From: Candidatus Altiarchaeales archaeon
Lineage (GTDB): Archaea > Altiarchaeota > Altiarchaeia > IMC4 > QMZM01
Direction of reading: 5' to 3'
NCBI GenBank assembly: GCA_023252215.1
Contig: JAHEXG010000004.1
Location: forward strand, 1 to 59,420
Length of the DNA: 59,420 nt
Within the stretch, counting starts at the first letter, position 1; each line of letters starts with the position of its first letter. Of the stretch, positions 1 through 59,420 are shown piece after piece. Made by a program: the position numbers and the translations under genes. The notes under the pieces are model-generated. The model searched no databases, was not told the DNA's origin, and saw only the letters and a program-made list of their open reading frames with translations.

Positions 1-269
1 TCCCGCGCGTATCCGACGTGTACGACGGGTCTTGTAAGCTCTACGTGGCCGAAGTGTCCCTGGCATTCTCCCAGGCGTCCGCCGCAGGTCTTGCACCGGA
101 TCCCGGGGTCTATGACTCCGAGACGGGGGTCCATGAGTCCGCCTTCGATCGGGTATCCGTCGTCGTCATAGGTGTTGGGCGTGTGTATTTTAACGGCTGA
201 CAGCTTCTTTATCATCTTCGGCGAGAACAAGCCGAATTCTATTTGGTCGATCTGTTTTCTGACTATCAT
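1..269 (-). CDS. rpoA1: DNA-directed RNA polymerase subunit A' (N-terminal part, truncated by window edge)
   Basis: Manual translation, not in the ORF track: [24 protein letters not shown]...[44 protein letters not shown]. Contains the CxxC..CxGHFGH Zn motif and follows rpoB. Confidence 0.96.
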
Positions 270-321
270 TTTGGAGTAGAGTTTAGTTTTTTTATATTTT
301 ATTTACGTGAATCCTTCGGGT

Positions 322-3300
322 TCACGCTTTGTCCCTTAGTCGTAGTTTCGGGTATATGCACATTCCCATCAGCTCGTTTAGGAGCAGTTTGAATGCGTAG
401 GCCATCTCGATGTTGTTCGTGGCTACGTCTCCGCATATCGGGCAGTATATGGTTCCTTTCTCGAAGTCTTTTACTGCCACTAGTCCGCATTTGGCGCATA
501 TTGGAACGACTATTTTGTCTGATTCGTCCAGCAGCCGGTCTTTTAGCATCATGCATGCTCCGTGGGCGATCAGGCAGTCTCTTTCCATTTCTCCGAATCT
601 GAGTCCTCCTTCTCTTGCGCGTCCTTCTGTGGGCTGCCTTGTCAGCATCTGCACTGGTCCGCGGCTTCTTGCGTGTATCTTGTTTACGACCATGTGGTGC
701 AGTTTTTGGTAGTAGATTACTCCTGCGAATATCTCTACTTCGAATTTCTGGCCGGTTACTCCGTTGTACATGACCTCTTTTCCTGTTGCTTTGAAGCCGT
801 TCTTGGTCAGTTCTTTTCTCATGGATTCTTCGGTGTCCGACTCGAAGGCCGTTGCGTTTGCGAGCCTGCCGTTCATGGATGCGACCTTTCCGCCTATCAT
901 CTCTAACAGGTGTCCTACGGTCATCCTGGAGGGTATCGCGTGCGGGTTGATTATCAGGTCTGGGACTATCCCGTCTTTTGTGAAGGGCATGTCTTCCTGG
1001 CGTACTAGCATTCCTACTACTCCTTTTTGTCCGTGCCTGGATGCGAATTTGTCTCCGAGTTCGGGTATCCTCTGGCTTCTAACCCGGACTTTGACGAGTT
1101 TGTTCTTCTCCAGCGTTTCGGTCAGGACTACGCGGTCGACTACTCCTGATTCCATGTGCCTGACTGTGGTGGAGTTCTCTCTTCTCTTTTCTTCCACTAT
1201 TCCGTAGGGCCCTATTTCTTCAAGGAACCTTGGAGGCGAGGTCTTTCCGACCAGTACTTCGTCTGTGTCGACGACCGTGTCAGGGAATATTATCCCGTCT
1301 GCGTCGAGTTTTCCATAGGTCTCAGGAGACTGATTTCCTTCCACGTTCTCGCTTGGTATCTCGAATATGTCGTGTTGTCCGCTGGGGTATCCTCTCTCTT
1401 CCGTCGTGTAGGTTCTGAAGAAGGTGGAACGCCCAAGGCCTCTTTCCAGTGAGCTTTTGTTCAGGATGACGGCGTCTTCCATATTGTATCCTTCGTAGCA
1501 CATGATGGCTACGACGAAGTTCTGCCCTGCGGGTCTTCTGGAATAGTTTATGGCGTCTGTTATGTTGGTTCTGACCAACGGCGCCTGGGGGTAGTGTAGG
1601 ACGTTTGCTCTGCTGTCGAATCTCATGTAGTAGTTTGCAGCATACAGTCCCAGTGACTGCTTGGCCATGGCCGACGCCATTGTGACCCTTGGCGCGGAGT
1701 TGAATTCCGGGAAAGGCGCAAAGCTCGCCGAAATTCCGAGTATTAGCGAGGCTGAAACTTCCATATGGGTTTGGCCTGCAGTGAGCCGGTCTTCTTTTAC
1801 TGCGATGTAGGCGTTTTCCTCTTCTTCGGCGTCTATGTATTCCACAAGGCCCCGGTTAACGTAGTCCATCCACTTGGCTTTTCCTTCCTGCAAGTCTTTT
1901 ATGTGGGCTTCAGTCAGCAGTGGTTTTTTGTTCTCCACTATGATCAGCGGCCTTAGAACGCGTCCTTTGTCTGCGTATATCTGTATTTCGTTGTTTTCTT
2001 CGCGGTAGGATATGGAAACAGTGTAGTCTATTTTGCCCTCTCTTCTCAGGCCGCGCAGCCTTCTTACCAGGGCTTCCGGATCGGTTTTTCTCTTGCCCAC
2101 GAGTCTTCCGTTAAGGTATATCTCCGTTCCCTTTGAGTCCTTGGTGTCTTCGCGTATGCCGAAGCTGTGCAGGTATTCTGCGATAGGCGCTTCCGCTATT
2201 TCCGTTGATATCTGGGAGCCTACTGCGAGGTTCTTCACCAGTCCACAGTTCTGCCCCTCCGGGGTTTCACTGGGACATACCCGGCCCCACTGTGTTGCGT
2301 GGAGGTCTCTTGCCTCGAAGTGGGGGTGGCTTCTGCTTAATAGCGATGATACTCGTCTCCTGTGCGCAAGGGAGCTTACATAGTTGGTCCTGTCCAGTAC
2401 CTGGGAAACTCCGGCTCTTCCGCCAGTCCAGTTTCCTGTCGCTAGGGCGTAGCATATGCTCTCGGTGAGGTTGTTGCTTCTAACGGCCGTTCGCACGTTT
2501 ACCTGCCGGTGTCTTGCGTTCTGTTTTTCAAGCTGGTATTTTATGTCTCTTGCTATCTTGTTGAAGCTGACCCTGAACAGTTCCTGCATCAGGTCTCCTG
2601 CGAGCCTAAGCCGCTTGTTGGAGTAGTGGTCTTTATCGTCCGACTCACGTTTACCGCTTGCAAGCTCGAGCACCTTACGGGCCATTATGCCCAGATATAT
2701 CGCCTTAGCTTTCCTGTCGGCTTCGGTGTTGCCTATATGCGGCAACAGGAAGTTATTTATGACCTGATTAGCCCGAGTAGCCTGATACTGCTTCGCATGG
2801 CCCGCACCAGCCCTCTTGCCCAGCTGCTCGAATGCATCCTTCTGGTCGGTCTCCTTGAGTTCAAGGTTCATCAAGACCTCCAACTTGGACTGCTCATCGT
2901 CGAACATGTTCAATATGTCCTCGTCCGACAGGCCGAGCGCCTTCATCAAAGTAGTAAGAGATATCCTGTTAGGTATTCCCGGGAACGTCACAAACAATGT
3001 GCCTGAGCTTCCATCGTCCCTTCTTTCAACCGTCACACGGGACCTGAAACCCTGGCGCACCGAAAATACTTTAGAAATAATAACGTCTTTTCCAGCAACT
3101 TCGTCGATGTTCGTTATAATCCGATTAGGCGAAAGGTCTTCGACGATGATAAGAGACCGCTCAGTTCCGTTGATTATGAAATATCCGCCCAAATCCAGGG
3201 GATCTTCCCCATGGGCTATCATCTCTTCCTCGCTCATGCCGGATAGAGTGCATTTCTTTGAGCCGAGCATAACAGGCATATGCCCTATCTCCACTTCCAC

Positions 3301-3585
3301 TGGAACGCCATTCTCTATAAATTCCAGCAGAATAGGCGCAGAATAAGTCAGATTACGCAGCCGGCATTCGAACGGAAACCTGCTCTCAGGCCCCTGGCCC
3401 GATTCATTGACCACTGGAATGCCTACTTGTATCTTCCCGAAATCAAGAGAATAGCCTTCGATATCTATCTCCAAAGGCTCCCTCTCATCGATCACTGCCT
3501 GCAGTCCCCCGTCAATCAGCCAATTAAAAGAATCCAGCTGGAATTTTATAAAGTCCTTATTGCCTATGAAATCTTTTACATTCAT
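322..3585 (-). CDS. rpoB: DNA-directed RNA polymerase subunit B (single unsplit polypeptide)
   Basis: GGYFIINGTER, PSETPEGQNCGLVKNL, GDKFASRHGQKG, GGLRFGEMERDC and a C-terminal Zn ribbon. Start taken at MNVKDF (ORF is open to 3615). Confidence 0.98.
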   Translation of the reverse strand: MNVKDFIGNKDFIKFQLDSFNWLIDGGLQAVIDEREPLEIDIEGYSLDFGKIQVGIPVVNESGQGPESRFPFECRLRNLTYSAPILLEFIENGVPVEVEIGHMPVMLGSKKCTLSGMSEEEMIAHGEDPLDLGGYFIINGTERSLIIVEDLSPNRIITNIDEVAGKDVIISKVFSVRQGFRSRVTVERRDDGSSGTLFVTFPGIPNRISLTTLMKALGLSDEDILNMFDDEQSKLEVLMNLELKETDQKDAFEQLGKRAGAGHAKQYQATRANQVINNFLLPHIGNTEADRKAKAIYLGIMARKVLELASGKRESDDKDHYSNKRLRLAGDLMQELFRVSFNKIARDIKYQLEKQNARHRQVNVRTAVRSNNLTESICYALATGNWTGGRAGVSQVLDRTNYVSSLAHRRRVSSLLSRSHPHFEARDLHATQWGRVCPSETPEGQNCGLVKNLAVGSQISTEIAEAPIAEYLHSFGIREDTKDSKGTEIYLNGRLVGKRKTDPEALVRRLRGLRREGKIDYTVSISYREENNEIQIYADKGRVLRPLIIVENKKPLLTEAHIKDLQEGKAKWMDYVNRGLVEYIDAEEEENAYIAVKEDRLTAGQTHMEVSASLILGISASFAPFPEFNSAPRVTMASAMAKQSLGLYAANYYMRFDSRANVLHYPQAPLVRTNITDAINYSRRPAGQNFVVAIMCYEGYNMEDAVILNKSSLERGLGRSTFFRTYTTEERGYPSGQHDIFEIPSENVEGNQSPETYGKLDADGIIFPDTVVDTDEVLVGKTSPPRFLEEIGPYGIVEEKRRENSTTVRHMESGVVDRVVLTETLEKNKLVKVRVRSQRIPELGDKFASRHGQKGVVGMLVRQEDMPFTKDGIVPDLIINPHAIPSRMTVGHLLEMIGGKVASMNGRLANATAFESDTEESMRKELTKNGFKATGKEVMYNGVTGQKFEVEIFAGVIYYQKLHHMVVNKIHARSRGPVQMLTRQPTEGRAREGGLRFGEMERDCLIAHGACMMLKDRLLDESDKIVVPICAKCGLVAVKDFEKGTIYCPICGDVATNNIEMAYAFKLLLNELMGMCIYPKLRLRDKA

Positions 3586-3627
3586 CTTCTCGCTCACAAA
3601 ACGAACATGAAACAAACACTAAAACGA

Positions 3628-3846
3628 TCAATCAACTACTACGCGGTAATACACCGCATGGCCGGCAGTCGAGCTATTCCGGGTTATCTTAATGATAGAG
3701 CCCACGTTAAAGACCAGTTCCTCAAGCGCAGCATCTTCCTTCTTTATACGGGGCAACTCATCCTCGGAAACCCTGTATTTTTCCAAAATCTGCTTTGCTT
3801 CTTCCTCGCTCAGAACCTCGTGTTTTGCAAAAACTGTTTTATCCAA
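3628..3846 (-). CDS. rpoH: RNA polymerase subunit H (Rpo5)
   Basis: KHEVLSEEE..LPRIKKED..GSIIKITRNSSTAG..YYRVVV; canonical rpoH-rpoB-rpoA' order; TTG start. Confidence 0.95.
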   Translation of the reverse strand: MDKTVFAKHEVLSEEEAKQILEKYRVSEDELPRIKKEDAALEELVFNVGSIIKITRNSSTAGHAVYYRVVVD

Positions 3847-3941
3847 ATTGAAAACCTCAGAAAAAGTGTATATTTTAAGTGAGTAATAATTTGAGAAATG
3901 GTATATAAAAATAAGAACAAGTACCTACTATATATAGGCAC

Positions 3942-4850
3942 TTACTTGTATACCGCCCTTATTATGTCGCTTATGGTCAAAATACCTACCAAGCAGCCCT
4001 TTTCCACTACCGGAAAACCGCCGATGCCTGTCTCCTTGACCAGTTTCACCACATCAGACAGATCCTGATCCTCTTTAAGGGTTAACACGTCCCGGCTCAT
4101 GATCTCGTCCACGTGCTCGCTCAAAGCCTCTTCCGCATCAGTGTGCCGGAACTCGCCGTAGCCGAGGAATTCGAGAACGTCAAAGACCGTAACGACTCCT
4201 GCAAGCTTTCCCTCCTGGATGACCGGAAGCCTGCGATAACCGTTACGTACCATGATCTTCGCAACATCGGATAACATCATCCCGGGCGTGGATATGATAG
4301 GATTAGTCTTCATGACCTCTTCGACCGTTATCCCGAAGCTCTCGGCCTGGGGCAATACGTCAAGCTCGGTTATGATGGCAGACACTTTCCTATCCTTTTT
4401 GTTCTCCACGATAGGGATAGCAGACGTATGCTTCGTCATCATGATGTTTATGGCCTCGTCTATGGACGCGCTCTCCTCAAGGAAGCTCGCCTCCCTCATG
4501 ATCTTCTCGATAGGACAGTTGGCGGCAGCGGAAAGATTCCCCTTGTAATCCTTCACTATAATATTATACTTAAGCCCGCCCCCCATGTAATCCATGATGT
4601 CCATGGCAGTCGCAAGACCCAGAAGCCTTTTAGTGCCGGCATCAGTGACCGGCAGCCTGCGCACGTCATTGTCCTTCATCAGCTTCGCAACGTTCTTCAC
4701 GCTGTTCAAAGGATGAGTCGAAATCACATTCTTCTCGGCAACAGACATGACATTGCCCTCCTTCTTCCTCACAAAGGTCGTCTTACGCTTAATTCCGCCC
4801 CTCTTGCGGGGATCTCCGATCCGATACTTCTTAAAATTTGTTCCAGGCAT
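3942..4850 (-). CDS. CBS-domain protein (4 CBS repeats)
   Basis: Repeated CBS motifs VRRLPV, AIPIV, YRRLPV, GGFPVV..GILTISDII. Confidence 0.88.
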   Translation of the reverse strand: MPGTNFKKYRIGDPRKRGGIKRKTTFVRKKEGNVMSVAEKNVISTHPLNSVKNVAKLMKDNDVRRLPVTDAGTKRLLGLATAMDIMDYMGGGLKYNIIVKDYKGNLSAAANCPIEKIMREASFLEESASIDEAINIMMTKHTSAIPIVENKKDRKVSAIITELDVLPQAESFGITVEEVMKTNPIISTPGMMLSDVAKIMVRNGYRRLPVIQEGKLAGVVTVFDVLEFLGYGEFRHTDAEEALSEHVDEIMSRDVLTLKEDQDLSDVVKLVKETGIGGFPVVEKGCLVGILTISDIIRAVYK

Positions 4851-4955
4851 TTTAGGTAACCACCGAATAGAATATTGATAGAGAAAATACTTAGGAAAGA
4901 AGATTAATAAGATGGGAACGAGAGGATAACAACATAACGGTCTCTAACCTTAAGT

Positions 4956-7730
4956 TCACAGACTTGAGGTCTCTGTTGTCGTAGTTGTTGGGGTGGAAGT
5001 GGTAGTTGTTGGTTCTATAGTCGTCGTAGTTGTTGATTCTGTTGTGGTGGTTGATGTCGTGGTTGTTGTAGTTGTGGAAGTGCTTGTCGTTGTAGATGAT
5101 GTGCTTGTGGAAGTAGAGGTGGTTGTTGTCGATGTCGTGCTCGTTGATGTTGTAGTAGTGGTCGTGGTAGAAGAGGTGGTCGTAGTAAGCATAGTAGACG
5201 TACTACCAATTGTATACGATAACGTCACCGAATCCGCACAACAATGACTTGACCTGTCTGCTAAAGCCGAACATGTAGCAACATAGGATCCTGCATACAT
5301 AGCTGGACAATGAAACACTGCATAATTACCAGACCAGTATCCCCAAGTACAATTAATATCTCCATTCTCATACGCCATTATGCAATCAGGAGCTGGAGTG
5401 GCAGGACATTTAATATCAAAAGAATAACCCGCACTAGGGTTAGAAGGCGATAATACAGGCAACCCAACACCTGAATTCAAACACCCTAACGTGGTTGAAG
5501 CACTAATGGTTGATGTAGTTGTGGTTATGGTTGATAACGATACTGACGATGTGGTCGTATTTATGCTGGTTGCATAGTATCTGAAAGATACTCTGGCTTC
5601 CCCTGTATATTCATAATAGTCTATTCTTATCTTGTGATACCCCCCAGTCATAAATGCGGACGAACTGGATTCATGGTAAGCAGCGACCGACCAACTATCT
5701 ATCTTCAGGATGTCATCTACCCACAACCTCACGCCATCATCGGCCCCTACAGTAAACAGGTAGGTTCCTTCAGTGAAGTTCACCGACCTCCCGGACCGGA
5801 ACCCTATATTATCAGCCCATATACCGCCAACGGAACCAGTACCCCAATTATCATCAAATTGAATAGACTCCTGATCAGGCGTATCCGCTAGCTTCTGTGT
5901 AAAATCCTTGTCGCACCAGACACGGTTCCATTTGGTTGTTGGATATGAAGGTGCTGTTGGGCATTCAGAGGCTGCGTTTGGGTCTTCAGAGATTAGGGTC
6001 ATCGCACCTATTGTAGAGCCATCAGCAAAGGCTATGGTCACATTGAATCCCTGCCCTTTGTTGAAATCTGTTGCGTCTGACGCATACAATTCAAAGGCAG
6101 TATTTCCAGTTATTGTCTTAGAGATTGACTTACTACTCGGGTTAAGTCTGCTTCCGGCTGGCTGCTCAACTCCAAGAACCCAAGCCACGCTGGTAGGGTA
6201 GGTGTCCCATAATCGTCCTCCTGCTTTATTTCCGGATGAATCAACAGAAAACAAAGAAATACCGTTTACAGTTTTTGTGCCTGAAGTTTTTATTGAGAGG
6301 GTGAAATGTCCATCCAGAGCCCCGTCAGGCCCAAATACAGAGGAACTTGGACTTACTTTATCATTGGAAAGACCGACCCATGTGAGAACCGCCGTTGCCT
6401 TAAGGGGCAGTGTTTTAGAAGTTGTCGTTGTGGTCGAAGTCGTTGTGGTGGTTGTTGACCTTGTTGAAGATGTTATTAATGAGGTGATTGCGTTTATATT
6501 CTGCGTGGTTGTCTCCTGGGCTATTGTTGATGTTGTTCTGATTGGGTGCCTTGAAGGAGTTGTGCTTTTTACCTCTGTGCTTTTGTTTTCATCATAGTTG
6601 CCTGTGTCATCAATCTTAGCATAAGTATGGCTTTCAACGAATTTCCACTGGCAATCTTCTTTAATGAGATGTATTGTGGTTCGCTTGGTTTCCTGAAAAC
6701 CTTGTAGAAAAACCTCCATCTGATATTTTAGTGTTACTGTCGCTGTATCTCCAGTAATCATCTCATTTTCTACATCCATGTAGTGATAGGCCATTCCAGC
6801 ATGAAGTAGAAGAGCGTTTTTATCATTATTCTGCCTGTCAAGCCAATAGTCGTAATCGCTGGGCCTATTTGTGGCGGATATTAGGCCATACATTTTTTTA
6901 TAGTCTGGCCCCCCTAATATGTGGTTTCCAATTAATTCCTCGAAATACGTTTTGACTACTGTCGATGGGGATTCCTCCGGCACACAGATGACGCTTACAG
7001 TAGGTGAATCAGTTACTTGGTTGGGATTCTTGATTGTATTCAGTAAAACACTAAATACCACCAATCCTAGAAAAACAATTGCCAATAATATTGTTGTTCT
7101 TGGTTTTTCTCTATCTCCAGAATTCAAAACTTTGGAATTACCCCCAACGTCTCCTGCATTTAGATCATATAGAGCATTACGCTTCTTAGCTAACCTGTAA
7201 CAATCATAGACTGGAAAAAATAAAAACAACAACCACAGAGGATAAAAAGGACTTTTTGACCCGGGTACTCCGGGCGAGGTTATCGAGGTTAAAGCCATAG
7301 CTGAGAAGACGATAGTAAGAAATACAACGGCTCTTTTCCATTCGCGAAGATACATGTAACCAAGTCCAAAAGGGATAAACGCTAAGATGACGGCTAAAAA
7401 AACATTTTTGCGTTTAATATTTTGAAGGGGAGTTTCCCCATCATCTGTTAGTTTCTTTGTTTCATTTGCTACTACAGTTTCATCCTTTGTTTCTTCATAG
7501 ACTTCTTTTTTTACACTTGACTCATTGTTGATCAGAGACGTAGTTAACGATTTCTTTTCGTTTTTAGAGGCTGCGCAATTGTTGCATGCCTTAAGTTTGG
7601 CATCATAGCATTGTGAACAGAGGGGTTTGCTGCGGCATTTTGGGCACATAAAAACAGGATCATTCCTGGGAATGCTTATTCCTTTACCGCAAAGTTTGCA
7701 GTATAATGCAGACTCAGGCTTAGGTGCCAT
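4956..7730 (-). CDS. Large modular membrane/surface protein: N-terminal 8-Cys Zn finger, TM2-like segments, NTF2-like domain, PA14 domain, Thr/Ser-rich linkers and tail
   Basis: CKLC/CPKC/CSQC/CNNC; AFIPFGLGYMYL TM2-like motif; GADDGVRLWVDD...GGYHKIRIDYYEYTG PA14 signature; long Thr runs. Start MAPKPES inferred from the paralog at 8562 (ORF is open to 7787). Confidence 0.78.
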   Translation of the reverse strand: MAPKPESALYCKLCGKGISIPRNDPVFMCPKCRSKPLCSQCYDAKLKACNNCAASKNEKKSLTTSLINNESSVKKEVYEETKDETVVANETKKLTDDGETPLQNIKRKNVFLAVILAFIPFGLGYMYLREWKRAVVFLTIVFSAMALTSITSPGVPGSKSPFYPLWLLFLFFPVYDCYRLAKKRNALYDLNAGDVGGNSKVLNSGDREKPRTTILLAIVFLGLVVFSVLLNTIKNPNQVTDSPTVSVICVPEESPSTVVKTYFEELIGNHILGGPDYKKMYGLISATNRPSDYDYWLDRQNNDKNALLLHAGMAYHYMDVENEMITGDTATVTLKYQMEVFLQGFQETKRTTIHLIKEDCQWKFVESHTYAKIDDTGNYDENKSTEVKSTTPSRHPIRTTSTIAQETTTQNINAITSLITSSTRSTTTTTTSTTTTTSKTLPLKATAVLTWVGLSNDKVSPSSSVFGPDGALDGHFTLSIKTSGTKTVNGISLFSVDSSGNKAGGRLWDTYPTSVAWVLGVEQPAGSRLNPSSKSISKTITGNTAFELYASDATDFNKGQGFNVTIAFADGSTIGAMTLISEDPNAASECPTAPSYPTTKWNRVWCDKDFTQKLADTPDQESIQFDDNWGTGSVGGIWADNIGFRSGRSVNFTEGTYLFTVGADDGVRLWVDDILKIDSWSVAAYHESSSSAFMTGGYHKIRIDYYEYTGEARVSFRYYATSINTTTSSVSLSTITTTTSTISASTTLGCLNSGVGLPVLSPSNPSAGYSFDIKCPATPAPDCIMAYENGDINCTWGYWSGNYAVFHCPAMYAGSYVATCSALADRSSHCCADSVTLSYTIGSTSTMLTTTTSSTTTTTTTSTSTTSTTTTSTSTSTSSTTTSTSTTTTTTTSTTTTESTTTTTIEPTTTTSTPTTTTTETSSL

Positions 7731-7799
7731 ATCGTTTAAACTATCAAATGAGGAGTTAAATAGAGGTAGGGATTGCTTAAAAGCCACACTGTCGTTTAT

Positions 7800-8042
7800 T
7801 TAAGGATAATCAACGCATGAACCAGCGTTCCAGGGAGTACAACGCATAACTCGCCCTATTGTCTTTATCCATCCCTTGAAAAAGCCGTATTTCTCGATTG
7901 CCATGATCCCGTATTTCGAACATGAAGGGTAGAATCTACATTTCCTCCCTCTTTCATTTAGCTTGGGTGAAATCTTTTTTTGATGTATCTCAACAATCAA
8001 ATAAATAGAAAACTTCGCTAAAAAGTTAGCCCCGTTTTTCAT
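7800..8042 (-). CDS. yidD: YidD-like membrane protein insertion efficiency factor (haemolytic domain)
   Basis: CRFYPSCSKYGIMAIEKYGFFKGW...RVMRCTPW..G..DYP is the YidD signature. Start MKNGAN overlaps the end of the upstream gene. Confidence 0.85.
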   Translation of the reverse strand: MKNGANFLAKFSIYLIVEIHQKKISPKLNERGRKCRFYPSCSKYGIMAIEKYGFFKGWIKTIGRVMRCTPWNAGSCVDYP

Positions 8043-8562
8043 GGTATACTGGTTGTTTTGTGACATCAGATGAATTACACTTTGGGCATCTGTCCAATTT
8101 TTTTATCTCCCGATTGAGGTCGTCAGCTTTGTTTGAGGCTAAAAGACTAAATGGGCTACAGCAGGTACTGCATCCAACACAGGAATTAAGAAATGATTGA
8201 GATGCAAGGGAGGTCTTATCTGATTCTAAATAATGCCATATGTGACCACATCGATGGCAAGTGCATCTTATTTCCTTTATCATACCTTTTGACTTGATTC
8301 TCGTCTCTCTAACAATATTCTTATATTGATTAGGATCGCTAATCTTCATTGGCCCGCATTGTTCCTGCTTATCTGGACGTTTGTCTATATCTTTGCCCGT
8401 CTGCGCACAGTTATCGCATAGCTTAGATTTTGTATCATAGCATTGCGAACAGAGGGGTTTGCTGCGGCATTTTAAGCACATATAGAAAGGATCCTCTGTG
8501 AGTATGTTGATTCCTTTACCGCAGATTTTGCAGTATACGATTGATTCGGGCTGAGGTGACAT
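8026..8562 (-). CDS. Cys-rich Zn-finger protein, N-terminus paralogous to 4956..7730
   Basis: CKIC/CLKC/CSQC/CDNC, then CHRC...CVGCSTCC...CPKC. Confidence 0.72.
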   Translation of the reverse strand: MSPQPESIVYCKICGKGINILTEDPFYMCLKCRSKPLCSQCYDTKSKLCDNCAQTGKDIDKRPDKQEQCGPMKISDPNQYKNIVRETRIKSKGMIKEIRCTCHRCGHIWHYLESDKTSLASQSFLNSCVGCSTCCSPFSLLASNKADDLNREIKKLDRCPKCNSSDVTKQPVYHEKRG

Positions 8563-8692
8563 ATAGTTCAATTATTAGGGTTAAATAAAAGTAAAGATTG
8601 CTTAAAAGGCGCAGTTTGTCAAGTATATGAAGCAGTCCGTTTTCCGCTTAAAGAACAGGATAATCGACCCCCACAACACCCACAGTCCGTAT

Positions 8693-8875
8693 TCACGTGT
8701 AGATCAGAACAAAGTGCTTCAGCATTCCTGCCAGTTCGTTTCTAAGGGGCTTCGATTGCTCCGGGTTTTCGAGTATGAATGCGATCTTCTTTTGTAGGGC
8801 GTTTTCCAGTTCCCTGTTCTTGGAACAGGCTTTCCGGATCTTTGCGGCTGCTTCTTTTGTGTATTTTAGATTCAT
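8693..8875 (-). pseudogene. RelE/ParE-superfamily toxin, apparently degenerate (internal deletion, C-terminal truncation)
   Basis: ENALQKKIAFILENPEQSKPLRNELAG-MLKHFVLIYT*. Lacks the usual RRVH segment and C-terminal strand. Overlaps the upstream antitoxin stop (ATGA). Confidence 0.65.
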
Positions 8876-9159
8876 TCTTTCCAGAAGTCAGTCCGCTTTG
8901 CAATCTTAAAGGGTCCTTTCCTTGCGTTCTCCAGTTTCTTGAGGTATTCTTCTTTGATGGGCAATTCATCCACCGGGTGCCAGTCCATCTCTTCGCAGAA
9001 TGCCCAGTCCTCGTCTGAGACCTTCTTTGTCTTCAGGTAGTTTTCGAATATCTCTTTCTTGCGGACTTCTTCTCTTGCCACTTCTGACCAGTTGACCCAG
9101 GAAAAACGCTTAATCCGCCCCTTGAGGGCGTCGTCAGTCGATAAGATAACGCTGGCCAT
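8872..9159 (-). CDS. Ribbon-helix-helix antitoxin-like protein
   Basis: MASVILSTDDALKGRIKRFSWVNWSEVAREEV (archaeal 'NWSEVAR' RHH type) with an acidic/charged C-terminus; directly upstream of the RelE-like gene. Confidence 0.7.
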   Translation of the reverse strand: MASVILSTDDALKGRIKRFSWVNWSEVAREEVRKKEIFENYLKTKKVSDEDWAFCEEMDWHPVDELPIKEEYLKKLENARKGPFKIAKRTDFWKE

Positions 9160-9161
9160 CT

Positions 9162-9317
9162 TTAGATTTTGCCCTCGCTCACAAGCTGCTCGAATCTCTC
9201 AAGCTGCGTAAGACGCACCATGAAGCGCTGCTTTATGTACTCGGGCCAGTTAATATCCGGGTGCTCGTTCATCTTATTCTTCAGATCGTCAGGTATATGC
9301 AAGGTAAAAGAGGCCAT
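9162..9317 (-). CDS. Small RHH antitoxin-like protein (51 aa, below the ORF-track cutoff)
   Basis: Manual translation MASFTLHIPDDLKNKMNEHPDINWPEYIKQRFMVRLTQLERFEQLVSEGKI*. Ends 2 bp before the next ATG. Confidence 0.72.
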   Translation of the reverse strand: MASFTLHIPDDLKNKMNEHPDINWPEYIKQRFMVRLTQLERFEQLVSEGKI

Positions 9318-9372
9318 CTTTTGATACACACGATTATGTATATAGAATAGATTATGTGGATAAAAAGCAGGG

Positions 9373-10659
9373 TTAATTCATTGCCTCTTCAAGCCACGCC
9401 TTCCCTTCGTCAACGATCTTCTCTAAGGCGTTCTTGTCCCTTCCCTCGGCAGTGATCCGCATGTAAGGCTCAGTCCCTGACGGCCTTATCAATATCCATC
9501 CTTCGGGCTTTGTGATACGTATCCCGTCTGTGTAGTCGACGTTCTTCTGGCCTTTTAGTTTCTTTTTCAGTTTTTCCATTGCCTTCTTTTTGTCCACTTC
9601 TTTGCATGGGATCTTCAGCCTTTCGGTGGGGTATTCTTTTATCTCTTTGAGCCGTTCGTAGAACACGCCTTCTGCGAGCATCTTTGCAACGTATGCGGCA
9701 GTCAGCGGCCCGTCGGGGAAGAGGTGCACTTCCGGGAATATGTATGAGCCGGATGGTTCTCCGCCGAAATCCGCATTCTCGCGGACGATCGCGTTTGCAA
9801 CTGCTACGTCTCCTACGGCTGTGCGTATGACTTTTTTGCATACGTCCTCTATTCGCATGGACGCATCGACCGTGGTCACGACCTTTTTCTTCCCATAAGC
9901 TAGCACTGAAAGGAATGAGTCCCAGTCTATGAGCTTGCCTTTTTTGTTGATCGCAGCAGACCTGTCTGCGTCTCCGTCGTGGACTATGCCGACTTCTGCG
10001 CCTGATTCCTTTACCATCTTGCATACGCTTACGAGGTTTTCGGCTCGGGGTTCCAGGTCGTGCGGGAATTCTCCGTCGATGTTCGTATTGACTGTGATGA
10101 CCTCGCAGCCCATCCTTTCAAGGAGCTTTGGAGTGACGACAGACCCTGCGCCGCCTGCGCAGTCGATGAATACCTTTACTTTGCGTTTGACCTTTCCCGC
10201 CTTCTTCAGTACGAGGTCTATGTATTTGTCGACGTACGCTTCTTCTGTGAGTTTTCCGTAGGGCTTTTCTTTTAGGAATTTTTTTGAATAGAACAGTTTC
10301 TCCAGGTCTTCTTCCTGCTTGGCAGAGTACGAGCCTTTCGGACCCAAAAGCTTGAAGCCGTTGTATTCCGGGGGGTTGTGGGATGCTGTGATCATCACGC
10401 CCGTGCCGTGTTCCATGGCCGCTATTCCCACGACAGGCGTCGGAACGATGCCGAGCAGCACGACGTCTTTGCCCACTGAAAGTATCCCCGAAGTCAGCGC
10501 ATATTCCAGGCGCGGCCCGGACTTGCGCGTGTCCCTGCCTACTGCTATCGTTTTGTCCTTTGAATATGTTCCGATGGCTCTTCCCAGGTCGTATGCGTAA
10601 TCGTTGGTCAATTCGTCCGATTTTTTGCGGATGCCTGACGTTCCGAACAGTTTTTCCAT
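9373..10659 (-). CDS. glmM: Phosphoglucosamine mutase / phosphomannomutase family
   Basis: LFGTSGIR, ITASHNPPEYNG, HDGDADR, RPSGTEP. Start at MEKLFG. Confidence 0.88.
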   Translation of the reverse strand: MEKLFGTSGIRKKSDELTNDYAYDLGRAIGTYSKDKTIAVGRDTRKSGPRLEYALTSGILSVGKDVVLLGIVPTPVVGIAAMEHGTGVMITASHNPPEYNGFKLLGPKGSYSAKQEEDLEKLFYSKKFLKEKPYGKLTEEAYVDKYIDLVLKKAGKVKRKVKVFIDCAGGAGSVVTPKLLERMGCEVITVNTNIDGEFPHDLEPRAENLVSVCKMVKESGAEVGIVHDGDADRSAAINKKGKLIDWDSFLSVLAYGKKKVVTTVDASMRIEDVCKKVIRTAVGDVAVANAIVRENADFGGEPSGSYIFPEVHLFPDGPLTAAYVAKMLAEGVFYERLKEIKEYPTERLKIPCKEVDKKKAMEKLKKKLKGQKNVDYTDGIRITKPEGWILIRPSGTEPYMRITAEGRDKNALEKIVDEGKAWLEEAMN

Positions 10660-10780
10660 TCTCGGGTTATTTTTTTTTGTTTTTCGCTGCGAAAAAGGGA
10701 TCAAATAGTGCTGAAACTTTATTTGCCGGCAGGTCTGATTATCGGTCCCGCAGCCTGACGGCATTTTAGCAGAACGAGAT

Positions 10781-11410
10781 TCAGTGCATCGCCTTTGACT
10801 TTCTCAAAGCCACTACGTATGCGTCTCCTGTAGCATATACGAGTATCAGCAGCGCAGATGCCATGACTGGACGGATAGCGGGCAGTAATTCGTCGAATTC
10901 CACGAAGACGCGGTACAGGAAATAGACGAGCGGCAGATATATCAGTAGCAGAGCTATGCCCTTTACTTTCTGGCTGTTGTACACCTGCCCGATGCCGGGC
11001 AGAAAAAAGCTAAGCCAAGCCGCAATACCCGGCCTATCACTTGGCGCCTTCTTGAGATTGGCGGCAGGCCGATGTCTTTTTTCAACCATTTCATCTAGGC
11101 CTTCGTTGTATTTTTCCCGCCTGAAGGAAAAGAATTTTTCGTAGGCCTTCTCGTGAATGAATGTCTTAGGCTCGCCAGTATACCCGCAGTCTATGCAGTA
11201 ATATACGCCGGTCTTGGACGCATTCCCGCCTCCGGGCGGATCGGATAGGTCCAGTCCTCCGCAGTTGGGGCATGCGTGGACCTTTCCTTTTTTCTTTAGA
11301 AGCGTAGAAGCCATTGATCTGTCGTCATCGGATAGGGATGTTTCCAGTTTGTGCTGGGCATGTCTCCTGCCGTGTTTCGGAGTATTTTCCTCCGTGCGTT
11401 TGGAAGTCAT
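10781..11410 (-). CDS. Zn-ribbon plus TM2-domain membrane protein
   Basis: CPNCGG...CIDCGY; PGIAAWLSFFLPGIGQVYN..KGI TM2 motif. Confidence 0.72.
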   Translation of the reverse strand: MTSKRTEENTPKHGRRHAQHKLETSLSDDDRSMASTLLKKKGKVHACPNCGGLDLSDPPGGGNASKTGVYYCIDCGYTGEPKTFIHEKAYEKFFSFRREKYNEGLDEMVEKRHRPAANLKKAPSDRPGIAAWLSFFLPGIGQVYNSQKVKGIALLLIYLPLVYFLYRVFVEFDELLPAIRPVMASALLILVYATGDAYVVALRKSKAMH

Positions 11411-11447
11411 TTTAACAGATAATATTGTTAGATAATGACACATATGA

Positions 11448-12398
11448 CTATTTATTCTTTAAAAGCATGATTCTTGCCAGCAGAGCCTCAAGCTGTATTC
11501 TTTCGTTCGCGCCCTCCACAAGTGTGAAGTTTGCCTCGCCTACGAGGTCTATTATTTTCACCTTTGTCTCGTCAGGAACATTTGGAAGGTTCATCACCTC
11601 CCGGTTCATCTGGAGCAGTATGTCTTCACCGGACATGCCGTAGGAGGTCATCAGGCGGTCCACAAGGTTTCTTGCGTCAAGGAATTTAGCGCACAAAGCC
11701 ATCTCTATTACGCTCTGTATGTCCTTGGGACGGGCAGCAGACGACGTAGAATATACGTTCTTCTCATCCACTTTTCCAAGGGTCGCAGCAGACTGCAAAA
11801 TATTGACCGCATGCCTTACGTCGCCTTCGGCGATATAAGCCACTGCATCAAGGCCGGCATCGTCAAATTCTACTTTCTCATGCTCAAGTATATGCTTCAA
11901 CCGCTTCTTAATCGTCTCGCGGGAAAGCCTCTTAAAGCGGAAAACAGAGCAACGGGACTGGATAGGCTCGATTATCTTCGATGAATAATTGCATGAGAGT
12001 ATAAAGCGGCAGGTCTGCGTGTAGCTCTCCATGGTCCGGCGCAGGGCGTTCTGTGCGTCGTTCGTAAGGGCGTCCGCTTCATCCAAAAAGATTATCTTGA
12101 ATTCCCCGTTTATGGGGCGGGTCCTGGCAAAGTCCCGGATCTTCGTCCTCACGACGTCTATTCCCCGCTCGTCGGATGCGTTCATCTCCATGAAATCATG
12201 GGACAGATCGCCTGCGAAAAGCTCTCTTGCAAGGCATAACGTAGCAGTGGTTTTCCCGCTGCCGGCAGGTCCTGCGAACAGTAGATGCGGCATGGAGCGG
12301 GCTTTAACGTATGCTTCGAGTCGATCGATGATCGCTTCCTGACCGACCATGTCCTTAAGCTTCACAGGCCGGTATTTCTCTGTCCAGGGTAGTTCCAT
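11448..12398 (-). CDS. rfcS: Replication factor C small subunit
   Basis: PWTEKYRP, GPAGSGKT, MNASDERGID, DEAD, SRC motif. Confidence 0.96.
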   Translation of the reverse strand: MELPWTEKYRPVKLKDMVGQEAIIDRLEAYVKARSMPHLLFAGPAGSGKTTATLCLARELFAGDLSHDFMEMNASDERGIDVVRTKIRDFARTRPINGEFKIIFLDEADALTNDAQNALRRTMESYTQTCRFILSCNYSSKIIEPIQSRCSVFRFKRLSRETIKKRLKHILEHEKVEFDDAGLDAVAYIAEGDVRHAVNILQSAATLGKVDEKNVYSTSSAARPKDIQSVIEMALCAKFLDARNLVDRLMTSYGMSGEDILLQMNREVMNLPNVPDETKVKIIDLVGEANFTLVEGANERIQLEALLARIMLLKNK

Positions 12399-12486
12399 TA
12401 TGTTAGAAAATTGGAAGGCTTCAATAAAAACCAAATTTAATCCTCTACGTTTTAATTATAGTCATCTAAGGTTTTTTGTTTGGGAA

Positions 12487-15400
12487 ATGGCTCAGCTTAA
12501 TCTGCGGGAAATAGAAAAAGAGGTAAAGGATTACTGGACTGAGAAGGATATCTATAACGCAGTAATTGAGTCCCGCAGGGGGGGAAAGAAGTTCTATTTC
12601 TGCCAGGGCCCGCCCTTCACAAGCGGACAAGCACACGTAGGCCACGCCTGGAATACGACAATAAAAGATTGGGTAATCCGTTATCAAACAATGCAGGGCT
12701 GCGACGTCTTTCGCCGCGCTGGCTGGGACATGCACGGTCTCCCGATCGAAGTCAAGGTCGAGGAGACGGTTCTGAAGACCAGGTCGAAGAAGGACATCGA
12801 AGAATACGGCGTCGGGAATTTCATATCAGAGTGTAAAAAATTCGCCATACGGAACATGAACAGCATGACCGTCCAACTGAGCAGGCTGGGCGCATGGTTG
12901 GACTGGGATGATCCTTACATGACTCTTGACAGAAAATACATGGAGAGCGTTTGGTATGGCATAAAGAAGGCGAATGACAAGGGCCTGCTCTACGAGGATA
13001 AACAGGTCATCCACTGGTGTCCGAGATGCGAGACTGCCGTTGCCGGATACGAGGTAAAGGATGAATACAAGGAAGTTACGGATCATTCCATCTATGTCAA
13101 GGCCAAGGTAAAAGGCAAAGACAACGAATATGTGTTGGTCTGGACTACGACTCCTTGGACTCTTCCTGCGAACGTGGCCATCGCTGTGAATCCCGGATAC
13201 CAGTATGTAAAGGTTAGCTACAAAGGAGAATCGTTGTTATTGGTCAAGGATAGGCTTACTGCGGTTCTTAAGAAAGATTATAAAATAATAGAGGAATTTC
13301 CGGGAAGCAAGCTCGAAGGCCTGGAATATGCGCCCATCCTGGACATACCCCTGCAGAAGGACATAACACACAAGGTCGTTCTCGCGCCAGAAGCAGTTAC
13401 CCTTGAAGACGGAACAGGTTGCGTGCACATCGCCCCGGGCCACGGGGAAGAAGACGCTAAGATAGGGAAAAAGTACGGACTCGTTTCTCCTTCGCCCGTA
13501 GACGAGACAGGGAAGCTTACCGTTGAGCCCTATACGGGAACGTATATCCGTGATGCCAACGGCATAATCATAAAGGACTTGGAGAAAACAGGAAAGCTCC
13601 TGCGCGAAGAAACTATCTCGCACCGCTACCCGCACTGTTGGAGATGCAAGACGCCGCTCATAATGAGGTCTACCAAGCAGTGGTTCCTCTCTGTTTCCAA
13701 GATACGCGAACAGCTTCTGGAGAATAACAAGGGAGTGGATTGGGTGCCTGAATGGATCGGTTCCGGCCGATTTGAGAACTGGCTTTCCAATGCAAAGGAC
13801 TGGTGCATTTCCCGGCAGAGGTACTGGAATACGCCTCTCCCGGTATGGACCTGCGAATGCGGGAATATCGAGGTCATAGGCTCTGTAAAGGAACTGGCCG
13901 AAAAGTCCGCCCATGAGTTGGATACGGACTCGTTAGACCTTCACAGGCCCTACATAGATATGGTGCACCTCAAATGCAAGTGCGGAAAAGAGATGCACAG
14001 GGTAAAAGACGTACTCGACGTATGGATAGATTCGGGCTCCGCCTCGTGGGCTAACCTGGGTTTCCCGCATGATAAGGCCCAATTTGGGCGTTTGTTTCCC
14101 ATGGATTTCATAACCGAGGGAAGCGACCAGACTAGGGGATGGTTCTATTCTCTGTTGGTGATGTCCACGATAACATTCGACAAAGCGCCCTACAAGAGGG
14201 TCCTGTATCACGGTTTCTCGCTCGACGCCGAGGGAAAGAAGATGAGCAAGTCCCTGGGCAATACCGTAGACCCGATGGAAGTCATGGACAAACACGGAGC
14301 GGACGTATTCAGGTTCTATGTGCTCTCCGCAAACGCTCCATGGGACGACCTGTGCTTCTCATGGGACGGCCTGATAGCAGTAGAACGCAACCTTAACATA
14401 CTATGGAACGTATACTCCTTCGCAGACACCTACATGAAGCTGGACAAATATGATCCAAGCAGGGACTATGTGATGGAGCTTGCAACAGAGGATAAATGGA
14501 TACTCTCCAGGTACAACACCCTGGTAAAAGACGTATCGTCCGCAGCCGAGAAACTTTATCCGCACGAGTACTGCAGGCCCATAAACGAATACGTGCTTGA
14601 ATTGTCCCGCTGGTATGTCAAACTCATCAGAGACCGGGTCTGGATGGAAGGCGAAGACCCAAGAAAGATGTCAGTGCACTATACGATGCACACCGTCCTG
14701 ACGGGTCTCTCGCTCCTGCTGGCGCCTGTGACGCCTCATTACTCAGAATACATGTACCGCAAGTTGACAGGCGAAAGAAGCGTCCACATGCAGAAATGGC
14801 CCGTGGCGGATGAATCCGTGATAGATGCGGCCTTGGAGAAGAACATGGCGGTTGCGCAGCAGATAGTGGAATGCGTGAATGCCGCAAGACAGACCGCAGG
14901 AATAAAGCTGCGCTGGCCGATATCTAGGATTATGATAGCCCTGAAAGAAGACTATGACATGAAGCCCTACGAAGCGATAATACTCAAGTCCTGCAACGCA
15001 AAATCCCTGGAGTTGAAAGACGTGAAAGCAGGGATAGCGGTGAAACCCAATCTTACAACTGTGGGCCCAAAGTACAAGAAGGATGCCGGAAAGATAATGC
15101 AGCACCTCAAAACAGTTGATGCCGCCAAGGTCAAAGAACAAGTAGACAAAACGGGCAGTTACAAGATAGACGCTATCGTCTTGGAAGCATCCGACCTATT
15201 ATTCGAGTCAAAGATGCCCGAAGACCTCGTCGCCCAGGAATTCTCAGGCGGCATGGTCTACATAGACTCCAAGATGGACCCGCATCTCATGTCCGAATCC
15301 ATGGCAAGAGAGGCTATTAGAAGGATACAGGCCATGAGAAAGGAAATGAACCTGCAGGAAATGCAGACAGTGAAAACATTCATCGAATGCGACCAGGAAT

Positions 15401-15543
15401 TCGCAAAATACGTCCAAGAGAACAAACAGGCGATCGAAAAGGAAACCAGAAGCAGCGTAAACCTTGAAAAAGCCGCCTGCGCAGGATTTGAGAGGGTCTG
15501 GGACATAGAGGGTAGCGAGATAAAGATAACGGTAGTAAAATAA
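12487..15543 (+). CDS. ileS: Isoleucine--tRNA ligase
   Basis: GPPFTSGQAHVGH, GWDMHGLP, WTTTPWTLP, DWCISRQRYW, EGSDQTRGWF, KMSKS. Confidence 0.97.
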   Translation: MAQLNLREIEKEVKDYWTEKDIYNAVIESRRGGKKFYFCQGPPFTSGQAHVGHAWNTTIKDWVIRYQTMQGCDVFRRAGWDMHGLPIEVKVEETVLKTRSKKDIEEYGVGNFISECKKFAIRNMNSMTVQLSRLGAWLDWDDPYMTLDRKYMESVWYGIKKANDKGLLYEDKQVIHWCPRCETAVAGYEVKDEYKEVTDHSIYVKAKVKGKDNEYVLVWTTTPWTLPANVAIAVNPGYQYVKVSYKGESLLLVKDRLTAVLKKDYKIIEEFPGSKLEGLEYAPILDIPLQKDITHKVVLAPEAVTLEDGTGCVHIAPGHGEEDAKIGKKYGLVSPSPVDETGKLTVEPYTGTYIRDANGIIIKDLEKTGKLLREETISHRYPHCWRCKTPLIMRSTKQWFLSVSKIREQLLENNKGVDWVPEWIGSGRFENWLSNAKDWCISRQRYWNTPLPVWTCECGNIEVIGSVKELAEKSAHELDTDSLDLHRPYIDMVHLKCKCGKEMHRVKDVLDVWIDSGSASWANLGFPHDKAQFGRLFPMDFITEGSDQTRGWFYSLLVMSTITFDKAPYKRVLYHGFSLDAEGKKMSKSLGNTVDPMEVMDKHGADVFRFYVLSANAPWDDLCFSWDGLIAVERNLNILWNVYSFADTYMKLDKYDPSRDYVMELATEDKWILSRYNTLVKDVSSAAEKLYPHEYCRPINEYVLELSRWYVKLIRDRVWMEGEDPRKMSVHYTMHTVLTGLSLLLAPVTPHYSEYMYRKLTGERSVHMQKWPVADESVIDAALEKNMAVAQQIVECVNAARQTAGIKLRWPISRIMIALKEDYDMKPYEAIILKSCNAKSLELKDVKAGIAVKPNLTTVGPKYKKDAGKIMQHLKTVDAAKVKEQVDKTGSYKIDAIVLEASDLLFESKMPEDLVAQEFSGGMVYIDSKMDPHLMSESMAREAIRRIQAMRKEMNLQEMQTVKTFIECDQEFAKYVQENKQAIEKETRSSVNLEKAACAGFERVWDIEGSEIKITVVK

Positions 15544-15618
15544 TAGACCCATATTTTAAGCGTGAAATTCTATTAATAATACTCTTATCTTAGATTATTC
15601 TATTTATTTTTTGGAAAG

Positions 15619-15903
15619 ATGAAAGGATCAAAAGGTTATAGGCGGAAGAGCAGGGGGATAAGGGTCGCACCGAGGGACAGGGGCAAAGTCCATATTAAGA
15701 GGTATATGAAGGACTTTTCCGAGTCTGACCGGGTATCGATAGACATCGATGCTGCCTTCCAGAACATACCCCATCCAAGGTTCCAGGGTAGAAGCGGCCG
15801 GGTAGTCGGAAAACAGGGCAGAGCCTATTTTGTCCAAATATTTGACGGGAGTATGGAGAAAAAGCTCCTTGTCAATCCAGAACATCTAGTGTCCCTGAAA
15901 TAA
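15619..15903 (+). CDS. rpl21e: 50S ribosomal protein L21e
   Basis: SKGYRRKSR...PHPRFQGRSGRVVGKQGRAY...PEHL. Confidence 0.95.
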   Translation: MKGSKGYRRKSRGIRVAPRDRGKVHIKRYMKDFSESDRVSIDIDAAFQNIPHPRFQGRSGRVVGKQGRAYFVQIFDGSMEKKLLVNPEHLVSLK

Positions 15904-15929
15904 GGGATTTTTTCTGTAGGTGATAAAAC

Positions 15930-16274
15930 ATGAATGTTATTGCTGAAAAAAACGTTACTCTTGCAGAGGTCAAAAATATCCTCAAAGACAAGAAAAAGGA
16001 ATACGAAGACGCCGGAAAAGAGCTGTTCTACGAGCAGAAGAGGGCATATGACCATGCGACCAAGGCCGCGAAGCTGAGCATGAAGGATGCTAAAAAACTG
16101 GTGGAGGAAGTAAAAGCCGTAGGCCTTTCGCTTTCCGAAGACCAGATAATAAAGATAGTAGACCTCTTACCTGAGACTGTTGACGACGTAAGGGCCATCT
16201 TCGCAAAAGAGAGGTTCAAGTACACAGAAGAAGACATCACAAAGATACTGGATGTCGTGGCTCATTACAGATAA
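15930..16274 (+). CDS. rpoF: RNA polymerase subunit F (Rpo4)
   Basis: TLAEVK...YEQKRA...KIVDLLPETVDDVRAIFAKE; conserved rpl21e-rpoF-DUF655 synteny. Confidence 0.92.
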   Translation: MNVIAEKNVTLAEVKNILKDKKKEYEDAGKELFYEQKRAYDHATKAAKLSMKDAKKLVEEVKAVGLSLSEDQIIKIVDLLPETVDDVRAIFAKERFKYTEEDITKILDVVAHYR

Positions 16275-16300
16275 TTCTGTATAAAAGGGGGTTAGGTAAA

Positions 16301-16873
16301 ATGAGAAAAGACGAATACGTCCGCATTCTGGATTATCTGCCGAGAGGCAAGTCCGATGTCCCGCCGCATAAGCGCAAACCCATAGCCCAGGCAGTCGGGG
16401 AAAAATATTTCTCCCTGCTGGAACTCGTGCCAAGAGAGGGGATGGGATTCGAACAAGGGGAAAGGATATACATCGGAGAAGGCGCCAGGGACCGCGTAGA
16501 CCACATCGAGAGAAGGATAAAATATGAATGGCTCACGCCAACCGCCAAATCCGAGCTTCCCTTCATCCTGGAAAAAGCCATAAAAGACAATGAGGCAGAG
16601 TTCATAGCTTTCTATAACACCGCAGGAACCATAAGCACGAGGCAGCACAAGCTGGAAGTCATGCCCAGGATAGGCAAAAGACACAGAGACGACATCTTAA
16701 AAGAACGGGAGGCTATGCCATTCAAGGATTTTGCCGACATGCAGAACAGGCTGAAAAGCGTCCCGGACCCGGTGAGGATCATCGCCGACAAAATAGTAGA
16801 GGAACTACAAGGCCAAAGCAAATACTACCTATTCGTCACCTTGACAAAGGACATGAAGGACGAAAGATACTGA
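16301..16873 (+). CDS. DUF655 putative RNA-binding protein
   Basis: LDYLPRG...AQAVGEKYFSLLE...STRQHKLEVMPRIGK; synteny with rpoF. Confidence 0.9.
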   Translation: MRKDEYVRILDYLPRGKSDVPPHKRKPIAQAVGEKYFSLLELVPREGMGFEQGERIYIGEGARDRVDHIERRIKYEWLTPTAKSELPFILEKAIKDNEAEFIAFYNTAGTISTRQHKLEVMPRIGKRHRDDILKEREAMPFKDFADMQNRLKSVPDPVRIIADKIVEELQGQSKYYLFVTLTKDMKDERY

Positions 16874-17020
16874 CACATCAGATAGAATCCGGGCCTGATT
16901 CCTTTTTTCCCAAACCTTTTTACTGCGTTTTTCTCAAAACTACGCCTTCCAATCCACGGATTTCCTGATTTATCTACCTCTGAGCTGAAATTTTTATATC
17001 CTTTATAAACACCATCCAAT

Positions 17021-17512
17021 ATGTCCATCCCGATCTGCGCCATATGCGCCAAAACAGGAGTCCTATGCAACGCCTGCGAATCAAAGCTTGCCAAAGGACA
17101 GATAACTGCGATGGACGTAGAAGTGGCAAAGATATTCTACGAATCGGAGATGGAAGGAACAGGCTTTGAAAGAGCCCTGGATACGGGGGAATATATCATA
17201 ATCCTCGCCAAGAAAGAGAACATCGGAAAAATAATAGGCAAAGGCGGAGACAACATACGCATGATATCAAAGAAGCTCGGAAAGAAAGTCCGCGCAATAG
17301 GGACAGAAAGCCTCCAGGACACCATACGAGACTTCGTTGCCCCAGCCCAGATAAGCTCCGTAAACAAAGTCTACCGCCCGGACGGAACCAAGGTAACCCG
17401 CATACGCATAAACAAAGGCGACAAAAAGAGGCTGAGGATGGACATAAAAGAAATAGAACGACTCGTTTCCTCGCTCACCACAGACAAAATAGAAATATCA
17501 TTCGACGAATGA
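17021..17512 (+). CDS. NusA-like KH protein with N-terminal Zn finger (NusA2 type)
   Basis: PICAICAKTGVLCNAC; KH motif IGKIIGKGG..I..ISKKLGKKVR. Confidence 0.8.
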   Translation: MSIPICAICAKTGVLCNACESKLAKGQITAMDVEVAKIFYESEMEGTGFERALDTGEYIIILAKKENIGKIIGKGGDNIRMISKKLGKKVRAIGTESLQDTIRDFVAPAQISSVNKVYRPDGTKVTRIRINKGDKKRLRMDIKEIERLVSSLTTDKIEISFDE

Positions 17513-17522
17513 ATCCTTTAGG

Positions 17523-18257
17523 ATGGACTACATCAAGGACCTGATAAAAAAACAGGGAAAAGCCCATTTCACGCTGATAGACCCGGAAAACCAGCCGCCC
17601 GAGGAAGCCGGAAAATGCGCCAGGACATGCCAAGACTACGGCAGCAGCGCAGTGATGATAGGCGGCTCGACCGTAAAAGACGGAAAACTCGTATACAAGA
17701 CTGTCGAATCGATAAAGAAACAAACAAACCTCCCAACCATCCTTTTCCCCAATTCAGCGCAGGCGATCTCCGAAAACGCAGACTACATCTTCTACATGAT
17801 GCTCATGAACTCCACAGACCGCCGCTTCCTACTCGGAGAACAGATTAAAGCCGCGCCCAGCATAAAAAAATGGGGCATAAAACCCATATCCATGGGCTAC
17901 ATAATCGTGAGCATGAGCAAATATCCCACAACAGTCGAGAAGGCGGCAAGCCTGGACCGGATCACAGAAACAGACCTGGAAAAGGCAGTATCATACGCCC
18001 TTACCGCAGAATACCTCAACCTCCAATGCATCTACCTGGAAGCAGGCTCAGGCGCAGAAAAACCGGTTCCCAATGAGATGATAAAAGCAGTCAGAAAAGA
18101 AACAAACATACCGATCATAGTCGGCGGCGGGATAAGGGATGGAAAAACCGCAAAAGAAAAAACAGACGCCGGAGCAGACATCATAGTCAACGGATCGATC
18201 TGCGAAGAAGACTGCGGGAAAATCCGGGGGATCATAGGATCCATAAAAAATATTTGA
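17523..18257 (+). CDS. Geranylgeranylglyceryl phosphate synthase
   Basis: HFTLIDPE, MIGGST, ILFP, YLEAGSGA, IVGGGIR, AGADIIVNG. Confidence 0.93.
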   Translation: MDYIKDLIKKQGKAHFTLIDPENQPPEEAGKCARTCQDYGSSAVMIGGSTVKDGKLVYKTVESIKKQTNLPTILFPNSAQAISENADYIFYMMLMNSTDRRFLLGEQIKAAPSIKKWGIKPISMGYIIVSMSKYPTTVEKAASLDRITETDLEKAVSYALTAEYLNLQCIYLEAGSGAEKPVPNEMIKAVRKETNIPIIVGGGIRDGKTAKEKTDAGADIIVNGSICEEDCGKIRGIIGSIKNI

Positions 18258-18306
18258 GCCATGGTGGCGACATATAAACTGTTATGCTGCGACTGTATAT
18301 AGGGCC

Positions 18307-18314
18307 TTTATATA
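18307..18314 (+). promoter_or_regulatory. Consensus archaeal TATA box of the histone gene
   Basis: TTTATATA about 47 bp upstream of the histone ATG. Confidence 0.55.
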
Positions 18315-18360
18315 CTTCAAACGTAATAATTTTAACCCAACGATTTTTAGGTGTTTTACA

Positions 18361-18564
18361 ATGACAGGATTACCTCTAGCTACGGTCGAGCGGATAATGA
18401 GAACCGCCGGCGCCGACAGGATTTCTAACGATGCGGTAAAATCTGCCGCAGACAGGGCGGAAGAACTAATCAACACTTTGACAAAAGAAGCAGTCGTATT
18501 ATCCAAACATGCGGGTAGAAAGACCGTGACTTCCGAAGACATAGAGCTTGCATCCAAAAGATGA
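18361..18564 (+). CDS. Archaeal histone (HMf family)
   Basis: LPLATVERIMRTAGADRIS...HAGRKTVTSEDIELA. Confidence 0.96.
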   Translation: MTGLPLATVERIMRTAGADRISNDAVKSAADRAEELINTLTKEAVVLSKHAGRKTVTSEDIELASKR

Positions 18565-18947
18565 ACGTTCTAAAGTTCAAGAAGGGATACAAGAACTGGG
18601 AGACGACATACGAAGCGGAGCTCGACTACGAGTACTCCGCAAGTTTCGAGAAAAAGATCACCTCCCTCATACTCTACCGCCCGGATATGGGCCGCCGCGT
18701 ATCCATACCCTGGCAGGCGTTCGAGCAATTCACGCAGCCCGGAACAAACGGCGCATACGCCGACTCCGCAGGCCTGAAGATAAGATACGCAGACGGGGGG
18801 CTGATGGTATCTAACGGCCAGAATTTCTCGGTAAATATACAGCCGGATCAGGCCGCTGCGATAAAACGCGCGGCAAGGAACATCTCACAAAACGTTTCCT
18901 GCTCTGTGGAGAACATACTAAGAGAATACAGCAGCCACGTTGTTTAG
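18561..18947 (+). CDS. Hypothetical protein coupled to the histone gene
   Basis: ATGA overlap with the histone stop; host-like codon usage; no recognised motif. Confidence 0.65.
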   Translation: MNVLKFKKGYKNWETTYEAELDYEYSASFEKKITSLILYRPDMGRRVSIPWQAFEQFTQPGTNGAYADSAGLKIRYADGGLMVSNGQNFSVNIQPDQAAAIKRAARNISQNVSCSVENILREYSSHVV

Positions 18948-19028
18948 ACGATACAATAACTGCCGGAAGCGCCTATCTTCTTATTGAAAGGACCGGGTTT
19001 TTTATTCACGCACATACAAGTAATTACC

Positions 19029-19796
19029 ATGCAGGACGTAGAAGTAAGGATAATAGAAAAACCGGAACTAAAGAACACCGTACTCATAGAAGGGCTCCCC
19101 GGGATAGGCCTGGTCGGAAAACTCGCAGCAGACCACATGCTGGACAAACTAAAAGCCAAGAAGTTCGCAGAGATCTATTCGCCGTTCCTCCCGCCGCAGG
19201 TCTCCATAAAAGAAGACGGAACGGTACAGCTCGTAAACAACGAACTATACTACTGGAAAGGAGAGAAAAACGACATCATCCTACTGCTGGGAGACTTCCA
19301 GGGCATAACACCCGACAGCCAGTACAAACTATCGGAGAAAGCGATCGACGTGGCCATGCAATACGGCCTGAAAAGGATATTCACCCTCGGGGGCCTGGGA
19401 ACCGGGGACATAGTAAGGAACCCGAAAGTATTCGGCGCCGCAACCACGATAAAACAAGTGGAAGAACTCAAAAAATACGGAGTCATATTCAGAGGCGGGG
19501 GGGCAATATTCGGAGCAGCCGGCCTGATAGTGGGCCTGGGGATGCTGAAAGATATTCCTTCCGCATGCCTTATGGGAGAGACCCACGGCCAGATAATAGA
19601 CGCCAAATCGGCCGAAGCAGTATTAAAAGTCCTCACAAGCATCCTGGGAATAGAGATGGACATGACGGAACTCGCAGGAAAAGCCAAGGAGACAGAAGAA
19701 CAAATGGGCAAGATGAGCAAAATGCTCACAGACCAGAAGAAGGCAATGGAGCGCCAGCAGGAATTTTTGGACGAAACGCCGAGCTACATCAGATAA
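19029..19796 (+). CDS. PAC2-family proteasome assembly chaperone-like protein
   Basis: LIEGLPGIGLVGKLAADH...TLGG...CLMGETHG..D.KSA. Confidence 0.9.
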   Translation: MQDVEVRIIEKPELKNTVLIEGLPGIGLVGKLAADHMLDKLKAKKFAEIYSPFLPPQVSIKEDGTVQLVNNELYYWKGEKNDIILLLGDFQGITPDSQYKLSEKAIDVAMQYGLKRIFTLGGLGTGDIVRNPKVFGAATTIKQVEELKKYGVIFRGGGAIFGAAGLIVGLGMLKDIPSACLMGETHGQIIDAKSAEAVLKVLTSILGIEMDMTELAGKAKETEEQMGKMSKMLTDQKKAMERQQEFLDETPSYIR

Positions 19797-19837
19797 TTAA
19801 AAGAAGGAATAAATAAAGACAGAAAAGAAATAAATTT

Positions 19838-20077
19838 TTATTTCTTTACCTTCCATGCAGGGGCTTCGCGCATATTCTGCTCGGCCCTTCTTCCGGCTTC
19901 TTCCGGGCCCAAGCCCTGCTTTATGTACATCTTAGAGATCATGACCTTTACGTCTTCCCTGGACTTAAGTTTTCCGCTCTTGTCAGCACAGAAAGAACAG
20001 TAGATATTGTTCATGTCTCCGCCGCCGAAATCATTGTATTTCTGCATCGTCATTCCGCAACTCTGGCATATTTTCAT
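19838..20077 (-). CDS. Small zinc-ribbon protein (CQSCGM type)
   Basis: CQSCGM...YCSFC...G...PAW. Confidence 0.75.
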   Translation of the reverse strand: MKICQSCGMTMQKYNDFGGGDMNNIYCSFCADKSGKLKSREDVKVMISKMYIKQGLGPEEAGRRAEQNMREAPAWKVKK

Positions 20078-20172
20078 TTTAGGGTTCCAAACAAAAAAAA
20101 ATTTATTTGAGATAATTATAGAATTACGCAGATTTAATATAATCCAAAGGCATTATTAACAAGGGGACAAAA

Positions 20173-21399
20173 ATGCAGGACTACGACATAGATTTCCACA
20201 TACACTCGAAATACTCCAAAGGCGTCTCCAAGAGCATGGAGCTGCCGGTGATAGCAAAACAGGCGGAATTAAAAGGCCTGGAACTGGTAGGAACCGGAGA
20301 CGCATTATGCGTTCCCTGGATGGGGCATATTAAAAAGTCCCTGGTAGAGGGAGTGGATGGAGCATATTCGATAGAAGGCTCCAAAACGCAATTCCTGATA
20401 ACCGCGGAAGTAGAAGACGAAAGAAGAGTGCACCACCTGATACTATTTCCCTCCATCACGGCGGCAGAAGACATGACCGAGAGATTGCGCAAACAATCGA
20501 ACGACATACACAAAGAAGGAAGACCCCATGTGAAGATAAACGGAGAACAATTAGTCGACCATGCAAGAGAAGTAGACGCATTGGTCGGTCCCGCGCATGC
20601 CTTCACTCCCTGGACCGCCATATACAAGGAATACAACTCATTAAAGGAATGCTACGGGACAAATACGCATTATGTGAAATTCCTGGAACTGGGACTATCG
20701 GCGGATACCGGCATGGCAGACAGGATAGAGGAACTACAAAACATAACCTTTTTATCCAATTCAGACACCCACAGCCCCTGGCCCCACCGCCTGGGCCGAG
20801 AATTCAACAGAATACAAATAGAGCAGCCCTCATTCAAAGAGATCGAGAAGGCATTGGATAGAAAAAACAGAAGAAAATTCTCGCTAAACGCGGGCCTAGA
20901 CCCAAGAGAGGGAAAATACCACCTCACCGCGTGCAGCAAATGCTTCATCCGCTTCAAGCTGGAAGACGCGGTACGGCTGCGCTGGCGCTGCCCGGAATGC
21001 AGGGGCATGATAAAAAAAGGCGTAGCGGACAGGATAAACGAACTGGCATCCTGGGACACTCCGCACCACCCGGAGCACCGCCCCAGGTACATGCACATAA
21101 TACCCCTGGCAGAGGTCCTAGCCCTCGCATCAGGCAGCAGGAACGCAACAGGCAAAAAGATAAAAGCCGAATGGGACCGCCTGATAGAAAAATTCGGAAC
21201 AGAGATCAACATCCTCGTTGACGCAGACGTGGAAGAGATAAAGAAGGAAAACGCAGAGGTTGGAAGAATAATAGATAAATTCCGCGCAGACAAGATAAAA
21301 TACGTAGCCGGCGGCGGGGGGCAATACGGACACCCCACGCTGAAAGACGAAACGGATAATTTCTACGGCCGCGGACAGAAGACGTTGACGGATTACTGA
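20173..21399 (+). CDS. endoQ: Endonuclease Q (TIGR00375 PHP family)
   Basis: DFHIHSKYS, GTGD, GPAHAFTPW, ELGLSAD, NSDTHSP, LGRE, GKYH..ACSKC..CPEC, GGGGQYG. Confidence 0.85.
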   Translation: MQDYDIDFHIHSKYSKGVSKSMELPVIAKQAELKGLELVGTGDALCVPWMGHIKKSLVEGVDGAYSIEGSKTQFLITAEVEDERRVHHLILFPSITAAEDMTERLRKQSNDIHKEGRPHVKINGEQLVDHAREVDALVGPAHAFTPWTAIYKEYNSLKECYGTNTHYVKFLELGLSADTGMADRIEELQNITFLSNSDTHSPWPHRLGREFNRIQIEQPSFKEIEKALDRKNRRKFSLNAGLDPREGKYHLTACSKCFIRFKLEDAVRLRWRCPECRGMIKKGVADRINELASWDTPHHPEHRPRYMHIIPLAEVLALASGSRNATGKKIKAEWDRLIEKFGTEINILVDADVEEIKKENAEVGRIIDKFRADKIKYVAGGGGQYGHPTLKDETDNFYGRGQKTLTDY

Positions 21400-21401
21400 C
21401 C

Positions 21402-23177
21402 TTATCCTGCCCCGCCGCCTCCGCCGCCGCCCCCGCCTCCGCCGCCTCCTCCGGAGAAGCCGCCTGAGCCTGAGGTGCCGGTCGCCGCAGTAAAGGCCGA
21501 CGAGAAACCGTTAACCGCCGAGCCGAAGGATGCTGCCGAGAACGCCCCTACTCCGCCTGCGTATATGTTTGAGTGTATTTCTCCTTTGTAGTCTTTGAAT
21601 ACGTCGTCCATGGTCTTCTGCACCTTATGCGCAACACCCAAAGGAATGGAGTATATGAGATATTTCTCCCAGAGCACGATGGCATCCGGCGAAACCTCGC
21701 GCAGGCTGCTGAAGTCTTCCAGGAATCGCTTTAGGCGCATCCATTTGACGTAGTGCTCCGCTCCCTTAGGCGTCCTGTTTGGAAGGGCGTTTGGAAAGAT
21801 TGCTGCCAGCAGGAACGCCTCAAATGCGATGAAAATGCAGAACAATGGAAATACTAAGAGGGAGATAAAGGCCACAAGTATCGTAGCTGCGGCAAAGGGG
21901 ATAAAGCCCGTTCTCCCGGAGAAGAAACCAAGCTCCTCGGCCTGCTCTTTTACCTGGTTCCTCCAATCTTCCAGCCATTCCTGCGTTTTCGAAGGCTCGG
22001 CTTCAAGATATTTTTTTAGTTCCGAAAGCGTGACACTATCGGGCGTCTCGTCCTCGACCTTCTCCTTCAACAGCCAGCCTTTGTACTTGTACCTGGCCGC
22101 ATCGATTATAAGACTTAGAAGCTTTTTCTCGCTCTCCGCAAGGCCTACAAGAGCAGTGGAAAGAACCTTTATTTCGTAGTCGTCGCCTCCGAACAATCCA
22201 AGGACTTTTTCTTTGGGGATCTTCCCAAGTTTGAGCCTTCCTTTCACGCACAGATCAAGAAGCTCCGCCGAAACCGCATTCTGGCCCGGTTTCTTCGTGT
22301 TCTGGTTCATGAGAGCGCTTAGGACTGCGGGACTGTAATCATAAGGCGGCTCGCGCTCGTATATCGACTGTACGTCGACCTTCGGCTCCCTGCCATAGAA
22401 ATGCCAGATAGCTGCGAACGCGATTATTTCCAGTACAAAAAAGCAAATAAACCAAAGCAGGAGCGTCAGCATAGATTCGCCTGAGGAGGGAGGAGAATAA
22501 TTCTTTTCTTCTTCCACGACCATTTGTAGACCGGCACCGTCCTCATGCACTGCATAAGTCGCATCGGGAAGCACGTATCTTGGGAACACGACCCTTACCT
22601 CGACCCACTGGTTTGCCGGGATGTCGAAAGACTGGAAAATGACGTTACTGTTATTCGACAACATTATCTTACCGGAAAGAACGGGATGACCCCACGTGTA
22701 CACCTCTTTTGAGTCGTTCACGGGCGCAGGCAGGATTATCGCTCCCTCAAGGTCTTTTAGGGAAACATCCCAGTTCGAATCCCAGACCTTCCAATAAATC
22801 TCGCCTACGTCGTCATACACTGTCACAGCATTCGTCAGGCGATACCTGATGCTGAAGGTCCTCTTCTCGTTTGCGGCAGTATAATACCACGTGACCCGGG
22901 TAGTGCTGCCCTGGTCGGTCTGCTCAAATCTTACCGGAATTCCGTTCTCATACACCGCAATGCCTGAAATAGTCCAATATCCTTTGCCAAAATCCCGGTA
23001 TGCGTATGTGAATGAATCGCGGAAATCATAGGTGATATTCTCTTCCACGTTGACTGATGCGTCGGGATTTATCCGCATAGTGACAAATGCCTTGTCAAGG
23101 TAGTATTCTTTGGCGTAAACCGGAATAGAAATTACCGCCAGTGCAAGAACGAATAAAACCAAAAAACTATTTTTCAT
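21402..23177 (-). CDS. DUF2207 family membrane protein
   Basis: Signal peptide, DASVNVEENITYDF, WEKYLIYSIPLGV and Gly-rich C-terminal tail. Confidence 0.88.
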   Translation of the reverse strand: MKNSFLVLFVLALAVISIPVYAKEYYLDKAFVTMRINPDASVNVEENITYDFRDSFTYAYRDFGKGYWTISGIAVYENGIPVRFEQTDQGSTTRVTWYYTAANEKRTFSIRYRLTNAVTVYDDVGEIYWKVWDSNWDVSLKDLEGAIILPAPVNDSKEVYTWGHPVLSGKIMLSNNSNVIFQSFDIPANQWVEVRVVFPRYVLPDATYAVHEDGAGLQMVVEEEKNYSPPSSGESMLTLLLWFICFFVLEIIAFAAIWHFYGREPKVDVQSIYEREPPYDYSPAVLSALMNQNTKKPGQNAVSAELLDLCVKGRLKLGKIPKEKVLGLFGGDDYEIKVLSTALVGLAESEKKLLSLIIDAARYKYKGWLLKEKVEDETPDSVTLSELKKYLEAEPSKTQEWLEDWRNQVKEQAEELGFFSGRTGFIPFAAATILVAFISLLVFPLFCIFIAFEAFLLAAIFPNALPNRTPKGAEHYVKWMRLKRFLEDFSSLREVSPDAIVLWEKYLIYSIPLGVAHKVQKTMDDVFKDYKGEIHSNIYAGGVGAFSAASFGSAVNGFSSAFTAATGTSGSGGFSGGGGGGGGGGGGGGAG

Positions 23178-23356
23178 CTAGATAAGTATTACGCCACATT
23201 CCTAATTAATTATTCAAGTCTTCTTGATACCGTATGTTGTCCTTATCCCGTATTTACGCCGCTTCTCCGCTTTTTATATACCTGATTCCAATAGGTATTC
23301 AATAGGTTTCTTTTATTCGTTTATTTTAATTTAATAAGCTTTTTGAGGCGGTTTCT

Positions 23357-23998
23357 TTGGACTCTGATGGGAAAATTCTTAAAGGAACTACGACTATTGG
23401 TTTAGCTTGTAGTGACGGTGTTGTATTGCTTACGGACAGAAGAGCGTCGATGGGTACTTTCATAGCCAGCAGAAAGGCCAAAAAAGTCTACAAAGTAAAC
23501 GACTACATAGGCGCAACCATAGCAGGCTCAGTAGGCGACGCAGAAGCCATCATACGCCTCATACAGGCAGAGGCCGCATTGTACGAGATGAACAACAAGG
23601 ACCGCATGTCCACCAAGGCCGCTGCAAACCTGATAGCAAACGTCCTGCAGGGAAGCAAATATTACCCCTACATGATACAGGTACTGATAGGCGGATACGA
23701 CAAAAAAGCATCCATCTACACCCTCGACCCCCTGGGCGGACTCATAGAAGAAGACATGGCCTCCACTGGAAGCGGGTCCCCGGTAGCATACGGCGTACTT
23801 GAACTCGACTACTCGCTTGAGAAAACAGTAAAAGAGAATATCCCCGTAGCCGTAAGAGCCATGCTGTCTGCGCTCCAGAGAGACTGCGCAACCGGAGACG
23901 GCCTAAGCCTTGTAACCATCACGCAGGACGGCTTCAAAGAATACAGCGAAGACGACGTGGACGACTACATAAAGAAAGCCACAAAAAAATCCAAGTAG
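23357..23998 (+). CDS. psmB: Proteasome subunit beta
   Basis: Propeptide then KG|TTTIG; AGSVGDA, GSGS, RDCATG. TTG start after GAGGCGG; TTTATATA at 23273-23280. Confidence 0.95.
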   Translation: MDSDGKILKGTTTIGLACSDGVVLLTDRRASMGTFIASRKAKKVYKVNDYIGATIAGSVGDAEAIIRLIQAEAALYEMNNKDRMSTKAAANLIANVLQGSKYYPYMIQVLIGGYDKKASIYTLDPLGGLIEEDMASTGSGSPVAYGVLELDYSLEKTVKENIPVAVRAMLSALQRDCATGDGLSLVTITQDGFKEYSEDDVDDYIKKATKKSK

Positions 23999-24195
23999 AC
24001 GCCAATACATACAATAATATGTAACAGGCATTATTTTGCGGGAATCCTACGCCGCACACTAATCTGACTGGGCCGAACACAAGACCCTTTACCTGTCTAA
24101 AAACCGGCTTAGGTCATTTGATTTTTTTCATACTGCTGCATTATTCAAAAACCAAAAAAGAAAGATAGCAATCTCAGAACACTTAAAAACAAGAG

Positions 24196-26091
24196 GTGAA
24201 TTCATTGGAATTCAAAGACATAAAACACATAGTAGCGGATAACGCGCCTACAGGCAAAATAACCAAAGTAGACGTAGAAGGCCCAAAAGTAATCCTCTAC
24301 ACGGACGACCTGCCATTCTTCATAGACCACAACGAGGAGATAAAGAACCTGGCAACTCTGCTGCGCAAAAGGATAGTCATCAGATCCAACCCTGCCGCAT
24401 TGATGGAACCTCTCGAGGCTAAGAAGATAGTGGAAGAAATAATACCGCCCGAAGCTAACATATGCAACATATCTTTTGACCCGCACTTTCAGGAGATACA
24501 CATAGAGGCCGAAAAACTGGGGCTCATAATAGGAAAACAGGGAATCACCCGCGACGAGATAGCAAAAAGGACCGGCTGGAATCCCAAGCTACTCCGAAAA
24601 CCCCCAATAGAATCCGAGACCATCCGAAGCGTCCGCAAGATGCTCTACGACTCAAGCGAAGAACGCCAGAAGGTACTAAAAGAAGTCGGCAAAAAGATAT
24701 ACAGAAAACCCGATTCCGAATGCGACTGGATAAGAGTAACCCCCTTAGGAGGCGCACGAGAAGTAGGAAGATCATGTTTCCTGTTGCAGACAACCGAAAG
24801 CAACGTCATACTCGACTGCGGCATAAACACCGCAGCATCAGGCACCGCAAGATTCCCGGACTTCAGGGCAGCGAAACTAGAAATGGAGAGACTGGACGCA
24901 GTAATAATATCCCACGCCCACCTGGACCACTCAGGATTCCTACCATACCTGTACAAATACGGATACGAAGGACCGGTCTACTGTACTGAGCCGACACGAG
25001 ACCTGATGACCCTGCTACTGCTGGACGCAGTAGAGATAGGCGAACGAGAAGACAACGAACTGCCATACTCCTCCAAGGAAATACAAAAAATGATAAAACA
25101 CATAATCCCCTTGGAATACCAGGAAGTAGCAGACATAACCCCCGACATGAGGATCACATTATACGACGCCGGACACATCCTAGGCTCCTCGATGGTGCAC
25201 CTGCACATGGGCGAAGGATTGCATAATCTAGTATACAGCGGAGACATAAAATTCGGAGACACGCGCCTGCTGGAAGCCGCAAACTTCGAATTCCCCCGCG
25301 CAGAGACCCTGATAATGGAGAGCACCTACGGAGGAAGATACGACATACAACCGCACAGGAGAGACGCGGAAAAGATGCTCCTGAACAACATACAGGAAAC
25401 CATAAAGAACAAAGGCAAAGTCCTGATACCCGTATTCTCGGTAGGAAGATCCCAGGAAGTAATGATAGTGCTGGAAAACTTCGCAAGATTCGAAGAATTC
25501 AACGTCCCAGTATACCTGGACGGAATGATATGGGAAGCAACCGCAATACACACCCTGTACCCGGAATACCTTAAAAAACACATACGCCACAGGATATTCA
25601 ACGGACACAACCCTTTCCTGGCAGACACCTTCGCAAAAGTCAAACCCAAAGAAAGAAAGACCATAATAGAAAGCGAAGAACCCTGCGTGATCCTCGCAAC
25701 CTCGGGTATGATGACAGGCGGGCCCTCGGTGGAATACTTCAAAGCATTCGCAGAAGACCCAAAGAACATGCTATCCTTCGTCGGATACCAGGCAGAAGGA
25801 TCCCTAGGACGAAGGATACAGAACGGCATGTCCGAGATGACAGTAGAAAAGAACGGAAGAACTGCCGCATTAAAGATCAAGATGGCTATCCGGACAGTGG
25901 ACGGATTCTCAGGGCACGCAGACAGACGCCAGCTTCTGGGCTACGCCAAAAAAGTACACCCCAAGCCCAAGAGAACACTCATAGTCCACGGCGAAGAAAA
26001 GAAGTCCGCAAACCTTGCGCTCACCTTGAACGAGATGTTCGGATTCGACGCATCAGCACCCCAGAACCTGGACACGATAAGGCTGGTATAA
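24196..26091 (+). CDS. fttA: aCPSF1/FttA beta-CASP ribonuclease with N-terminal KH domains
   Basis: LGGAREVGRSC, HAHLDH, AGHILGS, FSGHAD; conserved psmB-aCPSF1 synteny. Confidence 0.94.
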   Translation: MNSLEFKDIKHIVADNAPTGKITKVDVEGPKVILYTDDLPFFIDHNEEIKNLATLLRKRIVIRSNPAALMEPLEAKKIVEEIIPPEANICNISFDPHFQEIHIEAEKLGLIIGKQGITRDEIAKRTGWNPKLLRKPPIESETIRSVRKMLYDSSEERQKVLKEVGKKIYRKPDSECDWIRVTPLGGAREVGRSCFLLQTTESNVILDCGINTAASGTARFPDFRAAKLEMERLDAVIISHAHLDHSGFLPYLYKYGYEGPVYCTEPTRDLMTLLLLDAVEIGEREDNELPYSSKEIQKMIKHIIPLEYQEVADITPDMRITLYDAGHILGSSMVHLHMGEGLHNLVYSGDIKFGDTRLLEAANFEFPRAETLIMESTYGGRYDIQPHRRDAEKMLLNNIQETIKNKGKVLIPVFSVGRSQEVMIVLENFARFEEFNVPVYLDGMIWEATAIHTLYPEYLKKHIRHRIFNGHNPFLADTFAKVKPKERKTIIESEEPCVILATSGMMTGGPSVEYFKAFAEDPKNMLSFVGYQAEGSLGRRIQNGMSEMTVEKNGRTAALKIKMAIRTVDGFSGHADRRQLLGYAKKVHPKPKRTLIVHGEEKKSANLALTLNEMFGFDASAPQNLDTIRLV

Positions 26092-26097
26092 TTCACA

Positions 26098-26401
26098 CAC
26101 GCCCGGCAGGATTATGCAGACCGGGCTTTCTTCCTTTTCAGTCTAAGCGCCTTCTTTCACTTTCCAGTCATCGAAGGCTCCAGCAGCTACAGTCCCAGAC
26201 CAAGGCTTACGCACTGCAAATACACATTCTCGGCGGCATGGCCGGCGTCTATGTGCGCATAACGGATCCCGCGCGCGCCATAACGGGAAGTAGTCCGGCC
26301 ATATACTGCTACAAAGACCATATCCGCAGCCGCGCTTAGAACACAAGACTACCTGTATGCTTCGGCTCCGGCAGCTTTGTTTTTTTATCTATTCTATCCA
26401 A
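26098..26401 (-). pseudogene. Degraded SagB/ThcOx-family nitroreductase
   Basis: Stitched frames give KTKLPEPKHTGS* / VFVAVYGRTTSRYGARGIRYAHIDAGHAAENVYLQCVSLGLG / TVAAGAFDDWKVKE / ESPVCII. Large internal deletion plus frameshifts. Confidence 0.8.
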
Positions 26402-26431
26402 AGATATATTTTATAGATACAATACTAAAAC

Positions 26432-26956
26432 ATGAAAGCTTTGTTTATCCTGGCTCCGGGGAATTTCCGGGACGAGGAATTCTTTTCGCCCAAAGAGAAA
26501 CTAGAGAAAGCAGGCGTTTGCGTAACCGTTGCCGGACTATCCATGAACGAGTCTACAGGAATGCTCGGAAGGAAAACAAAACCAGACATGCTCCTAAAAG
26601 ATGCGAGCATCGAAGACTACGACGTCCTCGTGCTTCCCGGGGGAAGAGGCTCAAGAGAATACCTGATAGACAATGACCAAGTAATCACAGCCGTGAGAAA
26701 AGCATACGAAAAAGGCCTGATAGTCGCAGCCATATGCAGCTCATGCATGATACCCGCTAAAGCAGGCATCGTTAAAGGAAAGAAAGCCACCTGCTTCACC
26801 CGGCCTGACGATATGCAGAACCTAAAAAACGCAGGCGCACAATACATGGGTGAAGGAGCCATAGTAGATGGAAACCTCATCACTGCGACCGGGCCAGTAG
26901 ATTCCGACAGATTCGCAGACAGGATAATTGAAGCACTAAAAAACCGGAAGACATGA
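26432..26956 (+). CDS. DJ-1/PfpI family protein
   Basis: FRDEE, YDVLVLPGG.G, VAAICSS, DGNLITATGP. Confidence 0.92.
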   Translation: MKALFILAPGNFRDEEFFSPKEKLEKAGVCVTVAGLSMNESTGMLGRKTKPDMLLKDASIEDYDVLVLPGGRGSREYLIDNDQVITAVRKAYEKGLIVAAICSSCMIPAKAGIVKGKKATCFTRPDDMQNLKNAGAQYMGEGAIVDGNLITATGPVDSDRFADRIIEALKNRKT

Positions 26957-27627
26957 AAAAAGACCTGCTGACAATACACGACCTGCTGCTGGAGAGATCC
27001 GGCCCGCAGCACTGGTGGCCTGCAGAGACTCCTTTCGAAGTTGTGGTCGGCGCGATACTGACGCAGTCTACTTCCTGGAAGAACGTGGAAAAGGCGTTAA
27101 GCGATCTGAAAAAGGAAGGCCTGCTTAACCCAAAAACTCTCCACGAAATAGACGTAAACATACTCGCAGCCAAGATCAAGCCTGCAGGATACTACAACGC
27201 CAAAGCCCGCAAGCTCAAGGAATACATGAACCACTTATACGCTAACTACGCAGGCGACCTGGATGATATGTTCAAATCAGACGGACGAAGACTACGCGAT
27301 GAGCTGTTATCGATATGGGGCATAGGCCCTGAGACTGCGGATTCCATCGTCCTGTATGCTGCGGAGAAGCCGGAATTCGTAGTCGATGCGTATACGAAGA
27401 GGATATTTTCACGACTGGGCTACGTAGATGAGAGCGTATCGTATGAAGGTCTGAAAGAATTCTCAGAACAAAACCTTCCAAGAAACGTAAAAATATACAA
27501 CGAATTCCACGCCCTCCTCGTGCTTCTTGGAAAAGAACACTGCAGGAAGACGAAGCCGGTATGCGACGGATGCCCGCTGGAGAAAAGATGCCTGAAAAAG
27601 AACATAAAGAAAAAAAAACCAGGATAA
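26953..27627 (+). CDS. Endonuclease III-related HhH-GPD glycosylase with 4Fe-4S motif
   Basis: WWPAETPFEVVVGAILTQ, LLSIWGIGPETAD, VVDAYTKR, HCRKTKPVCDGCPLEKRC. Confidence 0.9.
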   Translation: MKKDLLTIHDLLLERSGPQHWWPAETPFEVVVGAILTQSTSWKNVEKALSDLKKEGLLNPKTLHEIDVNILAAKIKPAGYYNAKARKLKEYMNHLYANYAGDLDDMFKSDGRRLRDELLSIWGIGPETADSIVLYAAEKPEFVVDAYTKRIFSRLGYVDESVSYEGLKEFSEQNLPRNVKIYNEFHALLVLLGKEHCRKTKPVCDGCPLEKRCLKKNIKKKKPG

Positions 27628-27672
27628 AGCATTCTATTGAAAGTATTTATTAAAGTAATCATATTGTCTTAC

Positions 27673-27933
27673 ATGGCTTCCTTGGGTCTGCGCGTCCTGT
27701 TCTATCCTAAGACAAACGAATACGAGGTCGTTTCCCCGGACGGCTTCACATTGAAAATGACGGAAGAAGACTTCAAAGCGATCAAATGCCAGATGAACGG
27801 CATCGCCCTCTCTCTTGCAGAACAGGCCCGCGAGAAAAAGAAGGAGGCCAAACTTGCAGCACAAAACCTTGAGGCCCCTATTTCTTCATCCGTCTCCTGC
27901 CCACCATCTCTATCGGAAGACCCCACAGTTTAA
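27673..27933 (+). CDS. Small hypothetical protein
   Basis: Fills the gap after the EndoIII-like gene with plausible codon usage; its 3' end overlaps the argG 3' end. Confidence 0.5.
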   Translation: MASLGLRVLFYPKTNEYEVVSPDGFTLKMTEEDFKAIKCQMNGIALSLAEQAREKKKEAKLAAQNLEAPISSSVSCPPSLSEDPTV

Positions 27934-29068
27934 GGAATCCTTCAGCCATCTTGTGATCGAATGCGTCCTTTTTGTCGTAAGTCGCAAGCGCAAGATTGTA
28001 TAAAGAATTAGGAGACTCTCTTCCGACGACGATCATGCCTCCCTTGTAGAGTTTTAGCCTGATCATTCCGGTAACTACTTCCTGGCTTTTGTCCATGAAG
28101 GCGTCTATGTCTTCTTTTAGGGGCTCCAGCCACTGGCCGAAGTAGACCATCTGCGACCACTTGTTCTCGAGTATTCCTTTGAACAGGTTCTCTTCGCGCG
28201 TGAGCGTGAGTCGTTCCAGTTCGCGGTGGGCTTCCAGCAACGCGACCGCTGCGGGGCACTCATAGACCTCGCGCGATTTTATGCCTACGAGGCGGTCTTC
28301 TATCATGTCTATCCTTCCCACGCCGTGGTTTCCGCATATCTCGTTTAGTTTGTAGAGTAGTTCCAGTTCCGGCATCTTCTTACCGTTGAGGCCGACCGGT
28401 ATCCCTTTCTCGAATTCTATTTCCACGTATACCGGCTTGTCAGGCGCAGCCTGCGGAGAAACAGTCCAGCGGAATGCGTCTTCTCCCGGCTCTTTCAGGG
28501 GATTCTCAAGGACTCCTGCTTCGATGCTCCTACACCACAGGTTCTCATCTACGCTGTAAGGAGATTTCCCGGCGGGGATGGGTATATTGTGCTTCTGAGC
28601 GTATTTTATGGACTCATCCCGGGTAAGGCCCCACTCCCGGACTGGCGCCAGTATCTTCAGGTCCGGATTAATCCCGCGAACACTTAATTCGAACCGGACC
28701 TGGTCGTTCCCCTTCCCGGTCGCGCCGTGCGATACCGAATCAGCGCCCTCTTTTGCGGCGATCTCTGCCAGGTACTTGCCTATCAAGGGCCGTGCAAGGG
28801 CGGTTCCCAGCGGATACTTGTTCTCATAAAGCGCGTTTGCCTTGACAGCAGGGTTTATGTAGTCTCTTACGAATTCCTCGCGTACGTCGATGCTGTAGGT
28901 CTTGACGGCCCCCATCTTCTTGGCCTTTTCCTCGATCTCTTTTAGGTCCTTTACGCCCTGGCCCAGCTCCAATGTGAGGGTTATGACATCGGTCTTGTAG
29001 TGTTCCTGAAGCCATTTGATGCAGACAGAGGTATCTAAGCCGCCTGAGTATGCGAGCACGGTTTTCAT
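27878..29068 (-). CDS. argG: Argininosuccinate synthase
   Basis: VLAYSGGLDTS, HGATGKGNDQVRF, YSVDENLW, GIKSREVYE. Confidence 0.97.
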   Translation of the reverse strand: MKTVLAYSGGLDTSVCIKWLQEHYKTDVITLTLELGQGVKDLKEIEEKAKKMGAVKTYSIDVREEFVRDYINPAVKANALYENKYPLGTALARPLIGKYLAEIAAKEGADSVSHGATGKGNDQVRFELSVRGINPDLKILAPVREWGLTRDESIKYAQKHNIPIPAGKSPYSVDENLWCRSIEAGVLENPLKEPGEDAFRWTVSPQAAPDKPVYVEIEFEKGIPVGLNGKKMPELELLYKLNEICGNHGVGRIDMIEDRLVGIKSREVYECPAAVALLEAHRELERLTLTREENLFKGILENKWSQMVYFGQWLEPLKEDIDAFMDKSQEVVTGMIRLKLYKGGMIVVGRESPNSLYNLALATYDKKDAFDHKMAEGFLKLWGLPIEMVGRRRMKK

Positions 29069-29157
29069 CTTGATATCTATTAAATTCAGGGAAATTAAAA
29101 TCACCCCGATACCCCTTTATATTACAATCCAAGTACAATAATAAACAGGTGCTCAAG

Positions 29158-30081
29158 ATGAAGTGGGAAAAAAGACATATTATCTCGATCAAGGATTTCT
29201 CCCGCGAGGAGATAGACTACGTTCTTAAAAAATCTGCGGAAATGGAGGAGCGGCTAAACCATGAAAAGACCTCCTCGCTTATGAAAAACAAAATACTTGC
29301 AAACCTCTTTTTTGAGCCGTCTACCAGGACCCGGATGTCCTTCGAAGCCTCTATGAAGAAACTAGGCGGCGTTACCATAGGCTTCGACTCGGGCGAAGTA
29401 AGCAGCGAAGTCAAAGGAGAAACTATCGTGGACACCGTGAAAATAGCATCCGGATACTCCGACGTCATCGTTATACGGCACCCGGTGGAAGGCTCCGCGC
29501 GCCTGGCATCCGAGCACTCGGACGTTCCGGTGATAAACGGCGGAGACGGCGCAAACCAACACCCCACGCAGACGCTGCTCGACCTGTACACGATAAAAAA
29601 AGAATTCAAAAAAATAGACGGCCTAAGCATATGCGTCGTCGGAGACCTCAAATACGGCCGCACAGTGCATTCGCTGACCAACGCACTGGAGAACTACGAA
29701 GCAGACCTCTGCTTCATATCGCCGCAGGAACTCAAAATGCCCAGGACGATAGTAAAAGACCTGGAAGCAAAAGGAATAAACGTAAAAGAGAGCAGCAAAC
29801 TCAACGTCAAAGACTGCGACGTAGTATACGTTACAAGGATACAAAAGGAACGCTTCCCCGACCCCCAGGAATACGAACGGGTAAAAGACGCATTCGTCCT
29901 GGACATCCAGGCACTGGAAGGGATAAAAGAAGACGCCATAATCATGCACCCCCTGCCCAGGGTATCAGAGATACACCCGGAGATAGACGACACACAATAC
30001 GCCAGATACTTCCAGCAGGCCAAAAACGGAATACCGGTCAGGATGGCCCTCCTCGCACTCGTAAGCGACGTAGACTTCTAA
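29158..30081 (+). CDS. pyrB: Aspartate carbamoyltransferase catalytic subunit
   Basis: FFEPSTRTRMSF, HPTQTLLD, GDLKYGRTVHS, MHPLPR. Confidence 0.97.
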   Translation: MKWEKRHIISIKDFSREEIDYVLKKSAEMEERLNHEKTSSLMKNKILANLFFEPSTRTRMSFEASMKKLGGVTIGFDSGEVSSEVKGETIVDTVKIASGYSDVIVIRHPVEGSARLASEHSDVPVINGGDGANQHPTQTLLDLYTIKKEFKKIDGLSICVVGDLKYGRTVHSLTNALENYEADLCFISPQELKMPRTIVKDLEAKGINVKESSKLNVKDCDVVYVTRIQKERFPDPQEYERVKDAFVLDIQALEGIKEDAIIMHPLPRVSEIHPEIDDTQYARYFQQAKNGIPVRMALLALVSDVDF

Positions 30082-30090
30082 TAGAAAAAA

Positions 30091-30567
30091 ATGGATGCAG
30101 AAAAAAACGAGGAAGAAAAAAACGACGAAAAGATGAAGATCAAACTCATCAAAAACGGCGTCGTAATAGATCACATAGCAAGCGGCCGCGCACTAGAAGT
30201 CCTGCACATCCTCGGAATAGGCGAAGACTACGAAGACGAGGTCTCCTTGGCCATGAACATATACAGCAAAAGCATGGGCAAAAAAGACATAGTCAAAGTC
30301 GAAAACCGGGAAATAAAGACCTACGAGATAAACAAGATAGCAGTAATAGCGCCCAAGGCCACGATCAACAGGATACGGGACTGCAGGGTCGTAAAAAAGG
30401 AAAAAGTAGTCCTGCCAAACGAGATAATCGGCATAGTGAAATGCTCAAACCCCCAGTGCGTGTCGAACAAATGCCGCGAGCCTGTCAAGTCGTCGTTCAT
30501 AGTAGTGCAGAGGGAACCGTTGATAATAAGCTGCAAATACTGCGAAAGAGAAGCAAAAGGTCTTTAA
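30091..30567 (+). CDS. pyrI: Aspartate carbamoyltransferase regulatory subunit
   Basis: IKNGVVIDHI, KDIVKVE, CSNPQCVSN...CKYCE. Confidence 0.95.
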   Translation: MDAEKNEEEKNDEKMKIKLIKNGVVIDHIASGRALEVLHILGIGEDYEDEVSLAMNIYSKSMGKKDIVKVENREIKTYEINKIAVIAPKATINRIRDCRVVKKEKVVLPNEIIGIVKCSNPQCVSNKCREPVKSSFIVVQREPLIISCKYCEREAKGL

Positions 30568-32039
30568 ATCATCTCTTTGACAGCCTGCTGCGTAAGTTTC
30601 TTGGCAGACTCGACTTTCTCTATTCTCTTCTTTAGACCGGCTTCTTTTGCCTCTGCATCGTTTCTTAATTCCTTGACCATCCTCCGAACCTCCGCAGGAG
30701 CCGTGCCGCCAAGGCTCTTATTCCGGGAAGCGGCTTTCCCCGGGTCAAGTATTTCTGACAACGCATCAGACGAAGCAGTTACCCCGGATTTTTTAAGGAA
30801 CGCTATTACCTCGGAGGTATCTCTCAAATCTTTCTTCCTGGAAGAAAGCTCTTTGACCACTCCCCCGGTTATCTCATAGGCCTTGCGGAAAGCAATCCCC
30901 TTCTCTTTGACCAAGTAATTGGCAAGCTCGGTCGCAGTCGAAAAATCAGCATACACCGACTCCGACATGCGTGCCCTGTTGATCTTTGCATCCGAGAGGC
31001 CTGCGTTCAGCACCTGGAGCGAGCCTTTGACGACATACAAAGCATCCCAGAGAAGCTCCCGGTCCTCCTGCATATCCCGGTTGTAGCCGCCGGGCAGTCC
31101 TTTCATGAGAGTCAAGACCTGCATGAGCGCTCCATAGACGCGGCCGGTCTTACCCCGCACAAGTTCGGCCATGTCAGGGTTCTTCTTCTGAGGCATAATA
31201 GAACTGCCAGTGGCAAAGGAATCAGAGAACTCAATGAAGCCGAATTCACAGCTGCTCCACAAAACAAACTCCTCCGCAAGCTTCGAAAGATCGCACATGA
31301 GGATCGAGAGAGCGGAAAGCGCTTCCAGCACGTGGTCCCGGGAGCTTACGGCATCGAGCGCATGCACATGGACTCCGTCGAAGCCGAGCAATTTAGCCGT
31401 GTACTCCCGGTCTATGGGAAAGGAAGTGCCTGACAAAGCCCCTGCGCCAAGAGGGCATGTGTTGTCGTGGGCATACGCGCCCGACAACCGGTCAAAGTCG
31501 CGAAGCAGCATGCTGGCATAAGAACTCGCCCAGAAACCGAACGTTATAGGCTGCGCATGCTGCATATGGGTATAACCGGGCATGATCGCATCGGCATTTT
31601 GGTCAGCGAGGCAAAGCAATGACTCCTCCAGTTCCAGGACGCAGCCCATGACTTCCAAAAGCTCTTTTCTCAGGTGCAACTTTGTATCGGTAAGCACTTG
31701 ATCATTCCTAGAACGGGCAGTATGCATCCTGCCGCCGTATTCTATTCCGCATTTGCTTATTACGTAATTTTCTATGTTTATGTGAACGTCCTCAAAGGCC
31801 TCATCCAGTTCAAATTTACCGGCCGAATACTCTTTTTTGACATCTCCAAGGGCCTTTAAAATCTTGCCCGCATCCCCCGCGGGGATAATACCCTGCTTAG
31901 CCAGCATCAGGACATGAGCCTCGCTGCCCCAGACATCCTCGAAGAACATCTCTTTATCAGTGTCAAGAGAACTCGAAAACCCTAAAAGAACAGGCGAGAT
32001 ACCGCCTTTAAACCTGCCGCGTAGCATCTTGGAAGCCAT
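30564..32039 (-). CDS. argH: Argininosuccinate lyase
   Basis: EDVH, HTARSRNDQV, PGYTHMQHAQP, GSSIMPQKKNPD. Confidence 0.96.
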   Translation of the reverse strand: MASKMLRGRFKGGISPVLLGFSSSLDTDKEMFFEDVWGSEAHVLMLAKQGIIPAGDAGKILKALGDVKKEYSAGKFELDEAFEDVHINIENYVISKCGIEYGGRMHTARSRNDQVLTDTKLHLRKELLEVMGCVLELEESLLCLADQNADAIMPGYTHMQHAQPITFGFWASSYASMLLRDFDRLSGAYAHDNTCPLGAGALSGTSFPIDREYTAKLLGFDGVHVHALDAVSSRDHVLEALSALSILMCDLSKLAEEFVLWSSCEFGFIEFSDSFATGSSIMPQKKNPDMAELVRGKTGRVYGALMQVLTLMKGLPGGYNRDMQEDRELLWDALYVVKGSLQVLNAGLSDAKINRARMSESVYADFSTATELANYLVKEKGIAFRKAYEITGGVVKELSSRKKDLRDTSEVIAFLKKSGVTASSDALSEILDPGKAASRNKSLGGTAPAEVRRMVKELRNDAEAKEAGLKKRIEKVESAKKLTQQAVKEMI

Positions 32040-32171
32040 CTTAGCATAGATTATTTGAACAGACCGCTAAATAAAGAAAATACCGAAAAAAATATAAACA
32101 ATTTAAAGCAAAAAAAAGCCCGGGAGAATCTTTTAAGTCGAAATACCATAATAATAAACCTTTAACACCAC

Positions 32172-32330
32172 GCCGAGGTGGCCGGCCGCAGCCGGACATG
32201 TCGGCATTCAAGTTCATTACATATGCCGAGGTGGCCGGCCGCAGCCGGACATGTCGGCATTCAAGTTCATTACATATGCCGAGGTGGCCGGCCGCAGCCG
32301 GACATGTCGGCATTCAAGTTCATTACATAT
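32172..32330 (+). repeat. Three perfect 53-bp tandem repeats abutting the 5' end of tRNA-Ser
   Basis: Unit GCCGAGGTGGCCGGCCGCAGCCGGACATGTCGGCATTCAAGTTCATTACATAT at 32172, 32225 and 32278. The first 11 nt of the unit equal the first 11 nt of the tRNA at 32331. Confidence 0.97.
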
Positions 32331-32418
32331 GCCGAGGTGGCAGAGCCTGGTTTAACGCGCAAGCCTGGAAAGCTTGTTTCTCGCAAGGGAAGCTTGAGTT
32401 CAAATCTCAACCTCGGCG
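32331..32418 (+). tRNA. tRNA-Ser(GGA)
   Basis: Acceptor GCCGAGG/CCTCGGC plus G discriminator; anticodon arm CAAGC-CTGGAAA-GCTTG; long variable arm; T arm TTGAG-TTCAAAT-CTCAA. Confidence 0.95.
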
Positions 32419-32580
32419 CACCTTTTCTTTCTAAAGAAAGAAAACGTGCACGAAAAGAAAGGGGAATTTGCTCGCCTGAAGCTCGCAAATTCAACTGCTA
32501 ACCTAATGATCAGGACTGGCTAAATTTTGGAGCATGCAAGCTTTGCCTTCACAAGAACTGGGGGCTTCGCACCTCCGCGG
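32419..32580. repeat. Multi-hairpin palindromic intergenic element
   Basis: TTTTCTTTCT-AA-AGAAAGAAAA (32423-32444), GAATTTGC...GCAAATTC (32464-32492), GGGGCTTCGCACCTCC (about 32562-32576). Confidence 0.5.
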
Positions 32581-32596
32581 TTTGGGTTAGGATTGA

Positions 32597-35365
32597 TTAC
32601 TTGATGTATATCCCCGGTTTTTGGGGTATGGCGAATCTTGCCTTGTTTTCCGGGTCTTTTGTCGGGGTTTTCTGCAGGTCTATTTCTGCGTTGAATTCTT
32701 TTTCCAGGAATTTTTGGGCGCCTTTCAGGGTGTCGTATTCTTCGTCCAGTGTCAGCATCAGTTCGGGTATTTCGTCTCTGCGGTATTTCTGCATTATCTG
32801 GCTTATCTCTTTGCCGTAGGGCTTCATCTCCGGGTCGCTCATTATCTGTTTCATCGGCGTGCAGGATCTTAGCAGTGCGAATGCTTTTCTCTTCCATTCC
32901 GGCGCCAGATACATGTGTATCCGCTCTGGTTTTATCTTTGATATTTCCATGATGTGCTGTATGTCTTCCATTAAATTCTTTATCATGTTTTCTTTGGCGT
33001 CTACTATCGGATCGATCTTCTTTGGGTCTGAGATCGGGTACTCTGCTACTGAGATGTAGTCTTTGTGTCCCATTGCTTCCCATAGTTCTTCGCATGTGCA
33101 GGGGGTGAAAGGAGCCATCAGGCGGACCCATTGGTCGCAGAATTCTTTTACGGTCTTTGTTCTGGGTTCGCATCTTCTTGTGTACCACATCAGGTCGTTT
33201 ATCAGGTCGAAGAATGCGGATTGAATGGCTTTTCTGGTCTGGAATGCTTCCAGTGCCGTGTTTGTTCTTTCCGTTGCTTCCTGTATTCTGCTGATAAGCC
33301 AGCGGTCTATGTCCCTTTCGGGTATGTCGTTTTTGAGCTCCGATGCCGCATATGCCTGGTCATAGAATTGCTTTAGTTTACGTCCTGTGTTCTTGACGAG
33401 GTTCTCTCTCCAGTCGAAGTCCTGCCAGGGCTCGGCGTTGCTCATCAAGAACAGGCGGACTGCGTCGCTTCCGTTGTCCCGCATGGCGTCGCTTAGTAGT
33501 ACGACGTTTCCTTTGGAGGAGGACATCTTGTTTCCTTCCAGCAGGCCCATTCCGAAGACCACTATGCCCTTGGGCCATTTGTCTTTCGGGAATACCGCGG
33601 TGTGGTGGAACAACATAAACGACAGGTGGTTTCCGACGAGGTCTTTTGCCGAGAGCCTCCAGTCCAGCGGGTACCAGTAGAGGAATTCTGCGCGGATATT
33701 TTCTATCTCCGCTCTTGCGACTCCGCTCTTCTTGGATAATTCCTCAGATTTTCCTTTTCCAAGCAGGACGTAGTCGTAGAACTCCGGCGTGAGTTTGGCA
33801 GCGTCTATCTTCTTTACATGCTTTGATATTGTGTAGAACGCCATGTATATCGTGGAATCGCTCAAGGGTTCGATGAGCCATTTACTGTCGTACGGGAACC
33901 TAGTGCCAAGCCCTACGCGGCGGGTGCAGGCCCAGTCTTGCAGCCAGTCTATGAAGTAAGAGAAGTTCTGTTTCAGTTCCGATGGAACGATCTCCATCTG
34001 TTTGAGGCATTCTTGCGTCTTCTCTTTCCATTCAGTGTTCCCGTATTCAAGGAACCACTGGTCTTTTAGTATTTTTATGTAGCAGCGTGTGCCGCATCTG
34101 CAGACAACGGGGCTTTCTGAGAATTCGTAGAATATGTCTGCGTCGCCTGCGCCGGTTAGGTCGGCTGCCACTTTCTCCCTGGCAGTGCGAACCGCAAGCC
34201 CGCCGTATCCCTTTATCCATTTGCTCATATGGCCTTTGCCGTGCTCTTCTTTGTATAGCTGCGCCGTTGCTTCTTCGAGCTTGGGGTCTTTCTGGTCCGA
34301 TATGCCCATCTCCCGGATCATCTTCTCGGCTGGAGCGTCTCTTCCCTCTCCTATGATGACTATGGGTTTTAGATCGCTCTTCAGATCCTTTAGCGCGATG
34401 TAGTCGTATGGCGCATGCGCTGGAACTGACATCACTATGCCTGTCGCATAGTCGGGGTTCACGAATACTGCGGGCAGTATGGGTATTTCTTTTTTTAGCA
34501 GGGGGTCTGTGCATGTTTTTCCGATTAGTTCGCTCCCTTTTATTTCGCCGATGATCTCTACTTTTTTGTTGAGGTATTTTAGTTTTTCTGCTGCTTCTTT
34601 GCTTATTACCCATGTTTCATTGTCTACTTTTGCTTTGACGTAGTTTACTTCGGGGTTGACCCACATGTTGGTCAGGCCGAATATGGTCTCAGCTCGCAGG
34701 GTCGCAGCCGGCAGTATGAGGTCGCCCATCCTGAATTTTATTATCGTGAAATCATTTACCTCGGCTTTGTCTCCCTGTAGGAGGTCGTGGTCTCCTACCG
34801 GGTTGTTGCAGCTTGGGCAGTATCGGACAGGGTGTTCTCCCATCTTTATCAGGTTCTGCTCGTGCAGGTGCGCGTACTGCCATTCAACGTATTTGCTGTA
34901 CTGCGGCGTGATGCTTAGGAATTCGCGTGTCCAGTCGATGGAGTATCCCATGTCCACCATGTTCTCATGGTATTCGTTTGAGAAGTATTTTACGATGGTT
35001 TCCGGGTTTGTGAAGTTCGCAAGGGTTTCGGGCGGCACCTTATAGAGGCCGCCGTATATCTTCAGCGTCTTTTCGTCTTTTTTCTTTATACGCTCGGCTA
35101 TTCCAAGGACCGGGCTCCCGGTGACGTGCCAGGCCATTGGGAACAAGACATTGTATCCCTGCATCCTCTTGTATCTGGCGATGACGTCGGGAACCGTATA
35201 TGTCCGGCCGTGGCCGACGTGCATGCTTCCGGAGGGATAGGGGAATGCGACGGTCAGGTAGAATTTCTTTTTCTCTGGATCGGGCGAGGCCTCGAAGACT
35301 TTGGCGTCCGCCCATTTCTTTATCCATTTCTTTTCTATTTCCCTGACATCGTATTCTTTGACCAT
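32597..35365 (-). CDS. leuS: Leucine--tRNA ligase (archaeal type)
   Basis: [42 protein letters not shown]. Confidence 0.97.
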
Positions 35366-35437
35366 CTTAGGACAACTCCTGTTAGTGCGATAGTACTCTT
35401 ATAAAATAGGAATAGCAGGCTTTTATTTCATTAAAAC

Positions 35438-35926
35438 TCAGAAAAAAGAGGATATCCTTGCTTGCTGGCCGTCTTTTGTCGCTTCCTCAAGTCGGCCGTC
35501 TCCTCGGATGTGATAGACCCGCACGCCTTTTGACAGCATCGTTTGTGTCAGGAGGAAATGCCGGTGACAGTGGTACGGGTCTTCTTCGGCGCACATGATG
35601 GCAGTTTTGTGCTTTTCCGCATGGTCCAGCAGTTCATATATCCCGGTCTGGTACCATTGCTTGCTGCTTACCAGGCCGTAGTCGGCGATCCCGTTACTGA
35701 AGCATTCGCTGTCAACGGGTTTTCCGCCCAGGCGGTTTCCCATATACAGATACGCGATATTGTTTTTACAGAGAAATTGATCGATAACGCCCTTGTTGTA
35801 TTGTGAGGCGTATTTGCTTACCGGTATGCTCCTTACGTCGACAAGAGATTCTATGTAATGCGTTTTTAGGAGTTTTAGGAATTCCTGCGTTTGTATGTTC
35901 GAATGGCCGATAGTGTAAATTTCCAT
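35438..35926 (-). CDS. DUF488 family protein
   Basis: IYTIGHSN, LVDVRSIP.S, LGG, IMCAEEDPYHCHR, VYHI. Confidence 0.9.
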   Translation of the reverse strand: MEIYTIGHSNIQTQEFLKLLKTHYIESLVDVRSIPVSKYASQYNKGVIDQFLCKNNIAYLYMGNRLGGKPVDSECFSNGIADYGLVSSKQWYQTGIYELLDHAEKHKTAIMCAEEDPYHCHRHFLLTQTMLSKGVRVYHIRGDGRLEEATKDGQQARISSFF

Positions 35927-36043
35927 ATCAGAGAGAGTAACAAATATTGAATTTCAAAACGGTGATTCCTTAATTTCAACAAACAGTATATTATATTGCA
36001 CTCTGAGATTATATTTCCTCTTTCAATTTATGTATTTCCGTTC

Positions 36044-36328
36044 TTAGAACACTAAGACGGTTAGAAACGACAGTGTCATTAGAAACTTGTATGAAATCAT
36101 CATTACTAAAAGCTTCCAGCCATTTGCAAATTCCTGGAAAAACCCTTTAAATACACCAGATTGGGGTTCAAATATCATAAAATTACCAAAGAAGTTGTCA
36201 TTATTTGGCTCAATAGTAGAAACACCTACGTCACAATGACCAGCTCCGGACTTCAAAAGACCGCAAACCATATAAACGTCTTTTTCTTGGGCAGCTGGTT
36301 TGAAAGCAGCATTTGAACAAACGCACAT
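36044..36328 (-). pseudogene. Possible degraded gene remnant (weakly transglutaminase/peptidase-like)
   Basis: AT-rich region; DVYMVCG...GAGHC...IFEPQ resembles a papain-fold H/E segment; no intact N-terminus. Confidence 0.25.
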
Positions 36329-36583
36329 ATAAGAAAAAGTAGAGAAATCATAGTAGAGTGCATATATCTAGATAGACAATGCCCCATACTGGATTATCAG
36401 AGGATAGAAAAATAATTACCTAGGCGGATTTGTAGGAGAGTTCTAATCTTACTCCAGTGTCTCTTGTGGCCCAAGCCTCTAGTTCATCAATTTAGATCAG
36501 AAATAACGAAACAAATTCTGTGGATCTGTTATAGACAATCTTTTTATTCATCCTCCGTCTAATTACTATTGAGGAGATTTTTA

Positions 36584-37600
36584 ATGCCGTATTGTTCTAA
36601 TTGTGGGAGAAAGCTTGAAGCTTCGGATAACTTTTGTGAGGATTGCGGGAAAAAAAGGGCCGGAAAAACAATTGAGGAGACAGATATTAAAGTAGCAACA
36701 AATGAGCCCGACACAAAAAAAGAGTCAGATACGAAATTAATAGCAACTGATGGGGAGAATAAGACTATTAAAAAATCTATTAAGTTTCACATGCGTGAAG
36801 TGCGGTCTGAGATATTCATGATACGCATGTTCTCTGCTTTTTTGGAGTCTATAATAATATTCCTGTTTTGCGCCATAATCTTCTCGCTTAAAAGTATCCC
36901 TCTAGGTTTTGGCATCATGCCAACAGTCGTCTATTTCATAATCCAATTCGCGACAGCGATCACAGATAAAAGCACTATAAATAGGGTCGTAATCAAATAC
37001 CCTGATCTGGACGAGAAGCTGCAGACCGCGTATGAAAATGAGAAAACGCCTAATGTCTCAGCAGAGCGGCTTATCGCAGAGGTTTCTCAAAAACTAGATG
37101 AAATGCATTCCTCTGATTTCATAAATGTAAGAGGTATTTTAACACGGATTTCTGTAATCGTTTTTCTGCTCTTTTTCTTCTTTATACCCCTCAGGGCCAT
37201 CCAGCAAGCAGTGAAAAAGTATCTGACAGACATTAATATAGCTTTAGGCATTATTCTACTCTGTTCTGTATATGCCAGATTTTTTTTAATTAAAATTCTT
37301 AACTCCAGAGAAAAACACGATCCACTGAAAGAATTCAAACCTAAAGGAACAGGGGATAAATCATTGGGCAATACCCAGTTGTTCTGCTCTAAATGTAACA
37401 GACCAACCTCGAATACATATGTTTACTGTAGATATTGCGGAAGCAAATTAGGGATTGATTCAGTCTATGAAAAGGAAATGCATAAGGGGGACTATGGGGA
37501 TATGGCAACATACAGAAACTCAAGATTCTTTTATAGATGTTCAAAGTTATTTCACGGTAACAATTCAGCTCGTATTGAAAGAAAGCGATCACCCTATTAA
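36584..37600 (+). CDS. Membrane protein flanked by two zinc-ribbon domains
   Basis: MPYCSNCG...FCEDCG; four hydrophobic segments; KYPDLDEKLQTAYEN; CSKC...YCRYCGS. Confidence 0.7.
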   Translation: MPYCSNCGRKLEASDNFCEDCGKKRAGKTIEETDIKVATNEPDTKKESDTKLIATDGENKTIKKSIKFHMREVRSEIFMIRMFSAFLESIIIFLFCAIIFSLKSIPLGFGIMPTVVYFIIQFATAITDKSTINRVVIKYPDLDEKLQTAYENEKTPNVSAERLIAEVSQKLDEMHSSDFINVRGILTRISVIVFLLFFFFIPLRAIQQAVKKYLTDINIALGIILLCSVYARFFLIKILNSREKHDPLKEFKPKGTGDKSLGNTQLFCSKCNRPTSNTYVYCRYCGSKLGIDSVYEKEMHKGDYGDMATYRNSRFFYRCSKLFHGNNSARIERKRSPY

Positions 37601-37727
37601 TAATCCAAAGAAAAAAATGCAAAGAATTCCCAAGACCTGCTACGAATCCTATCTTATGCCTTTCCAGGAGGATCAGGAACTCGGACAAGGGACATTGGAG
37701 TGCTGATAGTGTATATCTCCATGTTTT

Positions 37728-38885
37728 TTACAGTTTCTTGACGAATCCGTCTATCCTGCCAAGGGCCTCGTTTATGTCTTCCCTGGATACGCAGTATGCG
37801 CATCTGATGTGTCCTTCTCCGCATTTGCCGAACGAGTTTCCGGGAACTGCGGCGACTTTGCCTTCGTCCAGTAATCTTTGGGCGAATTTCTCGGAGGACA
37901 TGCCGGTCTGCGTGATGTTCGGGAAGGCGTAGAATGCGCCTTTCGGGGTTATGCATGAGATGTTTGGTATCTCGTTTAGGCCTTTTACTAGCAGGCGTCT
38001 TCTTCGGTCGTATTCTTTGACCATGTCTCTTACGTATTCTTCATGACTGAAGGACTCAAGCACGCCGTATTGCGCTATGGAAGGCGCGCACAGCATGGTA
38101 TACTGGTGTATCTTCATCATGGCTTCGATGTATTCGGCCCTGCCCGCCGCGTAGCCTACGCGCCATCCGGTGAATGCGGCAGCCTTGGAGAACCCGTTAA
38201 GAGTGATCGTGCGGTCCTCCATGCCGTTCAATGAGCCGATGGATATGTGTTTTTCGTCGTCGTATATGAGGACTTCGTATATTTCGTCCGATAATGCGAC
38301 TAGGTCGTGTTCGATGCATAGGTCTGCTATCTCTTCCAGGTCCTTTTTTGAGAGAACGCTTCCTGTGGGGTTGGCAGGGGAGGATATTATTATCGCTTTG
38401 GTCTTTTTGGTTATTCTCTTCTTTATTTCCTCTGGCATTACCCGGAATCCGTCCTCTTCTTTGGTTGGGATGGACACTGGTTCTGCGTATGCGAACCATA
38501 CGTTCGCTTTGTAGGATACGTATCCCGGGTCCGGGACCAGTACTTCGTCTCCCGGGTTCAGTACCGCTCTTGTTGCAAGGTCCAGTGCTTCGCTTACTCC
38601 GACTGTGACAAGGATTTCGCTTTTTGGGTCTGCGGTTATGTTGTTTTTTTTCTTTAGTTTCTCGGATATCTTCTGTCTTAGTTCGAGCAGGCCGTAGTTT
38701 GAGGTATAGGAGGTTTGGTCGTTTTCTATGGCCCTGATGGCGGCGTCTTTTATCGGTTCCGGTGTGGGAAAGTCGGGCTCTCCTACGCCGAGGCTTATTA
38801 TGTCTTTTCTTTCTCCTACCAGGTCGAAGAACTTTCGTATCCCCGAGAAGGGCATTGCGTTGACTCGCTTGGATATTTTATCCAT
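37728..38885 (-). CDS. PLP-dependent aminotransferase class I/II (aspartate aminotransferase-like)
   Basis: ISLGVGEPDF, PANPTG, SDEIY, GFSKAAAFTGWRVG. Confidence 0.93.
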   Translation of the reverse strand: MDKISKRVNAMPFSGIRKFFDLVGERKDIISLGVGEPDFPTPEPIKDAAIRAIENDQTSYTSNYGLLELRQKISEKLKKKNNITADPKSEILVTVGVSEALDLATRAVLNPGDEVLVPDPGYVSYKANVWFAYAEPVSIPTKEEDGFRVMPEEIKKRITKKTKAIIISSPANPTGSVLSKKDLEEIADLCIEHDLVALSDEIYEVLIYDDEKHISIGSLNGMEDRTITLNGFSKAAAFTGWRVGYAAGRAEYIEAMMKIHQYTMLCAPSIAQYGVLESFSHEEYVRDMVKEYDRRRRLLVKGLNEIPNISCITPKGAFYAFPNITQTGMSSEKFAQRLLDEGKVAAVPGNSFGKCGEGHIRCAYCVSREDINEALGRIDGFVKKL

Positions 38886-38891
38886 ATTTTT

Positions 38892-39383
38892 TTAGGGGCT
38901 TACCTGTAGTCTTTCTTTTTTGTCTTCGAAGAATGTTACTCCGTCTCTTTTGAATTCTGACAGGACGATGTGCGTGTATGTGCCGACTACGTCTTTTTTG
39001 GGCGCCAGTTTCTCTGTCACGAAATGGGATAGTTCGTCTATGTCCGCTGCTTCCACCCATATCAGGAGGTCGTATTCTCCGCTGGCGACTATAACGTCTT
39101 TTACTCTGGAGTCGTTGGAGAGTTCCTTGCATATCCTGGAGAAGCCGGATCTCTCCTGCGGGACGACCTTCACCTGGATTATCGCGGAGGCTTTGTGTTT
39201 TCCGAGCTTTTTCCAGTCTATGCTGGTCTTGAACTTGCGGATGATGCCTTCTTTTTTCAGGGCCTTTATACGTTCTTCGATCTTTTTTTCGTCGGTCTTC
39301 AGCATCACAGCCAGGTCCTTTGAAGGGATCCTCGCATCCTCTTCCAGGATTTTGAGTATCTCTTGATCCATGTCGTTTACCAT
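38892..39383 (-). CDS. Lrp/AsnC family transcriptional regulator
   Basis: DQEILKILEEDAR HTH, LKKEGII, SGEYDL. Start at MVNDMD. Confidence 0.92.
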   Translation of the reverse strand: MVNDMDQEILKILEEDARIPSKDLAVMLKTDEKKIEERIKALKKEGIIRKFKTSIDWKKLGKHKASAIIQVKVVPQERSGFSRICKELSNDSRVKDVIVASGEYDLLIWVEAADIDELSHFVTEKLAPKKDVVGTYTHIVLSEFKRDGVTFFEDKKERLQVSP

Positions 39384-39397
39384 TTTTGTAACCTCTT

Positions 39398-40450
39398 TTA
39401 TAAGAGTTTCTTTTTGTATGCCAGTTCCGCGTTGAGAACCGATGCGCCTGCTGCGCCTCTGATGGTGTTGTGGCTGAGGCATACGAATTTTAGCGATTTT
39501 TCTTTTTTCTTGCGGATTCTTCCGACTGAGACTGCCATTCCTCCTCCCAGGTCGCGGTCTAGGCGTGGCTGAGGCCGGTCGTCTTTGTCCAACACGATGA
39601 TGGCTGGTTTAGGCGCTGTGGGTAGTCCTAGTTTCTGGGGCTCTCCCTGGAAATCCCGTAGCTTCTTTTTTAAGTCTTCGATGTCGAAGTCTTTTTCCGT
39701 TGAGACGAATGCTGCTTCTGTGTGTCCGTCGAGGACTGCGACGCGGTTGCATGATGCGAATGCTTCGAATTCTGCATTTTTGAATACTCCGTGTTCGAGT
39801 TTTCCCAGTATCTTCTGTGGCTCGGATTCCATCTTGTCTTCTTCGTTCTTTATGAAGGGTATGATGTTGTCCAGTATCGCCATCGAGGGCACGCCGTCGT
39901 ATCCTGCTCCGGACAATGCCTGCATTGTTGCGACGTTGATGGACTTTATGCCGTAGTTGTCCATTATTGGTTTCAGCGGGACGACGAGGCCTGCAGTAGA
40001 GCAGTTGGGATTTGTTACTATGAAGCCGTTCCATCCGCGGTTCTTCTTCTGTAATTCGATTATTCCCAGGTGCTCCGGGTTTACTTCCGGTACCAGGAGG
40101 GGTATGTCTTTATCCATCCGGTAGGTGGAGGTATTGGAGAATACTGCGATGTTCTCGGCAAAAGACGCTTCCACGTCCCTTGCTATCTCCGCGGGTATGG
40201 CTGAGAATACTATGTCCAGGCCGTATTTTTCCGCTACTTTTTTGTTTATCTCTTCGACTACCATGTCGGATACTCCCGGGGGAATTTCGTCCTTTAGGTA
40301 CCACTTCGCAGCATCCCGGTATTTCTTTCCGGCGCTGTTGCTTGACGCCATCAGAACGGATAGTTCGAACCAGGGATGATTCTGCAAAGCCATTATGAAT
40401 CTTTGACCTACCATTCCAGTAGCGCCCATTATGCCGACTTTTTGTTTCAT
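39398..40450 (-). CDS. asd: Aspartate-semialdehyde dehydrogenase
   Basis: GATGMVGQRF, VPEVNPEH, NPNCST, QALSGAG, HNTIRGAAG. Confidence 0.96.
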   Translation of the reverse strand: MKQKVGIMGATGMVGQRFIMALQNHPWFELSVLMASSNSAGKKYRDAAKWYLKDEIPPGVSDMVVEEINKKVAEKYGLDIVFSAIPAEIARDVEASFAENIAVFSNTSTYRMDKDIPLLVPEVNPEHLGIIELQKKNRGWNGFIVTNPNCSTAGLVVPLKPIMDNYGIKSINVATMQALSGAGYDGVPSMAILDNIIPFIKNEEDKMESEPQKILGKLEHGVFKNAEFEAFASCNRVAVLDGHTEAAFVSTEKDFDIEDLKKKLRDFQGEPQKLGLPTAPKPAIIVLDKDDRPQPRLDRDLGGGMAVSVGRIRKKKEKSLKFVCLSHNTIRGAAGASVLNAELAYKKKLL

Positions 40451-41064
40451 TTTCTCCTTGCAACTCTTCTTTTTAAATGATTAAATAATATTCTCGTTTT
40501 GGAAATATTAACCGAAACATGCCCCAGCCCCTTCACGATGGCGTCAAACGGGTCGCCTTCCAGGTCCATCACGACCGAGCCTATCTCGGACAAAAGGTGC
40601 GCATCGCTTCCGCCGACCGCAGGAACACGCAGTTTCTTTGTAATCTCCCTGGGGCTCCGGGAACTCATCATCGTATGCCCGTTGTATACCTCGACGGCAT
40701 CAAAATCCACGCTATAGATAAGGTCTCCGACACCCTGCCGGATGCGGTCAAACGGGTGCGCTGCTATCGCAATACCCCCTGCGGCGTGTATCTTCTCCAC
40801 TGTCTGGCTGGCGGAAAGGCCGCGTGGAATAATCTCTTTTACGCCTAGGCCTAGGATGTGGCCTGCAGCGGATGAGACCTCTATCCCGGGGATGACCCGA
40901 AAATCCGGGGAAGCCAGTTTCAGGGCTTCCAGGGCGCCTTTTATCTCGTTGTGGTCGGTTATGGCTATGCCGTTTAGCCCTATGCTCTTGGCGTATTTTA
41001 TCATCTCCCCGGGGGTTCCGACGCCGTCGGAGTATAGAGAATGGGTGTGGAGGTCGTATAACAT
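40447..41064 (-). CDS. PHP-domain metal-dependent phosphoesterase
   Basis: DLHTHS.YSDG, AITDHN, AAHPF, GGSDAH. Confidence 0.9.
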   Translation of the reverse strand: MLYDLHTHSLYSDGVGTPGEMIKYAKSIGLNGIAITDHNEIKGALEALKLASPDFRVIPGIEVSSAAGHILGLGVKEIIPRGLSASQTVEKIHAAGGIAIAAHPFDRIRQGVGDLIYSVDFDAVEVYNGHTMMSSRSPREITKKLRVPAVGGSDAHLLSEIGSVVMDLEGDPFDAIVKGLGHVSVNISKTRILFNHLKRRVARRK

Positions 41065-41088
41065 TTTGTCTGCCGATTTTTTTTAATA

Positions 41089-41162
41089 TGAGCCCGCCGG
41101 GATTCGAACCCGGGTCCGGGGATCCGAAGTCCCCTAGGATATCCTAGCTACCCCACGGGCCC
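41089..41162 (-). tRNA. tRNA-Arg(TCG)
   Basis: GGGCCCG...CGGGCTC-A acceptor; anticodon arm GGGGA-CTTCGGA-TCCCC; T arm CCGGG-TTCGAAT-CCCGG. Confidence 0.94.
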
Positions 41163-41243
41163 ATAGGAGGTATACGCTATAAATAGGGTTTTTGTGTATA
41201 AGTTTATGCTAGAATCAGCAAACGGCGATTTGGGTTTTGAGCA

Positions 41244-41831
41244 TCACCACGGGTCCTTTTTTAGCTTCCATGCCCATGCTATGAAGTTTGCTACCAGGTG
41301 CATGAGCGGCGTTATCAGTATTATGAGTAGGAATCTTGGGTATCCTACCATTTTTTCGAATGCTCCGCTTATTTGTCCTGTTGAGGCGGTTGTCCATATC
41401 CATGCGAAGAGCACTGCGCCTATGATGAAGTCCAACTGGTCGAAGAGGGGCATGGGTGCTCCGGGTTTTAGGTTTATTCTTCTTTTGAAGAAGCTTTCTA
41501 TCAGGTCTCCTGTGAGTGCTCCGAGGCTTAGCATGAAGGCTAGGGGTAGGCTCATCTGCGGGAGGTTCGGGAAATCGTTTATCAGCGAGGGTTGGAGCAG
41601 CATCTGTATCGTTCCGGATAGTGTTCCGGCTATTATCCCTGCATAGAAGCCCCGCCAGGTCTTGCTGTCTCCGAGTATTCTTTTGCCTCCCAAGGTTTTT
41701 CCTCCGTCTATGGGTGTTCCGTATTTTTTCAGGGATTTTATCTGGGATACGTCTACTGGAGCCGAGTTTGCGATGTATGCCGGGAGTATGAACCAGAGTG
41801 CCTCGATTAGGAGGGAGATTATGGGCTCCAT
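41244..41831 (-). CDS. carS: CDP-archaeol synthase
   Basis: LPAYIAN, PIDGG...ILGDSKTWRG, GDLIESFFKRR, DQLDF, KKDPW. Confidence 0.94.
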   Translation of the reverse strand: MEPIISLLIEALWFILPAYIANSAPVDVSQIKSLKKYGTPIDGGKTLGGKRILGDSKTWRGFYAGIIAGTLSGTIQMLLQPSLINDFPNLPQMSLPLAFMLSLGALTGDLIESFFKRRINLKPGAPMPLFDQLDFIIGAVLFAWIWTTASTGQISGAFEKMVGYPRFLLIILITPLMHLVANFIAWAWKLKKDPW

Positions 41832-41875
41832 GACATTAATAATGGTCTTTTCGAATAATATAAGGATCGGAAAAA

Positions 41876-43093
41876 ATGAAATCTCTTATGATTGTGTGCG
41901 ACGGATTGGGCGATCGTTTGACTGAGGGTAGGACGCCTCTTGAGGCGGCTAAGACGCCTAACATGGATTTTATGGCAAAAGAGGGTATTTGCGGTATAAT
42001 GGATACCGTGGGTACTGGTATTAGGCCTGGGAGCGATACGTCGCATCTTTCCTTGTTTGGCTATGACCCGTTTCAGGTGTATACTGGGAGGGGGCCTTTT
42101 GAAGCGCGTGGGGCGGGCTTGGATTTGGAGAAGGGCGATGTTGCTTTCAGGGCTAATTTTGCTTCTATGAAGGATGGGTTGATATTTGACAGGAGGGCTG
42201 GGAGAGATGAGTCGGGCCTTGATGAATTGGCAAAGGAATTGGAGGGCCTTGAGTTTGACGGGGTCGGGGTTTTTTTTAAGAGGTGTAAGGGTCATCGGGC
42301 GGTTATCGTCTTTAGGGGTAAAGACCTTTCCTGCGCGGTTTCTGAGACGGATACCGATGAGGTGGGCCTTGCGCCTAATAAGTCTGTGCCCCTTGATGGG
42401 GATCCTCGGTCTAAGAGGACTGCTGATGTCTTGAATAAGTTTACCGAGAAGGCGGCGCAGATATTGGGGAATAGCGCGGTCAATAGGAAGCGGGTTACGG
42501 AGGGGAAGCTTCCTGCAAACATCGTTCTTGCAAGGGGTGCGGGAATGGAGCCGGATATCCAGTCTTTTGAGGAAAGGTATGGGATAAAGGCTGCCTGCGT
42601 GTCTGCGACGTCGCTTATTATGGGGGTATGTAAGGCGGTGGGCATGGACGTTATAGAGGTTCCCGAGGCTAACGGCCACGTGGATTCCAATATCGGAAAG
42701 AAGGCCGAGGCCGCTATTAAGGCTCTTGAGAAATATGATTTTGTATTTTTGCATATCAAGGGAACGGATGAGGCGTCGCATGACGGCAGATTCGACTCCA
42801 AGAAAGAGATGATAGAGAGGATAGACCGGGAGGTGATCGGGCCGATAATCAAGGGAGTTGACTTGGATAATACGACGATTGTTTTGACTGCGGATCATTC
42901 TACGCCTCTGAGGCTTAGACAGCATAGCGCGGACCCTGTGCCTTTGGTTATATTGGGGGATGTCAGGACTGATGATGTGATGAATTTTTCCGAGCGTTCA
43001 TGCGTCAAAGGGGGTCTTTTGAGGATATGCGGGCGCAGCTTGATGGGTATAATACTTGATCTGGGCGGGAAATCGAAGTTGTTCGGGGCCTGA
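41876..43093 (+). CDS. apgM: 2,3-bisphosphoglycerate-independent phosphoglycerate mutase (archaeal)
   Basis: DGLGD, TPLEAA.TPNMD, PGSD, GRGPFEA, DEASHDG, TADHSTP. Confidence 0.94.
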
Positions 43094-43107
43094 GCCTTTT
43101 TTTCTTT

Positions 43108-44208
43108 TTATATGAGTTTTCTGGGTATGTATCCGGACATGAGGGAGTGGTCTGCGAGTACGAGCGCTATCATTGCTTCGGCTACCGGGACTGCTCTTGG
43201 GACGATGCATGGGTCGTGTCTTCCGCTTACTGCGATGTCTGTTTCTTTTTTCTTTGCGTAGTCGACTGTTTTTTGCAGGATGCCTATTGTGGCTGTGGGT
43301 TTTATTGCCAGCCGGAGTATTATGGGCATGCCGTTGGATATTCCTCCGAGTATTCCTCCTGCGTTGTTTGTGGTTGTATGGATCCTTTCGTTGTTTATTG
43401 TAAATGGGTCGTTTGCTTCTGATCCTCTCATCCGGGCTAGTTCGAATCCTGCGCCTATTTCTATTCCTTTTACGCCTGGGATGGACATTAGGGCTTTGGC
43501 TAGGTCTGCGTTTAGTTTGTCTGAGAGCGGTTCGCCGAGGCCCGGGGGGACGCCGTATACTGTTGCTTCTATTATTCCGCCTACTGAGTCTTTTTCTTTT
43601 TTTGCTGTGAGTATTGCGTGTTCCATTTCTTTTGCGGCTTGCGTGTCCGGGGATCTTACCGGGTTTGATTCTATTGTTTTTCTCATTTTTTCCAGGGATC
43701 CGTTGCGGGAGGGGGTGTCTGCGACTATGCCTGCTATTTCTTTTGAGTAGGCTATTATTTCTATGCCGCGGGTTCTTAGTAGTTTTATTGCTATTGCTCC
43801 TCCGGCTACTCTTGTTGCGGTTTCTCTTGCGCTTGCCCTTCCGCCGCCTCTCCAGTCTATGGTTCCGTATTTTTCTCTCCAGGTGTATTCTGCCTGTCCG
43901 GGGCGCAGTAGGTTTTTTATTTCTTCGTATTTACTTGAGTCTGCGTCGTTGTTGCGTATCAGGAGAGAGATTGGTGTTCCGATAGTTCTTCCTTCGTGTA
44001 TTCCGGAGAGTATTTCTGCTTTGTCTGCTTCTTTTCTTTGCGTTACCACGTCGCTTGTCCCGGGCCTTCTTCGGTCTAGTTCTCTTTGTATGTCTTCTGC
44101 CGAGAGTTTTAGTCCGGATGGACATCCGTCGACTACGCAGCCTATTGCGGGCCCGTGTGATTCGCCCCAGGTGGTTATCCTGAAAAACGTTCCGAATGTG
44201 TTGGACAT
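43108..44208 (-). CDS. aroC: Chorismate synthase
   Basis: [33 protein letters not shown]. Confidence 0.97.
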
Positions 44209-44242
44209 GTTATTATATTCGAAGCGGAAAACAATATATAGC

Positions 44243-45376
44243 TTATCCTGTTAGGATTAGCGAGAATGTGTCTTTTTCCAGGGAGGTTTTTGCGTTCAGG
44301 AGATTTGTGTCTTCTTTGTATAACGCCGTCATTAAGCCGGATAGCATTCCTCTGATTATCGGATATTTTGTTTTAGCGTATAGGTCGGTATATGGGTAGT
44401 AGTTTATCTGGGCTTCTTTTTTGTCGTTTATTGCGATGTCTCCCCAGCCCATCGCCCCGAGTATATCAGTTATGTATTGTTTGCCGAGTTTTTCGCCCAT
44501 TGCTTCGCCGAGTTTTTTATAGTATTCTTTTGCCAGTCCGAATAGGAAGACGTCGTCGTTGTAAAGCCATTCCAGGAAGTATATGTAGTGGCTGTCGCAG
44601 TTGAAGTATTTTCCGCCGCAGAAGGTTATTTGCCCGTTTTTGTAGGACAGCGTTTTGTTTTTTAATAGTTCCCGGAGGGAGGTTTTAGTGTTTATGGTAT
44701 TCCTTGGTTTGTTTAGACTTGTGTATTCTTTTGACATTTCCAGGTCAAGCAGTGTTGGGAACTCTATCGGGGCATATCCCAGTTGTTTTATTTTGTCAGG
44801 CGATGCTATGAGGATCCGGCATTTTGCGGCTCCTCTGCCTACGCACTCGGTTTGGACTACCTCTGTTGTAGTGTCTTGCAGGAGCCAGGAGCATATTCCG
44901 GCCGCTGAACCGGCCAGGAATAGGTCGCCTATGCCGTTCTTGCGGCATACGACGTATTGCGAGAACGAAGCCCTCTGGATGCCGATCTTTACGTCAAAAA
45001 AATAGTCTACTGCTGCTCCGTATATTCCGCCCAGGAATAGCAGCAAGGATTTGGTGTATTTGTTGTAGTCTTTTTCTTTGGTCTTGGTTTTTATTGTTTC
45101 AATGCCGCAGAATTTAGCGTAGATATAGCTGCTGTTTTTCCCTATTGTATAGAGCAGTCGGTTCCCGTTTGTTCCGAGTTTTTCAACGGTCTTTACTTCT
45201 AGGTCGCAGACAAGGTCTTCGGGAATGAACACGTCTCTGAGCATCATTCCATCTGATCCGGAGATTGTCTTGGATAGGACGTAGCCGGGTTTTGTGAAGT
45301 CAAAGGAATTTGGAACTGCTACATTCCTTATAAACCAGCTGTATAGCTCATCCTTGATATTCATATCTTCGCCCAA
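44243..45376 (-). CDS. Hypothetical protein with V4R-like domain(s)
   Basis: [18 protein letters not shown]4R-like motif; second half has GWG...RGMLSG, suggesting a duplicated fold. Confidence 0.6.
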
Positions 45377-45470
45377 AACATACCTTAGTAATGGGGGGTG
45401 TGCGTTGTTTTTCTTAGACTTGTCGGGATTAATTTATGGACTTGTATCTATATAATACTCGTCGGTAAAG

Positions 45471-46340
45471 ATGATAACCAGAGAGAGTATAACGGAAGCC
45501 GTTTCAGAGGTTTTGAAAAGAGCAGTGAGCGTGCTGCCAGAGGATGTGGTATCGGCCCTTGAAAAGGCGTACCGGGAAGAGGGGGATGTAGTTGCAAGAA
45601 CGCAGCTAAAAGCCATACTCGACAACGTCAAATACGCAAAAGAGAGATCTTTTCCCATTTGCCAGGACACAGGCCTCCCGGTTTTCTATGTAGGGATCGG
45701 GAGCCTGGCAAAAATCGACGCAGGGATAATAGAGGAGGCAGTTACTGAGGGGCTTAGAAAGGCGTCTTTGGATATTCCTCTGCGTTCTAATGCGGTTCAT
45801 CCGTTGACTCGGAAGAACTCGGGAGACAATACCGGGGCAGGCTTGCCGGTGATAGAGACCGCTATTTTAAAGGGTAAGGATTTTCTGGAGATAACGGTTT
45901 TGCCGAAAGGCGCAGGCTCTGAGAATATGTCTTGTTTTAGGATGCTTAAGCCGTCCGAGGGGGTGAAGGGATTGGAAAAGTTCGTAATAGAGTCGGTTGC
46001 GGCAGCGGGGGGAAACCCGTGCCCGCCGATAATAGTAGGCCTGGGCATCGGGGGAACGGCTGACAAGGCTATGGCGTTGTCCAAGAAGGCTCTTCTCAGA
46101 AAGATCCCGTCCAAAAACAAAGATGCTCTGGTCGCTTCTCTTGAGAGGGACCTCTTTGAAAAGATCAATCTCTTGGGTATCGGGCCTATGGGGCTGGGAG
46201 GGAACACCTCGGCTCTTGCAGTCCACGCAGAATATGCGTTCTGTCATACGGCCAGTCTTCCGGTGGCTGTGAATCTGCAGTGCTGGGCTAACAGGAGAGC
46301 GTCTGCGAAAATATTTGATAAGAGAACGGAGTATTCCTAA
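45471..46340 (+). CDS. Fe-S fumarate hydratase/tartrate dehydratase alpha subunit
   Basis: PICQDTG, KGAGSEN, NPCPP, GIGPMGLGG, HTASLPV..CWA.R. Confidence 0.92.
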   Translation: MITRESITEAVSEVLKRAVSVLPEDVVSALEKAYREEGDVVARTQLKAILDNVKYAKERSFPICQDTGLPVFYVGIGSLAKIDAGIIEEAVTEGLRKASLDIPLRSNAVHPLTRKNSGDNTGAGLPVIETAILKGKDFLEITVLPKGAGSENMSCFRMLKPSEGVKGLEKFVIESVAAAGGNPCPPIIVGLGIGGTADKAMALSKKALLRKIPSKNKDALVASLERDLFEKINLLGIGPMGLGGNTSALAVHAEYAFCHTASLPVAVNLQCWANRRASAKIFDKRTEYS

Positions 46341-46669
46341 TTCTGACCCGGCGGGTGGGGTTTTTTCATGCTGAGCATGCTTACACCGAGAGAGGATATT
46401 CTTCCACCGGCTGACAGCAGGAAGAACATGAAGAGCATGAAGAAGGTGTAGTTCCCAGTCTGGTTAAAGTATTCAGTGGGTATCAAGTCCATACCTATCT
46501 GCATTCCGCTTACAGTTATCGGATCGCTGGATTTTTCTATTCTGAGCAGTTGGGGAGGCGTCTTTGAGCCGTTGAATACCGAGAACGTCGAAAATATTGC
46601 GAAGAATACGATGCCTAAGCCTGCCAGTATAAGAGCGTATCCCATGAATTTGTCTTGATCTATTTTCAC
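46337..46669 (-). CDS. Small two-TM membrane protein
   Basis: Two hydrophobic helices; lies at the end of the oxidoreductase operon. Confidence 0.65.
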   Translation of the reverse strand: MKIDQDKFMGYALILAGLGIVFFAIFSTFSVFNGSKTPPQLLRIEKSSDPITVSGMQIGMDLIPTEYFNQTGNYTFFMLFMFFLLSAGGRISSLGVSMLSMKKPHPPGQN

Positions 46670-46708
46670 ATAATCTATTAAATCGGGGCAGTATTTAAAC
46701 CTGTTTTT

Positions 46709-47074
46709 TTACTTTTTGGGTACGTTTTTTGTCGCTACTATGTCTACTCCGGTTCCCAGGATGTTTTTTATGGCCGGATCGCCTATTTTTACGGGAGCAT
46801 TCATCCTGGCAGCCGATATTTCAGCCATTGCGTCCTTTATCAGTTCCTTGGGTATTGTCTTGGAGGTTTTTACGCTGACAAGAGGGATTGTTCCTCCATG
46901 CACCGGGACAGATGTAGTGAGGCCGCGTTCCGGCGACGTAAATTCCTTGCGCGTGTATTCTTCGCCTTTTTTGCAGGTCTGTCCGCTGATTTTTGTAATG
47001 TTTTTTCCGGAGTATTCCACGTCTATTTCGCAGCTGTTTGGACAGATTATGCAGACGTATTTTTTATTTGGCAT
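46709..47074 (-). CDS. DUF1667 Cys-motif protein (third gene of the G3PDH-like cluster)
   Basis: CIICPNSC...G.TC.KG..Y..E...P.R..TTSV...GVDIVAT. Confidence 0.88.
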   Translation of the reverse strand: MPNKKYVCIICPNSCEIDVEYSGKNITKISGQTCKKGEEYTRKEFTSPERGLTTSVPVHGGTIPLVSVKTSKTIPKELIKDAMAEISAARMNAPVKIGDPAIKNILGTGVDIVATKNVPKK

Positions 47075-48311
47075 TTTGGAGCATTACGATTATTTTTTTG
47101 CATCCCGCAAGTTCGTTCTTTTTCAGTGTTACCTGTATCATCTCGGCCGGGTTGACGCGGGTCTTCATTAACGTCTTTATGACTCGGTCTCCGTCGGATA
47201 ATATGAGTTTGACGTTTCTTGCGGGCGCCATGACGCGCATTGATAGTTTAACGTCCGAGTCTGCGCTTAGCTGGTGCGGCAGCACGTATCTTATGCCTTC
47301 TCCGGGCGTTGTTTTTATTGTTTGCGGTTTCTTTTCTTTTCCCTGCGCATATTCGGCAGCGGATCTGCCGGCCCTCTCTGCCTCCAGGCTAACATAGTCT
47401 ACGACGTCGTGCACGTGCAGGACGTTTCCGCATGCGAATATCCCGGGGATGCTGGTCTGTAGGTCCTCGTCTACCACTGCTCCTGCGGTTTGTTCGTCTA
47501 TCAGGATGCCGGCTTTTCTGGTTAGTTCGTTCTCCGGTACCAGGCCTACTGAGAGGAGCAAGGTATCGCATTCTATTTTTTTCTCTGTCCCGGCTATTGG
47601 CTTGAATCGCTCGTCCACCTGCGCTAATGTTACAGCCTCGACCCGTTTTTTTCCGTGTATTTCTGTTACGGTGTGGCTTAGATAGAGCGGTATGCCGTAG
47701 TCGTCGAGGCACTGGGCCATGTTCCTGGGCAGGCCGCTGGAATAGGGCAGTATTTCTGCGACTGCCAGTACTTTTGATCCTTCCAGCGTGAGTCTGCGGG
47801 CCATTATCAGGCCGATGTCTCCCGAGCCGAGTATGACTGCTTTTTCGCCTATCCTGTATCCTTTCAGGTTGATGAAATTCTGGGCCGCTCCCGCCGTGTA
47901 AACGCCCGCAGGTCTTGTCCCGGGGGTTAGTATCTGTCCCCGCGTGCGTTCCCTGCATCCCATGCACAGGATAATGGACTTGGAGGTTATTTCAAAGAGG
48001 CCTTCTTTGCTGCTTACAATGATCTTTTTGTCCGCAGACACCTCCAGCACCATGCTGTCCAACATATAAGGTATCCTGTGTTTTTCTACGTCATCTATGA
48101 ACCTCTGCATATACTCCGGCCCGCTCAGGGCTACGCCGAAGGATTCTAAGCCGAAGCCTTCGTGTATGCATTGATTTAGTATGCCGCCCAAATTTTCGCC
48201 TCGTTCTATGATCAACACGTTTGCTGCTCCGTTTTTTTTGGCGGATAGCGCGGCCGATAGTCCTGCGGGGCCTCCTCCGACTACTGCGACGTCGACTGTT
48301 TTGCGGATCAT
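47064..48311 (-). CDS. FAD/NAD(P)-dependent oxidoreductase (NADH oxidase-like)
   Basis: GGGPAGLSAA, GGILNQCIH.GFG, GCRER, GSGDIGLIMARR, CGNVLHVHD. Start MIRKTV overlaps the upstream stop. Confidence 0.9.
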   Translation of the reverse strand: MIRKTVDVAVVGGGPAGLSAALSAKKNGAANVLIIERGENLGGILNQCIHEGFGLESFGVALSGPEYMQRFIDDVEKHRIPYMLDSMVLEVSADKKIIVSSKEGLFEITSKSIILCMGCRERTRGQILTPGTRPAGVYTAGAAQNFINLKGYRIGEKAVILGSGDIGLIMARRLTLEGSKVLAVAEILPYSSGLPRNMAQCLDDYGIPLYLSHTVTEIHGKKRVEAVTLAQVDERFKPIAGTEKKIECDTLLLSVGLVPENELTRKAGILIDEQTAGAVVDEDLQTSIPGIFACGNVLHVHDVVDYVSLEAERAGRSAAEYAQGKEKKPQTIKTTPGEGIRYVLPHQLSADSDVKLSMRVMAPARNVKLILSDGDRVIKTLMKTRVNPAEMIQVTLKKNELAGCKKIIVMLQNAK

Positions 48312-49774
48312 TCTATTCCCTCCTTTTTGCCGGTGAATAGTTCGGAGCCTTTTCCTGCATAGTTTATGTCTGAGGTCTGCGGGTGGTGTTGTTCTTCCAG
48401 GTTTTCTATTATTTTGGGCAGGCAGAATCCTCCCTGGCATCTTCCAAGGGTTGCGCGGCATCTTTTGCTTACGCTGTATATGCTTCGCGCGCATAGGGGG
48501 TTGTTTAGGGCGTCTATGACTTCTTTTTTTGTTACGCTCTGGCATCGGCATACTACTATTCCGTAGTCCGGGTCTTTTTTTATCAGCTCGGATTTTTCGC
48601 GGTTGGATAGTTCGGCGAACCTTATTTTTGGTTTCTCCGTGGGATCGAATGAGGGGTTTTCTACAAGTCCTCCTCGTATTTTGCTTATCATTTCCGCGAC
48701 TTTTTTTGCTATTGCGGGCGCGCCTGTTAGGCCGGGTGATTCTATTCCTATGAGGTTTATGAATCCCGGGATTTTGCGGCTTTCTTCTATTATGAAATCC
48801 GCGGGGGATTTTGAGCCGGGGGTTATCAGTTTGGGTCTTATCCCGGAGAAGCTTTTTATTATGTCTTTTCTTGTTATCTTGGGTAGGAATTCGTATGATT
48901 CCTTGAATAGTTTATCCATTACTTCGGAGGTGTTTGCGGTATCGTCTGGTTCGGGTATGTATTCTGCGCTTGGGCCGAGCATTATGTTTCCGTCTGTCGT
49001 GGGGGTGAGGTGTATTCCCAGGCCTCCTAGTTCTTTGGGCGGGACTGGGTAGACTGCGCCGTTTATGAGGTTACGTTTGTTTTTGTCTAGTAGGTGGTAT
49101 TCTCCGCGGCAGGGGTGTATCTCATAGCCGGTTATGCCTGCCATGGCAGCGATTTTGTCTGCGTATAGGCCGGCGCTGTTTATGAGTATGCCTGCTGCAT
49201 ATTTGCCGTTGTTTGTTTCCAGCGTAAAGCCGTCGGATGATTGTTCTATTCTTTTTACTTCGGTATTGAGGTGGATGCATGCTCCGTTTCTAAGGGCATT
49301 CTCTGCGAGGGATATTGTCAGTAGGAATGGGTCTAGTATCGCAGTCGTCGGAGAATGCAGTGCTTCTATTCCGTTTATGTTCGGCTCCAGTCTTTTTATC
49401 TCTTTTTGGTCTATGATGCGCAGTTTTTTGCAGCCGTTCTTTTCGCCGGTCTCTTTCAGTTTGTAGAGGTATTCGCGTTCGTCTTCTTCTTTGGCGGTTA
49501 CTATCTTGCCGACGGCTATGTATGGAACGCCCAGTTCTTTACATAACGAAGGCATCAATTCATGGCCTACGATATTAAGCTTTGCTTTGAACGTACCTGC
49601 GGGCACATAGAAGCCCGCATGCGATACGCCGCTGTTCCTGCCGCTGGTGCCGACCGCTACGTCGCATTCTTTCTCAAAGAGCCCTGTTTTTAGCTTGTAT
49701 TTTGTGAGTTCACGAGCGATTGCGCAGCCCACTACGCCTCCGCCTATGACCGCGGCATCGAATCTGGTTTCCAT
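48308..49774 (-). CDS. FAD-dependent oxidoreductase with C-terminal BFD-like [2Fe-2S] domain (glycerol-3-phosphate dehydrogenase/LhgO-like)
   Basis: IGGGVVG, TSGRNSG, GIESPGLT, VCRC..V...GRCQGGFC. Confidence 0.88.
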   Translation of the reverse strand: METRFDAAVIGGGVVGCAIARELTKYKLKTGLFEKECDVAVGTSGRNSGVSHAGFYVPAGTFKAKLNIVGHELMPSLCKELGVPYIAVGKIVTAKEEDEREYLYKLKETGEKNGCKKLRIIDQKEIKRLEPNINGIEALHSPTTAILDPFLLTISLAENALRNGACIHLNTEVKRIEQSSDGFTLETNNGKYAAGILINSAGLYADKIAAMAGITGYEIHPCRGEYHLLDKNKRNLINGAVYPVPPKELGGLGIHLTPTTDGNIMLGPSAEYIPEPDDTANTSEVMDKLFKESYEFLPKITRKDIIKSFSGIRPKLITPGSKSPADFIIEESRKIPGFINLIGIESPGLTGAPAIAKKVAEMISKIRGGLVENPSFDPTEKPKIRFAELSNREKSELIKKDPDYGIVVCRCQSVTKKEVIDALNNPLCARSIYSVSKRCRATLGRCQGGFCLPKIIENLEEQHHPQTSDINYAGKGSELFTGKKEGIE

Positions 49775-49834
49775 GTTTTTTTCTTCTTTTCTTTGGCAAG
49801 GGATAAATTATAATAGAAAAATCGTTAATAGAAA

Positions 49835-50404
49835 ATGTATTTGATTACGCCGCTAAAAAACGCGGACATAAGGAAGCTTAAGATCGGAGACGTGGTTTAT
49901 GTCTCAGGCACTGTTTACACCGCAAGGGATAAGACGCACCAGAAGGCGCTTAGGGAGGGAAAATTCCCCGGAGACCTGAGGGGCGGCGTTGTTTTCCATT
50001 CCGGGCCCCTTGCAAGAAAGGAAAAACGGGGGTGGAAAATGATAGCAATAGGGCCCACGACAAGTTCCAGGATGAATGAGGTGGAGCCGGATTTTATAAA
50101 GAGGTTCGGGGTTGCAGCTATCATAGGAAAGGGGGGGATGGATGGGAAAGTTGCAGAAGCTATGAAAGGCGGGGCCGTATATCTGGCCATGACCGGAGGA
50201 TGTGCTGCAATCGCCGCATCCCGGATAAATAAGGTAAAAGGCGTCGAATGGCTGGAACTAGGAGAGCCGGAAGCTGTCTGGGAACTTGAAACAGAGAAAC
50301 TGGGCCCGCTCATAGTTGCAATAGACGCCGGCGGAAACAGCATCTATGATGCGGTGAATAAAAAAGTCCGGGACAACCTTGAAAAGGTATTAACTTCATT
50401 ATAA
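49835..50404 (+). CDS. Fe-S fumarate hydratase/tartrate dehydratase beta subunit
   Basis: TARD..H, GPTTSSRM, IGKGG, LGEPEA, GPLIVAID. Confidence 0.92.
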   Translation: MYLITPLKNADIRKLKIGDVVYVSGTVYTARDKTHQKALREGKFPGDLRGGVVFHSGPLARKEKRGWKMIAIGPTTSSRMNEVEPDFIKRFGVAAIIGKGGMDGKVAEAMKGGAVYLAMTGGCAAIAASRINKVKGVEWLELGEPEAVWELETEKLGPLIVAIDAGGNSIYDAVNKKVRDNLEKVLTSL

Positions 50405-50415
50405 ACATTAAATAA

Positions 50416-51159
50416 ATGAAAATATCTAAGACTCATCCAAGATATGAATCCCTCAAATACCGGCATAGGTTGGTCGAGGGCCTGAAAAAGGGCTATGTCA
50501 CGCAGTCAGGCCTTATATCCCACGGCAGGGGAGAAGCATTCGATTATCTGATAGGCGAGAAAACGATTCCTGAAGCCTGGGAGGCTGAGAAAGCCGCCGT
50601 GGCTCTGATGCTTTTATCAAAGGATCCGGTCATATCTGTTAATGGGAACACTGCCGCGCTCTGCCCAAAGGAGCTTGTGGACCTCGCCGTATCATTGGAT
50701 GCGAAATTAGAGGTTAACCTCTATTATAGGACCTTGAAAAGGGAGAAACTGATAGAGAGGATACTGAAAAAGAACGGCGCAGAGGAGGTCTACGGCGTGG
50801 GCCGGAAGGCGAATAAAGTGGTGCCTAATCTTGATTCGGATAGATCGAAAGTCGATTCTTTGGGTATTTGGGCTTCCGATGTCGTGTTGGTTCCTTTGGA
50901 GGACGGGGACCGTGTGGAATCTTTGGTTGCCATGGGCAAGAAGGTTGTATCCATAGACTTGAATCCTGTTTCCCGTACTACGCGGAAGGCTTCTATCGCC
51001 ATTGTAGACAACGTGGTACGGGCTGCTGCGAATATGATAAGGCTTGCAGCGGATATGAAGGGCATGGATAGGGAAGCGCTCAAGAGTGTATTGGATGGTT
51101 TTGACAATGGAGAAAATCTTGAAAAAACCATCCGGACAATGCGACAAGACATCAGTTAA
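50416..51159 (+). CDS. 4-phosphopantoate--beta-alanine ligase (archaeal PPS)
   Basis: HPRYESL, HGRGEAFDYL, SVNGN, EVNLY.R, VPLEDGDR, IDLNP.SRT. Confidence 0.93.
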   Translation: MKISKTHPRYESLKYRHRLVEGLKKGYVTQSGLISHGRGEAFDYLIGEKTIPEAWEAEKAAVALMLLSKDPVISVNGNTAALCPKELVDLAVSLDAKLEVNLYYRTLKREKLIERILKKNGAEEVYGVGRKANKVVPNLDSDRSKVDSLGIWASDVVLVPLEDGDRVESLVAMGKKVVSIDLNPVSRTTRKASIAIVDNVVRAAANMIRLAADMKGMDREALKSVLDGFDNGENLEKTIRTMRQDIS

Positions 51160-51907
51160 ATAGTTCGAGCGCTTCTTTTTCCATGAAATGAAGCTTTCCG
51201 GGGACGATTAGGCTGTGGGGGGGGTTTCCGAAGTCTTTTTTTGCTATTTCCGCGGCTTTTCCTGCTTTTATCAGGGTGTCTCCGCCCAGTCTTGCGACTC
51301 CGATGCATAAGGTTTCAGGGCTGAATAGGCCCTCCTTTTTTTGTTTCTCTATCTCGAATAGGAGGTTTATTGCTTCGTTCACGCTCATAAAGCGGTTTTC
51401 TTCTGCTTTTATGTCAAGGAGAAACAGGGTGTGTAGGCCGTTTTTCTGGTTTTCCCGCAGTATGTCGTACGGGGATGTTGGGAAATAATTTTTCTCTGGA
51501 TAGACGAGCGATGCAGTCTTGCCGTATTTGTATATTTGCAGGCCTGCTTCACCTATGGCCGAATATACGGAGGAGGAGTGGATTATCTTGTAGGGGATAC
51601 CCAGTTTCTTTGCGCGGAGTATGAGGTCTATGTGGGTGGTTGCAACCATCGGGTCGCCGGATATGAGCAACGCCACGTCCAGGTCTGACGAATCCTTGAG
51701 AACATTTTCTTGGGGTCGTTCCTCAAGGTCTCCTCTTTTTAGTAGTATGATCTTTTTACCTATTAGGTCTTCCAGGCTGTTTAGTGATCCTGAAAAGCGG
51801 TTGGTATAGAATTCAGCGTATATCTGCGGGCATTTTTTCAGGGCTTCCAGGCCGCGTATTGTTAGGTCTTTTTCGTCATAAACGCCTAAGCCGATGAGGT
51901 ATAGCAT
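51152..51907 (-). CDS. dph5: Diphthine synthase
   Basis: MLYLIGLG, GDPMVATTH, GLQIYKYGKT, GLHTLFLLD, PPHSLIVPG.LHFME. Confidence 0.96.
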   Translation of the reverse strand: MLYLIGLGVYDEKDLTIRGLEALKKCPQIYAEFYTNRFSGSLNSLEDLIGKKIILLKRGDLEERPQENVLKDSSDLDVALLISGDPMVATTHIDLILRAKKLGIPYKIIHSSSVYSAIGEAGLQIYKYGKTASLVYPEKNYFPTSPYDILRENQKNGLHTLFLLDIKAEENRFMSVNEAINLLFEIEKQKKEGLFSPETLCIGVARLGGDTLIKAGKAAEIAKKDFGNPPHSLIVPGKLHFMEKEALELFN

Positions 51908-51927
51908 GTGAAGAATCAGGTATTAGG

Positions 51928-51977
51928 AAAATAAAAAAAGAAAAAGAAAAAAAATAGGGATGTGCCGTTAGGCACAT
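51928..51977 (-). terminator. Hairpin plus long U-tract downstream of the S-layer gene
   Basis: Minus strand ATGTGCC-TAAC-GGCACAT followed by about 25 nt of near-pure T. Confidence 0.6.
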
Positions 51978-51989
51978 TCATAGACGTTC

Positions 51990-54887
51990 TTATGCGTGGA
52001 CGTTTGCCTTCAGCCAGTTTATCAGGGCGTTTCCTGCAGCAACTGTGTCGTCTGCTGTCCATCCGGCAACTACTACCATGTTGCCGCTCTTCTCGACGAC
52101 GTACTTGTCGGATGCTGCGCTTATGTCATCTGCTGACACGCCTGCTGACTCAGTCATTGCGTTGACTGCGGGTCCGCCGACCAGGATTAAGTTCTTGGTC
52201 GTGTCGGCTGCCACTTCAGGCACTACCATGTTGCCAACTACTGGGTTGACGACTGATGTGGTTGTGCTGCCTGAGGTCTGGTTTCCTACGGTAACGTCAA
52301 ACTTGGAGATGGTAAAGGTACAGCATCCTGCTGATACGTCCTTCCCCTCGTCTGCCTTGGTTATCGTAGATTCGGCAGTTGTCTGCTCTTCCACTGTCCC
52401 AATGAAGTAGGTCGAATAAACCCTCTCCTGTGGGTGGGCCACTGCTACGCTGTCTATCCTGTTGTCTGCTCCGTAGTCGACGGTAAACTTGTCTCCTCCC
52501 TTGGGCGTGATCAACAGTGTGTCTGTGTCTTGGTTCAGCTCGATGTCGTCTGCGTCTTTTGTCAGGTCGCCGTCGGTGTCAAGGTACATGTCTGTGTGGT
52601 AGTCTGTGTCTACGTCTTTGTTGTATGCTCTGTCGGACATGTCTATGACAACGTTTCCGTCTGATACTCCGAAGACGAATAAGGTGTCGTCGTCATCTCC
52701 GTCCAGGTTTGTGTCTTTACTCACGTTGTAGGCTACAGCATTGGGGTCGACTGTCAGGTCTGCTTCGTTGACTACTTTGAAGTCTAGGTTGTATCCGTCT
52801 ACCTGGAAGTCGTCAAAGGTCCCTACCATGTCCTGGTTGATGTATATCAGACTGTCGGTGAAGTCTTTCGTCGCGCCGTTGTAGTCCATGTTCGTGGTAA
52901 AGAGTATGCTGTTGTCGCTGGCGTCGAAGACTAGGTCTAGGTATTTTCCTCCGCCTAGGCTTATTGCCCTCTTTTTCACGAAGATACTCTGCGGGTCCAG
53001 TTCTATCTGGTTGTCTTTGTCGTAGTCGCTGGATGTTACAGTCGCTTGACCGATAGCATCAACCTTCAGTGCCTGGTACAAGGCAAGCTCTCTTAGCTTT
53101 ATGTCTGAGAGGTCTGCGCAGTTAGCTCCTGTGTAAGTCAACCCGTTTGGGTCACCGTCGTCTTTGTCGTCACAGTATCTCTGCAGGTCCTTTATCTTCT
53201 GCCTGTTGCCTCTTATCTGCGGGTCCAGAGTTACGTCTACTGTATTGTCTGTGGTTCCTGCGCCGTTGTCGTTCTTCGTGTAGTCTGCGTACTGGTATAC
53301 TACTCCGTCCAACATGAAGAGCTGGTTCTTCTTGAAGGGTCCTTCGTCTAGGCGTACTTTGCTGTAGGTGTTGTCGTCTGAACCTGTCAGGGTAAGTACT
53401 GCCTGGTAGTTTTCATCTCCTCTCTCCAGTAATATGCCGCCCTTGTCTTGGCCAGTTATGTCCGATGTCTTGAACTTGCTGGTCTGGTATCCCTTAAAGG
53501 TCAGCCTGAAGTTGTTGGGGAAGTTCAGGGATTCATCCTGCTCCAGTGCTTCGTCGCCGTCCAGGTCGTGGTTGTAGGTTACAGTCACTGACTTCAGTAA
53601 AGATGCGTCGTCTGTTGCCATACCGTCGTATTCGCTCTTGTCACAGTCGTTTACTGAGCCGTCGGACGCGGTATCAGAATCCTGACAGTTGTCTATTGTT
53701 GCGAACTCCACTTCCCAGTCGGTCTTGACTTGTCCGCCTATTTCCAGGTCTTCGCCGTCCTGTAATAGTACCTGGCTGCTTAAGTCATATACTATTATAG
53801 ATGCGGTCTGGAGTGCGGCTGCTTCTTCTGCGTACACGCCGGATAGTTCCAGGTTGTCTACGACGCCGTTGGCCATCTTGGATATCTGTACTTGTACGAT
53901 GGTCCCGTCGGGTTTCTGCACGTCAAGCAATATTCCTGCAACTGTGTATTCTGCGGCGTATATCAGGTGGTCTACCTTAAACTTGTAGCCGTTGTACTCA
54001 GAAGTGAACCCTTCGCTTGTTACGTCGTCAAGGACTTTTGCTTTTGCAAGGTATATCTTGTCGCTTCCTTCTACGTCCTTAACATAGTATTCTTCTCCGA
54101 ATAGGATCATCTTTCCTCTGTACTCGAAGTCTACATAGCAGTCTTCGCTGTTAGAACTACTGCAGTCGTCTTTTACGATCCTCTTCATGGGTATGTAGTC
54201 AGTTTCTACTTGGTACGAAACTGCTCCTCTTTCTATCGCCATCTTGAGGGATTCGGACTTGTCGTCTCCTAGGCCGTCTTCGTAGTAGTTTATCTTGGAG
54301 GAGTTTATGCTTATCTTCTCCTTCATGTCGTGGGATGGGTTCTCCAGGGCCTCAAGACATAGGTTGTGGCAGAACAGGCAGTGTATGTTGGTGTAGCTTC
54401 CTTCCATCAGGATGCCGGCTTCGGTTCTTGTCTGCTTGTCACATGACAGAGTATAGGACGTAAAGTCTCCTTTCTCGTATGTCTTGCTGTCTTGGAAGTA
54501 CAGCCCGGTATCGGAGTTATAGAAGTCCAGTATATCCTCGTGGTTCTGGGTGTCCTGTACATAGTCACCTATGGCACCTCTTGCGGCTGTGGTTATAACC
54601 ACTTGCCCCTCGGGGGTGTAGGAGGGACCAGTTCCGGTCACGGTCTGCGTCATGTAGGCAAGGTTTCCTATGGTCGCAGCTATGTTTCCTGCTGCGACGG
54701 CGTCCGTTGCCATCCCTTTCTCTCCAACCACGATCTGTACGATCGGGTTGTAGCTTGCATCATAGAAGAAGCCTTTCGTTATTCCTGTGCTGTCTAATCC
54801 AGCCATTACAGGAGCTGAAAGCGCTGCTCCTAACATCGCGGTTCCTGCTACGAGGGAACCAACTCGTCTTACGTTTATGCTTTTCAT
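51990..54887 (-). CDS. S-layer-type cell surface protein (S_layer_N/S_layer_C architecture), acidic
   Basis: Signal peptide MKSINVRRVGSLVAGTAMLGAAL; IVVGEKGMATDAVAAGNIAATIG; C-terminal NLILVGGPAVN...VVVAGWTADDT.AA. Confidence 0.88.
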   Translation of the reverse strand: MKSINVRRVGSLVAGTAMLGAALSAPVMAGLDSTGITKGFFYDASYNPIVQIVVGEKGMATDAVAAGNIAATIGNLAYMTQTVTGTGPSYTPEGQVVITTAARGAIGDYVQDTQNHEDILDFYNSDTGLYFQDSKTYEKGDFTSYTLSCDKQTRTEAGILMEGSYTNIHCLFCHNLCLEALENPSHDMKEKISINSSKINYYEDGLGDDKSESLKMAIERGAVSYQVETDYIPMKRIVKDDCSSSNSEDCYVDFEYRGKMILFGEEYYVKDVEGSDKIYLAKAKVLDDVTSEGFTSEYNGYKFKVDHLIYAAEYTVAGILLDVQKPDGTIVQVQISKMANGVVDNLELSGVYAEEAAALQTASIIVYDLSSQVLLQDGEDLEIGGQVKTDWEVEFATIDNCQDSDTASDGSVNDCDKSEYDGMATDDASLLKSVTVTYNHDLDGDEALEQDESLNFPNNFRLTFKGYQTSKFKTSDITGQDKGGILLERGDENYQAVLTLTGSDDNTYSKVRLDEGPFKKNQLFMLDGVVYQYADYTKNDNGAGTTDNTVDVTLDPQIRGNRQKIKDLQRYCDDKDDGDPNGLTYTGANCADLSDIKLRELALYQALKVDAIGQATVTSSDYDKDNQIELDPQSIFVKKRAISLGGGKYLDLVFDASDNSILFTTNMDYNGATKDFTDSLIYINQDMVGTFDDFQVDGYNLDFKVVNEADLTVDPNAVAYNVSKDTNLDGDDDDTLFVFGVSDGNVVIDMSDRAYNKDVDTDYHTDMYLDTDGDLTKDADDIELNQDTDTLLITPKGGDKFTVDYGADNRIDSVAVAHPQERVYSTYFIGTVEEQTTAESTITKADEGKDVSAGCCTFTISKFDVTVGNQTSGSTTTSVVNPVVGNMVVPEVAADTTKNLILVGGPAVNAMTESAGVSADDISAASDKYVVEKSGNMVVVAGWTADDTVAAGNALINWLKANVHA

Positions 54888-54979
54888 TTTTCGGTTTTTT
54901 TATTTTTAATTTTTTTATTTAGTTTTTTTCTAAATCACTTGTTTTTAGTAATTTAGTAATAAGAGATTAGACGAATACC

Positions 54980-55060
54980 TATATATAACATAGAGTGGAC
55001 GTAAACCGGACAATTAGGCTTAAATGTCCCAGAGCTCTTTTTTTTTGATTAAAACGTCCA
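54980..55060 (-). promoter_or_regulatory. S-layer gene promoter: TATA box plus upstream GGAC/GTCC inverted sites
   Basis: TTATATA (minus, about 54982-54988); GGAC at 54997 and 55008, GTCC at 55026 and 55056; TGGACGT/ACGTCCA inverted pair. Confidence 0.5.
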
Positions 55061-55072
55061 TACGCATCTTAT

Positions 55073-56296
55073 TCACTCAAAAACCCATTCTTTTAGCTTT
55101 AACCAGTTAGTACGCCCCTCTTTTTTTATTTCTAGTATATTGCGCTTTTCTAATCGCTTTATTGTGTCTGAAAGAGAAGATTTAGGTATTCCGGTGGTTT
55201 TATAGACATATGCCTGCGTTATTTCGTCTTCTGCTTTTTCCAGCATTCCAACAACAATTCTCTCGCTTTCGTCAAGAACGTTGAGAATGGATTCCTTAAC
55301 ACCCTTGCTTTTGACTGAAGCACCCACCATAGAAACGTCTTTTACCTTCTTTTCCGCGTAATCTTCGTTTACATAATCAGCAGCCTTGGACACCCCAGCC
55401 AAATCATGATTTACGTTATATACAAGACCATTGCCTGACGGCTCAGAAACCGTATCCTTTGCCAACGCGCCCGCAAACCCGGAATCCTTTAACACGTCAT
55501 GCGCCGCCGTCTTTTTTCTTTTAGCGGTTCTTGTTTTTAGACGGTACAATAAAAAGAAAAGCATAAGCAGCAATAGGACTGCCCAGGGCAGGAAATACGC
55601 CCGAAAGTCCACTCCGGAAATCGGCAGAGTCGCAGATGAATTCAAAGTGGTTGTCGTCGTCCCGGGCCTTGTAATTATAGAACCCCCGGAAGACCCCAGC
55701 GTATATTCAAAACCTAAGTGGAACTCGTTTTTCTGGGGATAAAACCATATCTCAGAGTCCCCGATAGGGCTAAAGATTATATCTTCGCTAAAGTTTATCT
55801 TGGTTATCTGGGTTTTCTTAGGAGTAAATAATTTAACGATCGTCCCGGGATATTTCTTAGTCTGGGGGGTGGCAGTAGTGGAAAAATTCATGCTCCACAC
55901 ATCGCCGGACTTGCTTGTAAGGCCCTGGGTCGTATACTTTAAAATGACTAATTCCTCGGTTTTATTGGACTTATCAAGGGAAAAAGCCACCAAGTCCCTG
56001 TCTATTTGCGGGCTTAGTTCAACGGAGAGATTATGTCCCCCGGAATCAGAAACGGAAACATCCTGAACGTTTAAAGGCACAAGCACGGATACAACATCCC
56101 CGCTATTGACTATCATTTCCTCTGAGACAGAGACCATGCCATTTGGGTCTAAGACCACGGATATGGAGGGAATATTCAGTATGTTCCTCTCCAGATCGTA
56201 CTCGGAATTGTATCCAACGATTGTGCTATTCTCTGCAAAAGCCAAAGAGGCTAAGAATATAGTGCAAAGGAAAATACATAAAAACTTATAATTCAT
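55073..56296 (-). CDS. Membrane-anchored winged-helix regulator (COG2512-like): signal peptide, extracellular beta domain, single TM, cytoplasmic wHTH
   Basis: N-terminal signal; TM YFLPWAVLLLLMLFFLLY; C-terminal LDESERIVV...ITQAYVYKTTGIPKSSLSDTIKRLEKRNILEIKKEGRTNWLKL. Confidence 0.85.
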   Translation of the reverse strand: MNYKFLCIFLCTIFLASLAFAENSTIVGYNSEYDLERNILNIPSISVVLDPNGMVSVSEEMIVNSGDVVSVLVPLNVQDVSVSDSGGHNLSVELSPQIDRDLVAFSLDKSNKTEELVILKYTTQGLTSKSGDVWSMNFSTTATPQTKKYPGTIVKLFTPKKTQITKINFSEDIIFSPIGDSEIWFYPQKNEFHLGFEYTLGSSGGSIITRPGTTTTTLNSSATLPISGVDFRAYFLPWAVLLLLMLFFLLYRLKTRTAKRKKTAAHDVLKDSGFAGALAKDTVSEPSGNGLVYNVNHDLAGVSKAADYVNEDYAEKKVKDVSMVGASVKSKGVKESILNVLDESERIVVGMLEKAEDEITQAYVYKTTGIPKSSLSDTIKRLEKRNILEIKKEGRTNWLKLKEWVFE

Positions 56297-56410
56297 TTTA
56301 TAGGATAATCTTTTATTATATTATTGTATTATTAATCTTTTATTATATTATAATATGACATTATATGTTATAATAAAAAGAATATTAGAATAATGAACAA
56401 AAGAACAAAA

Positions 56411-56902
56411 CTACTTTAATTTTGATCCCTTGACAACCTGGCTGTATATTTTCTTTCGCTCCTCGTCTTTCAAAAGAGCAAGTATCTGCGAAGAAAAGGT
56501 CTGGGATAGTTCGCTTACGTCCGCCAGGATCGATTGCATCTCGTCGAGGTTTAATTTTACGTTATGCGGCTCTATTAATTCGATTGCCGAGGGTCCGTAG
56601 CGCATGACTACGTTGACGAACCATCTGAAGTCCCGGAATAACAGGTCTATTTCCACGACGCCTGAGAAAAACCCTTCCTTTGCGTCCTGTTTCAGCTCAT
56701 AGAACTTGACGTTTAGCACTGTTACGCTGTCTTCTTCTACCAGCGAGTCAAAGACCGTCCGCTCCAGCGCCTTCTGGCACGCATCCTTGTCGTTTCCCTG
56801 GACTTCCATGAACAGGCGGGCATGCATGCAGCCTTCGCTCAACAGTTTGTCGACGTCTGCGTCCTCATTAAAGGATCTCTCAAGAATAGGTTTATCAGGC
56901 AT
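56411..56902 (-). CDS. Conserved archaeal hypothetical protein
   Basis: FSGVVEIDL...MRYGPSAIELIEP motif; divergent from the next gene. Confidence 0.72.
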   Translation of the reverse strand: MPDKPILERSFNEDADVDKLLSEGCMHARLFMEVQGNDKDACQKALERTVFDSLVEEDSVTVLNVKFYELKQDAKEGFFSGVVEIDLLFRDFRWFVNVVMRYGPSAIELIEPHNVKLNLDEMQSILADVSELSQTFSSQILALLKDEERKKIYSQVVKGSKLK

Positions 56903-56959
56903 TCTAAGCAAGTGAACAAGTGAGATTTATCTATGGAATTACTTGTTAAATAAGCAGAA

Positions 56960-57409
56960 ATGAACCTATTATCGCAGATAACCCTTAAATGGTACGACGA
57001 CTCCAGCCTGATGGCAGAAGACAATAGAGAGCTCGTAGAATTGTTCCTTGATTCCATCGGCATAACAAGAGAAATAGCGTCCGACATATTCGAACTATTG
57101 CTCATAGCCAGGTCAAAAGGCCTGTCCCTATCATCCAAAGAGATAATGAAGGGCATAACCGAGATGCGGGAACGCCGGGGAAAGAGTCCGGACGATTCTC
57201 TCACCCTAAGGAACATACAGATATGGCTCAAATACTTCCGCAGTCTCGGACTACTGGAAAAAATAGGGGGAAGATATTTTTTCAAAGGAAACAAAAAGCC
57301 CAGCACAATCTTCAGAGACTACGTAAAACCGGAAGTCATAGACAAAAGCGCAGACTACCTCGCGCGCGTACTGGAAAAACTGGAAGACAGATACGACATA
57401 AAGAAATGA
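56960..57409 (+). CDS. Hypothetical winged-helix protein
   Basis: LSSKEI...LTLRNIQIWLKYFRSLGLLEKIGGRYF wHTH-like pattern. Confidence 0.68.
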   Translation: MNLLSQITLKWYDDSSLMAEDNRELVELFLDSIGITREIASDIFELLLIARSKGLSLSSKEIMKGITEMRERRGKSPDDSLTLRNIQIWLKYFRSLGLLEKIGGRYFFKGNKKPSTIFRDYVKPEVIDKSADYLARVLEKLEDRYDIKK

Positions 57410-58350
57410 TGGACAACAAAAAAGAGAGATGCTCGCGATGCAAACGCCCGGCAGTATACGATATGAGGTGCCACACGGAATCCCTCTGCGAAAAATGCTT
57501 CATCGACCTGTTTGAAAAAAAAGTCAGGCGGACGATCAGGACGAACCGGCTTCTGAGGGCCGAAGACAGAACTGCAGTCGCATTGTCCGGCGGAAAGGAC
57601 TCCGCAGTCACATTGTACATGCTGAAAGACATACTCAAAAAGGCCCCCTCGGAAAAATTATTTGCGATAACCATAGACCAGGGAATAAAAGGCGCGGAGA
57701 ACGGCCTGGAAGTATCCAAACGCCTGTGCAAGAAACTCGACGTAGAACACCGCATCTATTCATTCAAAAAAGAGCACGGATACTCCATGGACGAAGTGGT
57801 GAAGAAAAGCGAAAAAATGACGCATCCTGCGCCGCCGTGCAGCTTCTGCGGAGTCCTGAGAAGAAAACTACTTAACTCCAAAGCAAAGGACCTTGGCGCG
57901 ACAAGAATAGCAACAGGCCACAACATGGACGACGAAATACAGACCAGCCTGATGAATTACGTACGAGGAGACGTAGAGAAAATAGCGAGGATGGGCGCCC
58001 TCGTCGGAGTGGTAAGAGACGAAAGATTCATCCAAAGAATAAAACCCCTGAGAGACTGCCCCGAAAACGAAGTACTACTATACGCGCAACTTAAAGGAAT
58101 AGAATACGAACCGGCAAGATGCCCCTACTCGGGAGAAGCGTTCAGAGCAACGATACGCAAAGCGATCGACGCTATCGAAACGAATCATCCGGGGAGCAAG
58201 CACCAGATACTCAAATCCACTGACACGCTTATCGGGTTACTCAGAAAAGACAAAGACTTCGGAGTAATGGGCAGTTGCAATAAATGCGGAGACCCATGCT
58301 CGGAAAAAACATGCAAATTCTGCCAGATAGAACAAAAATTAATGGAATGA
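57406..58350 (+). CDS. tRNA 2-thiolation protein NcsA/TtuA (TIGR00269 family)
   Basis: N-terminal CxxC..C/H, VALSGGKDS, PCSFCGVLRR, ATGHNMDD, IKPL, CPY and a C-terminal Zn finger. Confidence 0.9.
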   Translation: MMDNKKERCSRCKRPAVYDMRCHTESLCEKCFIDLFEKKVRRTIRTNRLLRAEDRTAVALSGGKDSAVTLYMLKDILKKAPSEKLFAITIDQGIKGAENGLEVSKRLCKKLDVEHRIYSFKKEHGYSMDEVVKKSEKMTHPAPPCSFCGVLRRKLLNSKAKDLGATRIATGHNMDDEIQTSLMNYVRGDVEKIARMGALVGVVRDERFIQRIKPLRDCPENEVLLYAQLKGIEYEPARCPYSGEAFRATIRKAIDAIETNHPGSKHQILKSTDTLIGLLRKDKDFGVMGSCNKCGDPCSEKTCKFCQIEQKLME

Positions 58351-58358
58351 TCCGTTTC

Positions 58359-59420
58359 TTATATACCGTCTACGTCAGAGGATTTGAGCTCTTTTATCAG
58401 GTTTTCGGCGGTTTTCTCGCCCAGCAGGGATGCGAGTTTTTCTTTCGGCGCCTTCCGCAGCTCGGATGGTTTCCTGAATCCCGCCGCTACAAGCTTTCTT
58501 GCCCTCACCCGGCCTATGCCGTGTATGGATACAAGCGCTATAAGCTCTTCTTTTACTCCGTGCTTTAAGCGGGTCTCCAGCTTGCGCATCTCTTTTTCGG
58601 ACGCTTTCAGGCCTGTGATATCGCATAGTTCGGCAGCGGAATATGCGAGCCATCCGGCTATCTGCAGTTTCTGGTTGAGTATCCCCGGCGCGACCTTGTA
58701 TTGTTCTAGTATCTCTTCTTCGGACAATTCGTTTATCCATGCCGAAAACAGGGCTGCGGTCTTGTATCTTTCCAGGAAATCCACGTCTATGTCAAAGCCG
58801 CCAAGGTCCCTGAAAAGCTCGTCAGAGTTTTTATAAGCAAGAGCCCAGAGAGCGGGTTCCTCGGTCCTCTTAAGATATAGGAGGGGCATCTCCGCGGAAT
58901 CGCAGAGCAATTCCAGTAGTCCGAGGACTGGGAACTTCTTTTTGGACTCCGCAGTCTCCAGGATGGCCAGATACGTGTATGCAGTCTTTGGGTCTATGTA
59001 TAACTCCGACACCCTGCGCCCCAGTTCCGTGGGCACTAGGAAGCGGCCCTCCTTTTTTATGAAACCCCAGTCAAACAGGTTATCCACTATCCGGTCCACA
59101 AGGGACTCGAAGCCCGCCAGGCCATACTGGTATCCGAAAAACGTGGACCTGAAGAAATCAAGAATCGCCTCCCTGGTCCGGGTGAAATCCGAAGCGACCG
59201 CGGCCAGCATATGGAAACGCAGGACCGGCTCCACGCCCAGCTTGGAAGTAATAGGCTCGACCACTCCGTTGACGTATTTTTCAGTGATGAATTCTTTCTC
59301 GGATTCAGAGCCTGCGATGCCTACTGCGTACCCGGTTTTGTCGTATTTGGGCCTGCCCGCTCTACCAGCCTGCTGCTTATACTCCATGACTGATATGTAG
59401 GCCATGTCTCCGTCTTCGAA
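58359..59420 (-). CDS. hel308: Ski2-like helicase Hel308 (C-terminal part; start lies outside the window)
   Basis: QQAGRAGRPKYD (motif VI), TELGRRVSELYIDP, GVKEEL..L..I.GIGRVRARKL. Confidence 0.92.
   Translation of the reverse strand, partial: FEDGDMAYISVMEYKQQAGRAGRPKYDKTGYAVGIAGSESEKEFITEKYVNGVVEPITSKLGVEPVLRFHMLAAVASDFTRTREAILDFFRSTFFGYQYGLAGFESLVDRIVDNLFDWGFIKKEGRFLVPTELGRRVSELYIDPKTAYTYLAILETAESKKKFPVLGLLELLCDSAEMPLLYLKRTEEPALWALAYKNSDELFRDLGGFDIDVDFLERYKTAALFSAWINELSEEEILEQYKVAPGILNQKLQIAGWLAYSAAELCDITGLKASEKEMRKLETRLKHGVKEELIALVSIHGIGRVRARKLVAAGFRKPSELRKAPKEKLASLLGEKTAENLIKELKSSDVDGI

Follow-up and report, generated by a model that had tools for sequence, protein, structure and literature searches.

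The tRNA-linked repeats of Escherichia coli (RtT RNA, RF00391) are tandem units found in tRNA operons, each of which copies the end of a tRNA. REP/BIME elements and MITEs are small, non-coding, imperfect palindromes of prokaryotes, and the integrases of archaeal SSV- and pNOB8-type elements duplicate their att sites at tRNA genes. Two further kinds of tRNA-like element that act in RNA processing are the t-elements of plant mitochondria and the mascRNA module of MALAT1. The t-elements of the archaeon Haloferax volcanii are described in PMC4326828 as tRNA-like structures that are cut by RNase P and tRNase Z and function as processing signals.

Here, we analysed an array of three 53-bp units in the leader of tRNA-Ser(GGA) from a Candidatus Altiarchaeales archaeon. 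The window, i.e. the whole stretch of DNA analysed, is 59,420 nucleotides long (contig JAHEXG010000004.1) and is part of a 1.55-Mb assembly in 90 contigs (G000); G001, G002 and G003 are congeners of this genome and other G numbers denote further relatives. Our preferred reading, which we hold with as much doubt as conviction, is that the array is a local, recently amplified instance of a phylum-wide, DNA-level family of palindromic repeats in pre-tRNA leaders. A unit of this family consists of a direct copy of the first 7–13 nt of the adjacent tRNA, a core hairpin, an inverted copy of the tRNA start that closes a stem of ~10 bp, and a linker of 15–25 nt. Units are stacked head to tail, in phase, between a promoter box and the tRNA +1. 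A full-text literature search, mostly judged from abstracts, returned no published description of such leader units, and palindromic repeats of this kind, which copy the starts of tRNA genes, apparently form an undescribed family. The units are nonetheless related to tRNA-linked repeats, t-elements and small palindromic repeats, and are not a categorically new system.

Like the E. coli tRNA-linked repeats, the altiarchaeal units are tandem, non-coding parts of a tRNA transcription unit that copy terminal bases of the tRNA and vary in copy number. However, the E. coli repeats are located behind the tRNA and copy its 3' end, whereas the altiarchaeal units are located in the leader and copy the 5' end; in addition, the altiarchaeal copy forms a hairpin with an inverted copy of itself, and the hosts belong to an archaeal phylum. 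RF00391 gave no match to the array at gathering score or at E ≤ 10, and the remark in the initial annotation that a 5'-end array is unusual was supported. No other Rfam family besides tRNA reached its gathering score at the array, and searches at E ≤ 10 returned just weak microRNA-type hairpin matches far under threshold. The units themselves had no Rfam tRNA match even at E ≤ 10, and only 32331-32418 was called as tRNA by ARAGORN and Rfam.

The units share with t-elements an acceptor-stem-like helix that lies in a longer (here inferred) transcript and starts at a putative cleavage site. The outer stem provides the 7-bp acceptor-like helix of a t-element, since it copies tRNA nt 1–7(10), commonly with one mismatch. 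A T-arm-like stack and loop is lacking: the helix runs over ~16 bp with a 2-nt bulge and a variable loop of 3–11 nt, compared with 12 bp in the acceptor/T stack of a tRNA, and has no T-loop-like element. Moreover, t-elements are single tRNA shapes by non-tRNA genes, whereas the units are tandem 16-bp hairpins in front of the tRNA that they imitate; cleavage of the units is predicted only, and strand statistics (below) disfavour a selected sense RNA.

As with REP/BIME elements and MITEs, the units form clustered arrays, are patchily distributed among relatives and occur as near-identical copies within a genome. Unlike these elements, they occupy two loci in G000, strictly at tRNA gene ends and in phase, and their outer arms are copies of the local target instead of a fixed element sequence. 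As in a MITE, direct repeats bound the insert and empty sites exist, but the inverted repeat of a unit includes the duplicated target and the linker end has no inverted partner; the many dispersed copies and the autonomous IS of a MITE are missing (two loci in G000). Nor did the units show the association of REP/BIME elements with a Y1/RAYT transposase. The Y1/RAYT-type family PF01797 was present in 21 of 61 genomes, was absent from G000 and co-occurred with units in 10 genomes, cf. 9.3 expected; a Y1 transposase was accordingly rejected as mobiliser, given this chance-level co-occurrence. No enzyme or autonomous partner element was found for the units. Integrase att duplications resemble the units in that a tRNA segment is directly repeated on both sides of an insert and the tRNA remains intact; in contrast to them, the insert here is 42 nt long and gene-less, the repeat is 7–13 nt and the module recurs at many tRNAs. 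The array is not CRISPR, as originally stated: the 53-bp units are identical over their whole length with no variable spacers and, in diverged arrays, all parts of a unit are homologous between units, unlike CRISPR spacers.

Anatomy and copy number of the array

The three units lie on the plus strand at 32172..32224 (unit 1), 32225..32277 (unit 2) and 32278..32330 (unit 3). Units 2 and 3 are identical to unit 1, all three match the covariance model described below (R1), and the linker of unit 3 abuts the tRNA +1. Tandem Repeats Finder reported a repeat at 32172-32341 with period 53, 3.2 copies, 100% matches and a score of 340. Each unit starts with GCCGAGGTGGC, which is nt 1–11 of tRNA-Ser(GGA); nt 1–34 form a hairpin and nt 35–53 an A/T-rich linker (ATTCAAGTTCATTACATAT). 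The predicted fold, (((((.(((.(((((....))))).))).))))) with a 19-nt tail, had a free energy of -24.7 kcal/mol (z = -3.80), and none of 200 shuffled sequences was as stable. BHB splice motifs, k-turns and C/D or H/ACA guide features were considered for the units and dropped on the basis of folds and of sequences inspected by eye. The intact tRNA-Ser(GGA) follows at 32331..32418 on the plus strand (ARAGORN, 32331-32419; Rfam RF00005 at 50 bits), with acceptor strands GCCGAGG/CCTCGGC, the discriminator G at 32418 and no encoded CCA. Upstream, a candidate TATA element, an A/T-rich box (CTTTTAAG), is situated at 32130..32137 on the plus strand, ~35–42 nt 5' of unit 1. In all of these points, namely three identical 53-bp units before tRNA-Ser(GGA), unit starts equal to the first 11 nt of the tRNA, a 34-nt hairpin of the fold drawn plus a 19-nt linker, and TTTTAAG at 32131-32137, the initial annotation was borne out by the sequence, Tandem Repeats Finder or structure prediction. 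The neighbouring genes, both on the minus strand and named from their translations, are argininosuccinate lyase (30564-32039, divergent) and leucyl-tRNA synthetase (32597-35365); the array is accordingly located in a divergent intergenic region.

We also examined whether the copy number was real. It is highly improbable, and the least probable of the explanations considered here, that the tandem copies arose by short-read mis-assembly in a metagenome bin, although the bin comprises 90 contigs, and Logan contigs from two DNA runs ended at the repeat, with none crossing the whole array. Both runs contained the unit-to-unit junction (record 3 of X1 spans 32206-32250), and a record of X2 was 83 nt long (53+30), the length expected for the cyclic k=31 unitig of a 53-nt repeat. 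The depth of repeat k-mers was ~2–4x that of the flanks, with part of these k-mers common to the second locus at tRNA-Ser(UGA). The junction in two runs together with k-mer depth therefore establishes at least two copies, and three are compatible with the data; to that extent, the copy number originally given stands. Diverged arrays of 2–4 units elsewhere, which cannot be collapsed or inflated by assembly, also argue against an artefact; these occur in many genomes, including the single-contig assembly G026.

The A/T box in the window aligns with ATTAAAA in the orthologous pre-tRNA flank of G002, and a similar box (CTTTAAAG) was seen by eye at a similar place upstream in G003; the distance from such boxes to +1 varies between relatives. 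Since the box is conserved upstream, we infer a transcript that begins ahead of unit 1 and runs on through the array. Judged from its sequence and position, the box would function as the promoter, and its location upstream of the array means that the array is probably transcribed as a 5' leader and removed by RNase P. An RNase P RNA was detected in G000 at C26:14316-14604, full length with 73 bits (below the Rfam threshold of 84 bits). A promoter inside each linker was likewise dropped on inspection by eye, as the region at about -26 of the tRNA lacks an A/T box and consists of the GC-rich hairpin.

A family of units at altiarchaeal tRNA genes

Among the relatives fetched first, 6 of 14 tRNA-Ser loci carried units. 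The pattern GCNGRGG-N30-60-GCNGRGGTGGCRGAG had 24 matches in 19 of the 49 genomes of the order, compared with a single control match. We then curated and aligned 37 units from 25 tRNA-Ser loci, which were the basis of the pair statistics and of covariance model R1. With R1, units were detected in 24 of the 49 genomes of the order and, at E ≤ 1e-4, in 27 of 61 genomes of the phylum Altiarchaeota, a census biased by the training of R1 on Ser units and by the many intron-bearing tRNAs that escape detection. A second order also contains units, in 4 of 8 genomes of family f9. In a broad contig scan with the pattern GCCGAGG-N30-60-GCCGAGGTGGCRGAG, 118 of 120 loci among the matches listed had no tRNA; among these listed matches there were chance matches in high-GC bacterial coding DNA (median G+C 0.71) and two informative archaeal loci, L117 and L147. 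In two archaeal records the unit strings are the same as in G037 and G044. The units are dispensable: R1 had no match in G003 (97% complete), in genus g6 (0/5) or in family f8 (0/4).

Most units were found in front of tRNA-Ser, and others in front of tRNA-Cys, tRNA-Met and tRNA-Leu. Twenty further regions, in which R1 matched without a known adjoining tRNA-Ser, were examined, and some of these matches directly precede intron-bearing tRNA-Ser genes, a type that ARAGORN miscalls. Units lie directly before tRNA-Met(CAU) in G002, G023 and G037, before tRNA-Cys in G010, G023, G024, G028 and G037 (G027 has a different unit type), and before tRNA-Leu(GAG) in G037 and, within the further regions, in G045. 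In each of these cases the unit combines the first bases of its own tRNA with the common core, and all carrier tRNAs begin alike with a purine-rich start, GC[CTG]G[AG][AG]G. Specificity for serine through SerRS or the long variable arm was ruled out by the units before Cys, Met and Leu. The match G037:C18 is located before a non-tRNA remnant. All R1 matches examined lie at tRNA genes or a tRNA remnant. The suggested check for analogous hairpins at other tRNAs, matching their own 5' ends, was positive by pattern search, by R1 and by inspection of loci. The other tRNA genes examined in G000 and 15 tRNA genes of G024 have no units, and units are missing from the other Ser isoacceptors of G000 and from many close relatives.

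The shared plan comprises a stem of ~10 bp, a 2-nt bulge, a core helix, a loop of 3–11 nt and a linker of 15–25 nt that is rich in TTCA/TTCG. The consensus of the core helix is GCGAC-loop-GTCGC, and in the genus of the window (g1) it reads CCGGC-CGCA-GCCGG. In the 37 curated units, 85% of the cells at paired positions could pair, compared with 30–44% when partners were slid, and both-sided changes were observed in 10 of 15 pairs. The covariation score was 0.292, relative to 0.148 ± 0.012 in shuffles, and none of 500 shuffles reached it. Template switching can make compensatory changes without selection, so that the covariation is not decisive either way.

Insertion and copying between tRNA genes

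A whole-genome search of G000 revealed a fourth near-identical copy (1 mismatch in 43 nt). This copy is on contig C32, in a series of three diverged units (45, 53 and 51 nt) directly ahead of tRNA-Ser(UGA). The middle unit at this locus is identical to the window unit at 52 of 53 positions. Among the 31 ARAGORN tRNA genes of G000, in-phase mimic hairpins occur only at tRNA-Ser(GGA) and tRNA-Ser(UGA), and no unit motif was found beyond these two loci in the 1.55-Mb assembly. The restriction to tRNA-Ser(GGA) implied by the initial annotation was therefore wrong, given the units before tRNA-Ser(UGA) and other tRNAs.

Comparison with congeners indicated how the arrays at both loci arose. At the GGA locus, no unit is present in G001, G002 or G003. 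The 45 nt before unit 1 in G000 match the 45 nt directly before the tRNA at 31/45 positions in G002 and 30/45 in G001, whereas the 45 nt directly before the G000 tRNA match only 6/45 and 4/45 in congeners. This orthology of the flanks shows that the array was inserted between the ancestral leader and +1, an insertion specific to this lineage. The insert is flanked by direct repeats of the tRNA start, and empty sites exist. At the UGA locus, a conserved upstream flank is followed directly by the tRNA in G003, by two units in G001 and by three in G000, and the gap boundaries in the congener alignment coincide with the direct repeat. A UGA-type linker arrived with the GGA array, which fits ectopic copying from the UGA locus and subsequent amplification. 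The idea that the array is the scar of an element targeting tRNA 5' ends, later amplified, had been put forward as a fallback to the proposal that the hairpins yield small tRNA-like RNAs. It fits the evidence better than that headline proposal; what holds of it is an insertion that is absent in three congeners, copied between two tRNA-Ser loci and part of a phylum-wide repeat family.

The arms of the hairpin carry further signs of copying at the DNA level. The 5' strand of the outer stem corresponds to tRNA nt 1–10 in the 37 curated units. In 34 of these, the 5' arm equals the first 7 nt of the local tRNA, including 7 of 7 units beside tRNA-Ser genes with GCTGAGG, GCAGAGG or GCAGGGG acceptors, and this identity holds even where pairing with the unit's own 3' arm is broken. 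Pair 3 is unpaired in 18 of 36 units, because the 5' arm tracks the local tRNA and not its own partner. Many 3' arms read CCTCAGC, the complement of a GCU-type start, beside GCCGAGG, and in a unit before tRNA-Cys of G037 it is a Leu-type start that the 3' arm complements; from their sequences, such mismatched 3' arms appear to be 'fossils' of other tRNA types. The 3' arm CCA-CCTCAGC is closer to the reverse complement of tRNA nt 1–10 than to the tRNA 3' end, CCCAA-CCTCGGC. The earlier description of each unit as a rebuilt acceptor helix holds for the stem, and its 3' strand is more plausibly tRNA nt 1–10 copied in inverted form than a copy of the acceptor 3' strand. Mirror or inverted units 3' of tRNA genes, which end in exact copies of the tRNA 3' end, were found in G044, G030 and family f9. 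In G037, a hybrid tRNA-Ser(GCU) gene begins with GCCGAGG and finishes with CCTCAGC, and an intact copy adjoins it.

On the preferred reading, the family would spread and turn over as DNA: short direct repeats would allow tandem duplication or slippage between them, and ectopic copying (through gene conversion or some insertion mechanism) would carry units among tRNA genes with alike 5' ends. One tRNA-Ser(UGA) unit may have been copied between the ancestral leader and +1 of tRNA-Ser(GGA) and then amplified to two or three identical copies. As a structured 5' leader, the array would be transcribed passively and then cleaved off at the tRNA +1 by RNase P, and the hairpins would need no cellular function of their own.

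Selected RNA, strand-neutral DNA and other readings

The hairpins could instead have been selected as RNA, i.e. as co-transcribed, acceptor-like minihelices that would be recognised by RNase P and tRNase Z and act as signals for processing, as folding helpers, as regulators of tRNA maturation or as decoys for factors reading the 5'/acceptor end of the tRNA. We consider this explanation doubtful, albeit with a number of observations in its favour. The hairpin is strong, conserved and covarying, and the family is conserved across two orders. The covariation would also fit a selected RNA, as would the TTCA/TTCG-rich linker motif and the c(UNCG)g loops, including c(UUCG)g and c(UACG)g, that were present in at least 4 of 37 units. 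Every unit is in phase with +1, with leader-like linkers in between, and this phase is most naturally explained by RNA-processing logic. The promoter-like box upstream of the array is conserved in congeners, an RNase P RNA is present, and t-elements are reported in PMC4326828 as established substrates of RNase P and tRNase Z in an archaeon. In addition, the sense fold was more stable than the antisense fold in 8 of 8 units from genus g1.

Across the family, however, the strands gave a different result. G-U (26) and A-C (28) mismatches were equally frequent in the 37 units, and the more stable fold was antisense in 26 units, sense in 9 and equal in 2 (Wilcoxon p = 0.019); these counts, with no strand bias in mismatches and with greater antisense stability, argue against selection on the sense RNA. 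The pair-3 mismatches in half of the units, where the 5' arm follows the tRNA, speak against such selection as well, and so do the base 3' of the stem, which is mostly A or T and not the G73 of tRNA-Ser, the bulged helix that differs from an acceptor/T stack and lacks a T-loop-like element, and the absence of units from close relatives and from other Ser isoacceptors of G000. Furthermore, in the equilibrium fold of the whole precursor (-120.7 kcal/mol) the 5' strand of unit 1 pairs with the 3' strand of the tRNA, and the modular fold with three hairpins and a cloverleaf (-107.7 kcal/mol) is 13 kcal/mol less stable. Since unit 1 competes for the tRNA 3' strand, identical units represent a potential folding cost. 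The same strand-neutral symmetry would suit an array of DNA operators, with a dimeric transcription regulator binding to the direct and inverted copies of the tRNA start as half-sites; the tRNA start itself would be one half-site, and the units lie between promoter box and +1. We regard operators as very improbable: the palindrome is nested, with a variable loop and an arm spacing of 15–25 nt unlike those of known operators, a single genome has different half-sites at different tRNA types, a candidate protein is lacking, and the mirror units behind tRNAs are left unexplained.

An origin from an integrative element was also weighed, whereby an integrase-type element at the tRNA 5' end was deleted down to the 42 nt between its att copies and the remnant was amplified. 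Direct repeats of the tRNA start do bound the insert, and classical partial 3' copies lie downstream of tRNA-Ser genes in G023, G032, G029 and G033. An architecture of 35–40 nt, with a conserved core and the tRNA start copied in inverted form, nevertheless recurs at dozens of tRNA genes in 27 genomes, and is therefore not the product of independent deletions. The repeat measures merely 7–13 nt, the 42 nt between the repeats contain no integrase, element remnant or ORF beyond chance frames, and none of the 46 core-pattern loci on viral contigs was accepted as a unit by R1. This scenario thus appears quite improbable. Somewhat less so, yet still unlikely, is that the units are protein-less, guide-bearing mobile minihelices, whose 3' arm pairs with the target and directs in-phase copying. 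The 3' arm, as an inverted copy of ~10 nt of the tRNA start, would guide copying in phase with the tRNA +1 or with the complement of the 3' end, and the duplicated target would turn into the other arm of the hairpin. Processing of the tRNA-like helix by RNase P/Z would keep the host tRNA functional, and tRNA gene ends would therefore be a safe haven for the element.

Overall, the units make up a class of structured inserts that recurs phylum-wide in the leaders of archaeal pre-tRNAs and goes unseen by annotation pipelines. They offer a natural system for studying the spread of short palindromes between paralogous tRNA genes and the tolerance of RNase P for structured leaders, and bear on whether the ends of archaeal tRNA genes provide a refuge for very small non-coding mobile DNA. 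Should processing of the hairpins be shown, they would amount to archaeal 't-elements' of natural origin that could be put to use as RNA-processing modules. With the simple pattern and the covariance model, anyone can take a census of the family.

Behind the tRNA, a T-rich trailer hairpin element (CCTTTTCTTTCTAAAGAAAGAAAA...GAAAAGAAAGGGG) was recognised from the sequence at 32421..32464 on the plus strand, with many partial matches in relatives. It is probably a terminator region, and belongs to a separate repeat family behind many tRNA genes of the phylum that is not part of the units. The element also occurs inside tRNA introns and after 5' tRNA fragments. For example, G000 contains copies of the first 22–24 nt of tRNA-Cys and tRNA-Val, and G024 copies of the initial 33 nt of tRNA-Met and 19 nt of tRNA-Leu, each followed by a T-rich trailer hairpin element.

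Trailer element and a second style of 5'-end duplication

Behind the window's tRNA-Ser(GGA), at 32421-32464, lies a T-rich hairpin, termed here the trailer element (CCCTTTTCTTT..AAAGAAAAGG, followed by a TGTTTCATCCCCAAAAGAAA-like sequence), which is also present 3' of many tRNA genes in the phylum. It was further located at L162, L180 and L174 (introns), on contigs C15 and C78 of the window's genome (G000), and at L246 and L257. The canonical tRNA introns that contain it belong to a tRNA-Met (G037), a tRNA-Cys (G024) and a tRNA-Ser (G046), and it also follows 5' tRNA fragments. The trailer element behaves like another, separate family of small repeats; alternatively, it could be the tRNA terminator module.

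Upstream partial 5' copies accompany the tRNA-Cys (G000:C15:11307-11380) and tRNA-Val GAC (G000:C78:3411-3485) genes, the first 22-24 nt of each being duplicated ~113-126 nt upstream. The same spacing was observed in the relative G024 for the first 33 nt of tRNA-Met and the first 19 nt of tRNA-Leu (L246, L257). At these sites in both genomes, the order is 5' copy, trailer element and leader, so that tRNA 5' ends are duplicated here in a second style.

Partial and possibly hybrid tRNA-Ser genes

Partial 3' copies of tRNA-Ser occur 60-200 nt downstream of the intact gene in four relatives, at L150 (G023), L159 (G032), L021 (G029) and L164 (G033). In several of these, the T-loop is broken by hairpin inserts that begin with CGC and end with GCG. 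The partial copies represent either att-like footprints or remnants of T-loop introns. At L162 (G037:C64), a gene resembling tRNA-Ser(GCU) holds a T-loop insert; it starts with GCCGAGG and ends with CCTCAGC, giving a C3-A70 mismatch, and an intact tRNA-Ser(GCU) lies directly 3' of it. This gene looks like a recombination hybrid or pseudogene.

Small hairpins, upstream motif and other loci

Runs of small 4-6-bp hairpins were found in G000 3' of tRNA-Cys (C15) and 3' of tRNA-Ser(GCU) (C54), each hairpin having (G/A)CAT at its end (e.g. GCCGACACAGTCGGCAT); the window's repeat units share the words GTCGGCAT/GGACAT with these runs. Several genomes of family f7 carry a conserved motif, TAGTCGGG...CCCTTGACGAG, 60-120 nt 5' of their unit arrays, upstream of the tRNA-Ser genes at L160, L161, L164 and L027. 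It could represent a further small RNA, or else an element associated with the promoter.

IS200/IS605-type Y1 transposase copy number contrasts sharply between congeners, with 17 gene matches in G001 vs 0 in G000. Finally, an intron-bearing tRNA with anticodon CAU (G000:C28:24848-24985) has an acceptor stem, GCCGAGG/CCTCGGC, identical to that of the tRNA-Ser genes. In G000 it has no upstream unit; its homologues in G002, G023 and G037 carry units.
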